Below are positions 1-64,000 of a stretch of DNA of 64,000 nucleotides, piece by piece. The stretch comes from an uncultured Bacteroidales bacterium (lineage in GTDB: Bacteria; Bacteroidota; Bacteroidia; Bacteroidales; VadinHA17). A model generated the notes under the pieces. It was given only the letters and a program-made list of their open reading frames with translations. It did no database searches and had not been told where the DNA came from. Location of the stretch: assembly GCA_963831935.1 (NCBI GenBank), contig CAWHSH010000014.1, positions 192,353 to 256,352 on the forward strand, in the 5' to 3' direction. Position 1 is the first letter of the stretch; every line of letters begins with the position of its first letter. The translations under genes were made by a program, and so were the position numbers.

Positions 1-871
1 TCATGGCCTGGATGTTCTTTTTCTTTATAAGAAGCAACAGATAGAATGACCCCGATGAAAAGAGCAATGACAGGTTCTCCCGGCAAATAAAAAATTCTGG
101 AAACAAGACTTTCTCCGCTTTTATCAGCCAGGTTTATCAACGATTTTATCGCAATAAGCAGAAGAGGCACTATTATCGGAAGAAATGAAAGAAGAACCGG
201 AGGTAAATCAACCCTTTCGGTTTATGGATTCTGATTCTTCAACTTTGCAGATGAAGCCCCCGTTCGTTTCGTCATCCATTTGCTCCAGAAATATGCAGCC
301 ATGGCACCGGGGACGGCGAAAAATATTCCGATTATTATCAGATATCCGATATTGACATTAAATATTCCGGCAGCAGCCAAAGCGCCGGGATGCGGGGGGA
401 TGAGGCAATGAACAGAATAAAGGGAACATGCAAGAACAGTAGCCATAAAAGGCATCGCAAGTTTCGTTCTCGAGCTGAAGGATTTTGCCAGATCCGCTCA
501 GAATTATAAAACCGGAATCGCAGAAGATTGGTAATCCGGTAATAAATCCGGTTATGCCAAGCGCCTGCGGCACTGCGTTTTTCGCCGGTTTTCGACAGAA
601 TATAATTAGCAATGCTTATTGTTCCTCCCGTCTTATCGAGCGTAATTCCGATTATGGCTCCAAAGATTATCAGGAAACCAATCGATCCCATTGTCCCGCC
701 AAAACCTTCCTTGATGGTTGTAATGATTGTTTTAGCCGGAAGAGTGGCAAATGCAAGAAAAACTGAAACAATGAAAAGAGCAATGAAAGCATGTAATTTC
801 AGACTGGTGGTAAGTATAATAATTAAGATGATGCTGATAAGGACAAGAAGCGAAATAATAAGGGCACTCAT
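1..871 (-). CDS. GntP-family (gluconate:H+ symporter type) permease, N-terminal part; runs off the left window edge; frame-disrupted
   Basis: Minus-strand fragments 338..871, 358..612, 222..455 and an unlisted frame over 1..221 read consecutively as a GntP permease (MSALIISLLVLISIILIIILTT..., ...GITGFITGLPIFCDSGFIIL..., ...HPGALAAAGIFNVNIGYLIIIG..., ...LPIIVPLLLIAIKS...). At least 3 frame changes. Confidence 0.75.
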
Positions 872-973
872 AAACTGATATATAAACGTCTATAAAGATA
901 GTTTTTTGAATGAAAAAAGAATCTCTTTATCAGGATTTCATGAGTCCGGGGAGAATCACGGAATAACACTGTA

Positions 974-1597
974 CTACCCAAAGAAAAGATATGCGACAAG
1001 AATTGCGGCAGTGAAACCGGCAAGGTCAGCCAGCAGTCCGCAGCCTATTGCGTATCTTGTATTTTTGATGCCGACAGAACCGAAATAAACAGCAATTATA
1101 TAAAATGTTGTATCAGTTGTTCCCTGCATGGTGCATGCCAGACGGCCGACAAACGAGTCTGCTCCGTAGGTTGTCATTGCATCAACCATCAGACCGCGGG
1201 CACCACTGCCGCTCAAAGGTTTCATAAATGCAACCGGAAGAGCTCCTGTGAACCGGGTATCAACACCTATCCAGGCAAAGAAATGGGTTATACCTGCAAT
1301 AATAAAATCCATTGCACCGGATGCCCTGAATATGCCGATTGAAACAAGAATTGCAACAAGGAACGGTATAATTTTTACAGCTATATTAAAACCCTCTTTG
1401 GCACCTTCAATAAAAGCATCATAGACATTGACCTTTTTAATAAAAGCAAGGACAATAAACAGTACTATGACCGATATCAGTATAAAGTTGGCAGCAAAAG
1501 TAGATACTGTTGAGATCTGCTCTTTGGGAAGATGAGTGAAATAGATAATTATTCCGACTATAATGGCCGTGAGTCCTCCAAGGTAAGCCATTACCAC
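974..1597 (-). CDS. Nucleoside-recognition-domain membrane protein, SpmB-like
   Basis: 207-aa ORF, polytopic membrane protein (..GARGLMVDAMTTYGADSFVGRLACTMQGTTDTTFYIIAVYFGSVGIKNTRYA..), directly downstream of its SpmA-like partner. Confidence 0.7.
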   Translation of the reverse strand: MVMAYLGGLTAIIVGIIIYFTHLPKEQISTVSTFAANFILISVIVLFIVLAFIKKVNVYDAFIEGAKEGFNIAVKIIPFLVAILVSIGIFRASGAMDFIIAGITHFFAWIGVDTRFTGALPVAFMKPLSGSGARGLMVDAMTTYGADSFVGRLACTMQGTTDTTFYIIAVYFGSVGIKNTRYAIGCGLLADLAGFTAAILVAYLFFG

Positions 1598-1601
1598 TTT
1601 A

Positions 1602-2207
1602 TCAAACAGGTTTATCTTCTGGATTATGGCATACGCTTATCAGTCCGGTCATCAGGGAACAGAAAGTCGATATCAGGATCGGGATGAATATGTCGGCAGG
1701 ATTTGCCGCACCAAGCTGCATCCTGTAAACAATCACACTGACCGGAATTATTGTAAGTCCTGCAGCATTGAGAACAAGGAACATTATCTGCGCATCGGAA
1801 GCTTTTTCTTTATTGGGATTGGCCTCCTGCATCTCTTTCATGGCCTTTAGTCCGACCGGAGTTGCAGCATTATCAAGGTTAAGCATATTTGCCGCAATGT
1901 TAAGCATTATCGAGCCGTAAGCAGGATGCCCTTTAGGCAGACCAGGGAATAGCTTTTGAAACAGTGGTCCCATTGCCTTGCCAAGAATATTCACAACTCC
2001 GCCTTTCTCCCCTACCCTTAATAGTCCCATCCAGAGAGTCAGTGCTCCGGTCAGACCAAGGGAAATTTCAAAACCGGTTTTTGCATTTGTAAAAACAGCA
2101 TTCACCAGATCATTAAATATCTGAGTGTTCCCAGCAAAAATAAGCTGTCCAAGTGCAACGACAAATCCGATAAGGAAGAAAGCGATCCAGATATAGTTCA
2201 GGGCCAT
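1602..2207 (-). CDS. Nucleoside-recognition-domain membrane protein, SpmA-like
   Basis: 201-aa ORF (MALNYIWIAFFLIGFVV...NLDNAATPVGLKAMKEMQ...), typical SpmA/Gate-domain sequence; 4-nt gap to the SpmB-like ORF. Confidence 0.7.
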   Translation of the reverse strand: MALNYIWIAFFLIGFVVALGQLIFAGNTQIFNDLVNAVFTNAKTGFEISLGLTGALTLWMGLLRVGEKGGVVNILGKAMGPLFQKLFPGLPKGHPAYGSIMLNIAANMLNLDNAATPVGLKAMKEMQEANPNKEKASDAQIMFLVLNAAGLTIIPVSVIVYRMQLGAANPADIFIPILISTFCSLMTGLISVCHNPEDKPV

Positions 2208-2239
2208 GGTCGGTTAATTGGTTGCTAAGATAGGAAATA

Positions 2240-2389
2240 AAGACAAAAGATAAAAGTCAAAAGACAAAAGTCTAATGCATGTTGTGCAGGTTGTACAGGT
2301 TGTGCTGGTTGTGCAGTTACAAATTGCGGTTTACGAGCTTCGCAGAACTTGCAGAACTTGCATAACTGGCATAACTAATTTGCAAAACT
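2240..2389. repeat. Intergenic micro-tandem repeat block: (NCAAAAG)x4, (GTTGTRCWG)x4, then GCAGAACTT x2 and GCATAACT x2
   Basis: Direct reading: agacaaaag ataaaag tcaaaag acaaaag (2240..2272); gttgtgcag gttgtacag gttgtgctg gttgtgcag (2281..2316); gcagaactt gcagaactt gcataact ggcataact (2342..2376). Lies in the divergent spacer between the SpmA-like gene and eda. Confidence 0.8.
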
Positions 2390-2426
2390 GTCATTTTTAA
2401 ATAAATTTGTACAAACTAACAAGAAT

Positions 2427-3101
2427 ATGGCCAGATTTACCAGAGTAGATGTAATCATGAGAATCCGGGAAGCAGGAATTGTTCCGATATTCTATCACAA
2501 GGATCCTGAAGTCTGCAGGAACGTAATAAAATCATGTTATGAAGGAGGGATGAAAGTCTTCGAGTTTACAAACCGGGGCGACTTTGCTCATGAGCTTTTC
2601 AGTGATCTTAGCAAGTGGGCAGAAAAAGAGGTTCCCGGACTTATGATGGGTGTCGGTTCGGTAGTTGATGCAGGTACAACTTCCCTGTACATTCAGCTTG
2701 GCGCTAACTTTATTGTCTCGCCTCTTCTGAATCCCGAAATGGCCAAAGTCTGCAACCGGAGAAAAGTATTGTGGATACCTGGTTGCGGGTCAATGTCAGA
2801 AATAAGTTATGCTGAAGAACTTGGTGCTGAAACGGTTAAAATGTTTCCTGGTTTGTCGGTCGGCGGACCAGATTTCATAAAAGCAGTTAAAGGACCATGC
2901 CCCTGGACAAGCATTATGCCAACAGGGGGAGTCGAGCCAACTGTTGATAACCTGAGGGATTGGTTTGAGGCGGGAGCCACTTGTGTCGGGATCGGTTCGA
3001 ATCTTATTACCAAAGAGATCATACAGAAGAAAGACTGGGAAGGGCTCACGAAAAGAATTACCAGCTCACTCAAGATTGCAAAAATGTTTCAAAAAGGATA
3101 A
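2427..3101 (+). CDS. eda: Bifunctional 2-dehydro-3-deoxy-phosphogluconate / 4-hydroxy-2-oxoglutarate aldolase
   Basis: Intact 224-aa ORF; near-colinear with Bacteroides-type KDPG aldolases (MARFTR...VFEFTNRGDFAHE...GVGSVVDAGT...LGANFIVSP...TGGVEPT...). Context with the GntP permease fits. Confidence 0.9.
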   Translation: MARFTRVDVIMRIREAGIVPIFYHKDPEVCRNVIKSCYEGGMKVFEFTNRGDFAHELFSDLSKWAEKEVPGLMMGVGSVVDAGTTSLYIQLGANFIVSPLLNPEMAKVCNRRKVLWIPGCGSMSEISYAEELGAETVKMFPGLSVGGPDFIKAVKGPCPWTSIMPTGGVEPTVDNLRDWFEAGATCVGIGSNLITKEIIQKKDWEGLTKRITSSLKIAKMFQKG

Positions 3102-3110
3102 CTCTATAAA

Positions 3111-3187
3111 CCCTTGTGACACTCTGTGACTCCTCTGTGGACTTCTGTGTAAGTTCTTGAATTAGAAAATGTTTCACAGAGTTACAC
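3111..3187. repeat. CTCTGTG/CACAGAG hairpin repeat, copy A1 (short right arm)
   Basis: cccttgtgac actctgtgac tcctctgtggac ttctgtgtaagttcttga...tttcacagagttacac; shares the tgtgtaagttctt core with copy A2. Sits between the convergent stops of eda and the fucosidase. Confidence 0.75.
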
Positions 3188-3190
3188 TGA

Positions 3191-3225
3191 CCTGCCTGCC
3201 CTGACCAAAGCGTCAGGGGATTGGG
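3191..3225. repeat. GC-rich hairpin (CCTGCCTGCCCTGAC-N6-GTCAGGGG)
   Basis: ccctgac caaagc gtcaggg inverted repeat. Near-identical motif at 35372..35400 (gccctgaccggagcgtcagggggg). Confidence 0.7.
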
Positions 3226-3242
3226 AGCAACTTTTACATTCT

Positions 3243-4696
3243 TCAGTTCCCGGGTGAACGATAAAGTTCAATATTGGAGATAACCGGACAGGCTTTTGAT
3301 TTACTCACAGTTACTTTTATTTTTGAAGCTTTTATCACCGGGAATCTGCGGATCACCTTATGACCGATCGTTGTTCCGTCGATCAGCTGTTTCCATTCTC
3401 CGTTGGCTAAAAGCAGAAACCTTAAACTCCTTAACTCTCTGTCCCAGCTTTATGTACTCCTGGATTATTATCCGGTTGACTTCCGTCCCTGAACCCAGGT
3501 CAATGACCAGGTCGGCAGATGTCTGGTGGTCATTTGCAGCCCAATAAGTATCCGGATTATCATCATTGACATTCGAAGCCCCGAAAGCTTTACCTCTTGT
3601 ATTTGATGCCTCCACCCTCCTTCCTTTTGCCAGGTTATTTTCAAATTCCTTTTCACGCAACTCCCTGAATTTCAACAGCGATTTAACATCGTTTTCATGC
3701 AAAAGTCCTCTCCGGTCGGGGGGAACATTAAGCAAAAGGTTACTGTTCCTCCCCACCGATGAATAGTAAAGTTCCATCAGGTTTTCGGGGCTCCTTACCA
3801 ATGAATCCTGCGTACTATGATAAAACCATCCTCTCCGGATTGATACGTCAACTTCTGCAGGAACCCAGTAATTACCATCTTCATGGCCTTCTCCCAGAAT
3901 TTTAGCAAAATCGCCGCCAGGGTACATTTCGTCCTTTTTGAGAAGGCACCAGTTTGTCAGACTACCCATACCGCTTTCATTTCCAACCCAGCGGATGTCA
4001 GGGCCGGCATCGCTGAACATCACTGCCGCGGGTTGAAGGTTTCTGACTATTTTAATGTGTATTTGGCCAGTCATAGTATGTTTTATTATCGATCCGTCGT
4101 GTCTCCCTTGCTCCGCCATAATATCCGTCCCCGCCATTGGCACCGTCAAACCATACTTCAAAGATTTCACCGTAATTTGTCAGAAGCTCTGTAAGCTGGT
4201 TCCTGTAATAGGTCAGGTAACCAGGAGTTCCGTAAACAGCCGAGTTCCGGTCCCACGGAGAAAGATATATGCCCATTTTCAGGCCATATTCATCGCAGGC
4301 CTGCCGGAGGTCCTTTAATACATCACCCATGCCGTTTTTCCAGGGAGAGTTTTTCACCGAATGCTCAGTGTATTGAGATGGCCACAGACAAAATCCGTCA
4401 TGATGCTTTGCAGTGATAATAATCCCTTTCATGCCTGCTTCCTTTGCGACCCTTGCCCATTGCCGGCAGTCGAGTCCGGAGGGATTAAACACAGATTCTT
4501 TTTCATCTCCGTAACCCCATTCTTTATCCGTAAAAGTATTGACAGTGAAATGCACGAACATGTAATATTCCATTTCGTGCCAGGCAAGCTGGCGCTCCGA
4601 TGGAAGCGGACCAAATGGTTCGGGGGGCTTAACCTGAGAACATGCTGTTACACTCAAACAAAGGAATAAACAGGCGATAGGAATTCTGGTTTTCAT
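3243..4696 (-). CDS. GH29 alpha-L-fucosidase with C-terminal F5/8 type C (discoidin) domain; lipoprotein signal; 2 frame changes
   Basis: Fragments 4052..4777 (real start probably MKTRIPIACLFLCLSVTAC at 4696), 3358..4170 and a third frame ending ...NIELYRSPGN* (stop 3243..3245). GH29 hallmarks: ...YMFVHFTVNTF..., ...IITAKHHDGFCLWPS..., ...YLSPWDRN..., ...EVWFDGANG... Confidence 0.85.
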
Positions 4697-4723
4697 AATA
4701 TCAAGTATATATTTCAATTTTTT

Positions 4724-4828
4724 ACCTCCGTGGACCTCTGTGATCCCTCTGTGGATCTCAGTGTAAGTTCTTATCAAAGAAAAAGTTACACAGAGTTACA
4801 CAGAGAATACACAGAGATACACCGAGGG
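4724..4828. repeat. CTCTGTG/CACAGAG hairpin repeat, copy A2 (most complete)
   Basis: Left arm acctccgtgg acctctgtga tccctctgtgg atctcagtgtaagttctt. Right arm aagttacacagag ttacacagag aatacacagag atacaccgaggg. Arms roughly 75% complementary by eye. Confidence 0.8.
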
Positions 4829-4836
4829 AAAAAGAG

Positions 4837-7425
4837 TTATTCTTTTGGGGTCAGGTCCTTTATTCTGATGTTTTTGAATTTGACTACCGATCCATGCCCC
4901 AGGAATCCGATATGCCCTGTCTTATTCTTCAATCCGGGATGGTCATTATGATCCATCGTACCGTTGTCCCTTGGCCCCGCAATATCCCCATCGACAATAA
5001 CTGTCCCGTTAAGGGTTATCTTAATATGTGTCCCTACAGCCTCCACTTCTTCATAGTTCCATTCGCCGATTGGTTTCAGGAACTCCCTTCTTGCCGGGAT
5101 TACCCCGTAAACTGAACCGTGATACTGGTATGGCTGAAGATTAGCATAAACCGGAGCAGTATTGTCGAGGATCTGCAATTCCATTCCTGTATAAGCTGCA
5201 TCACCCTCAAGAGGAGCCCTAATTCCAAGGCCATTATTAGCTGCGGGTGTAAGCTGAAATTCAAAGCGGAAAATAAAATCCGCATATTCCTTTTCGGTGT
5301 ATAGATTACCACCGCTTCCGTTTTCCGGTTTGATTACAATCATGCCATCTTCTGCAACGTACGATTGTTTATTTCCAACCCAGTTGTCGAGGTTCTTTCC
5401 GTTAAACAGAGCAACGAATCCTTCGGCTTTTTCTTCAGGTGTGAGATTATAATCCTTATCGCTTATCTCCCTGATATAAATATCCCTGAAGCCAAGATCG
5501 GTACCATGTGCCTGAAGCTCAATGGGACCTTTGGGAAAAATGGGGATCTTCCTGTCCCAGTAATTTTCCATAGTCACATTGTCGACAACAAGTTCGCCGT
5601 TTAGCCAGACTGACACTTTTTCTCCAATCATTACAATCCTGAAGGTATTCCAGTCTCCGACGGGATTATCAGCTACTTTCAGCGGTTTTGACGGATTGAT
5701 CTGGTTATTATACAGTCCTCCGGAACCTACCTGGGCTCCGGCATCAGTTCTTGAGGTGTCCCAGATCTGAACCTGTGGTGTACCCCTGAGATAGATTCCG
5801 CTGTCACCATCCTTTGATATCTTCCAGTCCACGAGCATTTCAAAATCACCATATTCGACAACAGAGCAAAGGTTTTCTCCTTTACCGTTAAACCAGATAC
5901 AACCGTCTTTTACACTCCAGTTTGCAGGTACCATAACGTTTGCCTCAGCCTGCATTCTTTCAAGATCAACTGCCCTCATTCTTGCTCTTGTCAGAGGTGT
6001 TCCGACAAGACCCTGCCAGCCTGTAAGGTCCTTTCCGTTGAACATCGATTTAAATCCTTCATCAGGCGGCATAACCGCAAGATATTTATTAATCAGTTCC
6101 CTGTTGTATTCGCTTTCAGGTCCTGTCAGCTTCGAAACAGCTTTGGTAAGGATATCACGAACCAGATTGCCATACATTCCTGCTTTTGAACTGACTGAGG
6201 GAAGGGCGATGTGCATGGCGGCATTTGCTGCTTCAGATGAAACAGAAGGGTCGTCTAGATAATTTGCCACAAAGAAAAGTATCTGATAAGTTTTAAGTTT
6301 GCCCAATTCAGTCAGGATTTCATTTTTACGGGCGGGGCTCAGAGCATAAGGCATTATCTTGCGGAAGAGCAACAATTTCTCTTCATCGGGTAATGATGCT
6401 GCCCTTATCTGTTTTGCATATCCTTCAAATGCAGGTGCTTCAAATGTTTTATTGCCTGAAGCACAGATTTCAAACAGAGCCGAAGATGCATTATAATCCT
6501 GCCATGAAGTAAGAGTCTTGAAACAGACATCCCTCATTTCTGGATTTCCGTTCTCAAATTCCTTTAAGACTGTTGCGAGAGCTTCTCTGCCTCCGGTTTT
6601 TGCCAGTACAGGTATTATCATCTCTTTTCCGGTAGTCCGGTCCTGTAATGATTTAAGAATTACCTCCGATCTCTTTTCCGGATCAGCGATTTTTCCGGCA
6701 GCTGATGCCAGTGCAGCCTGAACATCCGGAACATAATCCTTGCTCCGGGCATCAAATATCAAACCAATAAGATCTGTTTGATTACCAGGACCTGCCAGAT
6801 CGGCAAGAGCCTTAAAGGCAGCTGATCTGACATTCGCGTCACCTGATGATGTGTAAGAAAGAACCTGCGAAAAATATTCATTTCCTTTATTCCAGGCCAT
6901 CAGTTCTATTACGCTTTTTCTGGCTGCTTCAGATCCTTCTTTCAGAACCGGTTTGAGAAGAGCAATTTCTTTCTCTCCCGAAACAGACTTAAGTGCTTTT
7001 TTTGCAGCCTCCTGGTCCTCAGTGTCAGCGAATGTCTTGAGATATTCTATCAGCGACGGGACTGCCTTGCTTCCATCAATTTTTGTGAGTGCACCGGCAG
7101 CTTCACATCTTACTGATTTATCCGTACCTGATAGAGAAGACGTTACAAGGGGGAGCGCGGTCTTATCGCCCCTGTCTCCAAGCATTGCAATAATCTCAGA
7201 TTTCGCTTGCGGAGTTGCTTTAGGATAGTACTCAATCCATTTCCTGATGATTTCTTCTCCCGGAATTGTAAGTGCTGAACGGATGGCAGCATTCCTATAG
7301 GACTTGTCAGCGTTTTCTGCAGCTTTTTTAAGTTCTTTCATAGCATCAGCACCATGGAAGCTTACATAAATCAGCAAGGCTTTGGTCTTATTCTGAACTG
7401 TCAGCCTGTCTTTGCATTTTGACAT
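4837..7425 (-). CDS. HEAT-repeat protein with two C-terminal DUF1080 (3-keto-disaccharide-hydrolase-like) domains
   Basis: Intact 862-aa ORF. HEAT/armadillo-like N-terminal two-thirds, then two DUF1080-type modules (FNGKDLTGWQGLVG...IYLRGTPQVQIWD... and FNGKNLDNWVGNK...GLGIRAPLEGDAAYTGMELQILD...HGSVVKFKNIRIK). No signal peptide of its own; probably continuous with 7433..8245. Confidence 0.8.
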   Translation of the reverse strand: MSKCKDRLTVQNKTKALLIYVSFHGADAMKELKKAAENADKSYRNAAIRSALTIPGEEIIRKWIEYYPKATPQAKSEIIAMLGDRGDKTALPLVTSSLSGTDKSVRCEAAGALTKIDGSKAVPSLIEYLKTFADTEDQEAAKKALKSVSGEKEIALLKPVLKEGSEAARKSVIELMAWNKGNEYFSQVLSYTSSGDANVRSAAFKALADLAGPGNQTDLIGLIFDARSKDYVPDVQAALASAAGKIADPEKRSEVILKSLQDRTTGKEMIIPVLAKTGGREALATVLKEFENGNPEMRDVCFKTLTSWQDYNASSALFEICASGNKTFEAPAFEGYAKQIRAASLPDEEKLLLFRKIMPYALSPARKNEILTELGKLKTYQILFFVANYLDDPSVSSEAANAAMHIALPSVSSKAGMYGNLVRDILTKAVSKLTGPESEYNRELINKYLAVMPPDEGFKSMFNGKDLTGWQGLVGTPLTRARMRAVDLERMQAEANVMVPANWSVKDGCIWFNGKGENLCSVVEYGDFEMLVDWKISKDGDSGIYLRGTPQVQIWDTSRTDAGAQVGSGGLYNNQINPSKPLKVADNPVGDWNTFRIVMIGEKVSVWLNGELVVDNVTMENYWDRKIPIFPKGPIELQAHGTDLGFRDIYIREISDKDYNLTPEEKAEGFVALFNGKNLDNWVGNKQSYVAEDGMIVIKPENGSGGNLYTEKEYADFIFRFEFQLTPAANNGLGIRAPLEGDAAYTGMELQILDNTAPVYANLQPYQYHGSVYGVIPARREFLKPIGEWNYEEVEAVGTHIKITLNGTVIVDGDIAGPRDNGTMDHNDHPGLKNKTGHIGFLGHGSVVKFKNIRIKDLTPKE

Positions 7426-7432
7426 TACAAGC

Positions 7433-8245
7433 TTACAGGATCTTGTCCATCGTCTTCAGGTCTCCAATGGTTCCCAGATTTTTTGCATATTCAAGAAGGG
7501 AAGCCGTTGCACCAGTGTGCTCCCACCGGTAAAAAACATCCCTGGCTGCTTTGGAAAGCACAGGATAAGCCAGCGGACTTGCACTCCGGGCAAGGGCATT
7601 ATATGCGGATGCCTTTGTATTGATATCCATTACTCCGGCCCATTCAATATATTCATTCACGGCTAATTGCGACTTAAATCCTGCAAGGGCATTCATAACT
7701 GCGGCAGCACATGGAAGATCTTTGTTCTTAAGGGATTCTGCCAGTGCAATTTCCGCATTCTTACCCCCGATCGATTGCAAAGCGGCAAGTGCAGGACCGC
7801 ACATTTCCTTATCATTCAGTGAGGTTTTCAAAGCATCGACAGATGCATCGCTTCCAATAAGCTGCAGCTGTTTCATAAAGAAATCCTTAACACCGTTATT
7901 TCTTTGCCCGGTTGCATATTGAATACAAATTTTTTCCCACACAGGTCTTTCAGCTTCTTTGTCTTTCTTCGACAAGTACCGCGATAAACTTTCAACCGCA
8001 AATCTTGCCCGGGTGTCATCGCCGGTGCCTGCCGGTACTATCTGATCGCATATTTGCCTGATTCCGGTTTCACCCAGGGTAAACATATCGGTCATCAGCT
8101 TATCGAGATATTTTGTATCATTTGCAGGAAGCTGGGCAAGAAGGTCAGCAACTTTTGTCTCAATTGTTCTCTTATCCTGGCCAAAGGATATTGTGGAAAT
8201 CAGGAGAACTAAAAAGCCTAAATACAGTACTTTACGTATTTTCAT
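7433..8245 (-). CDS. Secreted HEAT-repeat protein; probably the N-terminal part of the 4837..7425 gene (one frame change), or a separate upstream gene
   Basis: 270-aa ORF with signal peptide (MKIRKVLYLGFLVLLISTISFGQ). Stops 7 nt before the next ORF, which is in another frame and lacks a signal peptide. Confidence 0.65.
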   Translation of the reverse strand: MKIRKVLYLGFLVLLISTISFGQDKRTIETKVADLLAQLPANDTKYLDKLMTDMFTLGETGIRQICDQIVPAGTGDDTRARFAVESLSRYLSKKDKEAERPVWEKICIQYATGQRNNGVKDFFMKQLQLIGSDASVDALKTSLNDKEMCGPALAALQSIGGKNAEIALAESLKNKDLPCAAAVMNALAGFKSQLAVNEYIEWAGVMDINTKASAYNALARSASPLAYPVLSKAARDVFYRWEHTGATASLLEYAKNLGTIGDLKTMDKIL

Positions 8246-8278
8246 ATTTTCAAATTCTCAAATTTTCAAATTTTCAAG
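8246..8278. repeat. 8-bp tandem repeat (CAAATTYT x3-4; ARAATTTG on the coding strand) abutting the start codon at 8245
   Basis: caaattct caaatttt caaatttt caagttct with period 8 (8251, 8259, 8267, 8275). Read directly. Confidence 0.8.
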
Positions 8279-8289
8279 TTCTTTTTGCC

Positions 8290-9560
8290 TTAGATTTTCC
8301 ATGGATCGCGCATTGGCTGATTAATAAGCCGGTTAGCTCCATCGTCATCGATAAACTGCTGTTTTACAGGGTCATATTTCAAATTCCTGCCAAGTCTCAC
8401 CGCTATAACTCCGAGGTTTACAATTGAGCATGACCTGTGTCCGTTTGATTCGTTAAGGGCAAATTTCTTACGGGTAAGGACTGATTCTGTGAAAGTTGTG
8501 ATTTGAGGTTCAGGGTCAGGCAGCGAATCGACAAGCTTTTCCATATCCTTAATATCGGACCGGAATCCTTTATAGACCTTCCCGTGTGGACCTTCGATGT
8601 AGGCAGCGTCCTTATCGCGGTTTTCACCGTCAAGGATTATCCGGCAGCCATCAGCATAGGTATAAGTTATTCTGCGCCACGATCCGACAGCATCATAGTG
8701 CTGCTGGGGGGCATCTATTTCCACTGATACGGGACCTGTATCGTCCTTTCCCAGAAGGTATTGAACAGGATCGAGATAATGCTGGCCCATATCGCCCAGT
8801 CCGCCCCCGTCATAATCCCAGTATCCGCGGAATTTTGAATGTACCCTTTCTGGATTATAAGGCTTGTAAGGAGCGGGTCCCAGCCAGAAGTTATAATCGA
8901 GTTCGGGGGGAACAGGCATTGGCTGCAGATTATAAAGGCCACTCCAATAAAATTTCCAGTCGTATCCTGTAATGCCGCTGACAGTCACTTTAAGCGGCCA
9001 GCCAAGAACGCCGCTTGCAACGAGTTTTTTCAGAGGTTTAACAGTTGTGCCCAAGACCATAAAACTGGTCCTTGAACCTGAACCAGGTATTAAGCCTGAA
9101 CATTCTGCCATTTTTCTGCACTGCTTCCACCACTTGTATTCCTTCACCGATAGTCCTGGTCATTGGCTTCTCACACCAGATATCCTTTCCCGCTTCAGCA
9201 GCCATTTTTGAAATTATACCATGCCAGTGGGGAGGTGTTGCAATATGCACGATATCGATGTCAGGGCGGGCCAGCAGTTCACGGAAATCGTGGTAACCCG
9301 AAGGATTTCCTCCTGCCTCTGCGATTGCCTGGCTGAGGTGATTCTTATCAACATCGCAAACAGCCAGCACACGGGTACCTTCGTAAGGTATGTGTCCTCT
9401 GCCCATTCCGCCCACGCCGATAATACCTTTGGTAAGCTGGTCACTGGGAGCTGTATATCCCTGCCCTCCAAGCACATGTCTCGGGATTAATCGTAAATGC
9501 CAGAGCAGCAGCAGCGCTTTTTTTCAGAAAATCACGTCTGCCCGGATTATCTTTTTTCAT
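8290..9560 (-). CDS. TAT-exported Gfo/Idh/MocA-family oxidoreductase; 2 frame changes
   Basis: N-terminus MKKDNPGRRDFLKKSAAAALAF (twin-arginine signal, ATG at 9560). Rossmann part in 9038..9475 (GIIGVGGMGRGH...DIVHIATPPHWH...CEKPM). C-terminal domain in 8290..9147. Confidence 0.85.
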
Positions 9561-9672
9561 CAGTTTATAATTTGTTTTTTAATGGTCAGATGCCTGCCTG
9601 TCGGCAGACAGGGAATATCCATGAGTAATCATTTCGGTTTGTGATTTTACTTTTTAATCATGGATATTTCAT
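9561..9672 (-). promoter_or_regulatory. Structured 5' leader/promoter module, copy 1 (92 bp shared with 61507..61598, plus a 20-bp GC-hairpin insertion at 9592..9611)
   Basis: In gene orientation: atgaaatatccatgattaaaaagtaaaatcacaaaccgaaatgattactcatggatattcc[ctgtctgccgacaggcaggc]atctgaccattaaaaaacaaattataaactg ATG. Nested inverted repeats: AATATCCATGA/TCATGGATATT and TAATCA/TGATTA. Confidence 0.7.
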
Positions 9673-9722
9673 AATGAATTCTTTATTTTTCTGTAATAAC
9701 CTGACTTAAAATAGTGTCTGTG

Positions 9723-10931
9723 TCACAACCGGAGGTTTGTCCCAATTGACTTTAATCTGTAACAGGGACTCGGACTCTGTTTTTTCAGGCAATAAACCGA
9801 CACTGCCAACAGATAAATCATACAGGCAATTAAAAGTGTCATACCCCACGCGATGCTGCTCAGGTCGCTTATCCATCCTACCAGCAGGGGGATGACCGCT
9901 CCTCCGGAAATCGCCATCATCACAAGTCCTGAAATTTCGTTGCTCCTGTCGGGATATCTCTCAACGGCTAATGAGAATACAAGAGGCCAGATATTTGCAA
10001 CTGCCAGTACCAATGAGGAATACCAGTCCCCAGGCAAGTACTGTTGACTTAACAAGCAATATGGCAACAAGACAAACGATCCCAAGAACAGAGGTCCATA
10101 TAAAGAACTTTCTCGAGGAGAATCTGGTAAGTATTATTGCGCCTGCAAATGTCCCAAGCATTCTGCCAAGAAAATATACACTCCGTCCTGATCTCGGCGG
10201 CTGTCTGATCGATGCCGAACTGTTTAATAAGGAATTGCCCCGAATTGGAATTAAATCCGACATCAACTCCGACAACAAGAAAAATGGAAAGTACCAATCA
10301 ACAGAACATATCCGGTTTTCAGCAACTTAAACGAGGATGCAAATGTTGCTTTGTATCCTTCCACCCTTGTTTCATTGATCTTTGCTGACCCAAGCCACAA
10401 TACAGTAAGGATCGATACAATGCCGAAGACCAGGAACAATAATTTCCAGTCGCCAAATTGAAGGCAAAGAATCCTGCCAACGGAGCTCCAATCATCGATC
10501 CGATTGCTTTCACGAATTGTGAAAAGCTCAGAAAACTCGAAGCTCTGTTCCCTGGAACGACATCGACAAGCAACGGGTTGGCTGAAACCTGGACAATCGT
10601 ATTTCCGATCCCTAAAAGTGCAAAGCCTACCAGCACCATCGCAAAGGAATAAAAGAAGAAAGGAACGAGCAATCCCAGGGCTGTAACTCCCATCCCGAAT
10701 GTTAAGCATGGCTTTCTTACCAAGCCGCGATTGCAGTACTCCAACCGGGACCGAGAGAATAAAAAACCACAGGAATGCAGCCGATGGGATCAGCTGTGCT
10801 ACTGTGGCGCTGAGGCTCATGTCTTTGCTTACTCGGTCGACTCCTATGCCGACAAGATCAACAAAACTCATGACAAAGAATGCCATGAGTACAGGTGATA
10901 TCTTCGAAATGTTAACTTTTTGTGTGGCCAT
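9723..10931 (-). CDS. Sugar MFS transporter (FucP/glucose-galactose type); at least 3 frame changes
   Basis: Fragments 10263..10931, 10319..10744, 9961..10278 and 9723..10085 join into an MFS protein (MATQKVNISKISPVLMAFFVMSFVDLVGIG...LLGIGNTIVQVSANPLL...). Confidence 0.75.
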
Positions 10932-10970
10932 AATATTTAAGGTTCAGATTTAAAGGTTAAATGTCTAAAT

Positions 10971-11058
10971 TCCCCCTTTGAAGGCCTGCCTGCATCGCCT
11001 TCGTGTAGCCGCTTCGGCCTTCGGTCGTAGAAGTCGACCTGTGGCGACGAAGACGGCA
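10971..11058. repeat. GC-rich composite repeat (TCCCCCTTTGAAGG head, CCTGCCTGC, two CTTCGG motifs)
   Basis: tccccctttgaaggcctgcctgcatcgccttcgtgtagccgcttcggccttcggtcg... Head identical to the 53586 and 53709 copies. Lies between the MFS start and the ROK stop. Confidence 0.6.
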
Positions 11059-11060
11059 GT

Positions 11061-12002
11061 TTACATAAGTGGCAATGCATGCTGTACCGCCTTCCAGAAG
11101 CCATCATCAAGAAGGTATGCAGCACCGATAAAAGCGGCATCCTCCTTAAGCTCAGAAAGTGCAACCTTACAGTTGCATCCTTCCTTCTTAAGACTGTTCT
11201 CGAAGATATTTCCAAACAGGTTATAAGCATGAGAAATATTGCCTCCCACCACCACAATCTCAGCTTTGAACCTTATAAGCCACGGAGCAAGAAATACTCC
11301 CAGATTATTTCCGAATTCAGTGAAAAGGTCCATCACTATTTTATCCTTTCCTGCCAGCTCGGAAAATTCCTTGACACCGCTCAGTTCTTTGCCGGTAAGT
11401 TTTTTATATTTCCCTATAAACCATCTCGTTGAAAAGTAATCGTCAGCAATATTGTCGCCATACGGAAGATGATAAACACAGCCCAGTCTGGGGACTTCAG
11501 GACCATCTACGATGGGGATCTGGTCGCTGACAAATGCAGAACCAAACCCGGTACCAAGAGTTACCGACATTGACCGGTTTGCACCTTTGAAGCTTTTCCG
11601 ACCAGTGCTTCACCGACAGCAAATGTCGAAACATCATTCATGAACCGGACAGGGAATCCGTCAGGGAATTCAAGGTTGTCGGATATGGCGTTCCTGGACA
11701 TTGACATCCGTAGAGATGTTCATATTTTGCGACACCCTTAATATAGCTTATCCCCTTCACATAATCAAAAGGACCGGGCATCCCGAAACCAATTCCCTTC
11801 AATGATTTCGACGGTATTTTCTTTAATAACTTCTGATAGAGCCTGAACCCATACACCAATTATCTCACTGGCTTCTGCCTTATTGTTGACAGCCCTCTCG
11901 GTACGCGTTTCATTTAAGATTTTGAATGATCTCAAGGTCAACTGCGGCACAGCTGATATGACTGCCGCCAATATCAACACCAATTGCCAGATTTTGCTTC
12001 AT
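11061..12002 (-). CDS. ROK-family sugar kinase; at least 3 frame changes
   Basis: N-terminus MKQNLAIGVDIGGSHISCAAVD (ATG at 12002). Fragments 11765..11983, 11638..11859 and 11061..11570 (..TLGTGFGSAFV..., ...VVGGNISHAY...). Confidence 0.8.
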
Positions 12003-12202
12003 AAGGAAAAAGAGGTTTAAAGTCAGGATAAAAATAGATAAAAAAGATTGATTAAAGTATTGATTTTTGTTTTAAACAAAATATTATTGCGTGTAGATTA
12101 GGTCTAAATGGATTTAATAATATAGTGATCTTTCTCATTTTAATTTAGTTTAATAGTTGTACTTTAGAAAGATCAAAACCGGGGTTGTTGATAAAGCTGA
12201 TA

Positions 12203-12281
12203 TCTACCCCCTAACCCCCCATGGGGGGCTTTATAAACATCAATAAATCAATAAGTCCCCCTTGGGGGATTTAGGGGTAGA
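12203..12281. repeat. GC-rich repeat with terminal inverted repeats (TCTACCCCCTAA ... TTAGGGGTAGA) and two internal CCCCC/GGGGG hairpins
   Basis: tctaccccctaaccccccatggggggctttataaacatcaataaatcaataagtcccccttgggggatttaggggtaga, read directly. Confidence 0.75.
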
Positions 12282-12357
12282 ACCATAAAAGATCGCTTAT
12301 TGGACAGCCCCATATAGTAAATTAACATCGATTTAACCTGGTTTAAAATACTAATTC

Positions 12358-13668
12358 ATGCCTAAAGTTACAAAGGAAGATGCGCTTCTCTACCACAGCA
12401 GGGGCCGTCACGGGAAAAGTAGAGGTTATTCCCACAAAACCTTACTGCACACAATTTGATTTGAGTCTTGCTTATACTCCTGGAGTCGCTTACCCGTGCC
12501 TTGAAATCGAGAAAACTCCGGATGATGTATATAAGTATACTGCCAAAGGGAAACCTTGTTGCGGTTATCTCTAACGGGACGGCAGTTCTCGGTCTTGGAG
12601 ATATTGGTGCAATGGCCGGAAAGCCGGTAATGGAGGGAAAAGGGCTTCTTTTCAAGGTATTTGCGGATGTGGATGTTTTTGACATTGAAGTCGATGAAAA
12701 GGATCCTGCAAAACTTGTGGAGATCTGTGCAAAGATAGCTCCTACTTTTGGAGGAATAAACCTGGAAGACATAAAGGCACCTGAATGCTTTGAGGTGGAA
12801 AGCCGCTGAAAACCATGGTGGATATTCCGGTGTTTCACGACGATCAGCACGGAACAGCGATAATCTCGGGAGCCGGGCTGCTAAATTCGCTTGAAATAAC
12901 AGGGAGAAAGATCGAAAAGCTAAAAATTGGTTGTTTGCGGTGCCGGAGCTGCTGCCATCTCCTGCTCAAGGCTCTATCTGTCGCTGGGTGTAAGGAAAGA
13001 GAATATTGTGATGGTCGACAGTAAGGGTGTTATTAACAGAAAAAGGAACGATCTCAATAAATACAAACAGGAATTTGTTACTGACAGGGATATTGACTAC
13101 GCTTGCTGATGCGGTTAAGGGAACTGATCTGTTCCTTGGACTTTCCACAGCCAATATGCTTTCGAAGGAAATGCTGGCAACTATGGCAGATAATCCGATA
13201 GTTTTCGCAATGGCAAATCCAAATCCCGAAATTACTTATGAAGACGCTATGGCAACAAGGAATGATCTGATATTTGCAACAGGTAGATCGGATTATCCAA
13301 ATCAGATAAACAATGTCCTTGGTTTTCCATTTATTTTCAGGGGTGCTCTTGATGTAAGAGCCACAACTATTAACGAAGAGATGAAGCTTGCCGCATCAAG
13401 GGCACTTGCAGCTCTGGCAAAAGAGCCGGTACCTTATGCAGTCCTGGAGGCATATAACGTTGACAGCCTTACTTTTGGAAAGGATTACATTATACCAAAA
13501 CCCCTTGATCCGCGTCTTATATCATGTGTTGCCTCATGTGTGGCAAAAGCGGCCATGGATTCAGGTGTTGCACGGCGTCCAATAACCGACTGGGACGCTT
13601 ACAGGACGATACTCGACAAAAGGCTGAGCGTCCATATTAAAAAGGTCGGGGACCTGAGTGAGTTTTAG
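12358..13668 (+). CDS. maeB: NAD(P)-dependent malic enzyme (short form, no PTA domain); at least 5 frame changes
   Basis: Fragments starting at 12358, 12380, 12468, 12815, 12927 and 13027 join as [14 protein letters not shown]...KVEVIPTKP...[10 protein letters not shown]...[13 protein letters not shown]...[14 protein letters not shown]...[12 protein letters not shown]...[10 protein letters not shown]...ANPNPEI...[15 protein letters not shown]. Confidence 0.85.
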
Positions 13669-13692
13669 AAAATCGATTTGATCTTTTTTCTT

Positions 13693-14389
13693 TCAATCAT
13701 CTGATTGTAAACTTTTTTCTCGTACATCGAGACAATAAGTCTCGGCGGTTTCAGGAATGCTGAACGAGATCCTGTTGATTGTCACATCAAACAGAGCTCT
13801 CAATGTTTTTGGTTTTCTTATCAAGAAATGTCTGAATAAGATCATACCTTTTCTCATCAGTGTCAATGACATATTTTTCGGCATTCTCCAGGGTCATGCT
13901 TTTCTTTTTCATGACATTCTCAACTCTCCAGTAGAACGGGGAAATAAGACGGATATGGAGAGAGTCTTTAATTTCCCTTGCAATTGAAACCCCGCCTCTC
14001 CCAACAAGAACAACAAAACCCTCCTTGCAAATAGACAATACAACATCCTTAATCGCTTTCTTGACCCTGAGATCACTGACAAATCCGCCCGAAAAGGCCA
14101 TAATCATTTCTGACAGATTTGATAGTTTGATCCCTGCATAATAATTTTCAATACGCTGGGTATCAATATTAAGCTCCCTTGCAATGGCGTATATGATATC
14201 TTTGTCGACCCACTTCCATTTTGTAGTTCCGAAACGGGCGTTAAGATTGTCGACTATGGTGGAAGCGACTTCGCGGGCATCACACCCGGTCAGACGTGAT
14301 ATTGTAATTACAGGTCCGTCTTCGGAAGCGGGCCCGTTAAGCACAGCTTCCCTGTAACGTTCATCAAAATAATCGAAGAATTTTTCCAT
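13693..14389 (-). CDS. Cytidylate-kinase-like family protein (AAA/P-loop-like); 1 frame change near the 3' end
   Basis: 200-aa ORF 13787..14389 (..PVITISRLTGCDAREVA..., ...VLVGRGG...). The C-terminal motif FDVTINRISFSIPETAE continues in the frame of ORF 13693..13884. Confidence 0.6.
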
Positions 14390-14690
14390 TTGACCGTTCT
14401 CCTATCTGATTTTTTCTGACTTTCTGCTTTTCTAAATAATCACACAAAAGGGCTATTATACTACTTCCAGGCTATTTTAATAAGACCTGTGAATCTCCCG
14501 ACAAGTTACATTCAAAAAAGCGAAATAAGGTACGAAAAAAAACTGAATTGCGGAAATTTTTTATCACCGCGGTCCGCAAACTACATTCCGAAAGCTTATT
14601 CTCCTTTACTTTTGGAATATTTCTTCAGTTTTTTTATATCTTTACTTTATTCAAAACATTTTATCTCGCATATATTTTAAACTAATCATT

Positions 14691-15120
14691 ATGGAGACAT
14701 CTATTTTTTCAAGACCGGAACTTATCTGGTTTATAATCGGGCTTGTCCTTTTTCTTCTTGAACTGGTGATTCCGGGATTTGTAATTTTCTTCTTTGGAGT
14801 AGGAGCCTGGATGACAGCTCTGCTCTGCCTTATTGTCCAACCCGGGGATAAATATTCAGATTATTGTTTTTGCAGTTACCTCGGTTCTTTCTCTTCTCGC
14901 TTTGAGAAAAATGATACAGAAGCGATTCTTTTACAGCAAGCCTGGGCTTTCAGAAAGTGTGGAGGATGAGTTTACCGGAAAAGAAGCACTCGCAGTTATG
15001 GATTTTGAACCAGGCAAAAACGGGAAAGTCGATTTTAAGGGTACTACATGGAAGGCTGAATCGAAATCATCTATAAACGAAGGAGAGATCGTTATTATTA
15101 AAGCGGAAAGAAAATTTTAA
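14691..15120 (+). CDS. NfeD-family membrane protein; 1 frame change
   Basis: Two TM helices, then an OB-fold tail (GKEALAVMDFEPGKNGKVDFKGTTWKAESKSSINEGEIVIIKAE). Sits immediately upstream of an SPFH protein, the canonical pairing. Confidence 0.8.
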
Positions 15121-15149
15121 ACTGATTGTTGAACCAAAAAATAAATAAA

Positions 15150-16086
15150 ATGGCAGGATCAAGTGGTACTATAATTCTGATTGGTGTAATCATTCTTGGT
15201 TTTATCCTGATTGCATCAATGGTAAAAGTTGTTCCCCAGAGAACAGCAATAATTGTGGAAAGACTTGGAAAATACAGGGCGACATTTACGGCCGGATTCC
15301 AGATTCTTATACCTTTTATCGATAAGATAAGATACAGGCATACTCTTAAGGAACAGGCTATTGATGTAGCTCCACAGGTTTGCATAACCCGTGATAATAT
15401 AGCGGTCGAGGTTGATGGTATCCTGTACCTCCAGGTGCTGGATCCGCAGAAGGCTTCATACGGTATCGACAATTACCGGTTTGCCTCAATCCAGATTGCA
15501 CAGACAACAATGAGAAGCGTGATCGGTAAACTGGAACTTGACAGAACATTCGAAGAGAGGGAAACAATAAATGTCACGATTGTCGATGCAGTAGATAAAG
15601 CAAGCGAACCCTGGGGAGTGAAGGTCACCCGATATGAGGTCAAGAATATTTCTCCACCCCAGAGTATTAAAGATGCTATGGAAAAACAGATGAGGGCTGA
15701 AAGGGAGAAAAGAGCTGTAATCGCTGAATCGGAAGGAACAAAACAGGCTAAGATAAATAATGCAGAAGGTGACAAGCAGGAGCTTATCAAGAAACTCGGA
15801 AGGTGAAATGCAGAAACGAATAAATGAGGCTGCAGGGCGTGCTTCGGAAATTGAGCAGGTCGCTAAAGCAACTGCTAACGGTTTGAGGGCAATAGCATTG
15901 GCAATTTCAGAAGAAAACGGACTGAATGCTGTCAACCTGAGAGTTGCTGAGCAATATCTGCTTGGATTTGCAAATCTGGCAAAACTGAATAATACTATAA
16001 TACTTCCGACAAATCTTACGGATGTTGCAGGTATAGTAGCGACAGCCACATCAATGTTCAATGAGATAAAGGATAAGAAAAGTTAA
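15150..16086 (+). CDS. SPFH/Band-7 (stomatin/QmcA-like) protein; 1 frame change near 15790
   Basis: ORFs 15126..15806 and 15760..16086 (VKVVPQRTAIIVERLGKY...LQVLDPQKASYGIDNY...RYEVKNISPPQSIKDAMEKQMRAEREKRA...). ATG at 15150 preferred over the TTG at 15126. Confidence 0.85.
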
Positions 16087-16181
16087 CCTCACCCTGGCCA
16101 CCCTCCCGGGCAGACAAGCAAAAAATGATTACAGGACTCTTGCACCCATTCTTTCCGGGGAGAAGGGGCCGGGGGATGAGG
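16087..16181. repeat. GC-rich repeat filling the whole spacer between two convergent stop codons (terminal inverted repeat CCTCACCC ... GGATGAGG)
   Basis: cctcaccctggccaccctcccgggcag...ccggggagaaggggccgggggatgagg. Bounded by the SPFH stop (16084..16086) and the GRE stop (16182..16184). Confidence 0.7.
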
Positions 16182-18553
16182 TCAAACGGCCGAATGCTCT
16201 GTTCTGTTTATTATCTCATTCTGAAGGTCTTCACCGAGATCGTTGAAGTAATCACTGTAACCGGCAACCCTGACTATCAGATCGCGGTATAATTCAGGAT
16301 GCTTCTGTGCATCCCTCAGAGTGGCAGCATCGACAACATTGAACTGAATATGATGTCCGTCGAGACTGAAATAGCTGCGTATCAAGGCGGTCAGACAAGT
16401 GTAGCTATCTTCGTCCTCAAAGAATGACGGCGAGAATTTCTGATTCAACAATGTTCCTCCCGTTCGGAGATGATCTATTTTTGAAGCGGATTTTATAACT
16501 GAGGTCGGTCCCTGACTGTCAACTCCCTGACTCGGGGAAATACCTTCTGAAAGGGGAGTATAAGCCTTCCTGCCGTCAGCGGTTGCACCGGTGACACTGC
16601 CAAAATAAACATGCGATGTGGTGGGCAGCATATTAATCCTGTGGACTCCGCCTCTTGACGAAGGTTTGCCATTGACGGCATCATAAAATATCTCGAAAAC
16701 AGTAACAGCTTGCTGATCAGCGTAATCATCGTCATTCCCATATTTTGGTGTATTATAGATCAGATCGTACCTGATACCGGTCAAAACCATTGAAATCGGC
16801 TTCAACAGCTTTGTTCAGCTCTGCCCAGGTCATATTTCTTCTTGTCATAAATATTGTACCTTACCGATGTCAGAATATCGGTAATACTCCCCAGCCCAAC
16901 TCCCTGGATATAAGTGGTATTATACCGTGCTCCGCCATTATTGTAGTCTTTTCCGTTCAGTATGCAGTCCTCGACAAGAAGCGACAGGAAAGGAACCGGC
17001 AGCCAGTTGGCAAATGTTCTTTCTATAACATTGTTGCCTCTTATCTTGATATCTGCAAAATATTTCACCTGCTCCCTGAATGCTTTAACCAGGTCGGCAA
17101 AGGTTTCATAATCAACGGCATATCCGGTTTGCAGGCCAACCTGTCTCCCGGTCCGTTTATCAAAGCCATTGTTAAGGGTTAGTTCAAGTATTTTTGCAAG
17201 GTTAAAATAACCTGTAAGCCAGTAAGCTTCCGTTCCGAAGGCTCCTGTTTCGACACATCCTGATGCGCCTCCGTTACGGGCATCAATCAGGTTTTTTCCC
17301 TGCCTGAGTAACTCCTGGATTATTGCTTCTGTATTAAAGCATGACGGTTGTCCAAAACCGGTCCTGATAATATCGAGGGCTTTGTGTATAAACCTGTCAG
17401 GACTTTTTCTGCTGATCTGGACCATTGAGCTTGGCTGAAGTATTCTCATTTCCTTAATTACATCAAGCAGTATATAGGACATCTCATTTACTGCATCTGT
17501 TCCGTCAGCTTTGACGCCACCCAGGTTAATAAGGCAAAAATCAGTATAGGTATTGCTTTCACTTGCAGTTACACCAATCTTGGGTGGTGAAGGATGGTTA
17601 TTGAATTTAACCCAGAAGCATCCCAGAAGATCATATAGTTCTTCTGCCGGCAGTGTTCCTGCTTCAATTTCCTTCTTATACACCGGATAAAGATGCTGGT
17701 CGAGCCTGCCCGGATTAAATGAGTCCCAGGGATTAAGCTCGGTAATGACTCCGATATGGATAAACCAGTAATGCTGAAGCATCTCATGAACAGTTTCAGG
17801 TGCTTCAGCCGGAACCTTCCGGCATATTGCCGCCATTTTCAGAAGTTCCATTTTTCTGTTACTGTTATTTTCAGAGGAAGCCAGTTTCTCAAGCTCTTCA
17901 GAATACCTAACGGCGTACATTATAATTGCATCGCACGCTATCTCCATTCCTTTGAGCTCCTCGGTCTTATCGAATGCATCCTTATCATTAAAGAAATCAA
18001 TCCTTGAAGCAGTATCCCTGATCTCCTCCTTCAATTTATTGAAACCCGTTTTGAACATTTTGTAGCCAAGCACTGTATGTCCGGGAGCACGTTGCTCCTG
18101 AAACTCCGTGAAAATCCCTGCTTCATAGGCATTAATCCATTCAGGCGTCATCCGGTTCATGATCCTGTCGCGGTTGGTTTTGCCTTTCCAGAAAGGAATG
18201 ATCTCTTCCTTATAAGCCCTTCTTACTTCATCATCAACCCTGAAGAATACCTTCTTCCTGGAATCAAGGACATCGAGATCCTGCAAAGAATGAAGGCTTA
18301 TCTCAGGATAAGTGGGAGTCTCTTTCGGAGCAGGTCCCCTTTCGCCGACTATAAGTTCACCCTCATTAATACATAACTTCTTGTTTTTCAAAAGGTATTC
18401 AAATGCTTTTGCCCGAAGAACCGGAGCCGACAGTCCGCGTGCTTCATCACTTTTATAAAAACCGGTAATAAGCTGAGCCCTTTCGGCTGAGATCTTCTCG
18501 ACTGCATTAAGGCTCTGTTGCCGCAATTTTTTAACTCTGTCAGAAAGTATCAT
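16182..18553 (-). CDS. Glycyl radical enzyme, PFL2/glycerol-dehydratase (eliminase-type) family, possibly HypD-like; 1 frame change near 16802
   Basis: Glycyl radical motif RVAGYSDYF near the C-terminus; thiyl loop GGASGCVETG (Cys-x-Glu). PFL2-type N-terminus (EFQEQRAPGHTV, ITELNPWDSFNPGRLDQ). ATG at 18553 (MILSDRVKKLRQ). Confidence 0.85.
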
Positions 18554-18605
18554 GTAGTTACAATTAACATTTATTACCAAGATTATTTTACACTTTATAT
18601 TTCCT

Positions 18606-18742
18606 GACCTCACCCCCTAAACCGAGTCCCGATTTATCGGGACGAGCTCGCCGAAGGCAATCCCCCTCTCCCGAAGTGAGAGGGGGACTTAAGTAATTGG
18701 TTTATAAGCCCCTCCCTCCTGGGGGAGGGGTTGGGGAGAGGT
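18606..18742. repeat. Compound GC-rich repeat (three hairpins inside terminal inverted repeats) in the activase-to-GRE spacer
   Basis: gacctcaccccctaaacc ... gtcccgatttatcgggac ... ccccctctcccgaagtgagaggggg ... cccctccctcctgggggagggg ... ggttggggagaggtc, read directly. Confidence 0.75.
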
Positions 18743-18749
18743 CTTCAAT

Positions 18750-19552
18750 TCATCCTCCAATCTTAACTTTTATCCCTGTTTCAGAAAAGAATTCTTTTAA
18801 CTCCTTCATCCTCTCCTGAGATGGCTGAAGCGTATCATCCATCCGGTACGGAAGATTGAACCTCTTATATTTCGATGCACCAATCCTGTGGAAAGGAAGC
18901 AGGTTTATTTTTTTCAGGTTCTGGCATTTTAACTCAGCCAAGCAGGTTCCTCAATTCGGAAAGATTAACAGCATCATCATTTTTACCCGGGATCACCGGA
19001 ATTCTGACCATTACATCCTTTCCGCTTTTCAGTACCATTTTCAGATTATCAAGAATTCCAATATTGGAAACTCCGGTATATTCAATATGTTTCTGAATCG
19101 TCGAGGTGTTTGATATCAAACAGGAAGAGATCTGTCAAAGGCATAATTGCTTTAAAGTTTCCGGCAGAAGAATACCCTGAGGTATCGACAGCCGTATGAA
19201 ATCCTTGCACTTCGGCAGGCTTCCAATGCTTCTTAAGAAACTCATTCTGCATCAGTGGTTCACCGCCCGAAAAAGTCACACCTCCACCTGATTGTTCCAG
19301 GAAGATTCTGTCTTTTTCAAGAATTTCAATGATATTTTCCACTGAATAATATTTACCTACCTCTTCAGTTTCGGAAAACTCTTTCCCTCCTACCTTTCTT
19401 GTCTGATTCACCTTTTCCCTTGCTGGTGAAATGCCTTCCGGATTATGGCACCACCAGCACGAAAGAGGACAACCTTTCATAAAGAATGTAACCCTGATCC
19501 CGGGGCCGTCATGTATTGAATAGCGTTTAACGCTGAAGATCAATCCTTGCAT
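18750..19552 (-). CDS. Glycyl-radical-enzyme activating protein (radical SAM); 2 frame changes
   Basis: MQGLIFSVKRYSIHDGPGIRVTFFMKGCPLSCWWCHNPEG (CX3CX2C), ...GGGVTFSGGEPL... Fragments 19082..19606 (ATG at 19552), 18934..19119 and 18750..18941. Directly upstream of the GRE. Confidence 0.85.
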
Positions 19553-20225
19553 TATGAAAAAATGTGAAAAAAAAATAAATAAAAAAACCGGGAACAAGAA
19601 CACCATTCTGTTTGTTTAATAACAGAAATGATGGCAGGAATACTAGCTGTAGAACATCAGACAGCTATAAAGTCTCCTTCCGAGACGCTGCATCATGAAA
19701 CGATATCTTAGGTTTGAAATCATAACTGTTTAACTGGCCGAAAGTTATAAAAAAAAATTTCAAATTGTTAAAAAATTAAGGAAAATCGTCTGAAAAATTA
19801 ACAAAAGATTAACATAAACAGCCTGCAACAAAATTATAATCCAGGCGTCTATATATTGAGAGTAAAACAAAATAATATATTATTCAGAAAGTTCTTTTTT
19901 TAATTGGTTTAGTTTTTCTCCGTAAAAGGAATCAACTATATAATACTTAAAGATTTCTTCAATGGCCGTTCGGCCAAATTCTACGATCAGGTTTAGGTTA
20001 ATGAAGGAAAGATAACTCCCAACTATCTTTCCTTTTTTTTTTGCACGTTTCTTAGCCTTTTTTCTTGTTTACTATGATGGCTTAGAATTCTAAATTCCGT
20101 TCAAAAGCAATTGTACCGGGCGGCAGAGAATTTCAAGAAAAAATATATTTGACTCGTGTAAATAATCCGGAATTTTCAATCTTTGTACCTTGCCTGTTCA
20201 AGAAAGTTAATATCAAACCTGAGTT

Positions 20226-22333
20226 ATGAAAAAAGCAGCGTTATTCATTATTATAGTCACTGTAGCATTCGCGTCATGTAAACAAAAAAAAGAAAATGGG
20301 AATCCCTTTTTCAGTGATTTTGACACTCCGTTTGGGGTTCCTCCCGTTCGAGCTTATTAAGGCATCTCATTTTAAGCCGGCATTTCTGAAGGGTTTTGAA
20401 GAACAAAAGGCCGCAGTAAATAAAATAACAAGAAACCGGCAGGAGCCGGATTTCAAAAATACAATAAAGGCCCTGGAATACAGCGGCGAGCTCCTGACAA
20501 AAGTCAGCAGGGTTTTTGGCTCTCTCAACTCAGCCAATACAAATGATTCCTTGCAGGCTATCAACATGGAGATTGCTCCTCTATCGTCCAAACACAGGGA
20601 TGATATCAATCTGAATGATACACTGTTCCGGAGAATAAAATCAGTTTATGAGAACAGGGATAATTTCAAATTGACTCAGGAGGAAAAGAAGGTCCTTGAT
20701 GATACTTACAAAAGCTTTGTACGGAACGGAGCAGAGTTATCGCCTGAAGACAAGGAAAAACTTCGCAGTATAAATGAGGAACTTTCGCTTCTCTCTGTAA
20801 AATTCGGTCAGAACCTTCTGGCAGAAACAAATGCGTTCAAGCTGATTATTGATAATAAGGAAGATCTTGCAGGATTGCCGGAGGGAGTCATTACCCAGGC
20901 TGCAACGACGGCTGAAAAGATGAACCTTAAGGGTAAATGGGTATTCACAATCCAGTATCCAATCATGGAACCCTTCCTGAAATATTCCGAAAAACGTGAT
21001 TTGCGCCAGAAGCTCTTCACTGCTTACTTCATGAAAGGTGATAATGACAATGAAAAGGATAACAAAGCAATAATAGCCAGAATAGCAAGGCTAAGGGTGG
21101 AACGGTCGAAACTTCTCGGTTATAAAAGCTATGCCGATTTTGCCCTTGAAAGGAATATGGCCAAAACACCCGAACGGGTAATGGAATTTCTTGGACAGGT
21201 ATGGAATGCAGCAATTCCCTGTAGCTAAAGCCGAGGCAGCCGCTCAGCAGGAACTTATCGATAAAGAGGGGAAGAAATTCAGGCTTGAACCATGGGACTG
21301 GTGGTATTACACTGAAAAAATAAAGAAGGAGAAGTATGCGCTTGATGATGAATTGACCAGACCGTATTTCAAAACGGAAAATGTTATTGAAGGTATGTTT
21401 TATGTAGCTAACCGCCTTTATAACCTTTCTTTTACCAAAAGAACCGATATACCGAAATATCATCCCGACGTTGTTACATATGAGGTAACCCGGGATAACA
21501 AGCATGTCGGAGTGCTTATGATTGACAATTATCCGCGTGCTTCAAAACGTGCCGGGGCGTGGTGCGGCGCCTACCGGGGACAGAGCCGTGACATTAAAGG
21601 TAAAATGATCCACCCTGTTGTTACCATGGTCACTAACTCGACTCCGCCAACAGCCGGCAAACCTTCTCTTCTGACACCGGACGAAGCAACCACCCTGTTC
21701 CACGAATTCGGCCATGCCCTTCATCAGCTCCTTTCAAACACAACATACCCTGGCGTATCAGGCACTTCGGTTCCACGCGATTTTGTGGAGCTGCCTTCAC
21801 AGATAATGGAACACTGGGTGCTTGAGCCCGAAGTTCTGAAGGTATACGCAAAACACTATCAGACAGGAGCGGTGATTCCCTCAGAAATAATTGAAAAACT
21901 TGATAAGGCAGGCAAGTTCAATACAGGTTTTACAACGGTGGAATTTCTGGCCGCTGCCCTGCTGGATATGGAATACCATATTCTTACCGAACCTGTGGAT
22001 CTCAATATCAGGGATTTCGAGAATCAGGTTCTGGACAAATACGGGTTAATACCGGAGATCAAGCCAAGATACAGATCAACTTATTTCAACCATATATGGA
22101 GTGGCGGTTATGCCTCGGGATATTACAGTTATTACTGGAGTGAGATGCTTGATGCAGACGCTTTCCAGGCATTCAGGGAAACAGGAGATATTTTCAACCG
22201 CGAAGTTGCTTCCAGATTTGAAAAAGAAATCCTTTCAAAAGGTGGAACAGCTGATCCGCTTGAAATGTATATCGCTTTCAGAGGGAAGGAACCAAGTATT
22301 GATGCCCTGCTTGAAAACAGAGGTTTGAAATGA
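20226..22333 (+). CDS. dcp: M3-family metallopeptidase (peptidyl-dipeptidase Dcp-like), lipoprotein signal; 2 frame changes
   Basis: MKKAALFIIIVTVAFASC start at 20226. Fragments 20296..21228 and 21191..22333. Zinc motif TLFHEFGHALH. Colinear with Dcp/oligopeptidase A. Confidence 0.85.
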
Positions 22334-24387
22334 AAATCAACAGATTACTTTTTATTTTCTTGCTCTTTACTGCTTCAGAAAGCTTTGCCGGTGTGAAAGC
22401 GCCTTTGGCTGTTGACGGGATTATTGATCTTCGGGAAATTGGCAGGAGTAATAATTTTGTTATAACCCTCAACGGTGAATGGGAATTTTACTGGAAAGAA
22501 ATGCTCCATCCTAATGATTTTAAGGTCGCCGGAAGTTTTAAACCCAGCTGCTTTGGACACGTCCCGTCATATTGGACAGATTACTCGCCCGGGCTGGTAA
22601 AAACAACCCCAATGGGATTCGCCACCTACAGACTTGTTGCCTTACTGCCACCGGGCTTCAGGGAATCCCTGGCCTTTGACATGCCTGTATTCGATTCTTC
22701 CTATGATATTTATGTTAACGGAAATTATATGGGAGGAAACGGAACCCCAGGAAAAACAGAAGCGGAAACCAAACCTTGGTATGAAAAGCTCATCTTCAGA
22801 TATACTCCGACATCCGATACCGTTTCAATAATAATAAACGTTTCAAATTTTCACCATCGCCGTGGTGGCTTCTGGTTACCGGTAAAATTTGGCACTTTTT
22901 CAGATGTTCAAAAGCACTATGCGGCATCCTGGGCCAGGGATTGGTCGACCGTAAGCCTGCTTCTCGGATTTTCACTGCTTTTCCTGTTCTTCTTCGCAAT
23001 TTATCCGAAGGACCGCCTTATAGGATTCTTCAGTCTTGCAACAATCGGGCTCGCACTCAGACCATTATTCACCTCAAATTATCTGATTAATAATATCATA
23101 CCTATCAGCTGGACCTGGATCGTCCGATTTGAATACCTCGGACTATACCTTATTCTTATTGGATGGTATTGGTTTACCCTGAATCTCTATCGAACAAAAT
23201 ACTTCAGAATTATAACGTGGATCATAACGGCTATTTTTTCGACGGCCTTCCTCCTTACATTGTTCCTTCCTGTACGTATTTTCAGCAATACAACATTTAT
23301 CATTTATCCTTCCCTGATCTTTCTCATGGGCTATGCTCTGGCCCACAATATAAGGGGATTTCTAAAAAAGAACACTGTTGAGTATGTTTACTTCGCAGCA
23401 TTCATCCTGCTGTCAGTGGCTGCAATACACGATGTCAGGGTTTCCCTTGGAAAAGCAGCAACAACTTCAGGTTACATACTTGCTTATGTCCTTGTTCTGT
23501 TTGTTTTTATTCAGGCTGTAATGCTTCTTTACAAATGGGTGAAATCCTTTTCTGAAAAGGAAAAACTTCAGAACGATCTGGAGTACATGAACAGGAACCT
23601 TGAAATCATCGTCAATGAAAGGACACAGGAAATAAAAGCACGTAAAGAAGAGATAGAAAATCAAAATGTCAAAATAGCCTTTCAGAACAAGCAATTATCA
23701 GAGACAATTCAGTTAAAAAACAAGATCTTTTCGGTAATTGCCCACGATCTGAGAAGCCCTGTTGTCAACATTCTCTATATGCTTAACCTGCTTAAAGAGA
23801 AGGAATACAAGGAGAAATATGATTACTTTGCAAACGCAAGCATTCAATACTCGCAGCAGGTAATAAACCTGCTGGAGAACATGCTGGTATGGGGAAGAGG
23901 TCAGGAGGACAAGATCAAGTTCTCCCCTGAGAGAAGGGACCTTGCAGATATTATACTGACAAACCTGAGCATCTTCAAGGAGACGGCAGATAATAAGGAG
24001 ATATCTGTAAATTTCACCCAGATCGGAAATTCAAAGGCATTCTTCGACAAGGATCTTCTGGATATAATAATAAGGAACCTCCTGTCAAATGCGGTCAAGT
24101 ATACCCCCAGGGGTGGAAGGATCAGCATCCTTTTGAAGGATAAAACACTCAGCGGGGAAGGAATTGTATTAAAGGTCTGCGATAATGGCATCGGTATTCC
24201 TCCGGTTAAACAAAAGTACCTGTTTACCGCCACGGAAGTTGAAAGCACACCTGGCACTGAAAATGAGAGGGGAACTGGCTTCGGTCTGAAACTCTGCCAT
24301 GAACTTGTCAAGATCAACAATGGAACCATAACGGTTGAAAGCAAGGAAGGCGAAGGGACCTGCTTCACGATAACCCTCCCGGAATAA
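22330..24387 (+). CDS. 7TMR-DISM sensor histidine kinase (extracellular DISMED2-like domain, 7 TM, coiled coil, HisKA, HATPase_c)
   Basis: Intact 685-aa ORF. H-box FSVIAHDLRSP; N/G boxes NLLSNAVKYT, DNGIGIP, GTGFGLKL. ATGA start/stop overlap with dcp. Confidence 0.85.
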   Translation: MKINRLLFIFLLFTASESFAGVKAPLAVDGIIDLREIGRSNNFVITLNGEWEFYWKEMLHPNDFKVAGSFKPSCFGHVPSYWTDYSPGLVKTTPMGFATYRLVALLPPGFRESLAFDMPVFDSSYDIYVNGNYMGGNGTPGKTEAETKPWYEKLIFRYTPTSDTVSIIINVSNFHHRRGGFWLPVKFGTFSDVQKHYAASWARDWSTVSLLLGFSLLFLFFFAIYPKDRLIGFFSLATIGLALRPLFTSNYLINNIIPISWTWIVRFEYLGLYLILIGWYWFTLNLYRTKYFRIITWIITAIFSTAFLLTLFLPVRIFSNTTFIIYPSLIFLMGYALAHNIRGFLKKNTVEYVYFAAFILLSVAAIHDVRVSLGKAATTSGYILAYVLVLFVFIQAVMLLYKWVKSFSEKEKLQNDLEYMNRNLEIIVNERTQEIKARKEEIENQNVKIAFQNKQLSETIQLKNKIFSVIAHDLRSPVVNILYMLNLLKEKEYKEKYDYFANASIQYSQQVINLLENMLVWGRGQEDKIKFSPERRDLADIILTNLSIFKETADNKEISVNFTQIGNSKAFFDKDLLDIIIRNLLSNAVKYTPRGGRISILLKDKTLSGEGIVLKVCDNGIGIPPVKQKYLFTATEVESTPGTENERGTGFGLKLCHELVKINNGTITVESKEGEGTCFTITLPE

Positions 24388-24419
24388 ATACCATAATATT
24401 CCGGTTTTTTAAGAGCATC

Positions 24420-25091
24420 TCACTCCCTGGTAAGGTCTGAAAGCCTTTTCTTATCCAGTATTCTGACGTATCGGCCTTTTGTATAGATCAGTCCTTCATT
24501 TTCAAGCTCGCCTATGGCCCTTCCGATAGAGGGACGGGTAACTCCGAAAAAATCTGCAAGGTCATTCTGTGTCATATTCAGAGTGGTCTCTGTTGTGTTT
24601 TCTCCGGTTGACTGAAGAATAAACTGAGCCAGCTTTTCTTTGATGGTTTTGAAATTGAGAAACTTAATTTTCCCGGAAAGGAATTGTGACCGGTTTGAAA
24701 TCATGTCCAGAAAATTGACAAGGATCTTTTCATTGCTCTTCAGCAGTTTGAGAAAATCGTGTTTTTCGATTACAAGGAGCTCAGTATCTGAAACTGCGAC
24801 AACATTTACCGGAAAAGTGTTTAAGTTACCGAACATAAATGCCGGTGCAAGCGCTCCCGGTGCCGGAATATCCTCAATTTTTATCACCCGCCCGGCATAA
24901 TCGACCATTTCACCTTTGACAGTCCCTTTTATAACTACCATCATGGAAGTGACGTGTTCACCGCCCTGGGCTATCAGCGATCCGGTTTTGTATCTTTTGA
25001 TCCTGTGAGGTATCAGTGACATAGCTTCCCGGATCTCTTCCAATAAAATATTCCTGAAAAGCGGAGCCTTAATAAGAATTGAATAATCCAT
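24420..25091 (-). CDS. Crp/Fnr-family transcriptional regulator (possibly HcpR-type)
   Basis: Intact 223-aa ORF. cNMP-binding-like beta-barrel followed by a C-terminal HTH (TQNDLADFFGVTRPSIGRAIGELENEGLI). Divergent from a GTAAC-N4-GTTAC palindrome. Confidence 0.85.
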   Translation of the reverse strand: MDYSILIKAPLFRNILLEEIREAMSLIPHRIKRYKTGSLIAQGGEHVTSMMVVIKGTVKGEMVDYAGRVIKIEDIPAPGALAPAFMFGNLNTFPVNVVAVSDTELLVIEKHDFLKLLKSNEKILVNFLDMISNRSQFLSGKIKFLNFKTIKEKLAQFILQSTGENTTETTLNMTQNDLADFFGVTRPSIGRAIGELENEGLIYTKGRYVRILDKKRLSDLTRE

Positions 25092-25292
25092 AGTTTTTCT
25101 AAAATAGGTACCTTAAAAATCCATAAAAAATGAAAAGTATCAAAATTATTCTGATAATCATCCTTATACCAAAGAGTTACTTTGCCGGAGCACAGGAGCA
25201 AATCCCTGATCACTAATCCATCGCGAACTTTGGGGTTTATTCTTAATGGGTTAGATTGGTCAGGAGTAAATAAATTTTAAAAACTTCTTCAT

Positions 25293-25310
25293 TTGTAACA
25301 TATGTTACAA
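25293..25310. promoter_or_regulatory. Perfect 18-bp palindrome TTGTAACATATGTTACAA: candidate Crp/Fnr (HcpR-type) operator
   Basis: Read directly. 55 bp upstream of the ATG at 25366 and 201 bp from the regulator start. An extra half-site-like TTTGTAAG follows. Confidence 0.55.
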
Positions 25311-25365
25311 TTTGTAAGTTTCTCTTTTATCATTTTTGCATTATAAAATAACAAATGCAATACAA

Positions 25366-26238
25366 ATGAAAAGAGACATTCTGAAAATAGACGAGGATTT
25401 ATGCAATGGCTGCGGGCAATGTGTCCCGAATTGTCATGAGGGAGCATTGCAGGTCATTGATGGAAAGGTCAGACTGGTAAGTGAACTTATGTGCGACGGT
25501 TTAGGCGCCTGCATAGGGCACTGCCCGGAAGGGGCGATCACAATCGAAAAAAGGGAAGCTGAACCCTATAATGAATCAAAGGTGATGGAACAGATGAAGC
25601 ACAAAGGGAAAAATACCATCATTGCCCACCTCAGGCACCTGAAGGAACATGGTGAGACAGGATTCCTTCAGGATGGCGTCGGTTATCTCAGGGAACACAA
25701 GGATGAACTTAATTTTGACCTCAGGGAAGTAATGTCAGAAGTCCATAACAGCAGTCAACACCAAAAACAAGGAGGGGAAGGATGCCCCGGATCGCGGGCA
25801 ATGATCATTGAGAAGCCCAGGTACTCTGACAATCAAATGCCTGCGGCTGACCAGCCTTCTGAACTAAGGCAATGGCCTGTGCAGATGCATTTACTTAATC
25901 CAAATGCACCATATTTCAGGGGAGCCGATCTGCTGCTGGCTGCCGATTGCGTAGCTTACTCAATGGGAAATTTCCACAGCATGCACCTCAGGGGGAAATC
26001 GCTGGCAATAGCCTGTCCGAAGCTCGACCACGGTACAGATATTTACGTGGAAAAACTTACATCCATGATTGATATTGCCAAAGTCAATACCATAACTGTA
26101 ATGATGATGGAAGTGCCATGTTGCGGGGGATTGCTTCAAATGGTCAGGGCAGCAATGGCTAAAGCGGCACGAAAAGTGCCTGTGAAACAGATGATAACAG
26201 GCATTTCAGGAGAGGTATTGGCGGAGGAATGGGTGTGA
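25366..26238 (+). CDS. Ferredoxin-domain Fe-S protein with a Cys-containing C-terminal domain of unknown function
   Basis: MKRDILKIDEDLCNGCGQCVPNCHEGAL... (CX2CX2CX3C) and CDGLGACIGHCP. C-terminal AADCVAY, IACPKLD and EVPCCGG. The listed ORF begins at a TTG (25336); the ATG at 25366 is preferred. Confidence 0.7.
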   Translation: MKRDILKIDEDLCNGCGQCVPNCHEGALQVIDGKVRLVSELMCDGLGACIGHCPEGAITIEKREAEPYNESKVMEQMKHKGKNTIIAHLRHLKEHGETGFLQDGVGYLREHKDELNFDLREVMSEVHNSSQHQKQGGEGCPGSRAMIIEKPRYSDNQMPAADQPSELRQWPVQMHLLNPNAPYFRGADLLLAADCVAYSMGNFHSMHLRGKSLAIACPKLDHGTDIYVEKLTSMIDIAKVNTITVMMMEVPCCGGLLQMVRAAMAKAARKVPVKQMITGISGEVLAEEWV

Positions 26239-26346
26239 CATGCTATATATCACAAAATCCTCCGTTAAATTGCTTCCTAAAAAAAAATTATATATTTTCG
26301 CAGACCGATAGTAGAAAAAGGTTTTAGCTAAATAAATATCCAGTTT

Positions 26347-29300
26347 ATGTTACAGGACAAAATTCAGGAAGCATCAGCTAATCAGAAGCTTTACCTGGGA
26401 ATTGATGTTGGATCTGTTTCTCTCAATACGGTGCTTTTGGATGAAAGCTATAATGTTCTAGAGAACTATTATGATTATGTTCATGGGAAACCGTTTAATG
26501 TTCTGGAAGAGAGACTATCAACAATTTTAGGAATTCATCCTGCAGAAAGCATTTGCGGAATATCCGTGACAGGCACAGGCGGGAAGCTAGCTACAGAGTT
26601 AATTGGTGGAATATTTGTAAATGAAATAATTGCACAGGCAACCTCTTCGGGAAGACTGTTTCCTGAAGCCCGGACTGTTATCGAGATCGGCGGAGAAGAT
26701 TCAAAACTTATAATTCTTGAAAAAGATCCCTCAAACGGTCATTCACGTCTTGTCGATTTTGAAATGAACAGTATATGTGCCGCAGGAACGGGATCATTTC
26801 TCGATCAGCAGGCCAGAAGAATCGGAGTTCCCATTGTAAATGAATTCGGAGAGATGGCTTTGAAATCGGTCGATCCTCCCCGGATAGCAGGAAGGTGCAG
26901 TGTCTTCGCCAAAAGCGATATGATTCACCACCAGCAGATCGCCACTCCGCTTCATGATATAGTAGCAGGATTATGTTTTGCTCTTGCCCGTAATTTCCGG
27001 AGCAACGTGGCAAGAAGCAAGGAGATAAATAAGCCCGTTATCTTCTCAGGTGGCGTTGCTGCCAATACAGGAATGATAAGGGCTTTCAGGGAGGTCCTCG
27101 ACCTGAAGGGTGATGAGCTTATAATTCCCGAATATCATGCCTCGATGGGCGCCATAGGCGCGGTTATGTATGCCCGTTCCAATAACCTGGAGATGAACCA
27201 TTTTAAAGGGATGGGAAAACTGAAGGATTATCTTTCGGATGATACAATCCGAGTTCAACAGCCTTCCACCCCTGAAGGAATCTGAAGCAGTTTACGATAA
27301 AACCGTGCATTTCAGAAAGAACGGAATAAAACGTCTTCCGGTTTATCTCGGAATTGATGTCGGATCATTAAGCACCAATGTTGTGCTGATCGATGCCGAC
27401 CATAAAGTTATTGCCCGGCGTTACCTGCCAACTGCAGGCAAGCCTCTGGAAGCCATTCAGAAAGGGATGACTGAGATATTCGATGAGGTAGGGCAGGACG
27501 TGGAAGTTATTGGAGCAGGGACAACCGGATCGGGAAGGTATCTTACCGGCGACTTCATAGGTGCTGATACAATTCAGAACGAGATAACCGCCCAGGCTAC
27601 TGCCGCAATTGATTATGACCCTACTGTCGACACAATTTTTGAGATCGGTGGTCAGGATTCAAAATACATAAGCATTGAAAATGGTGTGGTTGTCGACTTT
27701 GAGATGAATAAGGTTTGCGCCGCAGGGACGGGCTCATTTCTTGAAGAGCAGGCCGAAAAGCTTAATATAAATATTGTGGATGAGTTCGGATGCATGGCAT
27801 TAAATTCGGAATGTCCAGTAAAACTGGGCGACAGATGTACTGTTTTTATGGAATCTGACCTTAATTCGTATCATGCAGAAAGGTGCCAGAAATGAGAATC
27901 TTGTCGGTGGTCTGGCCTATTCAATCGTATACAACTATCTCCAGAAGGTTGTTGCCGACAGAAGGGTCGGCAACAAGATCTTCTTCCAGGGAGGAGTAAC
28001 CAATAATAAAGCTGTTGTAGCAGCATTTGAACAGGTTACAGGCAAGAAAATAATCATCCCGCCGCATTTCGATGTCACAGGTGCCATAGGCGCTGCAATT
28101 CTTGCACAGAGATCAATGAAATAAGGACAAAAAACCACTTTCAAGGGCTTCGGGATCAGAAATGCTACATATACCATGAGCAGGTTTGTCTGCCAGGCCT
28201 GTACAAACCATTGTGAGATCAGAAAAGTCAAAATAGCCGGAGAAAAGAAATCGCTTGTTCTATGGCGGAAGATGTGAAAAGTATGAAACTGACGGCCGCA
28301 AGAAAGCTGTCAGGTAATATTCCCAATCTTTTCAATAAAAGGCTGGAGATGCTGATGGAAGGATTACCGGGAGAAAGATAAGGATCAGGAAAAAACCACC
28401 GCACTATTGGAATTCCAAGGGCTCTGATGGTTTTCTACCAGCAGTTCCCGTTCTGGAGAACTTTCTTTGAGGAGCTTGGATTTACAGTGGTCATTTCAAA
28501 AGAATCGGATAAAGAACTTGTAACCAGATCAATTGAGACTATTACCACAGAAACATGCCTTCCGGTTGAACTGATGCATGGACATGTTATTGATCTTATC
28601 GAAAAAGGAGTTGATTATATCTTTCTGCCGTTCATTGTTAATGCCAAATTCAAGGAAGGGAACAAGACATTCAACTGCAACTGCCCATGGGTCCAGACTT
28701 ATCCGTTTATGGTAAAAGCAGCCCTGAAAGGGAAAATTGATGAATCAAAACTTCTGATCCCGACACTTCATTTCAGATTCTTTGAACGTGCTCTGGTAAA
28801 GGAGATGACAGCATATTTCAATGATAAATTCGGATCTGGGAAAAGAAGAAATCAGAAAAGCCATTTATAAAGCTGATGATGTTCAGGTTGCATTTGAAAA
28901 ACGTCTTGTGGATTACGGGAAAGAGGTTCTTAAAGAATATTCCCGAAAATTGCCGTCCGGTTGTACTGCTTGGAAGACCTTATAACAGCACTGATCCCCA
29001 TCTGAATCTGGGTCTTGTTGAAAAGCTTATCACTCAGAATGTTATGCCTATTCCTATTGATATGCTTGATCTTTCACCTTACAATATCTTTGAGAACTAC
29101 AGGAATATGTACTGGCCTAACGGGCAGAAGATCATTGCTGCTGCCCAGCATGTCGCAAAAACTGACGGATTGTATGCTGTTTATCTGAGCAATTTCCGCT
29201 GCGGACCTGATTCATTCATATGGCATTATGTTACTGAGGAGCTGAAAGGCAAACCGTTCCTTCATCTTGAGGTTGATGAACATTCTGCCGATGCCGGTAT

Positions 29301-30625
29301 GGTTACCCGTATTGAAGCATTCCTCGACAGCCTGAAAGGTTCGGAACAGAATGAGAAGAAAGAGGTTAAGATCTTCAGGCCAAGGCCAAGTCCCGCATCA
29401 CCTCCAAAAGACAGGGTATTATATTTTCCATATATGAATGACGGTGCATATATGCTTGCTGCTGCTGCCAGAAGCATCGGAGTTCCCTCTGAAGTGCTTC
29501 CAAAACAGACTGAAGAAGATCTGGCAATCGGAAGAAAATATACTTCTTCAAAAGAGTGCTTTCCTATGATCTGTACCACCGGAAGCTTTATAAAAAAATT
29601 ACAGGAACCCGGAGCAGATCCTTCAAAAATGAGCTTCTTCATGCCCGATCATAACGGTCCATGCCGGTTTGGACAGTATAACCATTTTCACAGGATACTT
29701 TTGACAGGCTGGGCTTTGAGAAAGCTGAACTTATAACACCTTCAAATGATACATCTTATGAAGATGTCGCCGGGGAACATGGACAGAAATTCAGGATCAA
29801 TGCATGGAAGGGATTTATTGTTGCTGATTATATCAGGAAGATATACAGGGAAACCAGACCTTATGAGATCAATAAGGGTGATTCAGACCGGCTATATGAA
29901 GATGCAATACATCAGACTGGAAAAATGTATTGAAAAAGGCACCAAGAGGACTTCATAAAGTTCTTGCGGAGATAGCCTCAGATTTTATGGCAATCAAGGT
30001 CGACAAAAGCGTAAGGAAACCGGTTGTGGCAATTATCGGTGAAATATTTATGCGCGACAATGCCGGGTTGTAACGGAAACATTGCCAACCGCCTTGAAGA
30101 TCTTGGTGTTGAGGTAGTTATAGGTCCGTTTTCAGAATGGATCTATTATTCGACCTACAGGTTTCACCCGCGACAGCAGGTGGAAAAATGATAAGAAAGG
30201 AATTATAAAATCCAAGATTCAGGGATTCGGTCAGGATGTAATTGCAAATTCACTATTGAAAGGGATCAAGAAATTCACCGATCATGAGAAAGATGTATCA
30301 CTTCACGAAATGCTGAAGCTATGCAACACTTATGTGAATGAGTTTTATGACGGTGATCCGCCAATAGCAATGGGTACTTCGGTTGCTCATGACAAAAAGA
30401 GGCGTTTCAGGTCTTGCTGCCATACTGCCGTTTACCTGCATGCCGGGAACTCTGATAGCCTCAGTAAGCGATTCCTTCCGGAAGGATCATAACAATATCC
30501 CGTTCATTAATATTGCCTATGACGGTCAGGATACTGTTTCCCTTGATACAAGACTACAGGCTTTTGTATTCCAGGTAAAGGAATTTGCAGCTGTCATCCG
30601 AACCGGTGACAGCATGACAGAATGA
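26347..30625 (+). CDS. Giant acyl-CoA-dehydratase-activase-related fusion (2x BcrAD/BadFG/HgdC-type ATPase plus Cys-rich DUF2229/HgdB-like region); at least 8 frame changes
   Basis: ATPase 1 at 26347..27285 (LGIDVGSVSLNTVLLD...CAAGTGSFLDQQA). ATPase 2 at 27239..28124 (LGIDVGSLSTNVVLID...CAAGTGSFLEEQA...FFQGGVTNNKAVV). Downstream fragments (28427.., 28876.., 29746.., 30256.., 30383..30625) carry FVCQACTNHCE, FNCNCPW, SNFRCGPDSF, SKECFPMICTTG, HNGPCRFGQY and PFTCMPGT. Confidence 0.75.
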
Positions 30626-30671
30626 TCACCGTATTATAATACGGTTTTAAATACGGTTTTTAATACGGTGA
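30626..30671. terminator. Hairpin with a triplicated right arm between convergent genes (TCACCGTATTA ... AATACGGTTTT x2 ... TAATACGGTGA)
   Basis: tcaccgtattataatacggttttaaatacggtttttaatacggtga. On the + strand the first two arm copies are each followed by a T-run, giving an intrinsic-terminator shape for the activase gene. Confidence 0.55.
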
Positions 30672-30672
30672 T

Positions 30673-31805
30673 TTATTCAGCCACTTTAAATCCCAGCTCT
30701 TTGAGCTTTTTCTCAATATCCGGAGATCCCTCTTTCAGGGTGACTGTATAGGAAGTGAATTCCCGTCTTACCGGGTAATTTTCCCTTAATTTTTCGAAAT
30801 GTGACGGATCGAATCTCAGCTTGATGTCATCCTCAACAATATTATAGGTATGGAAGACAGCCTTTCTGATAATTTCTTCATCACTCTTTCCATAGCAGTC
30901 AATTGTCAGCGCGGGTTCGGCAGGCGCTGGAATTTCTTCAGGAAACCAATCGGCCAGCGGTAATATCAAAGAACCGGCACAGGTCCGTTACAATCATTGA
31001 AGTTCCATTCGCTTTGCCATCAACAGAATAGCCTGCAATGTGAGGTGTTGCCAGAAATGCTGTGTGCATAAGGGGAATGTCGATTTCCGGTTCTTTCTCC
31101 CAGACATCTATCACTGCACCAGCGAGCTTTTCTTCAGCGAGAGCATTTTTAAGAGCTTCTGTTTCAACTACCTCACCCCTTGATGAATTTATCAGCCAGG
31201 TTCCTTTCTTAATCTTTCCGAAAGTTGTTGCCATCGAAAAAATGATTCGTTTTATCCCTTCCATCCATATTAAGTGGCACATGAAGGGTAATTATATCAG
31301 ATTCCTTCAAGACGTTTTCAAGGCTGACAAAGATTTTAGTTCTTTCACTTCTTGCTCTGGGCGGGTCATTCAGTATCACTTTCATACCCAGGATCCCTGC
31401 CAGTTTCTGAACTTTTGAACCCACATTTCCCACTCCGACTATCCCAATTGTCTTATCTCTCAGGGAAAATCCCGATTCAGATGCAATCCTTAAAAGTGCA
31501 GCAGCAATATACTGCTGAACAGAGGATGAATTGCAGCCCGGAGCGTTGATCCATTTAATATTATTCTTTTCACAGTAGTCCGTGTCAATATGATCGAAGC
31601 CGATTGTGGCAGTGCCGATATACTTTACCGGGGTCCCTTCAAGAAGTTCAGAGTTGCACCGGGTCCTTGTCCTGACAAGCAGAGCATCAGCTTCCATTAC
31701 GGCTTTCCTGTTTATCTGATTACCAGTCAGATAAGTGATTTTTGCATAGGGTTCAAGAACACCTTTTAAAAAAGGAATTTTATCGTCAGCAATTATCCTT
31801 ATCAT
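30673..31805 (-). CDS. pdxB: 4-phosphoerythronate dehydrogenase; 2 frame changes
   Basis: MIRIIADDKIPFLKGVLEPYA... (ATG 31805), GIVGVGNVGSKV NAD motif, ...LINSSRGEVV..., ...ATPHIAGYS..., plus a PdxB-specific C-terminal dimerisation domain in 30673..30969. Confidence 0.85.
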
Positions 31806-31949
31806 AGAGTTCAGATTAACTTCTGAAAGGTAATAAATTTTGATTTTTTTCACTTCCTGAAGAACAAGAAAGTTTTTAATTTTTTCTGTTTACTAAACTT
31901 TTCGTAATATTTAGACAACTAACTTGGTTTTGTTATTAATTCATTTGCT

Positions 31950-32850
31950 ATGAAATCACATTTTACTCTTGCATTATTAATTTTAATTCCATTCTTCGGA
32001 ATTAAGGCACAAAAACCTGTCATTGTTTCAGACGACAGTCTTAAAATTGGCAACAGTTTATTACCCGGTTTGTCAGTGACAATACCTGAAGCTCAACTTT
32101 GATAAAACTATGAAAGTGTGGATAAGGGATCTTCAGTCAGGTACAAGATCAAAAGTGCTTACTGAGAACAATGAGATGACTATTTTTGGCGCCAAGATAA
32201 AAGCTATCAGCCCCAATCCGATAAATGTTTACAGCAAGCTGGTCAGTCTCGATTCAATGCTCCAGCTTTATCGTATGCATTTGAAAAGAAAAAGGACCTG
32301 TATGTTGATAAGATCCTCAGGTGAGGCCGATTATACTAAAGCCCAGGAATACCTGAAGGAGTTTGCCAAGGATCAGTATATTGAAGTTGCCAAAGATCAG
32401 GCTGATGCTGAAGAAAAGAAGCTTCGCGATCTTCAGAAGGAACTGTCGTCGCTTGAAAATGAAAAGTCGCGCATGCAGAAATCAATTCAGTCAAAAAATG
32501 CATCTATCCTGAGTGAAAAAGATAATATTACTATTCAGAATAATGAACTGAATACTGTTTCGGCTGCCCTTGTCGAACAGAATAATCTTCTTGCCGCCAT
32601 GGAGGCCGGACCAGCTCAAAAGGAAAAAGCCGATCAGATCAAGGATCTTGAAAAGAGGAAGAAAAAAGCTCTTAATTCAATAGAATCATCCGAGAATAAG
32701 ATCAACAGATTCAACTCCGACATAGACAAGGATAACAACGAAATACCAAGAAACGAAAGGATGCAGGAAAAGGTCAGGGAACAGATTATACAGCAGGAAG
32801 CTGTTTATCAGATTTATGCTGATAAACTGAAAAGGATCAAATCATATTAA
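31950..32850 (+). CDS. Secreted hypothetical protein with a long C-terminal coiled coil; 1-2 frame changes
   Basis: Signal peptide MKSHFTLALLILIPFFGIKAQ (ATG 31950). Continues in ORF 32110..32850 with heptad-rich, K/E/Q-rich sequence. No family recognised. Confidence 0.5.
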
Positions 32851-32856
32851 TATATT

Positions 32857-32951
32857 TCCTCTGTGGAAGTCTCTGAGCCCACTCTGTGGCTCTCAGGGAA
32901 CTTAAATCTGACACATTAGCCCACACAGAGGAGTCACAGAGGGTCACAGAG
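32857..32951. repeat. CTCTGTG/CACAGAG hairpin repeat, copy A3
   Basis: tcctctgtggaagtctctgagcccactctgtggctctcaggg...cccacacagaggagtcacagagggtcacagagc. Abuts the S46 stop codon (32952..32954). Confidence 0.75.
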
Positions 32952-35120
32952 CTATTCGATAATTTTCATTTCGTTCAACAGGTATCCCGCTCCCGCAAAT
33001 TTATCAATGATAAACAGTGCATACCTGATGTCGAGGCTTATATTCCGGCTCTGATCCGGATTATATGACATATCGCTGGCAACGCCTTCCCATGCCCTGT
33101 CGAAATTTATGCCGATAAGAAAGCCTTCGGCATTTATTACGGGACTTCCTGAATTACCTCCGGTTGTGTGGTTGTTTGCAATGAAGCACACCGGCAATTC
33201 TCCGTTTTGCGCATAACGTCCGTAATCGCGCTTTAAAAATAATTGTTTCAGCTTTTCGGGAACATCATAATCATAAATCTCCGGATTGTCCTTTTCAATG
33301 ATGCCTTCAAGAGTTGAGACCGGTTCAAAATAAACAGCATCCCTGGGGAAAATAACCTTTCACTGTACCGTAGGCAACCCTCAGTGTCGAATTGGCATCG
33401 GGATAAAATACTTTTGAGGTATCGAATTCCATTTGCACCTGCATGTAAGCCCTGTTAAGTTTTTGAATTTCAGAATTTAGTCTGACCAGTTCCGGTAGTA
33501 CATTTTCTGACAGGAAGTTACCGGCATCAACGGAAAGAACATACAGGGGATCTTTCTTCAGCCTGTTTACTGACCGGATTCCAAAATTTGTTACGAATGC
33601 AGTAAATTTCGACTGATCAGCAAAGATTGTGCGCTTATATATTTTGCCGACAATTCCTGCAAAGTTACTCTTACATGATCTTTTCAGCTTCAGATATTCA
33701 GGAGCCAGCCATTTTTCTTCAAGTGTTTCACCATAGCGTTTGCATAAGCGTACAAATAATTTCATGTCGGTTTGCCGGTCATAATCCTTGAAGAATTCCT
33801 TTGAGTACTCAATAAGATCGGACTTCAATTTTATTGCTGCTTCATCGTCGGTGTTCTTCTCAAAGAGGTCGGAAAGCCGTTTGAGGCTCCTGGCAAGCGT
33901 CATTGCCTCGATGCCGTTCATAACTTCGTTTGTAAAGCTGTTAACGAGCATGTATTCCCTTAGGTTCCGAGTAAGCTTCCTTGTACGAAGGAAGAATATT
34001 ACTGAATTCTGGCTGTTCTTACATTATCTAGTCTTCAATCCATTTTGTCAGCCTTGCTTCAAATTCCTGCTTTTTGCCTATAGTGTTCATTCTTTCAAGT
34101 CCCTGAATCTCCCCTATCCATCTTCTTCCATGAATTTGAAATGCCGGCCTTTTTCGCAGAATACTGTATTCTGATCAATGGATCGGAGTTCATTGCTTCA
34201 TCGATTATATCTATCTTTTTTGTCCTTATATCTATCATTTTCGGATCAATATAATTTTTTATCATATCGATATAGTACGACGGTACATACTCTGATGTTG
34301 AACCCGGATAGCCAAATACCATTGTGAAGTCGCCCTCTTTAATACCCCTGAGCGAGACAGGAAAGTAATAAGCAGGCTTGTACGGAACATTATCAATGGA
34401 ATATTCCGCCGGCTGGTTATTCTGGTCTGCATAAATCCTGAACAGGGAAAAATCACCTGTATGACGGGGCCAGATCCAGTTGTCGGTATCACCGCCAAAT
34501 TTGCCGATAGCTGAGGGCGGAGCTCCAACAAGACGGACATCGCGGAATGTTTCATTTACAAAAAGGAAATACTGATTGCCCATATAAAATGGCCGTACAA
34601 TTGCCCTGTAACCGGTTCCTTCTACGGCTTTTTGCTGGATCTCTGTAATTCTTGATGAAATAAGCTTATCACGCTCATCCGGCTCCATATTATCCGTTAC
34701 ACCTTCCAGGACCTTCCCTGTAACATCCTCCATCCATTTAAGAAATGTAACGGTAACACCGGGATTTGGAAGCTCTTCCTGCTTTGACATTGCCCAGAAA
34801 CCGTTAGTGAGATAATCATGCTCCAGGCTCGAGTGTTCCTGTATCTGGCTGTAACCGCAATGATGATTTGTTATAAGCAGCCCCTGGCCGGAGATCAGCT
34901 CTGCCGTGCAGCCGCCATTGAAGTTCACGACAGCATCTTTCATACAAGCCCGGTTAACGCTGTAAATATCTTCAGCTGAAAGCTTAAATCCTTTTTCGCG
35001 CATCAGTTTGATGTTGTATTTCCCGATCAGAAGAGGGATCCAGATGCCCTCATCAGGAATTGATGAAAAGCAGGAATAAAGAGTCAGAATCAGAGCCGAA
35101 GTAAGTAATGTTCTTTTCAT
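32952..35120 (-). CDS. S46-family dipeptidyl-peptidase (DPP7/DPP11-like); at least 3 frame changes
   Basis: Signal peptide then DEGIWIPLL; catalytic His context LLITNHHCGY; catalytic Ser context TTGGNSGSPVINAEG. Fragments 34095..35120, 33325..33951 and 32952..33197. Confidence 0.9.
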
Positions 35121-35170
35121 ACGAGGAAGTTAAAATTGGTTTAAAGTTTAAGGTTTTGTTTGATTTTTTA

Positions 35171-35268
35171 GTTTCACAGAGAACACGGAGAAGGCACAGA
35201 GATGCACAGAGGTTCAATTTGATTCGCTCTGCGGAACTCTGTGAAACCTCTGTGATCCTCTGTGCAAG
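35171..35268. repeat. CACAGAG/CTCTGTG repeat, copy A4 (arms in the opposite order to A1-A3)
   Basis: tttcacagagaacacggagaaggcacagagatgcacagagg ttcaatttgatt cgctctgcggaactctgtgaaacctctgtgatcctctgtgcaag. Confidence 0.75.
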
Positions 35269-35311
35269 TTTTTATTTTGGTGAATCATTTTATAATATCA
35301 ATTGTTTAAAA

Positions 35312-35408
35312 AACCCAACCCAAACCCTTCCCAGGGAGGGTTTGTTAAATAATCAAATTAAGCCCCCTTCAGGCCTGCCCTGACCGGAGCGTCAGGGGGG
35401 TTGGGGTT
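35312..35408. repeat. GC-rich compound repeat (terminal inverted repeat AACCCAACCC ... GGGGTTGGGGTT; hairpins CAAACCCTTCC/GGAGGGTTTG and CCCTGAC/GTCAGGG)
   Basis: Read directly. Overlaps the last ~17 codons and the stop of maf. Confidence 0.7.
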
Positions 35409-35990
35409 AATAAACTTCTGCAATTCCTGATATACCTGATGAACCGGTAATCCCATTACATTGAAATACGATCCTTCTATCCTGCTGCACGCGGCAATCC
35501 CGATCCATTCCTGAATGCCATAGGCTCCGGCTTTATCATAAGGCATGAATTTTTCTATATAATAATCTATTTCATCATCAGAAAGCTTCTCAAATGTAAC
35601 CTGGGTTGAGGTATAAAAAGAGGTTTGATTTTTTGATGAAAGAAGGCAGACACCTGTTATTACTTCGTGCGTATTACCGGAAATCTCACTCAGAATTTTA
35701 TGAGCATCAGTCTTATCGACCGGTTTATCGAGTACTTTGTTATTGCACCAGACAATTGTATCGGCAGTAATAACAATTTCGTTGTCCCCTATTTCGGCCA
35801 GGAAAGTTTTTGCCTTTTCAGTTGCAACATAAAGGGCAATCTGTTCAGCCCTCAGGTTCAGCGGATAATCCTCCGGCCAGTTCCTTGTTGCCACTTCGAA
35901 TCTCAGGCCAAGCTCTTTTAATAACTCCTGTCTTCTCGGTGAACGGGAGGCCAGAATTAACCTGTATTTATTCAGATTTTCGATAAACAT
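35358..35990 (-). CDS. maf: Maf-family nucleoside triphosphate pyrophosphatase; the C-terminal tail is encoded by a repeat element
   Basis: 210-aa ORF: LILASRSPRRQELLKELG..., ...TADTIV..., ...KAGAYGIQE... The tail ...INPNPPDAPVRAGLKGA* lies inside repeat 35312..35408. Confidence 0.85.
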   Translation of the reverse strand: MFIENLNKYRLILASRSPRRQELLKELGLRFEVATRNWPEDYPLNLRAEQIALYVATEKAKTFLAEIGDNEIVITADTIVWCNNKVLDKPVDKTDAHKILSEISGNTHEVITGVCLLSSKNQTSFYTSTQVTFEKLSDDEIDYYIEKFMPYDKAGAYGIQEWIGIAACSRIEGSYFNVMGLPVHQVYQELQKFINPNPPDAPVRAGLKGA

Positions 35991-35991
35991 A

Positions 35992-36975
35992 TCACAAAAG
36001 ATTCCAGCCGAGGATAATCTTCACGACGACAGAATAAAGAACACCTGCTATCATAACAATTTTCATGATTCTTCCGGCGATATGGAGTTGTCTCTTAGTC
36101 TTGCCAACAATTAATTGATAGACAACATACAACAATGGCAATACCAATGTGGCGGAAATATATACCAGAGTGATTTTATCATAAAGAAAAAAATACCAGA
36201 CCAGATAGAGTAATACGATGGTTATTATGATAAGGGATATTGATAAGATCCTGGCGGTTTTGGTACCTATTACTACCGGAACGGTATTTCTTCCATAAGC
36301 CATATCACCTTCAAAATCTTCAATATCCTTAATAATTTCCCTTGTAAGAGTAGTCAGAAAGGCAAAAACGGAGAATCCACCCACCCAATAAAATATAATA
36401 CCAAGCTGGGGAGGGGTTATGGCATTTACCGAATAGTACCTGTAAAGAGCCGGCCATTCGTAAATGGCCACCAGCATCGGGACCATTGCGGTCAGCAAGG
36501 CCACGACGAGGTTTCCGACCAAAAATTGCCGCTTATAGCTTGCGGAATAGAAATAAAGCAATCCTGAGACCATCAGGAACAGGATTCCCAGCCATAAGAA
36601 GCCCGCTTTCCAGGAAATGTAGAAACCGGCAATTACACCCATGATATTCAGGATGTTATGCCAAAGTATTGCATGACGCCTCGGGATTTTGGTACCTACG
36701 ATTACCTCGCCCCTGTTTATAAGGTCGGTTTTAATATCAAAGTAATCATTAATTACGTATCCCCCTGCTGTCAGGAGCAATGTCGTAAAAACAAGAATTA
36801 CGAAATCATACCATGGGAATTTCAGGGTTAAGGTTACCGCCTGGCCGGTTCCGTCTGCCAGGACAACGGATATTTTGCTTATCACCGGTTCGATAATGGC
36901 ATATCTCATAAGTACCATTGTAAGTACAATTATCAAAAGATTCTGCCATCTTATAAGGCTAAGAAAAGCTTTCAT
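35992..36975 (-). CDS. UbiA-family prenyltransferase (geranylgeranylglycerol-phosphate transferase-like)
   Basis: Intact 327-aa polytopic ORF with the UbiA motif region (GGYVINDYFDIKTDLINR). Confidence 0.75.
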   Translation of the reverse strand: MKAFLSLIRWQNLLIIVLTMVLMRYAIIEPVISKISVVLADGTGQAVTLTLKFPWYDFVILVFTTLLLTAGGYVINDYFDIKTDLINRGEVIVGTKIPRRHAILWHNILNIMGVIAGFYISWKAGFLWLGILFLMVSGLLYFYSASYKRQFLVGNLVVALLTAMVPMLVAIYEWPALYRYYSVNAITPPQLGIIFYWVGGFSVFAFLTTLTREIIKDIEDFEGDMAYGRNTVPVVIGTKTARILSISLIIITIVLLYLVWYFFLYDKITLVYISATLVLPLLYVVYQLIVGKTKRQLHIAGRIMKIVMIAGVLYSVVVKIILGWNLL

Positions 36976-36978
36976 ATG

Positions 36979-37503
36979 CTACCATGTAAATGCGTCATTA
37001 TCCATCCAGTTATTATGGAGCCTCAAAACCTGCTCAATAACATCCCTTACACATCCTTCACCTCCCTTTTTATCCGAAATATATAAAGCAATCTGCTTAA
37101 TCTCACTATCAGCATCAGCCGGACAAACCGGCACTCCCGATTCCTTCATGACCCTGTAGTCGGGAATATCGTCACCCATAAACATGACTTCCGATCTCAC
37201 CAGACTGTGTTTGCGGAGAAAGGCGTTGAAATGCTCAAGCTTTGAACGGCTGTTAAGGAACACCTCTTTAATTCCGAGAAGCTTAAGCCTTTTAAGGTAT
37301 TCTTTTGAATTGCACCCGGAGATTATTGATATATGATAGCCTTTTCTTACGGCCAGTTGCAGGGCGTATCCATCACGAAAATTAACTGTTCTTTTCGGTA
37401 CTCCGAAAGCGTTAAGGGGAACAGTCTGCAACGACAAAACGCCATCGATATCAAATACAAATGCCTTAATGCTCGCAAGACTCTCCTTAAAATTTGTCAT
37501 CAC
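36979..37503 (-). CDS. kdsC: KDO 8-phosphate phosphatase (HAD-IIIA, YrbI family)
   Basis: Intact 174-aa ORF: FVFDIDGVLS..., ...MGDDIPDY..., ...CPADA... Confidence 0.8.
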   Translation of the reverse strand: MMTNFKESLASIKAFVFDIDGVLSLQTVPLNAFGVPKRTVNFRDGYALQLAVRKGYHISIISGCNSKEYLKRLKLLGIKEVFLNSRSKLEHFNAFLRKHSLVRSEVMFMGDDIPDYRVMKESGVPVCPADADSEIKQIALYISDKKGGEGCVRDVIEQVLRLHNNWMDNDAFTW

Positions 37504-38280
37504 TGCTGGTTTTATAGAATCGTATTATTGAATCTGTTACTTCTTTGTAGATCCGCTGCAATTCCGGTGAGAAAGATAACAAATCAATATGTTTTTCAAT
37601 AGTTCCTTTATCGAGCCTTAATGCAGGTCCGGTCTGTGATTTTACAGGACCAATCTCCCGGGCTTTCATAATGGTTTCATTTATAAGAGGATACAAAACT
37701 TCGAACGGTAATCCGGTTTTCATGATAGCCTGGCTGCCGCAGTAAGCATGTAGTTAGTAAAATTACAAACGAAGACCGCTGCGACATGAAGTAATCTTCT
37801 GTGTTCAGTATCAATAAAATATGGAATTCCTTCCATTGATTCCGACCAGGTTCTTCAGTATTCCTGAAGCACCTGGGTCTGATGCTTCCAGAAAAAAGGG
37901 AAGCCCTTTAAAATCTATTTTCCGGTCTTTCTGTAAATGTCTGCAAAGGATAAAAAACACCCTTATGGCTGATATGGGCCGGGAATATATCCAGGCCGAG
38001 GCTTCCGGCCGTATGTGCAACCAGGGTATCACAGAGCACTGTATATTGTGCAGGACATCTTTCAGTTTATCATCGGGAACCGCCGCAATAATTACGTCAG
38101 AGGAATCGGCAAAATCAGGATCCAGCGACCAGGAAGCATCGCAAAAGCGGCGAGAGCCCGACTGCTTTTTTCAGTTCCTGATACAATCTTCTGAATTTTA
38201 CAGCCGGCGTTAAACAAATACCGGCACAAAGCATCGGATACTCTGCCTGCACCGACAAATGATATCCTGTATTGCTCCAA
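37487..38280 (-). CDS. Rossmann-fold / DUF2520 domain protein; at least 3 frame changes
   Basis: N-terminus MEQYRISFVGAGRVSDALCRYL (38092..38280). C-terminal DUF2520-like part ...SQTGPALRLDKGTIEKHIDLL (37487..37723). The middle part is recoverable in shifted frames. Confidence 0.6.
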
Positions 38281-38314
38281 AGAATTTTTTCTGAAAGATA
38301 CGAAATAGATACAT

Positions 38315-38340
38315 AAAAACCCCCTCCGGGGGGAAGGGGG
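38315..38340 (-). terminator. Intrinsic terminator after DUF3467 (end of the rpoBC transcription unit)
   Basis: Minus-strand RNA: CCCCC(C)GGAGGGGG followed by UUUUU (the + strand reads aaaaacccccTCCgggggg). Confidence 0.65.
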
Positions 38341-38387
38341 TAAATCCAGACTTAAAACAAATCTCTGTATAAGTAATTACTTTAAAA

Positions 38388-38705
38388 TCAAGCCTGTGCA
38401 GTTGGTCCTCCGAATGTCATGGGGAGAACAGGTGTCGATCCCTTGATCTCCTTGATTTTACCATGAACGGATTCATATTTGGCAATATTATCCTCAAGCG
38501 CTGATACAAGCCGTTTTGCATGTTCAGGAGTGAGGATTATCCTCGATTTGACTTGTGCTTTCGGTATTCCGGGCATTATACGTACAAAGTCGACAACAAA
38601 TTCTGAAGCCGAATGAGTAATTACTGCCAGGTTAGAGTAGGTTCCCTGACCTACTTCTTCATTCAGTTCTATGCTGATCTGATTAGGATTCTTCGGATCT
38701 GACAT
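38388..38705 (-). CDS. DUF3467 domain protein
   Basis: Intact 105-aa ORF in the Bacteroidota-typical position just after rpoC (..YSNLAVITHSASEFVVDFV...RIILTPEHAKRL..). Confidence 0.8.
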   Translation of the reverse strand: MSDPKNPNQISIELNEEVGQGTYSNLAVITHSASEFVVDFVRIMPGIPKAQVKSRIILTPEHAKRLVSALEDNIAKYESVHGKIKEIKGSTPVLPMTFGGPTAQA

Positions 38706-38722
38706 AACTTGCTTTATTAAGT

Positions 38723-43014
<4,292 letters not shown>

Positions 43015-43059
43015 ATATTAATTTTTTTTCAACATTTAAACACAAATTGGCCCGGAATG

Positions 43060-46871
<3,812 letters not shown>

Positions 46872-46919
46872 TTATAAAAGGATTAAGTGAACTTATAATT
46901 AAAAGAACGAAAAGGTCCA

Positions 46920-46939
46920 GTTCCGCCAGCAGGCGGAAC
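46920..46939 (-). terminator. rplL-rpoB intergenic hairpin (attenuator/partial terminator candidate)
   Basis: Perfect 8-bp stem gttccgcc-agca-ggcggaac. On the minus-strand RNA it is followed by a U-rich stretch (cuuuucguucuuuu). Confidence 0.5.
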
Positions 46940-46969
46940 TAAACCTAAAACCTTAAAAACAGGTATAAC

Positions 46970-47347
46970 TTATTTAAGTTCAACTTCAGCTCCTGCTTCT
47001 ACCAATTGACCTTTAATAGCTTCTGCTTCATCTTTTGATACACCTTCTTTCACGGGAGCCGGGGCAGAATCAACAACTGCTTTGGCTTCTTTCAGTCCAA
47101 GACCGGTGATATCCTTAACTAATTTAACAATCTGTAATTTCTGACCACCGGCTGCTTTAAGAATAACGTCAAACGTTGATTTCTCTTCAGCTTTTGGTGC
47201 CTCGCCGCCTGCAGCGGGACCTGCAACTGCTACTGCTGTTGCGGCAGGTTCAATTCCATACTCTTCTTTCAGTATTTTAGCAAGTTCGTTTACCTCTTTA
47301 ACAGACAGGTTTACCAGTTCTTCTGCAAATTTCTTAAGATCTGCCAT
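46970..47347 (-). CDS. rplL: 50S ribosomal protein L7/L12
   Basis: Intact 125-aa ORF, unmistakable L7/L12 sequence. Confidence 0.97.
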
Positions 47348-47381
47348 TTTTTTTATTTAATTTAATTTGATTATACTTTAA

Positions 47382-47903
47382 TTACTTTTCTTTTTTTGAT
47401 AGTGTTTCAAGAACACCATGCAATTTATTCCCGCCTGATTGCAAGGCTGATACAACATTTCTGGCAGGTGACTGGAGGAGGAGGATTATATCCCCTATCA
47501 GTTCCTGTTTAGTTTTTACGGAGATAAGCATATCGAGCATTTTGTCTCCGATAAAAACTGATTCCTGAACGTATGCACCTTTCAGAACAGGCTTATCATG
47601 CTGTTTCCGGAATTCCTTTATAAGTTTGGCTGGAACGTTTCCGGATTGAGCGAACATGATGGATGTGGTACCTTTCAGAACCGGATATAGTTCTTCAAAG
47701 TTACCTTCAGACATTTCGAGTGCTCTTTTAAGGAGAGTGTTTTTGACGACAATAAGCTTAATATCATGTTCAAAACACTTTCTTCTCAGGTCACTTGTGT
47801 CAGCGGCGTTAAGCTGAGCAGTATCAGTCAGATAAAAGTGGCTGTACTCTTTTAACTTCTCAGCAAGGCTGTCAATGATAGCGTTTTTTTCTTCCCGTCT
47901 CAT
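47382..47903 (-). CDS. rplJ: 50S ribosomal protein L10
   Basis: Intact 173-aa ORF in the conserved rplJ-rplL position. Confidence 0.95.
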   Translation of the reverse strand: MRREEKNAIIDSLAEKLKEYSHFYLTDTAQLNAADTSDLRRKCFEHDIKLIVVKNTLLKRALEMSEGNFEELYPVLKGTTSIMFAQSGNVPAKLIKEFRKQHDKPVLKGAYVQESVFIGDKMLDMLISVKTKQELIGDIILLLQSPARNVVSALQSGGNKLHGVLETLSKKEK

Positions 47904-47929
47904 AATTTCTTCGAGTTTAGCTTAACAGT

Positions 47930-48625
47930 TTAATCATCAAGACCTTTTGGATCAATCTTAATCCCCGGGCTCATTGTGCTTGAGAGGAACATACTGCGAA
48001 TGTAGGTTCCTTTGGCAGCAGCCGGTTTCAGTTTGTTTACCATCTGGATAAACTCCCTTGCATTCTCGACGATCTTTTGTGCCTCGAAAGAGACTTTTCC
48101 GATTGAGGCATGAATGATTCCGCTTTTATCTACTTTGAAATCAATCTTGCCCTGTTTAACTTCTTTAACAGCCTTACCAATTTCCATTGTAACAGTTCCA
48201 CTTTTGGGGTTCGGCATCAGTCCGCGAGGACCGAGTATCCGACCTAACTGACCGACCTTGCCCATTACGGATGGCATGGTTATGATAACATCAACATCTG
48301 TCCAGCCAGCTTTGATCTTTTCGATAAATTCATCAAGACCAACATGATCAGCTCCGGCGCTTTTTGCTTCTGCCTCCTTGTCAGGAGTGCAAAGGACCAG
48401 CACCCGTGTCTGTTTCCCTGTTCCGTGAGGAAGTGAAACAACACCGCGGACCATCTGATTGGATTTCCTTGGATCGATACCTAACCTTACATCCAGGTCG
48501 ATGGAAGCATCAAATTTTGTCGTGGTAATTTCTTTCACCATCGACGATGCTTCTGTCAACGTATAAAGCTTGTTCCTGTCGAGTTTATCGAAGGCAAGCT
48601 TCTGGTTTTTGGTAAGTTTAGTCAT
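47930..48625 (-). CDS. rplA: 50S ribosomal protein L1
   Basis: Intact 231-aa ORF with typical L1 sequence. Confidence 0.97.
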
Positions 48626-48636
48626 TTTTCTCCTAA

Positions 48637-49077
48637 TTAATTATTACCGGGTTCACCTTTAATGGTGATTCCCATACTTCTTGCGGTACCGGCTACCATC
48701 TTCATGGCCGACTCGATTGTAAAACAATTCAGGTCTTCCATTTTTTCCTTTGCAATTGATTTGATCTGGTCCCAGGTAACGGTTGCCACTTTTTCCCTGT
48801 TGGGTTCTTTTGAACCTTTCTTGGATTTGGCAACCTCAAGAAGCTGTACAGCTACCGGAGGTGTTTTTGTAACAAAATCAAATGATTTGTCAGCATAAAC
48901 AGTTATAACAACCGGTATTACTTTTCCAGCTTTGTCCTGAGTCCTCGCATTAAATTGCTTACAGAAATCCATGATATTGACACCTTTTGATCCAAGTGCA
49001 GGACCAACAGGTGGTGATGGATTAGCTGCTCCGCCACGAATTTGTAATTTGATAATTCCAGCAACTTCTTTAGCCAT
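48637..49077 (-). CDS. rplK: 50S ribosomal protein L11
   Basis: Intact 146-aa ORF (..[21 protein letters not shown]..). Confidence 0.97.
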
Positions 49078-49160
49078 AATTTAAAATTTGCTTATTTATT
49101 GCGAGAGCTTGACAGTCATTCAGGAAGCATTATGATTATTACAACTGTCAATATCTTCTG

Positions 49161-49709
49161 TTAATTTTCCTTTTCTACCTGCATAAAACTTAGCTCAAGT
49201 GGCGTTTTTCTGCCAAAGATCTTTACCATTACCTTGAGTTTTTTCTTTTCATCATTCACCTCTTCAATAATCCCTGTAAAGCTGTTGAATGGTCCGTCAA
49301 TCACTTTTACCGATTCACCAACAAAGAAGGGGACATTTAGTTCTTCATCGCTTGCATTAAGTTCGTCCACTTTCCCAAGTATCCTGTTAATTTCCGATTT
49401 TCTCAGGGGAACGGGTTCTCCGTTCTGAGAACCCAGGAATCCGATGACATTGGGTATATTTCTCAAAAGGTGGGGTATTTCACCGACCAGCACGGCTTCG
49501 ACGAGAACATAGCCAGGGAAGAAGGTTCTCTCCTTGCTTATTTTCTTGCCGGATCTTATCTGGTAGACTTTTTCGGTCGGGATAAGGACCTGGGAGACAT
49601 ATTCTTCAAGCTTAAGGCGGGTAATCTCATTTTCAATGTATTCCTTTACCTTTTTCTCCTTCCCCCCAATCGCCCGAAGCACGTACCACTTCTTTACATT
49701 CTCGCTCAT
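49161..49709 (-). CDS. nusG: Transcription termination/antitermination factor NusG
   Basis: Intact 182-aa ORF with NGN and KOW domains ([14 protein letters not shown]...). Confidence 0.95.
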
Positions 49710-49727
49710 CGGAACATGATCTCCTTT

Positions 49728-49919
49728 TTAATATAACAAACTGTATATGAATTGCATTATCCTGCTAAAGCCCAGGTCCATAACAGCAACTATCAGAGCA
49801 ATGATCAATGTTGCAACGAGGACAAGAACACCGCTGTTCTGCAGTTCGCTCCATGTTGGCCAGGTGACCTTGTGTATCAGCTCAGTATAAGATTCCCTGA
49901 AATATCCTTTTAAATCCAT
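49728..49919 (-). CDS. secE: Preprotein translocase subunit SecE
   Basis: Internal start MDLKGYFRESYTELIHKVTWPTWSELQ... plus one TM helix. The listed 102-aa ORF extension overlaps tRNA-Trp and is rejected. Confidence 0.85.
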   Translation of the reverse strand: MDLKGYFRESYTELIHKVTWPTWSELQNSGVLVLVATLIIALIVAVMDLGFSRIMQFIYSLLY

Positions 49920-49942
49920 TGTCAGTACTTTATTTAATCTGC

Positions 49943-50014
49943 ACGGGAGGAGAGACTCGAACTCCCGACACCTGGTTTTGGAGACCAGTGCTCTACCAAC
50001 TGAGCTACACCCGT
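49943..50014 (-). tRNA. tRNA-Trp (anticodon CCA)
   Basis: Cloverleaf folded by hand: ACGGGTG-TA-GCTC..GAGC-A-CTGGT-CTCCAAA-ACCAG-...GGGAG-TTCGAGT-CTCTC-CTCCCGT-G. One U6:U67 acceptor mismatch. Confidence 0.85.
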
Positions 50015-50099
50015 TTGTATCTGACCGTTGCTTCAACCGCGATGACCGGATGATCGCGATGCATCGCGATTTTACAATACCAGTTTGTATCCAAAACCC

Positions 50100-51287
50100 T
50101 TATTCAAGTATTTGAGTTACCGCTCCGGCTCCAACAGTCCTTCCGCCTTCACGTATAGCAAAACGAAGTCCTACATTTATTGCGACCGGGTAAATAAGAT
50201 CAACAGTAATAGTCACGTTATCGCCGGGCATCACCATTTCAGTTCCTTCAGGAAGAGTTATCTCTCCGGTAATATCGAGTGTCCTGACATAGAATTGCGG
50301 ACGATATTTATTATGGAATGGAGTATGACGTCCACCTTCTTCTTTTTTAAGAACGTAAATCTCAGCCTTCAGTTTGGTATGAGGTGTAATTGAACCTGGT
50401 TTTGCAAGAACCATACCTCTTTTGATCTCCTTCTTATCAACGCCACGAAGAAGAAGTCCGACGTTATCGCCAGCTTCTCCCCTGTCGAGTATCTTGCGGA
50501 ACATTTCAACACCTGTACAAACTGTTTTACGTTTTTCAGCACCAAGACCTATCATTTCGAGTTCATCGCTTGTAACAACAACACCTGTTTCAATACGGCC
50601 TGTTGCAACTGTACCACGTCCGGTGATTGAGAATACATCCTCAACCGGCATAAGAAATGGTTTCTCATTTTCGCGTTTAGGAATCGGGATATAAGAATCA
50701 ACTGCATCCATGAGTTCCATAACTTTTTCTTCCCATTTGGCTTCACCGTGCATGGCACCAAGAGCAGAGCCACGTATGACTGGAGCATTGTCGCCATCGA
50801 ATTCGTAGAAGTTGAGCAGATCGCGTACTTCCATTTCAACCAGATCAAGAAGTTCTTCATCGTCAACCAGGTCAACCTTATTCATAAAAACGAGCACTTT
50901 GGGAACGTTAACCTGGTGTGCAAGAAGTATATGTTCACGTGTTTGCGGCATTGGACCATCATCAGCGGCAACTACAAGTATTGCTCCGTCCATCTGTGCG
51001 GCACCTGTAACCATATTTTTAATATAGTCAGCGTGACCGGGACAGTCGACGTGCGCATAGTGGCGTGTTGCAGTCTGATATTCAACGTGCGCAGTATTAA
51101 TGGTAATACCTCTTTCCTTTTCCTCAGGAGCATTATCAATTGAGTCAAAATCCCTGATTTCAGAAAGACCTTTTTTATGAAGAACCATTGTGATCGCTGC
51201 TGTAAGAGTGGTCTTACCATGGTCAACGTGACCGATGGTGCCAATATTTACGTGCGGTTTCGATCTGTCAAATTTTTCTTTTGCCAT
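50100..51287 (-). CDS. tuf: Elongation factor Tu
   Basis: Intact 395-aa ORF ([19 protein letters not shown]). Confidence 0.98.
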
Positions 51288-51348
51288 AACTCCAAGCGTA
51301 TTAAATTTAAGTATATTTATTTCAGTATTAAAATCATTTTTCCCGATG

Positions 51349-51420
51349 AGCCGGAGGGGGGAATTGAACCCCCGACCCCTTCCTTACCAAGGAAGTGCTC
51401 TACCCCTGAGCTACTCTGGC
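51349..51420 (-). tRNA. tRNA-Thr (anticodon GGT)
   Basis: GCCAGAG-TA-GCTC-AGGGGTA-GAGC-A-CTTCC-TTGGTAA-GGAAG-...GGGGG-TTCAATT-CCCCC-CTCCGGC-T. A4:C69 mismatch. Confidence 0.85.
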
Positions 51421-51431
51421 ATCAAAAAGTG

Positions 51432-51504
51432 AGCGGGAGACGGAGCTCGAATCCGCGACCCTTAGCTTGGAAGGCTAATGCTCTACCAACTGAGCTACTC
51501 CCGC
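51432..51504 (-). tRNA. tRNA-Gly (anticodon TCC)
   Basis: GCGGGAG...TTAGC-CTTCCAA-GCTAA...GCGGA-TTCGAGC-TCCGT-CTCCCGC-T. Confidence 0.9.
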
Positions 51505-51574
51505 CTTATATCATCCAAAGAGGTCCGTCCCAGCATCTTCAACCCTTTCAGGATTACGGCTCAGCCCCGTTCAG

Positions 51575-51657
51575 TGGGGAGAGCAGGATTCGAACCTACG
51601 AAGGCATTCGCCAGCAGATTTACAGTCTGCCCCAGTTGGCCGCTTTGGTATCTCCCC
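51575..51657 (-). tRNA. tRNA-Tyr (anticodon GTA), long variable arm
   Basis: GGGGAGA...GCAGA-CTGTAAA-TCTGC-TGGCGAATGCCTTC-GTAGG-TTCGAAT-CCTGC-TCTCCCC-A. Confidence 0.9.
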
Positions 51658-51706
51658 TTGAAACAGAGTTTATCCCCCTATGACACACATTTACAACTCT
51701 TTCAAG

Positions 51707-51780
51707 AGCCGATGAAGGGATTCGAACCCCCGACCTGCAGATTACAAATCAGCTGCTCTGACCAACTGAGCTACATCGGC
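51707..51780 (-). tRNA. tRNA-Thr (anticodon TGT)
   Basis: GCCGATG-TA-GCTC..GAGC-A-GCTGA-TTTGTAA-TCTGC-...GGGGG-TTCGAAT-CCCTT-CATCGGC-T. One U:U mismatch in the anticodon stem. Confidence 0.8.
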
Positions 51781-51830
51781 AATTTAAAGAACGTCCCGAC
51801 AGGGCATTATACCCCCAAAAAATCGGTCTG

Positions 51831-51862
51831 CAAATGTATTAATTAAAATTCCATTTATCAAA
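51831..51862 (-). promoter_or_regulatory. Candidate Bacteroidota promoter for the tRNA-tuf unit (-33 TTTG, 20-nt spacer, -7 TACATTTG)
   Basis: Minus-strand reading ttttgataaatggaattttaattaaTACATTTG, ~50 nt upstream of tRNA-Thr(TGT). Matches the TTTG / TAnnTTTG consensus known for Bacteroides. Confidence 0.35.
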
Positions 51863-51893
51863 ATAATTCAAATTATTTTTGCCGGGCTGTTTA

Positions 51894-52193
51894 TCAGGCC
51901 CTTCTTTTCTTCTGCTTGTGCTTGGTAATCTGCTTTTTAAGAGCATCACAAGCCAGGTCTGTAGCCTCCTCAAATGTCTTGCTTTGTTTCCTTGCAAACA
52001 AAGGTGCTCCTCTCAATTCCAGCTTGATTTCGCTTATTTTGTTCTCACGGTCCTGATCCTTATCAAGCCTCAGGTACACTTCAGCATTTACAATCCCGTC
52101 ACCAATCTGTGTAAGTTTATCCAGTCTCTGATGAACAAAGTCAATTAGCTTCTTATCGGCATCAAACCGTACTGAGTGAATCTGAATGTTCAT
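51894..52193 (-). CDS. hpf: Ribosome hibernation promoting factor (HPF/RaiA family)
   Basis: Intact 99-aa ORF (MNIQIHSVRFDADKKLIDFVHQRLDKL...). Confidence 0.85.
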   Translation of the reverse strand: MNIQIHSVRFDADKKLIDFVHQRLDKLTQIGDGIVNAEVYLRLDKDQDRENKISEIKLELRGAPLFARKQSKTFEEATDLACDALKKQITKHKQKKRRA

Positions 52194-52223
52194 AGTAGTA
52201 CCTCCTGTTTATTTGATTAATAT

Positions 52224-53112
52224 TTAAGCTCTTGGATGAGCCTGTTTATATATTCTCCTAAGCTTTTCAAATGAATTATGTGTATATATCTGCGTTGCTG
52301 AAAGACTGGCATGACCTAAAAATTCCTTTATCGAGTTCAGGTCAGCTCCATGGTTCAACATATGTGTGGCAAAGGTATGCCTCAGAACATGGGGGCTTCT
52401 CTTATCTATTGTTGTTACCATTGTCAGATAGCTCCTTACAATATTATAAACATATTTATCGTATAACTTGTTCCCTTTGTTACTGACAAAAAACCAGTTA
52501 GTTCCAATGACAGGGAAAGCTTCATTCCGGACCCTGATATATTCCTCAATTTCTGCCGTGAAAGGTTTCAAAAGCGGGATTATCCGCTGCTTGTTCCTTT
52601 TACCCGTAACCTTCACTGTTGCACTTTCAATATCAACATCAATATCCCTCAGTCCGGTCAGTTCCGCCCTCCTCATCCCGGTGAGGTAAAGCATTTCCAC
52701 TATTAACCTGTTCCTGATCCCTTTGAAATCCCGCTCCGAAATCGTAATCATCCAGAAGCTTGTCAAGCGAATCCTCATCAACAAAAACCGGCAGTTTCTT
52801 TTTCATTTTCGGAAGGACAACCTTTTCAAGAGGATCAGCTTTCGTAAATCCTTCCTTTCGAAGGTACCGGTAAAACACCCTGAGACAGGAAACCTTGCGG
52901 TGAACGGTCACAGACGTATACCCGTTCTCCAAAAGTGATACGATCCATGACCTGATATCGTGCGAAGTAATACTTTCAGGACTGCAGGGCAGTTCCCGGG
53001 TATTTAGATATTTATCAAACTGATCCAGATCGTTTAAGTAAGATCTTACAGTAAGCGGGGAATAACGCTTTTCGATTTGCAGATACTGTAAGAATGATTC
53101 CTTATGATCCAT
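52224..53112 (-). CDS. Tyrosine recombinase, XerC/XerD-like (housekeeping context); 1-2 frame changes
   Basis: ORFs 52639..53112 (SAM-like N-domain: YLQIEKRYSPLTVRSYLNDL) and 52224..52784 (catalytic: ...GMRRAEL..., HVLRHTFATH, ...TQIYTH). Confidence 0.8.
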
Positions 53113-53165
53113 AAAGGAACCTCCTTATCTGTTATTGTTATAGATTAAAAATGCAGGCGGCGTTT

Positions 53166-53357
53166 TTATTCCTCGCTTTCCTGCATCTTCTGAACGTACT
53201 TAGCCTTCTTGATTTCTTCTCTCCGGCGTACTGAAGGCTTAACAAAAGCCTGCCGTGAACGCAATTCACGGATTACTCCAGTCTTTTCAAATTTTCTTTT
53301 GAACTTTTTTAAAGCTCTTTCAATGTTTTCGCCTTCTTTTAATGGTACAATGATCAT
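53166..53357 (-). CDS. rpsU: 30S ribosomal protein S21
   Basis: Intact 63-aa ORF (MIIVPLKEGENIERALKKFKRKFEKTGV...). Confidence 0.95.
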   Translation of the reverse strand: MIIVPLKEGENIERALKKFKRKFEKTGVIRELRSRQAFVKPSVRRREEIKKAKYVQKMQESEE

Positions 53358-53387
53358 AACTATAGATTCAATTTTTAAACGAGGCGC

Positions 53388-53418
53388 AAAGTTAAAAATA
53401 GAAAAGGTTTTTTCAAAA
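53388..53418 (-). promoter_or_regulatory. Candidate Bacteroidota promoter for rpsU (-33 TTTG, 19-nt spacer, -7 TAACTTTG)
   Basis: Minus-strand reading TTTGaaaaaaccttttctattttTAACTTTG. The -7 box ends 30 nt before the rpsU ATG. Confidence 0.4.
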
Positions 53419-53585
53419 TTTTAAGGTAATAATTTATTCATCTCAGTTTATTTATAAGAAATTAATATTTGCAGGACGCACATTTTATGGATGCAGATAT
53501 TCATCATAATCAGATTTAATAAAGTTACAGCTTTTTTAAATTGTATCAAAATAATGGATGTTAAATGTTGGTTAAAATGTTTAGT

Positions 53586-53613
53586 TCCCCCTTTGAAGGG
53601 GGTCAGGGGAATG
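53586..53613. repeat. GC-rich hairpin TCCCCCTTTGAAGGGGGTCAGGGGAATG
   Basis: Read directly. Near-identical copy at 53709..53736. Confidence 0.8.
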
Positions 53614-53708
53614 TAATGACGACTTAAAGACTATTTGTGCAAAGGACTAAAACATATAATTTGGTAATTAAGAAACCTTCATCAATCAAGGAGGATGTCA
53701 ATCTAAAA

Positions 53709-53736
53709 TCCCCCTTTGAAGGGGGTAAGGGGGATG
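53709..53736. repeat. GC-rich hairpin TCCCCCTTTGAAGGGGGTAAGGGGGATG
   Basis: Read directly. Lies just 3' of the DUF559 remnant. Confidence 0.8.
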
Positions 53737-53767
53737 TTCTTTTTTTTGTAATTTATTTTTCTTCTTT

Positions 53768-54144
53768 TCAATACTCCGAAATGACAATCTGCAAACTCCT
53801 CAAGACATCATTCATGAACTTTTTAACATCTGCATCGGTGAATTTTATAACCGTTGATCCCCAGAACTCTCTATTCGTCGCTGTCTTATTGCATCTGTTT
53901 CAAAATTATAATCATGGAGTATATCCGTCAATTTCAATTGCCAGATCGCAATTCATGGCAGTAAAAATCGAGGATATAAACTCATCAACCGGAACCTGTC
54001 TGTGAAAATTCATAACCTTCAGAACTCTCGCGAAGATGCTTCCAGAGCAGGATTTCAGGTACGGTGATTTTTTGCCGTAATTTCCTGGCCTTTAATTTCG
54101 GATAGGGTAAAACTGGCACCGAGATTCAGTTTACTTTCAATCAT
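53768..54144 (-). pseudogene. DUF559 (Vsr-like endonuclease domain) gene remnant; about 5 frame changes or stops in 377 nt
   Basis: Shifted frames give MIESKLNLGASF..., ..PEILLWKHLRESSEGYEF.., ..ILDFYCHEL.., ..LAIEIDGYT.., ..HDYNFETDAIRQRRIES.., ..VIKFTDADVKKFMNDVLRSLQIVISEY*. This matches the DUF559 pattern (ILDFYC...IE.DG..H...D..R...L...G..V.RF). Confidence 0.65.
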
Positions 54145-54200
54145 CCTTCTGAAATAAACCATACCTCCAAAGCTTTACCTTTTACCTGACTTCCGCTCCA

Positions 54201-54233
54201 TCCCCCTTGGGGGAAGGCCAGGGAAGGGGGAAT
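54201..54233. repeat. GC-rich hairpin TCCCCCTTGGGGGAAGGCCAGGGAAGGGGGAAT
   Basis: Read directly. Lies just 5' of the DUF559 remnant. Related to the 12256..12279 copy (tcccccttgggggatttaggggta). Confidence 0.75.
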
Positions 54234-54246
54234 CATTCCCACTTAA

Positions 54247-54897
54247 TTACTCATCGAAATCGAGATACGCCCTGATTTTTTTAAGTGTTTCCGTTGAAAT
54301 GAGGTTATTTCCGGTAAGATCACCGATGCCTGTTATTTTCCCTTGTAACTCCCTGTACTTCAGTATTCCGGATACTTCTTCCCGCTTAAAATAGGGATGC
54401 CTTATCAGCTCCCTGTATTCGGCTTTGTTAATCTTTATCTTCCGTATTAAAAGTGAGTCTGCGTAAACCCTTGACGAAATCATGTCAAATGTTTCTTCTT
54501 TAAGTCCATATACCTCCTTAAGCTGATCCACTGAAACAAAGCCACCGATAAGGTTCCTGTATTTTATTATACGTATTGAAAGCACCGGACCGATTCCAGG
54601 CAGACGGACAAGGGCTGCAGAATCGGATGAATTAATTTCAAGCCGGAATTTCCTCTGCCTGGGAGGTTTAACTTCATTCTGCCTTATGATCTCCATCGTA
54701 TCTTCTTCTACATCGACACTCTCCTCAGAATATACAAGAAGATCAGGAGGAATATCCTTAACAGGATTAACAGGGGTCGGAAAAAGGTATCTTACACCAA
54801 TAACAGTTATAATAATAACGAGCAGAATGAATGTCGATCTCCTTTCCCTTCTGCTATATCCGAACCAGTTTCTGAAGGATTCCCTGAAAGAATTCAT
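54247..54897 (-). CDS. ComEA-family helix-hairpin-helix DNA-binding protein
   Basis: N-terminal TM helix, then two HhH modules (LVRLPGIGPVLSIRIIKYR..., ...GILKYRELQGKITGIGDL). ATG MNSFRESF at 54897 preferred over the longer listed ORF. Confidence 0.7.
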   Translation of the reverse strand: MNSFRESFRNWFGYSRRERRSTFILLVIIITVIGVRYLFPTPVNPVKDIPPDLLVYSEESVDVEEDTMEIIRQNEVKPPRQRKFRLEINSSDSAALVRLPGIGPVLSIRIIKYRNLIGGFVSVDQLKEVYGLKEETFDMISSRVYADSLLIRKIKINKAEYRELIRHPYFKREEVSGILKYRELQGKITGIGDLTGNNLISTETLKKIRAYLDFDE

Positions 54898-54997
54898 AAT
54901 AACGAAAAAACTGCAGTAAGACTGAATGCAATTTAGCAATTTTCAGCTGCAGTTTAAAGCAAACCAGGAAATATTTGAAGACAATGGGTCGTGTTTG

Positions 54998-57340
54998 TCA
55001 GAATGGATAGCCTATGCCCAGAACAATAGCGAAATCGTCCCTGAAAGTATATCGTTCGCTCATAAATATCCATTTTGACCCGGAGGATATCGCCGGATCG
55101 CGCAGTTTCATGCCAAGATCAACCCTTCCTATTACGAACTTGAAATCAAACCTGAGACCTGTTCCCGTACCAACGGCAATATCACGGTAAAAGCTACTGA
55201 ATTTGAATTCAGAACCGGGCCGGGAATTGTCTTTGTTAAAAGTCCAGATATTGCCGGCATCGAGGAAAACAGCTCCCTCAAGTATCCAGAACAATTTGAA
55301 ACGGTACTCGGCATTGGCCTCCAGTTTAATATCCGCTGTCTGGTTGATGAATGATGTATCCGGAGAAGCATAGGAACCCGGCCCCAGGGTCCGTACCTGC
55401 CAGGCTCTGATCCCATTGGCACCTCCTCCGAAATACTGTTTTTCAAAAGGGATGGCTTTTGAATTCCCGTATGGTATCCCCAGCCCGATGAATCCCCTGT
55501 AAACGGCAGAGCTAACGTCGTTTAGAATAATATTATATCGCAGGTCGAGATCAGTACGTACATATTGTGCAAAAGGTTGTCTGAATATGTTGTAGCTGCC
55601 CTGGTTTTTTTTCAGTCCTGCGATTTTACTGATCAGCGAAAGCATATTTCCCGAAACTTCGGCGTTAAAGCGCAGGAACCAATAGTCTCTTGATTTCTGA
55701 ATTTTTTGATTGTTAAAAATAAAAGAATAGTTGCCGCCCAGGATCATAACGTCCCTGTAACTGTACGACAGGTAAGAGGAAGAATCAATCCATGCTTTAA
55801 AGGCCGGATCAATGCTGTCGAGTTTGATCAGGTTAAGCTGAACCGGATTTACTATATGTGTTTGATAGTTATGCGCCATCCAGCTATATCCGAAAGTGGC
55901 ATTGGCCATTCTTCTTCTGTAAAATACCATGTCCTGGTAGTTATATGCTGCAAGCAATGTAGTTGACGGATTATAGTTCTTGACAAATCCCTCCTTTTTC
56001 AAAAAGGGCAACAGGAATTTAGGAAGTCTCAGGCTTGTTTCGAATCCATACTCCTGTGTACCCTGAAGTTTTGTATTCTTCTGTGTAACAGCTTCGAACG
56101 CTCCTTTAAGCTTTATATTGAACTGTTCGGCGCCGTGAAACAGGTTCTTATGCTGATAAATAAGGTTAAGTGCACCTCCCAGGTTACCCGCAGTATTAGT
56201 GCCTTCAACTTCAACATTGAACGATTGCTGACTTAACAATGTGAGCTGAATATGACAATTAAGGTACATCTCCGAATCCGGGTTCCCTTCAGGAGGTGTG
56301 GTGTCATCAAAAAAAATGTTTACCAGGCGGTAGGCCTTTAATGTCATCAGATGGCTCTGGGTCTGCTCGGTGTTCGTAACATTATATATCGAACCGGGCT
56401 TAAGGTAAAGAGACTGGATAATAAGCTCATATTTCAGCTGGGGTTTTTCCCTTCGCGAAACAAAATAATAACCGTTATAATTCACTGTGTCAAGGCTCTT
56501 CAGATATTCCGCCCCACCCTCAAGGACATCCTTCGGGATAAAATCAGGATAAATGAAAATATTTTTTATTCTGTAAATAGCATGAGGTGCATAAACTATC
56601 CTGTTATATTGGTCAATCCTGGTTGCCTGTTTAATTTCGTAATAAATATTTACCTGCCTGTTGTCAATAGTGCTATCGACATTGAATGAAATATAGTCTC
56701 CCGAAAAGCCGTAGAATCCTCGGTCTTTGATGAACCGTTCAAAGCGTTTCCGTTCGGCCTGAAGGACATCAACATCATAAGGCTTTCCTCTTTCAATCAG
56801 ACAATTGACAGAATCGAAGTAAAAAAGCTTTGCAATTGAAGTGTCAGCAATCTGATAGTAAAGATTGCGGATGGTATAAGGTGACTTAAGACTGACATTG
56901 TAGAAAACATCTGTTTTCCTTTTTACAGTTCTTGTGGAATCCGATACATTACTGTCGAAGTATCCCTTCGAAGCAACATATGATTGCAGCTCCTCCTTGC
57001 TTTTCTCCGTAGAGTAAGGATCATAGATCACAGGTGCTTCGCCGATATTCCTAAGCCACGAATGCGGCCATTTTTCCTTATTAATGTTTGAGAGGTTATA
57101 TAATCCAAGGTAAAATCTTGCACCAAAAATCTTCTTATTTGGTTTTTGCTTTATATATGGGGTCAGTTCAGTCTTGGTTACACCTTCCCTGTTGACCTCA
57201 ATATAGTTCTTATTCAGAAGGGTTTCCCCGGCAGGAACATATTTGGTCGGATTGCAGGAATAAATAACCGGAATTATACAAAGCAGAATGAGGTATATCC
57301 AGGGGAAAATATTTTTTTTATTTGAGCTGCTTTTTTTCAA
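54998..57340 (-). CDS. BamA/TamA-family (Omp85, surface antigen D15) outer-membrane protein
   Basis: Intact ~780-800-aa ORF ending in an aromatic beta-barrel terminus (..IVLGIGYPF). Probable TTG start giving a lipoprotein-like MKKSSSNKKNIFPWIYLILLCIIPVIYSC. The listed ORF begins at 57400. Confidence 0.7.
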   Translation of the reverse strand: MKKSSSNKKNIFPWIYLILLCIIPVIYSCNPTKYVPAGETLLNKNYIEVNREGVTKTELTPYIKQKPNKKIFGARFYLGLYNLSNINKEKWPHSWLRNIGEAPVIYDPYSTEKSKEELQSYVASKGYFDSNVSDSTRTVKRKTDVFYNVSLKSPYTIRNLYYQIADTSIAKLFYFDSVNCLIERGKPYDVDVLQAERKRFERFIKDRGFYGFSGDYISFNVDSTIDNRQVNIYYEIKQATRIDQYNRIVYAPHAIYRIKNIFIYPDFIPKDVLEGGAEYLKSLDTVNYNGYYFVSRREKPQLKYELIIQSLYLKPGSIYNVTNTEQTQSHLMTLKAYRLVNIFFDDTTPPEGNPDSEMYLNCHIQLTLLSQQSFNVEVEGTNTAGNLGGALNLIYQHKNLFHGAEQFNIKLKGAFEAVTQKNTKLQGTQEYGFETSLRLPKFLLPFLKKEGFVKNYNPSTTLLAAYNYQDMVFYRRRMANATFGYSWMAHNYQTHIVNPVQLNLIKLDSIDPAFKAWIDSSSYLSYSYRDVMILGGNYSFIFNNQKIQKSRDYWFLRFNAEVSGNMLSLISKIAGLKKNQGSYNIFRQPFAQYVRTDLDLRYNIILNDVSSAVYRGFIGLGIPYGNSKAIPFEKQYFGGGANGIRAWQVRTLGPGSYASPDTSFINQTADIKLEANAEYRFKLFWILEGAVFLDAGNIWTFNKDNSRPGSEFKFSSFYRDIAVGTGTGLRFDFKFVIGRVDLGMKLRDPAISSGSKWIFMSERYTFRDDFAIVLGIGYPF

Positions 57341-57461
57341 AATTTGTACATGAGCATGAAGCAAATATATCAATAATAAAAAACAACTTTCGTCCGACAA
57401 AGGCTTAATTAACCTAATTGTTATATTTTTAAGATACTTTGTATACCATTAATCCAAAGAT

Positions 57462-58487
57462 ATGATCAGTAAAAACAAGATAAAATTCATTCTTTCCCTT
57501 CAGAAAAAGAAAATCAGGGATGAGCAACGTCTCTATGTGATTGAAGGAGATAAGCTAGTCAGGGAATACATTAAGGCCGGAATAAAACTGCAGCTTCTTG
57601 CGGCGAAACCTGAATTTATAAATAGCCTGCCGTCGAATCAAAAAGATTATATTGAAGAAACCGAAACGGCTAGTTATGACGACCTTAAGCAAATGAGCAC
57701 ACTCAAGACGCCGCATAATGCGCTTGCAGTTGTCAGAATGCCTGGTGCAGACATCAATTTGCAGGAAGTATATAAAGAATTGGCGGTTGCCCTCGACTTT
57801 GTCCAGGACCCGGGGAATTTTGGGACAATAATCAGAACGGCTGCATGGTTCGGTATCAGGTATATTTTCTGCTCTGAAAACTGTGTCGATGTTTACAATC
57901 CGAAAGTAGTCCAGGCATCAATGGGAGCAATCCTGCATGTAAGAGTGAATTACTGTGATCTTAGGCAGTTTCTTGGTGAGGCACGCAAAAAAAAGGTTCC
58001 GGTTTATGGGACATTGCTTGACGGGGAATCAATCTATTCCAGCAGGGCCGGAAAAAAAGGTATTATTCTTCTTGGAAATGAATCTAAAGGTATTTCAACT
58101 GATCTTATGCCGTATGTCACTAAAAAGCTCGTAATCCCAAAATTCACGTCTGCGACTATTGGTATCGAGTCGCTCAATGTCGGAATGGCAGCCTCAATAG
58201 TCTTCTCTGAGTTTGCAAGAAAGAACAGGCAGACGCTGACAGTTCCGGATCGGGGACACATCCTGTTCATCAGGAATGATCTGAAAATGAGGGCAGGAGA
58301 TCAGGGGTTAATATCAGGACGGAAAGAAGCTATTCGGGATTTATTTTCCGGGCAATTGCTTCAGCAACCTTCATTCCATCCACTGCCGAAGATACAATTC
58401 CGCCGGTATATCCGGAACCTTCTCCTGACGGGTAAAGTCCTGCAATACTCACATGTTCCAGAGTATCAGGATTCCTTGGAATCCTGA
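57462..58487 (+). CDS. TrmH/SpoU-family RNA 2'-O-methyltransferase; the last ~80 codons are probably read-through
   Basis: SpoU substrate-binding and methylase domains (..LDFVQDPGNFGTIIRTA.., ..LLGNESKGIS.., ..ESLNVGMAASIVFSEF). After ~58235 the ORF has no family-like sequence and overlaps the convergent gene by 158 nt. Confidence 0.75.
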   Translation: MISKNKIKFILSLQKKKIRDEQRLYVIEGDKLVREYIKAGIKLQLLAAKPEFINSLPSNQKDYIEETETASYDDLKQMSTLKTPHNALAVVRMPGADINLQEVYKELAVALDFVQDPGNFGTIIRTAAWFGIRYIFCSENCVDVYNPKVVQASMGAILHVRVNYCDLRQFLGEARKKKVPVYGTLLDGESIYSSRAGKKGIILLGNESKGISTDLMPYVTKKLVIPKFTSATIGIESLNVGMAASIVFSEFARKNRQTLTVPDRGHILFIRNDLKMRAGDQGLISGRKEAIRDLFSGQLLQQPSFHPLPKIQFRRYIRNLLLTGKVLQYSHVPEYQDSLES

Positions 58488-59893
58488 CAGGTGAGGATGT
58501 CCTGGATTCGACTCCCAGTATGACAGCTTCGTTTGTCAAAAACCCTTTCATTACAGAACCAATCAGCCTGAAACCCTCCCGGAGCCTTTTACCAATCATC
58601 CCGGGAAGCCATTCATGCAATGGCGAGAGAAGTAATCCCGGGGAAATATGACGATTTTGGCAGCGATGAAGAACTTACCCCCGAGACAAAATCTGCAAGC
58701 CTCTGGGCAGGAGCACTCTGCGTTCTTCCGCCCTGCTGCCAGGCTTTATGTTCCAATGCTTTCTGGAACTCCAGTCCCGCAAGTTCGTTAAATTCCGAAT
58801 AGTCTTTCAGATCGTCAGGCCTTATTTCAACAACAATTCCGGAATTGGCATAAGGTGAATTTCTTCCCGACGGTGACATTCCGTTAACCACCACCTCTTC
58901 CTGTGAAGTAGCTGACGGGACTATGAATCCTCCGGGACACATGCAAAATGAATAAACCCCTCTCCCGTCGACCTGCTTCACAAGATTATAGGAAGCAGCC
59001 GGAAGGTACGGACTCCTGGTATTCCCATGGTATTGCATCCGGTCAATCAAATCCTGGGCATGTTCAACCCTTACACCGGCAGCAAACGATTTAATCTCAA
59101 GGCTGATGCCCCGTCTTTTGCAAATCTCGTAAATGTCACGTGCCGAATGGCCTGTTGCAAGAATCACACAGGATGAAATGAACTTTTCGTTTTCAGATGT
59201 GACAACACCTTTAACAGAATTGTTCTCAATAATAAGGTCAGTGACCTTTTTCTCCGGCAGAAACAGTCCCCCGGCCTCAAGAATCGACTTTCTGATCCTG
59301 GTTATGATCCCGGGCAATTTATCTGTACCCAGATGGGGATGTGCTTCATAAAGAATATTCTCATTTGCACCATGAAGGCAAAGCAGCTCAAGCACTCTGC
59401 GGTTATCCCCTCTTTTTTTCGAACGTGTGTAAAGCTTACCATCGGAGAAGGTCCCCGCTCCGCCCTCACCGAAACAATAATTACTGTCGGGATCAACATG
59501 ATGTTCACGGCCGATACGTGCTATATCCCTTTTACGTGAAGAGACATCCTTACCCCGCTCAATTATTACAGGCCTCAAACCAAGTTCGGTCAGTCTGAGA
59601 GCAGCAAATAAACCTGCAGGTCCTGCCCCCACTATTATTATTTCTTTTTTCCCGGAAACATTTTCAGGATTGAATGGTTTAACTGCCGGAATAAAAGACT
59701 CCTCTCCGGTCAGTATCTCAATTATAAGGTTAATACGAATATTTTGCTTCCGGGCATCGACCGATCTTCTTATTATCCTGAAATCTTTAATATCTGATAC
59801 AGCTACTCCGGCCTGATGACCGGCAATTCTGCGGATCAGATTATCATCGGAAGCTTCTGCAGGATCAAGGTTAAGCTGAACCTGTTTTACCAT
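58330..59893 (-). CDS. FAD-dependent oxidoreductase (COG2509-type); 1 frame change near 58615
   Basis: ORFs 58613..59893 (IIIVGAGPAGLFAAL...GEGGAGTFSDGKLYTR..) and 58330..58620 (..GLYPSGEGSGYTGGIVSSAVDG..). Confidence 0.8.
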
Positions 59894-59895
59894 TC

Positions 59896-60600
59896 TTATT
59901 CAAAATGAAATGCAATGATCCAGATCTGCGAGTGCATTCTCTTTATAGCATCTACATACTCCGGATAACCCGAAGCAGGATCATGGACAAGCACATCACG
60001 GAGGCCGTTCGACATTTTAAGTTCCACTGAGAGCTTGAAATAAGGCAGATAGAAATCAAATCCGGCTCCAAACTCATAATAAAGATCCGATCTTCTCAGA
60101 CGTAAGTAGACCTGCTTATCGACATCATAATCTTTTTTCCCGGCAAGGTCGTACCGGTAGTTAATGCCACCTATGATGTATGGCCTGACATTATTCAGCC
60201 TGGCACCCTTGTACTTCAGCAATAAAGGAAATTCCAGAAAAGAGGATTCAATTCTCTGCCGCTCATCATAAAGGGTTCCGTCCAGATAATATCTTATATT
60301 CCTCTGTCCGAAAGCGACACCCGGGAGGAATCTCAGATCAAAATACTTATGCAGTTTCAAATTAGAAATAATCTGAATATTAATTCCGGGATTGAGCAAC
60401 GTTACTTCAGGAAGCAAAGGGGAAATGCCTGATTTGGTAATGTTAAAGTCCATTATGTTGCCACCCAGGCTAAATCCAAAATGCAGCGGCTTATCGTCGT
60501 ACCATGAATCATTTTTAGGTTTCTGCTTCTGACTGAACGAATTAGCATGTACCAGCAGCAATAAAACTGTAAAAATGGTATATATAAATTTTCTTCTCAA
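59896..60600 (-). CDS. PorT-family outer-membrane beta-barrel protein (T9SS-associated family)
   Basis: Intact 234-aa ORF with a signal peptide, alternating beta-strand pattern and C-terminal ...WIIAFHFE. The ubiE-porT adjacency is common in Bacteroidota. Confidence 0.55.
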   Translation of the reverse strand: MRRKFIYTIFTVLLLLVHANSFSQKQKPKNDSWYDDKPLHFGFSLGGNIMDFNITKSGISPLLPEVTLLNPGINIQIISNLKLHKYFDLRFLPGVAFGQRNIRYYLDGTLYDERQRIESSFLEFPLLLKYKGARLNNVRPYIIGGINYRYDLAGKKDYDVDKQVYLRLRRSDLYYEFGAGFDFYLPYFKLSVELKMSNGLRDVLVHDPASGYPEYVDAIKRMHSQIWIIAFHFE

Positions 60601-60663
60601 AATTCAGCGGGCGGGGTGATTTGTTTCCAATTAATAAACTGCTACGAAATCCAATTATTGTAT

Positions 60664-61380
60664 TCAATCTTTAATACCTGTATAAATACTTGCAATACCA
60701 TTTGTGAGTCTGGTATGACTGATCCCTGAAAATCCGGCTTTCCTCATCAGCTCAATGAATTCCTCACCTGAGGGAAATCCCATAACAGATTCATTCAGAT
60801 AACTGTATGCTTTCCTGTTTTTAGAAAAAAATCCTCCTATTGTCGGAAGAAACTTTCTGAAATAAAAGTTATATGCATGTTTGAAAAAATGACCGTCGGG
60901 TTTTGAAAATTCCAGAACCATTGTCATTCCGCCTTTGCGCAAAACTCTTCTCATTTCGGAAAGACCTTTTAACGGATCTGAGAAATTCCTGACCCCAAAT
61001 GCAACCATTGCCACATCGAATGTATTATCTTCAAAACAGATGTTCTCAGAATCGCACTTTATGAATTCTATCAAACCGGTCAAACCTTTATCCTGAGCTT
61101 TTCTTTTCCCGAGATCAAGCATTTTTTCTGAAATATCGATTCCTGTTATCTTTACCGGATCGAGTTTTACCGCATCAAACGCAAGATCGCCGGTACCGGT
61201 TGCCACATCAATGATATTCGGGTTCTTATGAGTCTCAGAAATTATGCTGATCGCCCTTTTTCTCCACGAACGGTCTATTCCGAATGAAAGAAGATGATTC
61301 AGAAAGTCGTACCTCCAGGCAATTGAATCAAACATTGGTCCGACCTCAGCTTTATATTTGTTATGGCCTGTTTCCTTCAA
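60664..61380 (-). CDS. ubiE: Demethylmenaquinone / ubiquinone-menaquinone methyltransferase
   Basis: Intact 238-aa ORF: MFDSIAWRYDFLNHLLSFGIDRSWR..., SAM motif DVATGTGDLA. Confidence 0.9.
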   Translation of the reverse strand: MKETGHNKYKAEVGPMFDSIAWRYDFLNHLLSFGIDRSWRKRAISIISETHKNPNIIDVATGTGDLAFDAVKLDPVKITGIDISEKMLDLGKRKAQDKGLTGLIEFIKCDSENICFEDNTFDVAMVAFGVRNFSDPLKGLSEMRRVLRKGGMTMVLEFSKPDGHFFKHAYNFYFRKFLPTIGGFFSKNRKAYSYLNESVMGFPSGEEFIELMRKAGFSGISHTRLTNGIASIYTGIKD

Positions 61381-61506
61381 TTAACAGCCGCATAAATAAA
61401 AGTGTAAAGATAGGTTTTTAAGGGAAATAGTGATATCGCCTCACCGGACACGACTACATCAATTAAAATTTCTAAATTTGAATAAACGTAAAGTCAGGTC
61501 AAACGC

Positions 61507-61598
61507 ATGAAATATCCATGATAAAAAAGTATAATCACAAACCGAAATGATTATTCATGGATATTCCATCTGACCATTAAAAAACAAATTATAAACAG
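61507..61598 (+). promoter_or_regulatory. Structured 5' leader/promoter module, copy 2 (empty site relative to 9561..9672)
   Basis: atgaaatatccatgataaaaaagtataatcacaaaccgaaatgattattcatggatattccatctgaccattaaaaaacaaattataaacag ATG. 88 of 92 positions identical to copy 1 (hand alignment, gapless apart from the 20-bp insertion in copy 1). Confidence 0.7.
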
Positions 61599-62358
61599 AT
61601 GAAAAAAACTATAATGATCACCGGCGCCACGGCCGGATTTGGATGGGCAACAGCAGTAAAATTTGCTGAAAACGGATACGATATAATAATCACAGGGAGA
61701 AGAAAGGACACGATTGGATAAGCTTGAAAAAGAACTATCCGGTCAGAATGCAAAGGTATTGTCTTTGAATTTCGATGTCAGGAACAAATCTGAAGTAGAA
61801 TCCACAGTCAGAGATCTGCCTGCAGAATGGAGGAACATTGATATCCTTGTCAACAATGCAGGTCTTGCTGTCGGACTTGCTCACATTGACGACGGTGACA
61901 CTGAAGATTGGGACAGGATGATCGATACCAATGTGAAAGGACTCCTTTACGTGACGAGGGCAATTGCCCCTTTGATGGTAGCAAGGAATACCGGCCATAT
62001 TTTCAACATATCGTCGATTGCAGGCAAAGAGGTCTACGAAAACGGAAATGTATATTGTGCATCAAAGCATGCAGTGGATGCCCTGTCGAAAGCAATGAGG
62101 ATAGATCTTCTAAGACATAATATCAGGGTCACAAATATAGCTCCCGGAATGGCTTTAACAGAGTTCTCACTTGTCAGGTTTAAAGGTGACAGGGAGAAAG
62201 CGGATGAGGTTTATAAGGGAGTTGAAGCCCTGACTGCCGGCGATATTGCAGATGTAATTTATTTTTGCGCAACCCTCCCGGACCGTGTCTGCATAAATGA
62301 CATCGCAATTACACCGACACAGCAGGCAGCAGTCGGGAAGGTTTATCTCAAATTGTGA
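61599..62358 (+). CDS. SDR-family NAD(P)-dependent oxidoreductase (YdfG-like); 1 frame change near 61710
   Basis: MKKTIMITGATAGFGWATAVKF (TGxxxGxG), then ORF 61714..62358 with NNAG and YCASKHAV (YxxxK). Confidence 0.85.
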
Positions 62359-62449
62359 GAGCGGCTTGAAATGTTACGGCGTGACGGCGTGACGGAGCAA
62401 AAGCTAAGAAGTCCAGAATATAAATTTGAACATAAAACCAGTTATTATC

Positions 62450-64000
62450 ATGAAAAAAAATTCAACTCGTTTGTTTGCAAGTTTTATCCTTGTGATGTTT
62501 TGCCAGTCCTTCACTTCGGGAATTGACACAAACAATACCAGAATGATGGCACAACCTGCAATTAGTGCAAAGAATATTGCTTTCGTCTATGCTGAAGACC
62601 TCTGGATTGCCAGTCCTGACGGATCGCAACCCAGGCGTCTGACTGTTGATGAAGGAATTGAATCAAATCCTTTCTTTTCGCCTGATGGAAAACTTATTGC
62701 CTTCAGCGCTCAATATGACGGGAATACTGATGTTTTCGTTATCCCTGCCGAGGGAGGCGTTCCGGTGAGGCTCACATGGCATCCCGGGTACGATGTGGTA
62801 AAAGGATTCACACCTGATGGCACCAGCGTACTTTTTACTTCTCAACGTTATGCTTTCACCAACAGGTATTCTCAGCTTTACACGGTGAGTGTAAAGGGAG
62901 GTTTTCCCGAAAAACTTAAAATACCAAATGCCTACAATGCATGCTATTCACCCGACGGCAAATCGATGGCTTATACTCCGCTTTCCCCGGCTTATCAGCA
63001 GTGGAAAAATTACAGGGGAGGAAGAATATCTACAATCTGGATATATTCGTTCGCTGATAATTCTGTTATTGCTATCCCCAAGCCAAAAGAGGGCTGTAAT
63101 GATGATAATCCGATGTGGACCGGCGATGCAATTTATTTTCTCAGCGACAGGAACGGAGAATTCAACCTGTTTTCATATGATATAAGAAGCAGGGAAATCA
63201 AACAGCTTACCTCATTTACCGATTTCCCCGTAATAAGGGCATCGATGGGGAACAATCAGATCATTTTTGAACAGGAAGGTTATCTGCACACCTTCGATAT
63301 AAAATCAAATTCTGAAAAAAAGCTTACTATCGCGATTGCGGCTGATCTGCTTGATCTCAGACCCAGATTTGTTCAGGGTACCAATAACATCCGGAGCGCT
63401 GATATCTCTCCGGCAGGTTCCAGGGTTGTGTTTGACTTCAGAGGCGACATTATAACGATCCCGGCAGAAAAAGGAGATCCAAGAAACCTTACCCTGACCA
63501 CCAATGCTCATGAAATTTATCCTTCATGGTCACCTGACGGGAAAACAATTGCTTACCTGTCGGATGCTTCCGGAGAGTATATGCTCCAGCTTGAATCACA
63601 GGATGGAAAAGGTGAACCTAAATCGATAAAGCTGACAGGAAACGGTTTCTATGCATTCCCGGAATGGTCGCCGGATAGCAGGAAGATTGCATATGTTGAC
63701 AATAGCAGAAATCTGTACATTCTTGATATCCCGTCAAATACAATAAGAAAAATAGACTCTGATGAAATTTATTTTCCCGGAGCCTTCAGGAATATTTTCA
63801 GCGACTGGTCTCCCGATTCAAAATGGATTGTTTATACAAAGGTCCTGGAGACTAATTTCAGGATGGTTTATCTTTATTCAGTTGACCAGCAGAAGTCCTT
63901 TCCCGTTACTGATGGTTTAAGCGATGCCACCGAGCCAAAATTTGACAGTAATGGAAAATATATTTATTTCTTTTCTTCAACTGATGCAGGTCCGGTTCTC
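62450..64000 (+). CDS. Tricorn-protease-homolog / S41-family peptidase, N-terminal beta-propeller part; runs off the right window edge
   Basis: Open frame from ATG 62450 to the window end (not in the ORF track because it has no stop). Signal peptide, then repeated PD40-like motifs (FSPDGKLIAFSA, YSPDGKSMAY, WSPDGKTIAYLSD, WSPDSRKIAYVD, WSPDSKWIVY). Confidence 0.7.
   Translation, partial: MKKNSTRLFASFILVMFCQSFTSGIDTNNTRMMAQPAISAKNIAFVYAEDLWIASPDGSQPRRLTVDEGIESNPFFSPDGKLIAFSAQYDGNTDVFVIPAEGGVPVRLTWHPGYDVVKGFTPDGTSVLFTSQRYAFTNRYSQLYTVSVKGGFPEKLKIPNAYNACYSPDGKSMAYTPLSPAYQQWKNYRGGRISTIWIYSFADNSVIAIPKPKEGCNDDNPMWTGDAIYFLSDRNGEFNLFSYDIRSREIKQLTSFTDFPVIRASMGNNQIIFEQEGYLHTFDIKSNSEKKLTIAIAADLLDLRPRFVQGTNNIRSADISPAGSRVVFDFRGDIITIPAEKGDPRNLTLTTNAHEIYPSWSPDGKTIAYLSDASGEYMLQLESQDGKGEPKSIKLTGNGFYAFPEWSPDSRKIAYVDNSRNLYILDIPSNTIRKIDSDEIYFPGAFRNIFSDWSPDSKWIVYTKVLETNFRMVYLYSVDQQKSFPVTDGLSDATEPKFDSNGKYIYFFSSTDAGPVL

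Follow-up and report, generated by a model that had tools for sequence, protein, structure and literature searches.

The question raised by this locus, which lies in a 64-kb stretch of DNA from an uncultured Bacteroidales bacterium (hereafter the window), is whether a Crp/Fnr regulator gene, a palindromic site, an Fe-S protein gene and a large gene fusing ATPase domains to a reductase-like region make up one stress-regulated module, and on which substrate the fusion would act. Our answer, held with a probability of about 0.6, is that two already-known systems adjoin here, an HcpR-frdX nitrosative-stress cassette and a gene for a PlsA/Ger-type ether-lipid synthase. The locus is mostly ordinary since both joined systems are already known, the exception being the chance of their co-regulation, which is possible, if unproven. 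The sequence observations of the original prediction were all found again (Table 1).

Table 1. Features of the locus, with positions counted within the window.
Feature	Position	Strand	Basis or remark
hcpR-type Crp/Fnr regulator gene	24420..25091	-	intact ORF, 223 aa; cNMP_binding and HTH_Crp_2 domains
Remnant (first ~68 nt) of deleted M28 peptidase gene	25130..25197	+	alignment to L001
Putative HcpR2 operator, perfect 18-bp palindrome TTGTAACATATGTTACAA	25293..25310		unique in window; equals published consensus
Bacteroidetes-type -7 promoter box CATTTTTG	25331..25338	+	22 nt downstream of palindrome
FrdX-type Fe-S protein gene	25366..26238	+	intact, 290 aa; Fer4 domains and C-terminal PF27217
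Conserved element ATATCAC ... TATTTTCGCA	26244..26302	+	candidate own promoter of fusion
Probable PlsA/Ger-type ether-lipid synthase gene (fusion)	26347..30625	+	orthologues 1416 aa; broken here
ATPase (archerase) domain 1	26395..27186	+	matches HadI 4eht, MbdP 9gai_C
ATPase (archerase) domain 2	27347..28139	+	matches MbdQ 9gai_D, HgdC 1hux, DCCP-R 7yyl_E
Four-Cys mini-domain CxxCxxxC...C	28191..28275	+	orthologue residues 615-642
Reductase/dehydratase module, DUF2229 + HGD-D-like, two halves	28400..30622	+	Pfam matches, fold
Inverted and triple 12-nt direct repeat	30625..30672		between convergent fusion and pdxB

The Crp/Fnr gene, an intact reading frame with the expected domains, is judging by its sequence of the HcpR type, and its product would respond to NO. 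Its best matches in the PDB were 1o5l and the HcpR of P. gingivalis (9day/5v30/6np6; E ~1e-29), whereas other Crp proteins reached 1e-16 at best. In the recognition helix, TRPSIGR, the residues P187/S188/R191 take the same places as in B. thetaiotaomicron HcpR, and the Glu181->Pro signature of HcpR2 is present. The suggestion that the regulator might be HcpR-like was thus borne out by its closest solved structures, its recognition helix and its box. Members of the HcpR2 group of Crp/Fnr proteins (Rodionov et al. 2005; B. thetaiotaomicron, P. gingivalis) share with it the domain layout, the operator and the divergent orientation from the target promoter, and one Met lines up with the heme-ligand region of the P. 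gingivalis protein. Unlike in known HcpR systems, the target promoter here would drive frdX alone, hcp being absent from the whole 64-kb window.

The reading of the palindrome as the putative operator of this regulator is supported on several grounds. Even a search tolerating up to 3 mismatches finds TTGTAACATATGTTACAA nowhere else in the 64 kb (chance expectation 0.04), and the core GTAACnnnnGTTAC, which is the published HcpR2 box consensus, has one exact occurrence in the window. The palindrome is invariant across the aligned promoters of relatives and accompanies the regulator in 37/37 related loci carrying the latter, the two never being found apart where the context is complete. The regulator gene had been described as divergent from the palindrome; this holds only loosely, because the 200 bp between start codon and palindrome contain a remnant of an M28 gene. 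The remnant matches the 5' end of the M28 gene (500 aa) in the related locus L001 and then jumps past the stop codon of that gene, a deletion also found in L164, a contig of 94.5% identity. The -7 box, which reads TAnnTTTG in frdX-hcp loci, keeps its 22-nt spacing from the operator in 16/17 aligned loci, in frdX-fusion as well as frdX-hcp loci, so that the centre of the operator would lie at about -41 from the transcription start. With the operator ~70 bp upstream of its ATG, the Fe-S gene is supported as the predicted direct target of the HcpR-type regulator.

The Fe-S gene starts at a conserved ATG (25366; the mechanical ORF starts at TTG 25336). Its product had been called a ferredoxin-domain protein, and the N-terminal 2x[4Fe-4S] ferredoxin domain with the quoted Cys motifs was indeed found, followed by a C-terminal half with the PF27217 'AF_0155' domain and five invariant Cys. 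By gene context and box, the basis of its likeness to named FrdX proteins, it is an FrdX-type partner of Hcp. Homologues elsewhere, including many Bacteroidales contigs, lie directly upstream of hcp with the same box ahead; hcp was directly next in 18/44 of the metagenome homologues below 68% identity, and outside the clade they pair with hcp and never with a fusion. In the same way, a ferredoxin-like gene comes first behind the HcpR box in the frdX-hcp operons of Desulfovibrio, Clostridium and C. difficile (CDR20291_2075-hcp), and in C. difficile frdX-hcp was found by experiment to be induced by HcpR and NO (PMC12915319). The present cassette differs from these operons in its loss of hcp, and the Fe-S protein differs in its PF27217 domain with the five conserved Cys. 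The proposed link to nitrosative stress gains from six scored orthologous loci in sister genomes (a seventh contig is truncated) where hcp intervenes between Fe-S gene and fusion.

The fusion is probably a PlsA/Ger-type ether-lipid synthase, compared by description on architecture, length, fold class and statements in the literature. The profile search that had been proposed for the repaired protein gave two BcrAD_BadFG domains (E=6e-77), DUF2229 (E=5e-65) and a weak HGD-D match (24.8 bits, below the Pfam gathering score of 28.4), i.e. a BBD(H) architecture. Both HgdC/BcrAD-type ATPase domains and all the Cys motifs noted before were recovered; the PDB matches of the two domains are HgdC, HadI, DCCP-R and MbdP/Q, and the cluster-ligand Cys144 and Cys184 of the first are invariant, as are Cys457 and Cys497 of the second. 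The mini-domain, to which the model gives beta-strands with low confidence, has four Cys that never vary among 28 sequences sharing 53-86% identity, and the reductase/dehydratase module has two groups of invariant Cys (733/775/947 and 1066/1101/1236/1358). When the C-terminal half was modelled by AF2 together with the mini-domain (moderate quality, pLDDT 65), the top 12 Foldseek matches of the model were DCCP, BzdNO, MbdON and HadBC. Domain composition and fold class are in this way established, and a lipid would be the substrate.

This family, mostly of ~1400-aa fusions, had been thought to have no assigned substrate, a view that is out of date. BBD(H) proteins of ~1415 aa are represented by PlsA/PlsR, the plasmalogen synthase of 2021, and Ger, the glycerol ester reductase of 2022, which act on the sn-1 acyl ester of membrane phospholipids. 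BBD+H is the published Ger/PlsA architecture (PMC13159169), the single-gene plsA of E. faecalis measures 4,248 bp against 1416 aa here (PMC12838417), and PlsA/Ger-type homologues were reported in ~15% of Bacteroidota (PMC10191378). PlsA/PlsR of C. perfringens (CPE1194/1195) combines, as here, two activase ATPase domains with DUF2229/HGD-D reduction-dehydration domains and belongs like the fusion to the BCR/HAD superfamily, while the single-gene PlsA of E. faecalis, L. cremoris and B. longum is likewise one polypeptide. Ger of T. maritima (Tmari_0479) and D. alkenivorans shares the BBD core but has extra small D/H domain matches (BBDHDDH), whereas one weak HGD-D follows DUF2229 here. The present fusion differs from PlsA/PlsR in coming from an uncultured Bacteroidales, the two being likened by architecture and length, and an HcpR cassette is not described as a neighbour of PlsA. 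That the enzyme is not a CoA-ester dehydratase, as had been proposed, agrees with the absence of any CoA-transferase or acyl-CoA gene from all fusion contexts examined; no acyl-CoA metabolism gene adjoins this locus, as had been noted along with the lack of hcp.

The fusion had been presented as a 4.3-kb reading frame, and its span is correct but it is not a single frame: relative to the intact 1416-aa orthologue of L001, it has 13 frame changes and an in-frame TAA at 28122-28124. That the gene is genuinely decaying into a pseudogene in this genome is nevertheless very improbable. The breaks are about twice as dense as in the neighbours (~3 versus ~1.3 per kb), which may reflect some real decay, and the M28 gene and hcp have likewise disappeared from the locus. 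However, almost every indel is a +1 insertion that lies outside homopolymers, and because the same type affects five nearby unrelated genes (M3 peptidase, PdxB, S46 peptidase, radical-SAM, hypothetical) and the orthologues are intact (82-94% identical among themselves), the breaks look like technical assembly errors rather than the mark of a dead locus. Compared with L001, the fragments moreover are still ~90% identical in amino acids, with the DNA 85% identical. Of the breaks, the closest relative L164 covers one, at 27246, where it does not have the inserted base and stays open over 435 codons, and 120/120 homologues among the matches listed are full length. For an active enzyme, the stress-reductase reading of the original prediction would make the fusion an ATP-driven reductase resembling DCCP, with a small molecule of the nitrogen-oxide type as substrate, or else a repair enzyme, in either case working with the Fe-S protein and unrelated to lipids. 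We consider this quite improbable, although it accords with the HcpR/hcp context, with DCCP being among the top fold matches and with the reduction of acetylene by DCCP in vitro (PMC7317905). The family is also large, with few members tested. Jeoung and Dobbek are said to have found in 2018 that DCCP reduces azide and hydrazine too. DCCP/DCCP-R and the class I benzoyl-CoA reductases BzdNO/MbdON share the archerase principle with the fusion, which however lacks their six/seven-Cys [8Fe-9S] double-cubane motif: its halves have 3 and 4 invariant Cys, whose spacings do not fit CX19CX18-19CX29CX166-170CX32-34CX32C. In addition, ATPase and acceptor are fused here and a CoA-ester gene context is absent; the whole architecture and length are those of the experimentally assigned PlsA/Ger enzymes, and in most of the family, Bacteroidales orthologues of 58-68% identity included, HcpR, hcp and FrdX are absent from the neighbourhood.

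With the PlsA/Ger-type assignment preferred, one may still ask whether frdX and the PlsA-like gene make up one NO-controlled operon induced by HcpR, with FrdX as dedicated low-potential electron donor of the archerase. Direct adjacency of the Fe-S gene and the fusion was observed in 27/62 scored genomes and the order frdX-hcp-fusion in 6 more. A gap of 108 nt with no predicted terminator-like site separates the two genes, so that co-transcription may be the rule, and the Fe-S gene is intact and strongly conserved even though hcp has gone. Two loci (L007, L010) keep the intact pair while regulator and box are absent, a hint of a functional tie beyond mere neighbours. Archerases depend on ferredoxin or flavodoxin for their electrons (PMC7317905), and plasmalogens are discussed as stress-protective (PMC10191378). 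On the contrary, the survey of orthologous loci established that the three-gene linkage, real as it is, is limited to one Bacteroidales clade: five genomes of the same synteny have lost the cassette and kept the fusion (L018, L021, L022, L040, L041), which also occurs in unrelated contexts in 16 further genomes of more distant relatives. No independent recurrence was seen among 21 other fusion and 42 other Fe-S contexts, which fits a single insertion event, and the claim that the three genes form one regulated module does not hold in that form. A conserved element of its own precedes the fusion whether the locus has the Fe-S gene, hcp or neither of them, and in L014, L023 and L027, whose HcpR box stands immediately before the fusion, the -7 box is degenerate. 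Validated PlsA enzymes are active in E. coli without any FrdX, and a link of plsA or plasmalogens with HcpR was not found in the literature searched. A single operon thus appears rather unlikely; two transcription units would adjoin, the downstream repeat being a possible bidirectional terminator.

In the proposed mechanism, a heme/NO-sensing HcpR activator would bind the GTAACnnnnGTTAC box ~41 bp upstream of the transcription start of a Bacteroidetes promoter and switch on the FrdX-type Fe-S electron-transfer protein, in a cassette that is hcpR / frdX-hcp in other lineages and from which hcp is missing in this one. The two fused HgdC-like ATPase domains would hold a bridging [4Fe-4S] cluster, and ATP hydrolysis would push very-low-potential electrons into the fused HAD/BCR-like module with its single-cubane clusters, which by reduction and dehydration would convert the sn-1 acyl ester of a membrane glycerophospholipid into a vinyl ether (plasmalogen) or an alkyl ether. 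The gene for this lipid enzyme would be a resident one, preceded by an upstream element of its own. Transcription running on from the HcpR promoter, and electrons delivered by FrdX, may come on top of this. Should the cassette and the fusion form one NO-controlled operon after all, nitrosative stress would lead to membrane remodelling with ether lipids.

Two systems probably lie side by side here: an HcpR-FrdX nitrosative-stress cassette lacking hcp and, adjoining it, a PlsA/Ger-type ether-lipid synthase gene whose apparent frame breaks are most likely technical. The features on which this description relies are collected in the following table.

Coordinates of the cassette, the fusion gene and their surroundings
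Feature	Position	Strand	Remarks
Region with broken neighbouring genes	~18750-35120		five genes besides the fusion
Radical-SAM activase gene	18750-19555		broken
M3 peptidase gene	20226-22333		broken
Crp/Fnr gene (hcpR type)	24420..25091	minus	intact
M28 peptidase remnant	25130-25197		first ~68 nt alone
HcpR2 operator TTGTAACATATGTTACAA	25293..25310		perfect 18-bp palindrome, unique in window
Fe-S gene (frdX type)	25366..26238	plus	conserved ATG at 25366; intact; 2x[4Fe-4S] ferredoxin domain
Conserved element ATATCAC ... TATTTTCGCA	26244-26302		~50-100 nt upstream of fusion start
Fusion gene	26347..30625	plus	broken
Three tandem 12-nt copies (TTATAATACGGT-like)	30625-30672		nested inverted repeats; after fusion stop codon, before convergent pdxB
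pdxB	30673-31808		broken
Hypothetical gene	31950-32850		broken
S46 peptidase gene	32952-35120		broken

The Crp/Fnr gene and the perfect palindrome of the original prediction are both present as described, and the guess that the regulator is HcpR-like is borne out by structure matches, recognition helix and operator. The regulator combines a cNMP-binding-like sensor (PF00027) with a Crp-type HTH (PF13545). Among solved structures it is closest to 1o5l from Thermotoga and to the HcpR of P. gingivalis (9day, 5v30/6np6), with E ~1e-29; matches to other Crp-family proteins are more than 10 orders of magnitude weaker. Its recognition helix, VTRPSIGR, contains Pro187, Ser188 and Arg191, which were reported as DNA-contacting residues in B. 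thetaiotaomicron HcpR (PMC13370916). In the helix pattern R-P-S-x-x-R, Pro replaces Glu181 of CRP, a change that was tied by Rodionov et al. 2005 to the HcpR2 motif GTAACnnnnGTTAC (PMC1274295). This motif is contained exactly within the palindrome, which is conserved in the relatives checked and remains the sole match in the window even at 3 mismatches (0.04 expected by chance). A Met of the regulator (M62) aligns with P. gingivalis HcpR at its conserved 'EM' position. By its sequence features the regulator is of HcpR type, in the HcpR2 group, and a putative heme/NO sensor.

In an alignment of promoters (n=17), only the box and a (T/C)AnnTTTG element 22 nt downstream were conserved. The latter is the Bacteroidetes -7 promoter box, and this layout would place the centre of the operator at ~-41, the classical position of an activator. 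The arrangement is identical whether the first gene precedes hcp or the fusion, and regulator and box co-occur in 37/37 cases. Roughly half of the related loci have a gene for an M28 peptidase (500 aa) between regulator and box, and the remnant in the window can be compared with its counterpart at L001 (6474-7976), the locus of the intact reference orthologue of the fusion. The deletion is real rather than an assembly artefact, because it is shared by L164, a related locus 94.5% identical to the window.

The Fe-S protein matches Fer4 families at residues 6-59 and carries a C-terminal PF27217 'AF_0155' domain. Its AF2 model is poor (pLDDT 53) and the corresponding Foldseek matches are meaningless. 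Homologues are paired with hcp under an HcpR site in 18 metagenome loci, in 6 scored genome loci and in L033, where hcp stands directly upstream of the fusion but the contig is truncated and was hence left unscored. From this gene context the protein, with its Fer4 domain, is classed as a probable FrdX-type ferredoxin-like partner of Hcp. In C. difficile, frdX and hcp share one common HcpR site and are induced ~200-fold by NO, and knock-down of frdX leads to NO sensitivity (PMC12915319). In the window itself the Fe-S gene stands without an hcp partner, and no hcp was found within the 64 kb.

In Rikenellaceae-labelled genomes, the linker between the ferredoxin and AF_0155 domains is strikingly His-rich (e.g. 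HHHHHQQGHQHRHQHH) and varies in length, as in the Fe-S proteins of the hcp loci L049 (5131-6072), L050 and L054; it may bind metal. Where neither hcp nor the fusion follows the Fe-S gene, families of ~108-aa soluble and ~200-aa membrane proteins recur downstream (metagenome loci L134, L149 and L156; L110, L120 and L123) and may also belong to the HcpR regulon.

The double-ATPase fusion is likewise present as proposed. Profile-HMM searches of the stitched translation returned two BcrAD_BadFG domains, DUF2229 (E=5e-65) and a weak HGD-D match of 24.8 bits, under the 28.4 cut-off; most orthologues have precomputed PF06050 matches. Both ATPase domains match HgdC, HadI, DCCP-R and MbdP/Q, and their cluster-ligand cysteines are invariant (C144/C184/C457/C497). 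With NCBIfam, generic activase and BCR-subunit models alone were matched, under their cut-offs, and no specific model was found. A profile of the C-terminal 830 aa retrieved no sequence relative from the PDB. In an AlphaFold model of the C-terminal module (pLDDT 65), the top 12 Foldseek matches were DCCP (double-cubane cluster protein), BzdNO, MbdON and HadBC, all with probability 1.00 but with TM of just 0.38-0.49. On this modelled fold, the C-terminal region is assigned to the acceptor modules of the BCR/HAD/DCCP superfamily.

Among 28 sequences of 53-86% identity, invariant cysteines form a CxxCxxxC...C group at 615-642 and two further groups at 733/775/947 and 1066/1101/1236/1358. The spacings of the latter, 42/172 and 35/135/122, do not fit the six/seven-Cys DCCP motif CX19CX18-19CX29CX166-170CX32-34CX32C (PMC7317905), and membership of the DCCP family was rejected. 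The pattern is closer to that of BzdO and HAD, with their 3-Cys single cubanes (PMC11971306). A CoA-ester dehydratase, already doubted at the outset, was also rejected on gene context: neither the window nor 80+ related contexts contain a CoA-transferase, acyl-CoA or aromatic-degradation gene. The neighbours of distant orthologues are heterogeneous (LepA, pyridine-nucleotide disulfide oxidoreductase, EamA, DUF1697, xanthine-dehydrogenase-like) and give no functional hint.

The 'BBD(H)' architecture is that of the glycerol ester reductase Ger (T. maritima, D. alkenivorans) and of the plasmalogen synthase PlsA/PlsR (PMC13159169). The fusion shares with them two BcrAD_BadFG domains, DUF2229 followed by an HGD-D-type domain, a single chain of ~1400 aa and a predicted BCR/HAD-type fold. 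Its orthologues are single polypeptides of 1416-1417 aa, and the single-gene plsA of E. faecalis measures 4,248 bp, i.e. 1415 aa (PMC12838417). The family is large: an exhaustive search starting from a fragment of the window gave 2382 clusters, and most of the complete members are 1380-1460 aa long. Homologues were reported in ~15% of Bacteroidota (PMC10191378). Given its architecture, length, predicted fold class and published distribution, the fusion is probably an ether-lipid synthase of the PlsA/Ger type. The statement that the large fused family has no assigned substrate is out of date, since architecture and length are those of Ger and PlsA/PlsR. In the chemistry proposed, the sn-1 acyl ester undergoes two ATP-energised one-electron reductions and is then protonated and dehydrated (PMC8788747).

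What was taken for a reading frame of 4.3 kb is present as a gene, but not as one continuous frame: 13 frame changes and an in-frame TAA at 28122 set it apart from the intact 1416-aa orthologue of L001. At 3.0 per kb, frame changes are roughly twice as dense in the fusion as they are locally on average, as might be expected of a real decaying pseudogene. Such decay is nevertheless unlikely, since a single type of indel prevails and also affects unrelated genes nearby. Nearly all are single-base insertions outside homopolymers, and the same type affects the M3 peptidase, PdxB, S46 peptidase, radical-SAM and hypothetical genes (14 frame changes in 10.7 kb); sensor kinase, regulator and Fe-S gene are free of frame changes. 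The fusion fragments keep ~90% amino-acid identity to L001 at 85% nucleotide identity, and every fusion homologue among the matches listed is full length and highly conserved. Moreover, L164, a short-read contig with the same gene order, does not contain the insertion at 27246, and its first 435 codons are open. From these comparisons we conclude that the frame breaks are most likely assembly noise. Elsewhere in the window, several long genes read through without interruption as single ORFs, and the density of assembly errors therefore looks uneven. The repeats behind the stop codon of the fusion may form a bidirectional terminator.

Relatives were surveyed in a genome scan with the fusion alignment (one genome per species, 80 loci) and a metagenome scan with the Fe-S protein alignment (another 80 loci). 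Among the 62 genome loci with at least 2.5 kb upstream of the fusion, 27 carry regulator, box and Fe-S gene, and 6 have hcp in addition, between Fe-S gene and fusion (L030, L037, L049, L050, L054, L061; Prismane, E=5e-177). Regulator and box without the Fe-S gene were seen in 3/62, the Fe-S gene without regulator or box in another 3/62 and partial cases in 2/62; none of these elements is present in 21/62. L014, L023 and L027 kept the regulator and a perfect box after loss of the Fe-S gene; there the box stands ~200 bp in front of the fusion, with a degenerate -7 box (CATCATCG). In the metagenomes, the fusion follows Fe-S homologues of at least 68% identity in 14/15 loci. Below 68%, the next gene is hcp (n=18), one of assorted genes (n=24) or the fusion (n=2), the last two being frameshifted close relatives.

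The three genes had been proposed to form one regulated module, and the survey shows their linkage in one clade and the fusion without the cassette elsewhere. If they do act together, an NO-sensing HcpR promoter would drive a frdX-plsA transcript (frdX-hcp-plsA in Rikenellaceae-labelled genomes), and FrdX would donate low-potential electrons both to Hcp and to the co-induced lipid reductase. A gap of only 108 nt between frdX and the fusion, with no terminator predicted in it, speaks for this reading, as do the adjacency retained in many species, the frdX-hcp-fusion order of some relatives and the intact Fe-S-fusion pairs that persist without the regulator in L007 and L010. However, the association is limited to one clade, and one insertion event that brought an hcpR/frdX-hcp cassette to a resident fusion gene would account for it. 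Five genomes lack the cassette but keep the fusion between the sensor kinase and pdxB/S46, and elsewhere the fusion occupies unrelated contexts; outside the clade it never follows the Fe-S homologues. The TATTTTCGCA element precedes the fusion with or without the cassette and whatever stands further upstream (L001, L005, L028-L030, L051, L054, L061), and may serve the fusion as a separate promoter or bind another regulator. Finally, validated PlsA enzymes are active in E. coli without FrdX (PMC12838417). The literature searched contained no paper connecting plsA or plasmalogens with HcpR, and nothing relevant joining HcpR with an activase or a CoA-enzyme activase with nitrosative stress. The adjacency is real in one clade, and the fusion is independent elsewhere with an upstream element of its own; that HcpR co-induces the lipid enzyme and FrdX feeds it electrons is plausible, with a chance of roughly one in five.

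The main outcome is a corrected annotation: for the large 'acyl-CoA dehydratase activase' in Bacteroidales MAGs the best reading is an ether-lipid synthase of the PlsA/Ger type, and for the pair upstream of it an HcpR-FrdX nitrosative-stress cassette from which hcp has been lost. If the co-regulation were true, nitrosative stress would be a physiological trigger for bacterial plasmalogen (ether-lipid) synthesis. Anaerobic plasmalogen synthesis would then have its first known regulatory signal and its first known dedicated electron donor, and FrdX, which C. difficile requires to tolerate NO, would gain an electron-transfer role.

Follow-up and report, generated by a model that had tools for sequence, protein, structure and literature searches.

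Why do two unrelated oxidoreductase genes of one bacterium stand behind nearly the same 92 bp of DNA? The question arises in a stretch of 64,000 nucleotides (the window) from an uncultured Bacteroidales bacterium, in which a short structured leader precedes both an SDR gene on the + strand and a TAT-signal Gfo/Idh/MocA gene on the - strand. The original prediction, made from the window itself, described a portable upstream cassette as opposed to a gene duplication, and named a shared operator, a cis-regulatory RNA and a MITE-like promoter carrier as possible identities. The two copies of the leader, the genes behind them and a repeat nested in one copy are as follows.

61507 to 61604, + strand: copy A, 98 nt with ATGAAA at both ends; net insertion 92 bp
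61599 to 62358, + strand: YdfG-type SDR gene, host of copy A; one frameshift near 61710
9555 to 9672, - strand: copy B, 118 nt, counting the ATGAAA at each end and the 20-bp insert nested inside
8290 to 9560, - strand: TAT-signal Gfo/Idh/MocA oxidoreductase gene, host of copy B; at least two frameshifts
9592 to 9612, + strand: nested REP-like GC-rich hairpin, GCCTG-CCTGTC-GGCA-GACAGG, which is the 20-bp insertion of copy B

Two Copies of One Sequence in the Window

Copy A (61507–61607, +) and copy B (9672–9552, -) are identical at 97 of 101 positions after removal of the 20-bp insert, as determined by MAFFT alignment and direct count. This value comprises 88 of the 92 positions before the ATG of the genes starting at 61599 (+) and 9560 (-), which reproduces the positions and the count obtained by hand, and 9 of 9 positions across ATGAAAAAA. 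The identity had been described as running on into the genes; ATGAAAAAA is indeed shared throughout, but its ATGAAA belongs to the repeat, being found at both ends of every copy. The 55-nt hairpin core has two matches in the window at up to three mismatches, against none expected from 100 window shuffles, and a covariance model built from 68 copies likewise recovers just two copies in the 64 kb, copy A at 90.2 bits (E = 5.5e-15) and copy B at 51.7 bits (E = 1.8e-07). The nested inverted repeats that had been noticed are present as described, with an outer pair AATATCCATGA/TCATGGATATT and an inner pair (A)TAATCA/TGATTA(T), and the RNA is predicted to fold at -19.9 kcal/mol (z = -5.8). The coding regions downstream, one for a YdfG-type SDR and the other for a TAT-signal Gfo/Idh/MocA protein, are unrelated, as had been stated.

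Both host genes are frameshifted in the window. The repaired SDR protein is 98% identical to an intact homologue of 252 aa (P0001), and the extra base at 9491 in the gene behind copy B is absent from three metagenome strains. Given these frameshifts, insertion in the window need not have been harmless.

The insert of copy B is CCTGTCTGCCGACAGGCAGG, with a placement that is ambiguous by 1–2 nt. Standalone relatives of this nested REP-like repeat lie at 3194–3218 and 35373–35397 of the window, GC hairpins occupy the equal internal position in four copies from elsewhere (L046, L051, L057 and L110), and another insert lies at that position in L020. The form of the nested repeat is similar to that of subclass 2.6 REPs in Bacteroidetes (PMC6006769). 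The GC skew of the window tracks gene orientation and is uninformative on replication-strand bias.

Copy Number and Spread

Both loci were compared with contigs from four metagenome runs of wetland and soil in which relatives of the host organism are present. Numerous distinct sequences abut the element at 61506/61507 on its left side and at 61604–61606 on its right, and these varied junctions indicate that the repeat spans from ATGAAAT... to ...CAGATGAAA, the start codon included. In runs X1 and X2, summed k-mer depth is 50–700 within the element versus about 4–5 in the single-copy flanks; across the wetland metagenomes, the element is tens to more than 100 times as deep as its flanks. The inclusion and duplication of the start codon, the lack of terminal inverted repeats and the REP-like nature of the 20-bp insert are points that go beyond the original prediction.

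The proposed search for further copies, and for the genes that follow them, was productive. A 21-mer from the conserved middle, GGATATTCCATCTGACCATTA, occurs at 15 loci in 12 MAGs of Bacteroidales or Marinilabiliales, which are labelled Draconibacterium, Salinivirgaceae, Paludibacteraceae, Bacteroidales or Bacteroidetes, and a pattern defined by the two ends only (ATGAAATATCCAT, N66-96, CAGATGAAA) matches at least 120 metagenome loci, with unrelated genes downstream. Seven of the ends-pattern matches (L027, L045, L052, L095, L097, L118 and L119) lie inside ORFs by chance; these are excluded from the 97 informative copies considered below, and are still included in the left-flank tally of 134 copies and in the host-gene tallies. 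A 21-mer from the hairpin loop, AATCACAAACCGAAATGATTA, had no match in the genome scan, as would be explained by the subfamily-specific nature of the hairpin interior. Hairpin interiors are 79–93% identical within one MAG and 64% identical on average between MAGs, and the higher identity within MAGs is the pattern expected of spread inside genomes. If the density of the window holds genome-wide, extrapolation gives about a hundred or more copies per genome.

The cassette is thus portable, as had been proposed, many more copies being located before unrelated genes. The element was not found in viral contigs, plasmids or phage records, and Rfam yielded no match at gathering thresholds over the whole window or at E up to 10 over the locus; chance-level matches to snoRNA and miRNA models on the wrong strand were discarded. 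Several frameshifted genes indicate that the sequence quality or integrity of the window is imperfect, which is what might be said for an assembly artefact, i.e., a chimera or a collapsed repeat of one assembly. Such an origin is hardly credible because copies well beyond the two of the window, with identical boundaries, are carried by independent assemblies from many studies and habitats and by Illumina unitigs.

Position at Gene Starts

In about 75–80% of copies, the right ATG is the start of a real ORF, and these ORFs are functionally unrelated. Of the 15 MAG loci, which were chosen without reference to the ends of the element, 12 have an ORF of at least 100 aa that begins at the right ATG; of the 97 informative family-like copies, 75 have one of at least 60 aa there, the exceptions including frameshifted genes, a 51-aa gene and the first member of a tandem pair. 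Throughout the fetched DNA, an ORF of at least 100 aa follows 74% of element ATGAAA hexamers versus 20.5% of other ATGAAA hexamers (Fisher p ~1e-20), a strong preference for the position at start codons. At the 15 loci selected by the internal 21-mer alone, the left end reads ATGAAA or a one-base variant in all 15 and the right end does so in 14. The orientation is always that of ATGAAA followed by the element, in one direction, and no sense ORF contains a true member.

The host genes, whose names were assigned from N-terminal sequences alone, include those for LeuRS, GatB, endonuclease IV (Nfo), pirin, rhamnose mutarotase, acylphosphatase and a GIY-YIG protein, as well as many for signal-peptide (secreted) proteins. 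Some of these are housekeeping genes and likely essential (LeuRS and GatB). A shared operator is disfavoured by this functional diversity, which extends from LeuRS, GatB, Nfo and pirin to secreted proteins, and by relatives in which the element is absent.

Empty Sites and Tandem Arrays

Evidence of insertion comes from loci at which the element is missing. Four SDR orthologues (L136–L139) are 88–89% identical to that of the window and have the same gene order (FAD protein, OMP beta-barrel, UbiE, then divergent SDR and Tricorn protease), and the covariance model finds no copy in them. These empty sites read ...ATGAAAAAAACA... / ..ATGAAAAAAACAATAATG, with the layout TAATTTTG, 27 nt, ATGAAA AAAACAATAATG. 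Compared with them, the window carries exactly 92 extra bases directly after ATGAAA, i.e., TATCC...AACAGATGAAA. At the copy B locus, the element is passed over by contigs of runs X2 and X5, in which 9560 is joined directly to 9679, so that two strains are empty there. The 5–6 nt to the left of this junction differ between the filled and the empty allele (TTCATT versus CAACT). Leaders diverge fast among the empty SDR orthologues too, and, as the matching leader segment varies among these orthologues, the difference is attributed to ordinary divergence.

ATGAAA is present at both ends of filled sites and once at empty sites. This pattern would fit either a 6-bp target duplication or insertion beside the hexamer of an element whose own far end is ATGAAA. 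Tandem pairs with a single shared ATGAAA are found at L092:2231-2418 and in L114, as expected if every insertion recreates its own target.

Anatomy of the Element

The element is about 90–118 nt long and has a constant order: ATGAAA, a long hairpin, CCATCTGACC, an A/T-rich tract and CAGATGAAA. The parts of copy A and the candidate promoter box upstream of it are as follows.

61473 to 61480, + strand: candidate native promoter -7 box TAAATTTG, 26 nt 5' of the left ATGAAA, read from the sequence
61507 to 61512, + strand: left ATGAAA, the native start codon position according to the empty-site alignment, now orphaned 5' of the hairpin
61511 to 61565, + strand: main hairpin, with outer stem AATATCCATGA (61511–61521) pairing with TCATGGATATT (61555–61565) and inner stem ATAATCA pairing with TGATTAT
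61566 to 61598, + strand: 3' module, with CCATCTGACC, the A/T-rich tract and AACAG; gives A from -14 to -11 relative to the new start codon
61599 to 61604, + strand: right ATGAAA, regenerated start codon and Lys codon, used by the downstream gene

In 68 aligned copies, the hairpin base, AAATATCCAT with ATGGATATT, is nearly invariant, and the flanking ATG and CAT can give three further pairs across an A-C mismatch. This conserved, short foot, ATG-A-AATATCCAT with ATGGATATT-C-CAT, stands in place of terminal inverted repeats. The hairpin interior is variable and subfamily-specific, with a recurrent conserved ACMAAC..RATGAW motif. The A/T-rich tract of the 3' module is about 20–25 nt long and is followed by the right end AACAG-ATGAAA; the module is kept even in copies picked by their two ends alone. 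Within it, CATCTG (61567–61572) is able to pair with CAGATG (61596–61601), which contains the right start codon.

Covariation analysis of the two stems had been suggested as a check. In a diverged copy (L009:872-968), the stem is retained by compensatory changes, AAACACCCAC with GUAGGGUGUU. Covariation is otherwise sparse because the sequence of the main stem is nearly invariant: RNAalifold recovered the invariant stem only, the extension and the inner stem have weak covariation, and that of the inner stem in the largest subfamily is almost nil. The hairpin could matter as DNA, as RNA or as both.

All the inverted repeats of the element are internal, namely the hairpin and CATCTG with CAGATG. 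The ends, ATGAAATATCCAT on the left and ..AACAGATGAAA on the right, are not terminal inverted repeats in any of the seven possible boundary registers. This bears on the possibility that the element is a classical MITE, an internally deleted IS of the DDE-transposase type with a 6-bp target-site duplication and a strong preference for ATGAAA. Such an origin would account for a small, non-coding sequence of high copy number that is polymorphic between strains, for the 6-bp direct repeat at both ends and for a difference between filled and empty sites of exactly the element plus one repeat. As the ends are not inverted repeats, the classical DDE route is unlikely; in addition, DDE elements do not usually insert into an asymmetric hexamer in one strict orientation, and no related longer element was present in 0.8 Mb of fetched loci.

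Native Promoters and the Start Context

The left flank of the element retains features of a native gene start. The candidate -7 box of the SDR gene has an equivalent, TAATTTTG, at the empty orthologous sites, and across the family a strict -7 box (TAnnTTTG) peaks 20–31 nt 5' of the left end. In 134 copies, A is found before the left ATG at -3 in 57%, at -6 in 54% and at -12 in 66%, compared with about 30% at neighbouring positions. Translation initiation regions of Bacteroidetes have a signature of A at -3, -6 and -12/-13 with an A run from -14 to -11, and extra AUGs are depleted near their starts (Baez 2019; PMC6847099). The presence of both the initiation signature and the promoter box in the left flank indicates that the start codons at which the element inserts are native ones and lie behind native promoters. 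The 3' module sets AAAA at -14 to -11 before the new ATG.

The element carries no promoter of its own in the sense direction: TAnnTTTG is found on the sense strand within none of 97 copies, and the antisense-strand box in 13 of the 97 belongs to a single subfamily. The idea of a MITE-like promoter carrier holds in part, as orthologous sites are filled or empty in the manner of a MITE, but promoter carriage does not stand. It is very improbable that the element is a mobile promoter or operator by which downstream genes are driven or repressed, since it lacks the sense-strand -7 box and a native -7 box is located upstream of the insertion and at empty sites. Copy A does contain a sigma-70-like pair, ATGAAA-17-TATAAT, with 10 of 12 positions, and a long palindromic hairpin could in principle bind a dimeric protein. 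However, this TATAAT belongs to the variable interior; copy B has TAAAAT in its place, other subfamilies lack it, and promoter-like matches in the region number 2 versus 1.9 in shuffles. The sigma-70 candidate was rejected on these two grounds, non-conservation and a match count at the shuffle rate.

Possible Roles at the RNA Level

When 79 distinct copies were folded with their flanks, the 13 nt after the left AUG (+4 to +16) were predicted to be mostly paired (unpaired probability 0.23), and those after the right AUG to be mostly open (0.63). The right AUG itself has a predicted unpaired probability of 0.15 and is usually contained in the weak CAUCUG/CAGAUG helix. Pairing of the 13 nt after the left AUG suggests that the hairpin should mask the orphaned AUG, and, given the predicted pairing of the right AUG, translation may be lowered or regulated by the element, which is not necessarily neutral. 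A role of the element in RNA, in which the old AUG is masked and a surrogate initiation region is provided, seems to us evenly poised on these predictions. Neutrality, dampening and conditional regulation would each be compatible with them.

Whether the hairpin is transcribed had also been raised. One low-depth metatranscriptome contig covers part of the hairpin, the 3' module and 58 nt downstream, which is weak evidence for co-transcription of the element with the downstream sequence; two additional searches for RNA evidence found none. A conserved upstream ORF (MKYP...) from the left AUG, or translational coupling through it, was considered and rejected, as its stop position varies and the phase between the two ATGs is random (32/29/22).

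These structural features could instead belong to a leader that is primarily a conserved cis-regulatory RNA, for example a riboswitch, a protein-binding leader or an RNA thermometer, and that defines a regulon, its spread being secondary. A stable hairpin followed by a conserved start-pairing helix, with the low accessibility of the right AUG noted above, would be well explained by such a leader, as would the strong conservation of CCATCTGACC and of ACMAAC..RATGAW even in ends-only copies, the compensatory stem changes of the one diverged copy and the fixed position relative to the start codon. The genes downstream are, however, functionally incoherent, and close relatives have the orthologous genes with no element. 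Copies are more alike within than between genomes, some stand in tandem arrays, and about 20% have no following ORF; the Rfam search was empty even at E up to 10, and covariation is scarce. A dedicated cis-regulatory RNA, as originally proposed, is therefore quite unlikely, owing to the unrelated host genes and to the matching genes of close relatives that lack the element. A secondary, exapted regulatory effect is a tentative possibility.

A Probable Mobile Element at ATGAAA Start Codons

The sequence is dispersed and polymorphic in its insertion, it has a target hexamer, a fixed orientation and a position at start codons, and it lacks terminal inverted repeats and a promoter of its own. It is probably a non-autonomous, site-specific mobile element that inserts at ATGAAA start codons. 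The classical MITE discussed above is an unlikely form of such an element.

The following course of events can be proposed. The element would integrate in one orientation at the hexamer ATGAAA, for the most part a start codon and a Lys codon in these organisms. The left ATGAAA would be the old start, still placed behind the promoter and the initiation context of the gene, and the protein would be unchanged because the right ATGAAA precedes the rest of the gene. The element would then be transcribed within the 5' leader, in which the hairpin, beginning inside the old ATGAAA, would occlude the 13 nt that follow the old AUG, and the 3' module would provide an A-rich initiation region of the Bacteroidetes type for the new AUG. 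The new AUG might be held in the weak 6-bp helix of CAUCUG with CAGAUG. Insertions at gene starts would be tolerated and those at internal ATGAAA hexamers purged; one-orientation specificity for ATGAAA together with purging of intragenic insertions would place about three-quarters of copies at gene starts. In this model of a target plus purging, recognition of a start codon as such would be needless.

Mobilization in trans by a single-strand HUH/Y1 enzyme that recognizes the hairpin is a speculative further step. The lack of terminal inverted repeats, the two-sided hairpin foot, the fixed orientation, the asymmetric target and the target copy at the far end place the element closer to IS200/IS605 and REP/RAYT systems than to DDE MITEs. 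By this analogy, mobilization by a HUH/Y1 transposase of the IS200/IS605 or RAYT type is possible, though doubtful; no Y1/HUH motif was found in 0.8 Mb of fetched loci and the window.

Relation to Known Repeats and Leaders

Like REP/REPIN sequences (RAYT, TnpA_REP) and the PATEs of IS200/IS605, the element is short, non-coding and of high copy number, and is built on a hairpin instead of terminal inverted repeats. REP/REPIN sequences, too, form homogeneous copy populations within a genome, and IS200/IS605 members, too, insert in a fixed orientation beside a specific target, of 4–5 nt, as the element does at ATGAAA. Some Y1 subclasses described from Bacteroidetes have repeats that are atypical or 'double-foot' (Quentin et al. 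2018; PMC6006769), and the foot of the element, ATGA...CCAT, is similar to that of the 'double-foot' REPs of subclass 2.4 (PMC6006769). The differences are also clear. The foot is ATGR and the stem A/T-rich, whereas the canonical REP has a GT[AG]G foot and a G+C-rich stem; unlike REPs and PATEs, the element has an extra non-palindromic 3' module and a 6-mer start-codon target that is reproduced at the far end; and its hairpin starts inside the target, unlike the geometry of IS608. In the supplement of Quentin et al. (PMC6006769), no repeat of the ATATCCAT type is present, the repeats listed there being G+C-rich and different.

The Correia (CREE/NEMIS, Neisseria), ERIC, RUP and BOX sequences are, like the element, dispersed repeats of about 100–150 bp near gene starts; they are co-transcribed with their neighbours, form RNA hairpins and are polymorphic in presence or absence between strains. 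Correia sequences have terminal inverted repeats, duplicate a TA target, in some cases create promoters and have no fixed relation to start codons, whereas the element has neither terminal inverted repeats nor a promoter and is positioned on ATGAAA with single-base precision.

In IStrons (a group I intron joined to IS200/IS605) and in the in-frame Rickettsia palindromic elements, the sequence of the element itself offsets the damage of insertion, as is apparently the case here. The present element would do so at translation initiation, apparently by a rebuilt start codon and initiation region. It differs from IStrons in having no ribozyme or splicing (92 nt, with no Rfam match) and from the Rickettsia elements in not being translated in frame. 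In RNA thermometers and translational riboswitches, the AUG is likewise paired in a helix, 5' of which lies an A/U-rich loop; unlike such start-sequestering leaders, the element has no ligand-type core tied to gene function, and is mobile, being present or absent at orthologues.

MITEs, REPINs and Correia elements are known small non-autonomous mobile repeats. To our knowledge, none of this size and kind has been described that targets the start codon and rebuilds it. No description of the present element was found in Rfam or in the literature searched, and the same literature contained no small mobile repeat that is aimed at the start codon and rebuilds it.

Implications

A bolder reading, which we regard as rather doubtful, is that the element represents a new class of mobile element that homes to ATG-AAA starts, is mobilized by a HUH/Y1 enzyme and carries a portable initiation module, thereby placing about a hundred unrelated genes per genome under mobile translational control, which might respond to temperature or a trans-acting factor. 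In this reading, held with the same reserve, the module would consist of an AUG-silencing hairpin, an A-rich leader and a start-sequestering helix, and likely essential genes would be among those affected.

Some consequences of a mobile element at start codons would be practical. Gene callers may pick the wrong one of the two ATGAAA hexamers, and short-read assemblies break at the element; for example, the contig of the 98%-identical SDR homologue begins just 23 nt ahead of the gene. An unrecognized activity for site-specific DNA insertion might lie behind the short, asymmetric target and the fixed orientation.

In Bacteroidetes, Shine-Dalgarno sequences are not recognized, and initiation relies on unstructured A-rich leaders and on AUG depletion (PMC6847099). 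The case is telling in this group because initiation depends on such leaders. If the interpretation as a mobile element at start codons is correct, a selfish element colonizes the most sensitive positions of genes by bringing a substitute initiation region with it. Many genes would then naturally carry nearly the same 5' leader, and on such a set neutrality and common translational control would be testable against each other.

Possible recurrent insertion at similar genes

Different subfamilies of the element, a mobile repeat with ATGAAA at both ends, precede similar genes of different lineages, at the following fetched genome or metagenome loci (gene names read from N-terminal sequences):

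L037, L092, L087: pirin-like genes
L023, L025: metallo-beta-lactamase-fold, RNase J-like genes
L007, L013: rhamnose mutarotase-like genes

This combination of similar genes, different lineages and different subfamilies suggests that the same conserved ATGAAA start has been hit by repeated independent insertion. Tandem pairs also occur, in which two differing copies have one common central ATGAAA:

L092:2231-2418: tandem pair before the pirin-like gene
L114:1-155, minus strand: tandem pair

Motifs within the element

An interior motif, ACMAAC, followed after 3-6 nt by RATGAW, is kept across subfamilies despite differing interior surroundings (e.g., window 61538-61553; columns 32-50 of A2, the alignment of element copies). 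The motif echoes the terminal ATGAA of the element. In 13 of the 97 family-like copies, the antisense strand contains a perfect Bacteroidetes -7 box (TAATTTTG), placed 13 nt from the right end and directed towards the hairpin rather than the gene; this box is limited to one subfamily (L003-type).

An additional repeat of REP-like form

Another family of small repeats consists of GCCTG followed by a G+C-rich hairpin of 6-7 bp (e.g., GCCTGCCCTGAC..GTCAGGG). It resembles in form the REPs, short palindromic repeats linked to Y1 transposases, that are given for Bacteroidetes Y1 subclass 2.6 (PMC6006769). The window includes these copies:

3194-3218: stand-alone
35373-35397: stand-alone
9592-9612: nested in the element copy before the Gfo/Idh/MocA gene, as the 20-bp insertion of that copy

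One of the two stand-alone copies lies between convergent ORFs and the other overlaps a predicted ORF where that ORF ends in its stop codon. Elements of unrelated metagenomes (L046, L051, L057 and L110) bear similar G+C hairpins at the identical internal position, directly 3' of GGATATTCC, and the element at L020:2796-2923 has another insert there.

Frameshifted genes in the window

Four window genes carry one to several frameshifts each, including both genes that bear the element (Gfo and SDR). These genes, and a tRNA cluster elsewhere in the window, are located as follows:

8290-11983: Gfo, MFS transporter and ROK-type kinase genes, frameshifted
61599-62358: SDR gene, frameshifted
49942-51780, minus strand: five clustered tRNA genes

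Because the frameshifted genes cluster, they may be real pseudogenes of a decaying sugar-use cluster rather than products of random assembly indels. Long neighbour genes, encoding 862, 800 and 426 aa, keep intact reading frames, as do SDR homologues, unlike the window SDR. The additional base at 9491 is absent in three metagenome strains.

Possible assembly breakage at the element

The Logan contig (1464 nt) that carries P0001, an intact SDR homologue with 98% identity, starts just 23 nt 5' of the SDR gene, consistent with a break of the short-read assembly within the repeat. Such elements may fragment Bacteroidales MAGs at the starts of genes.
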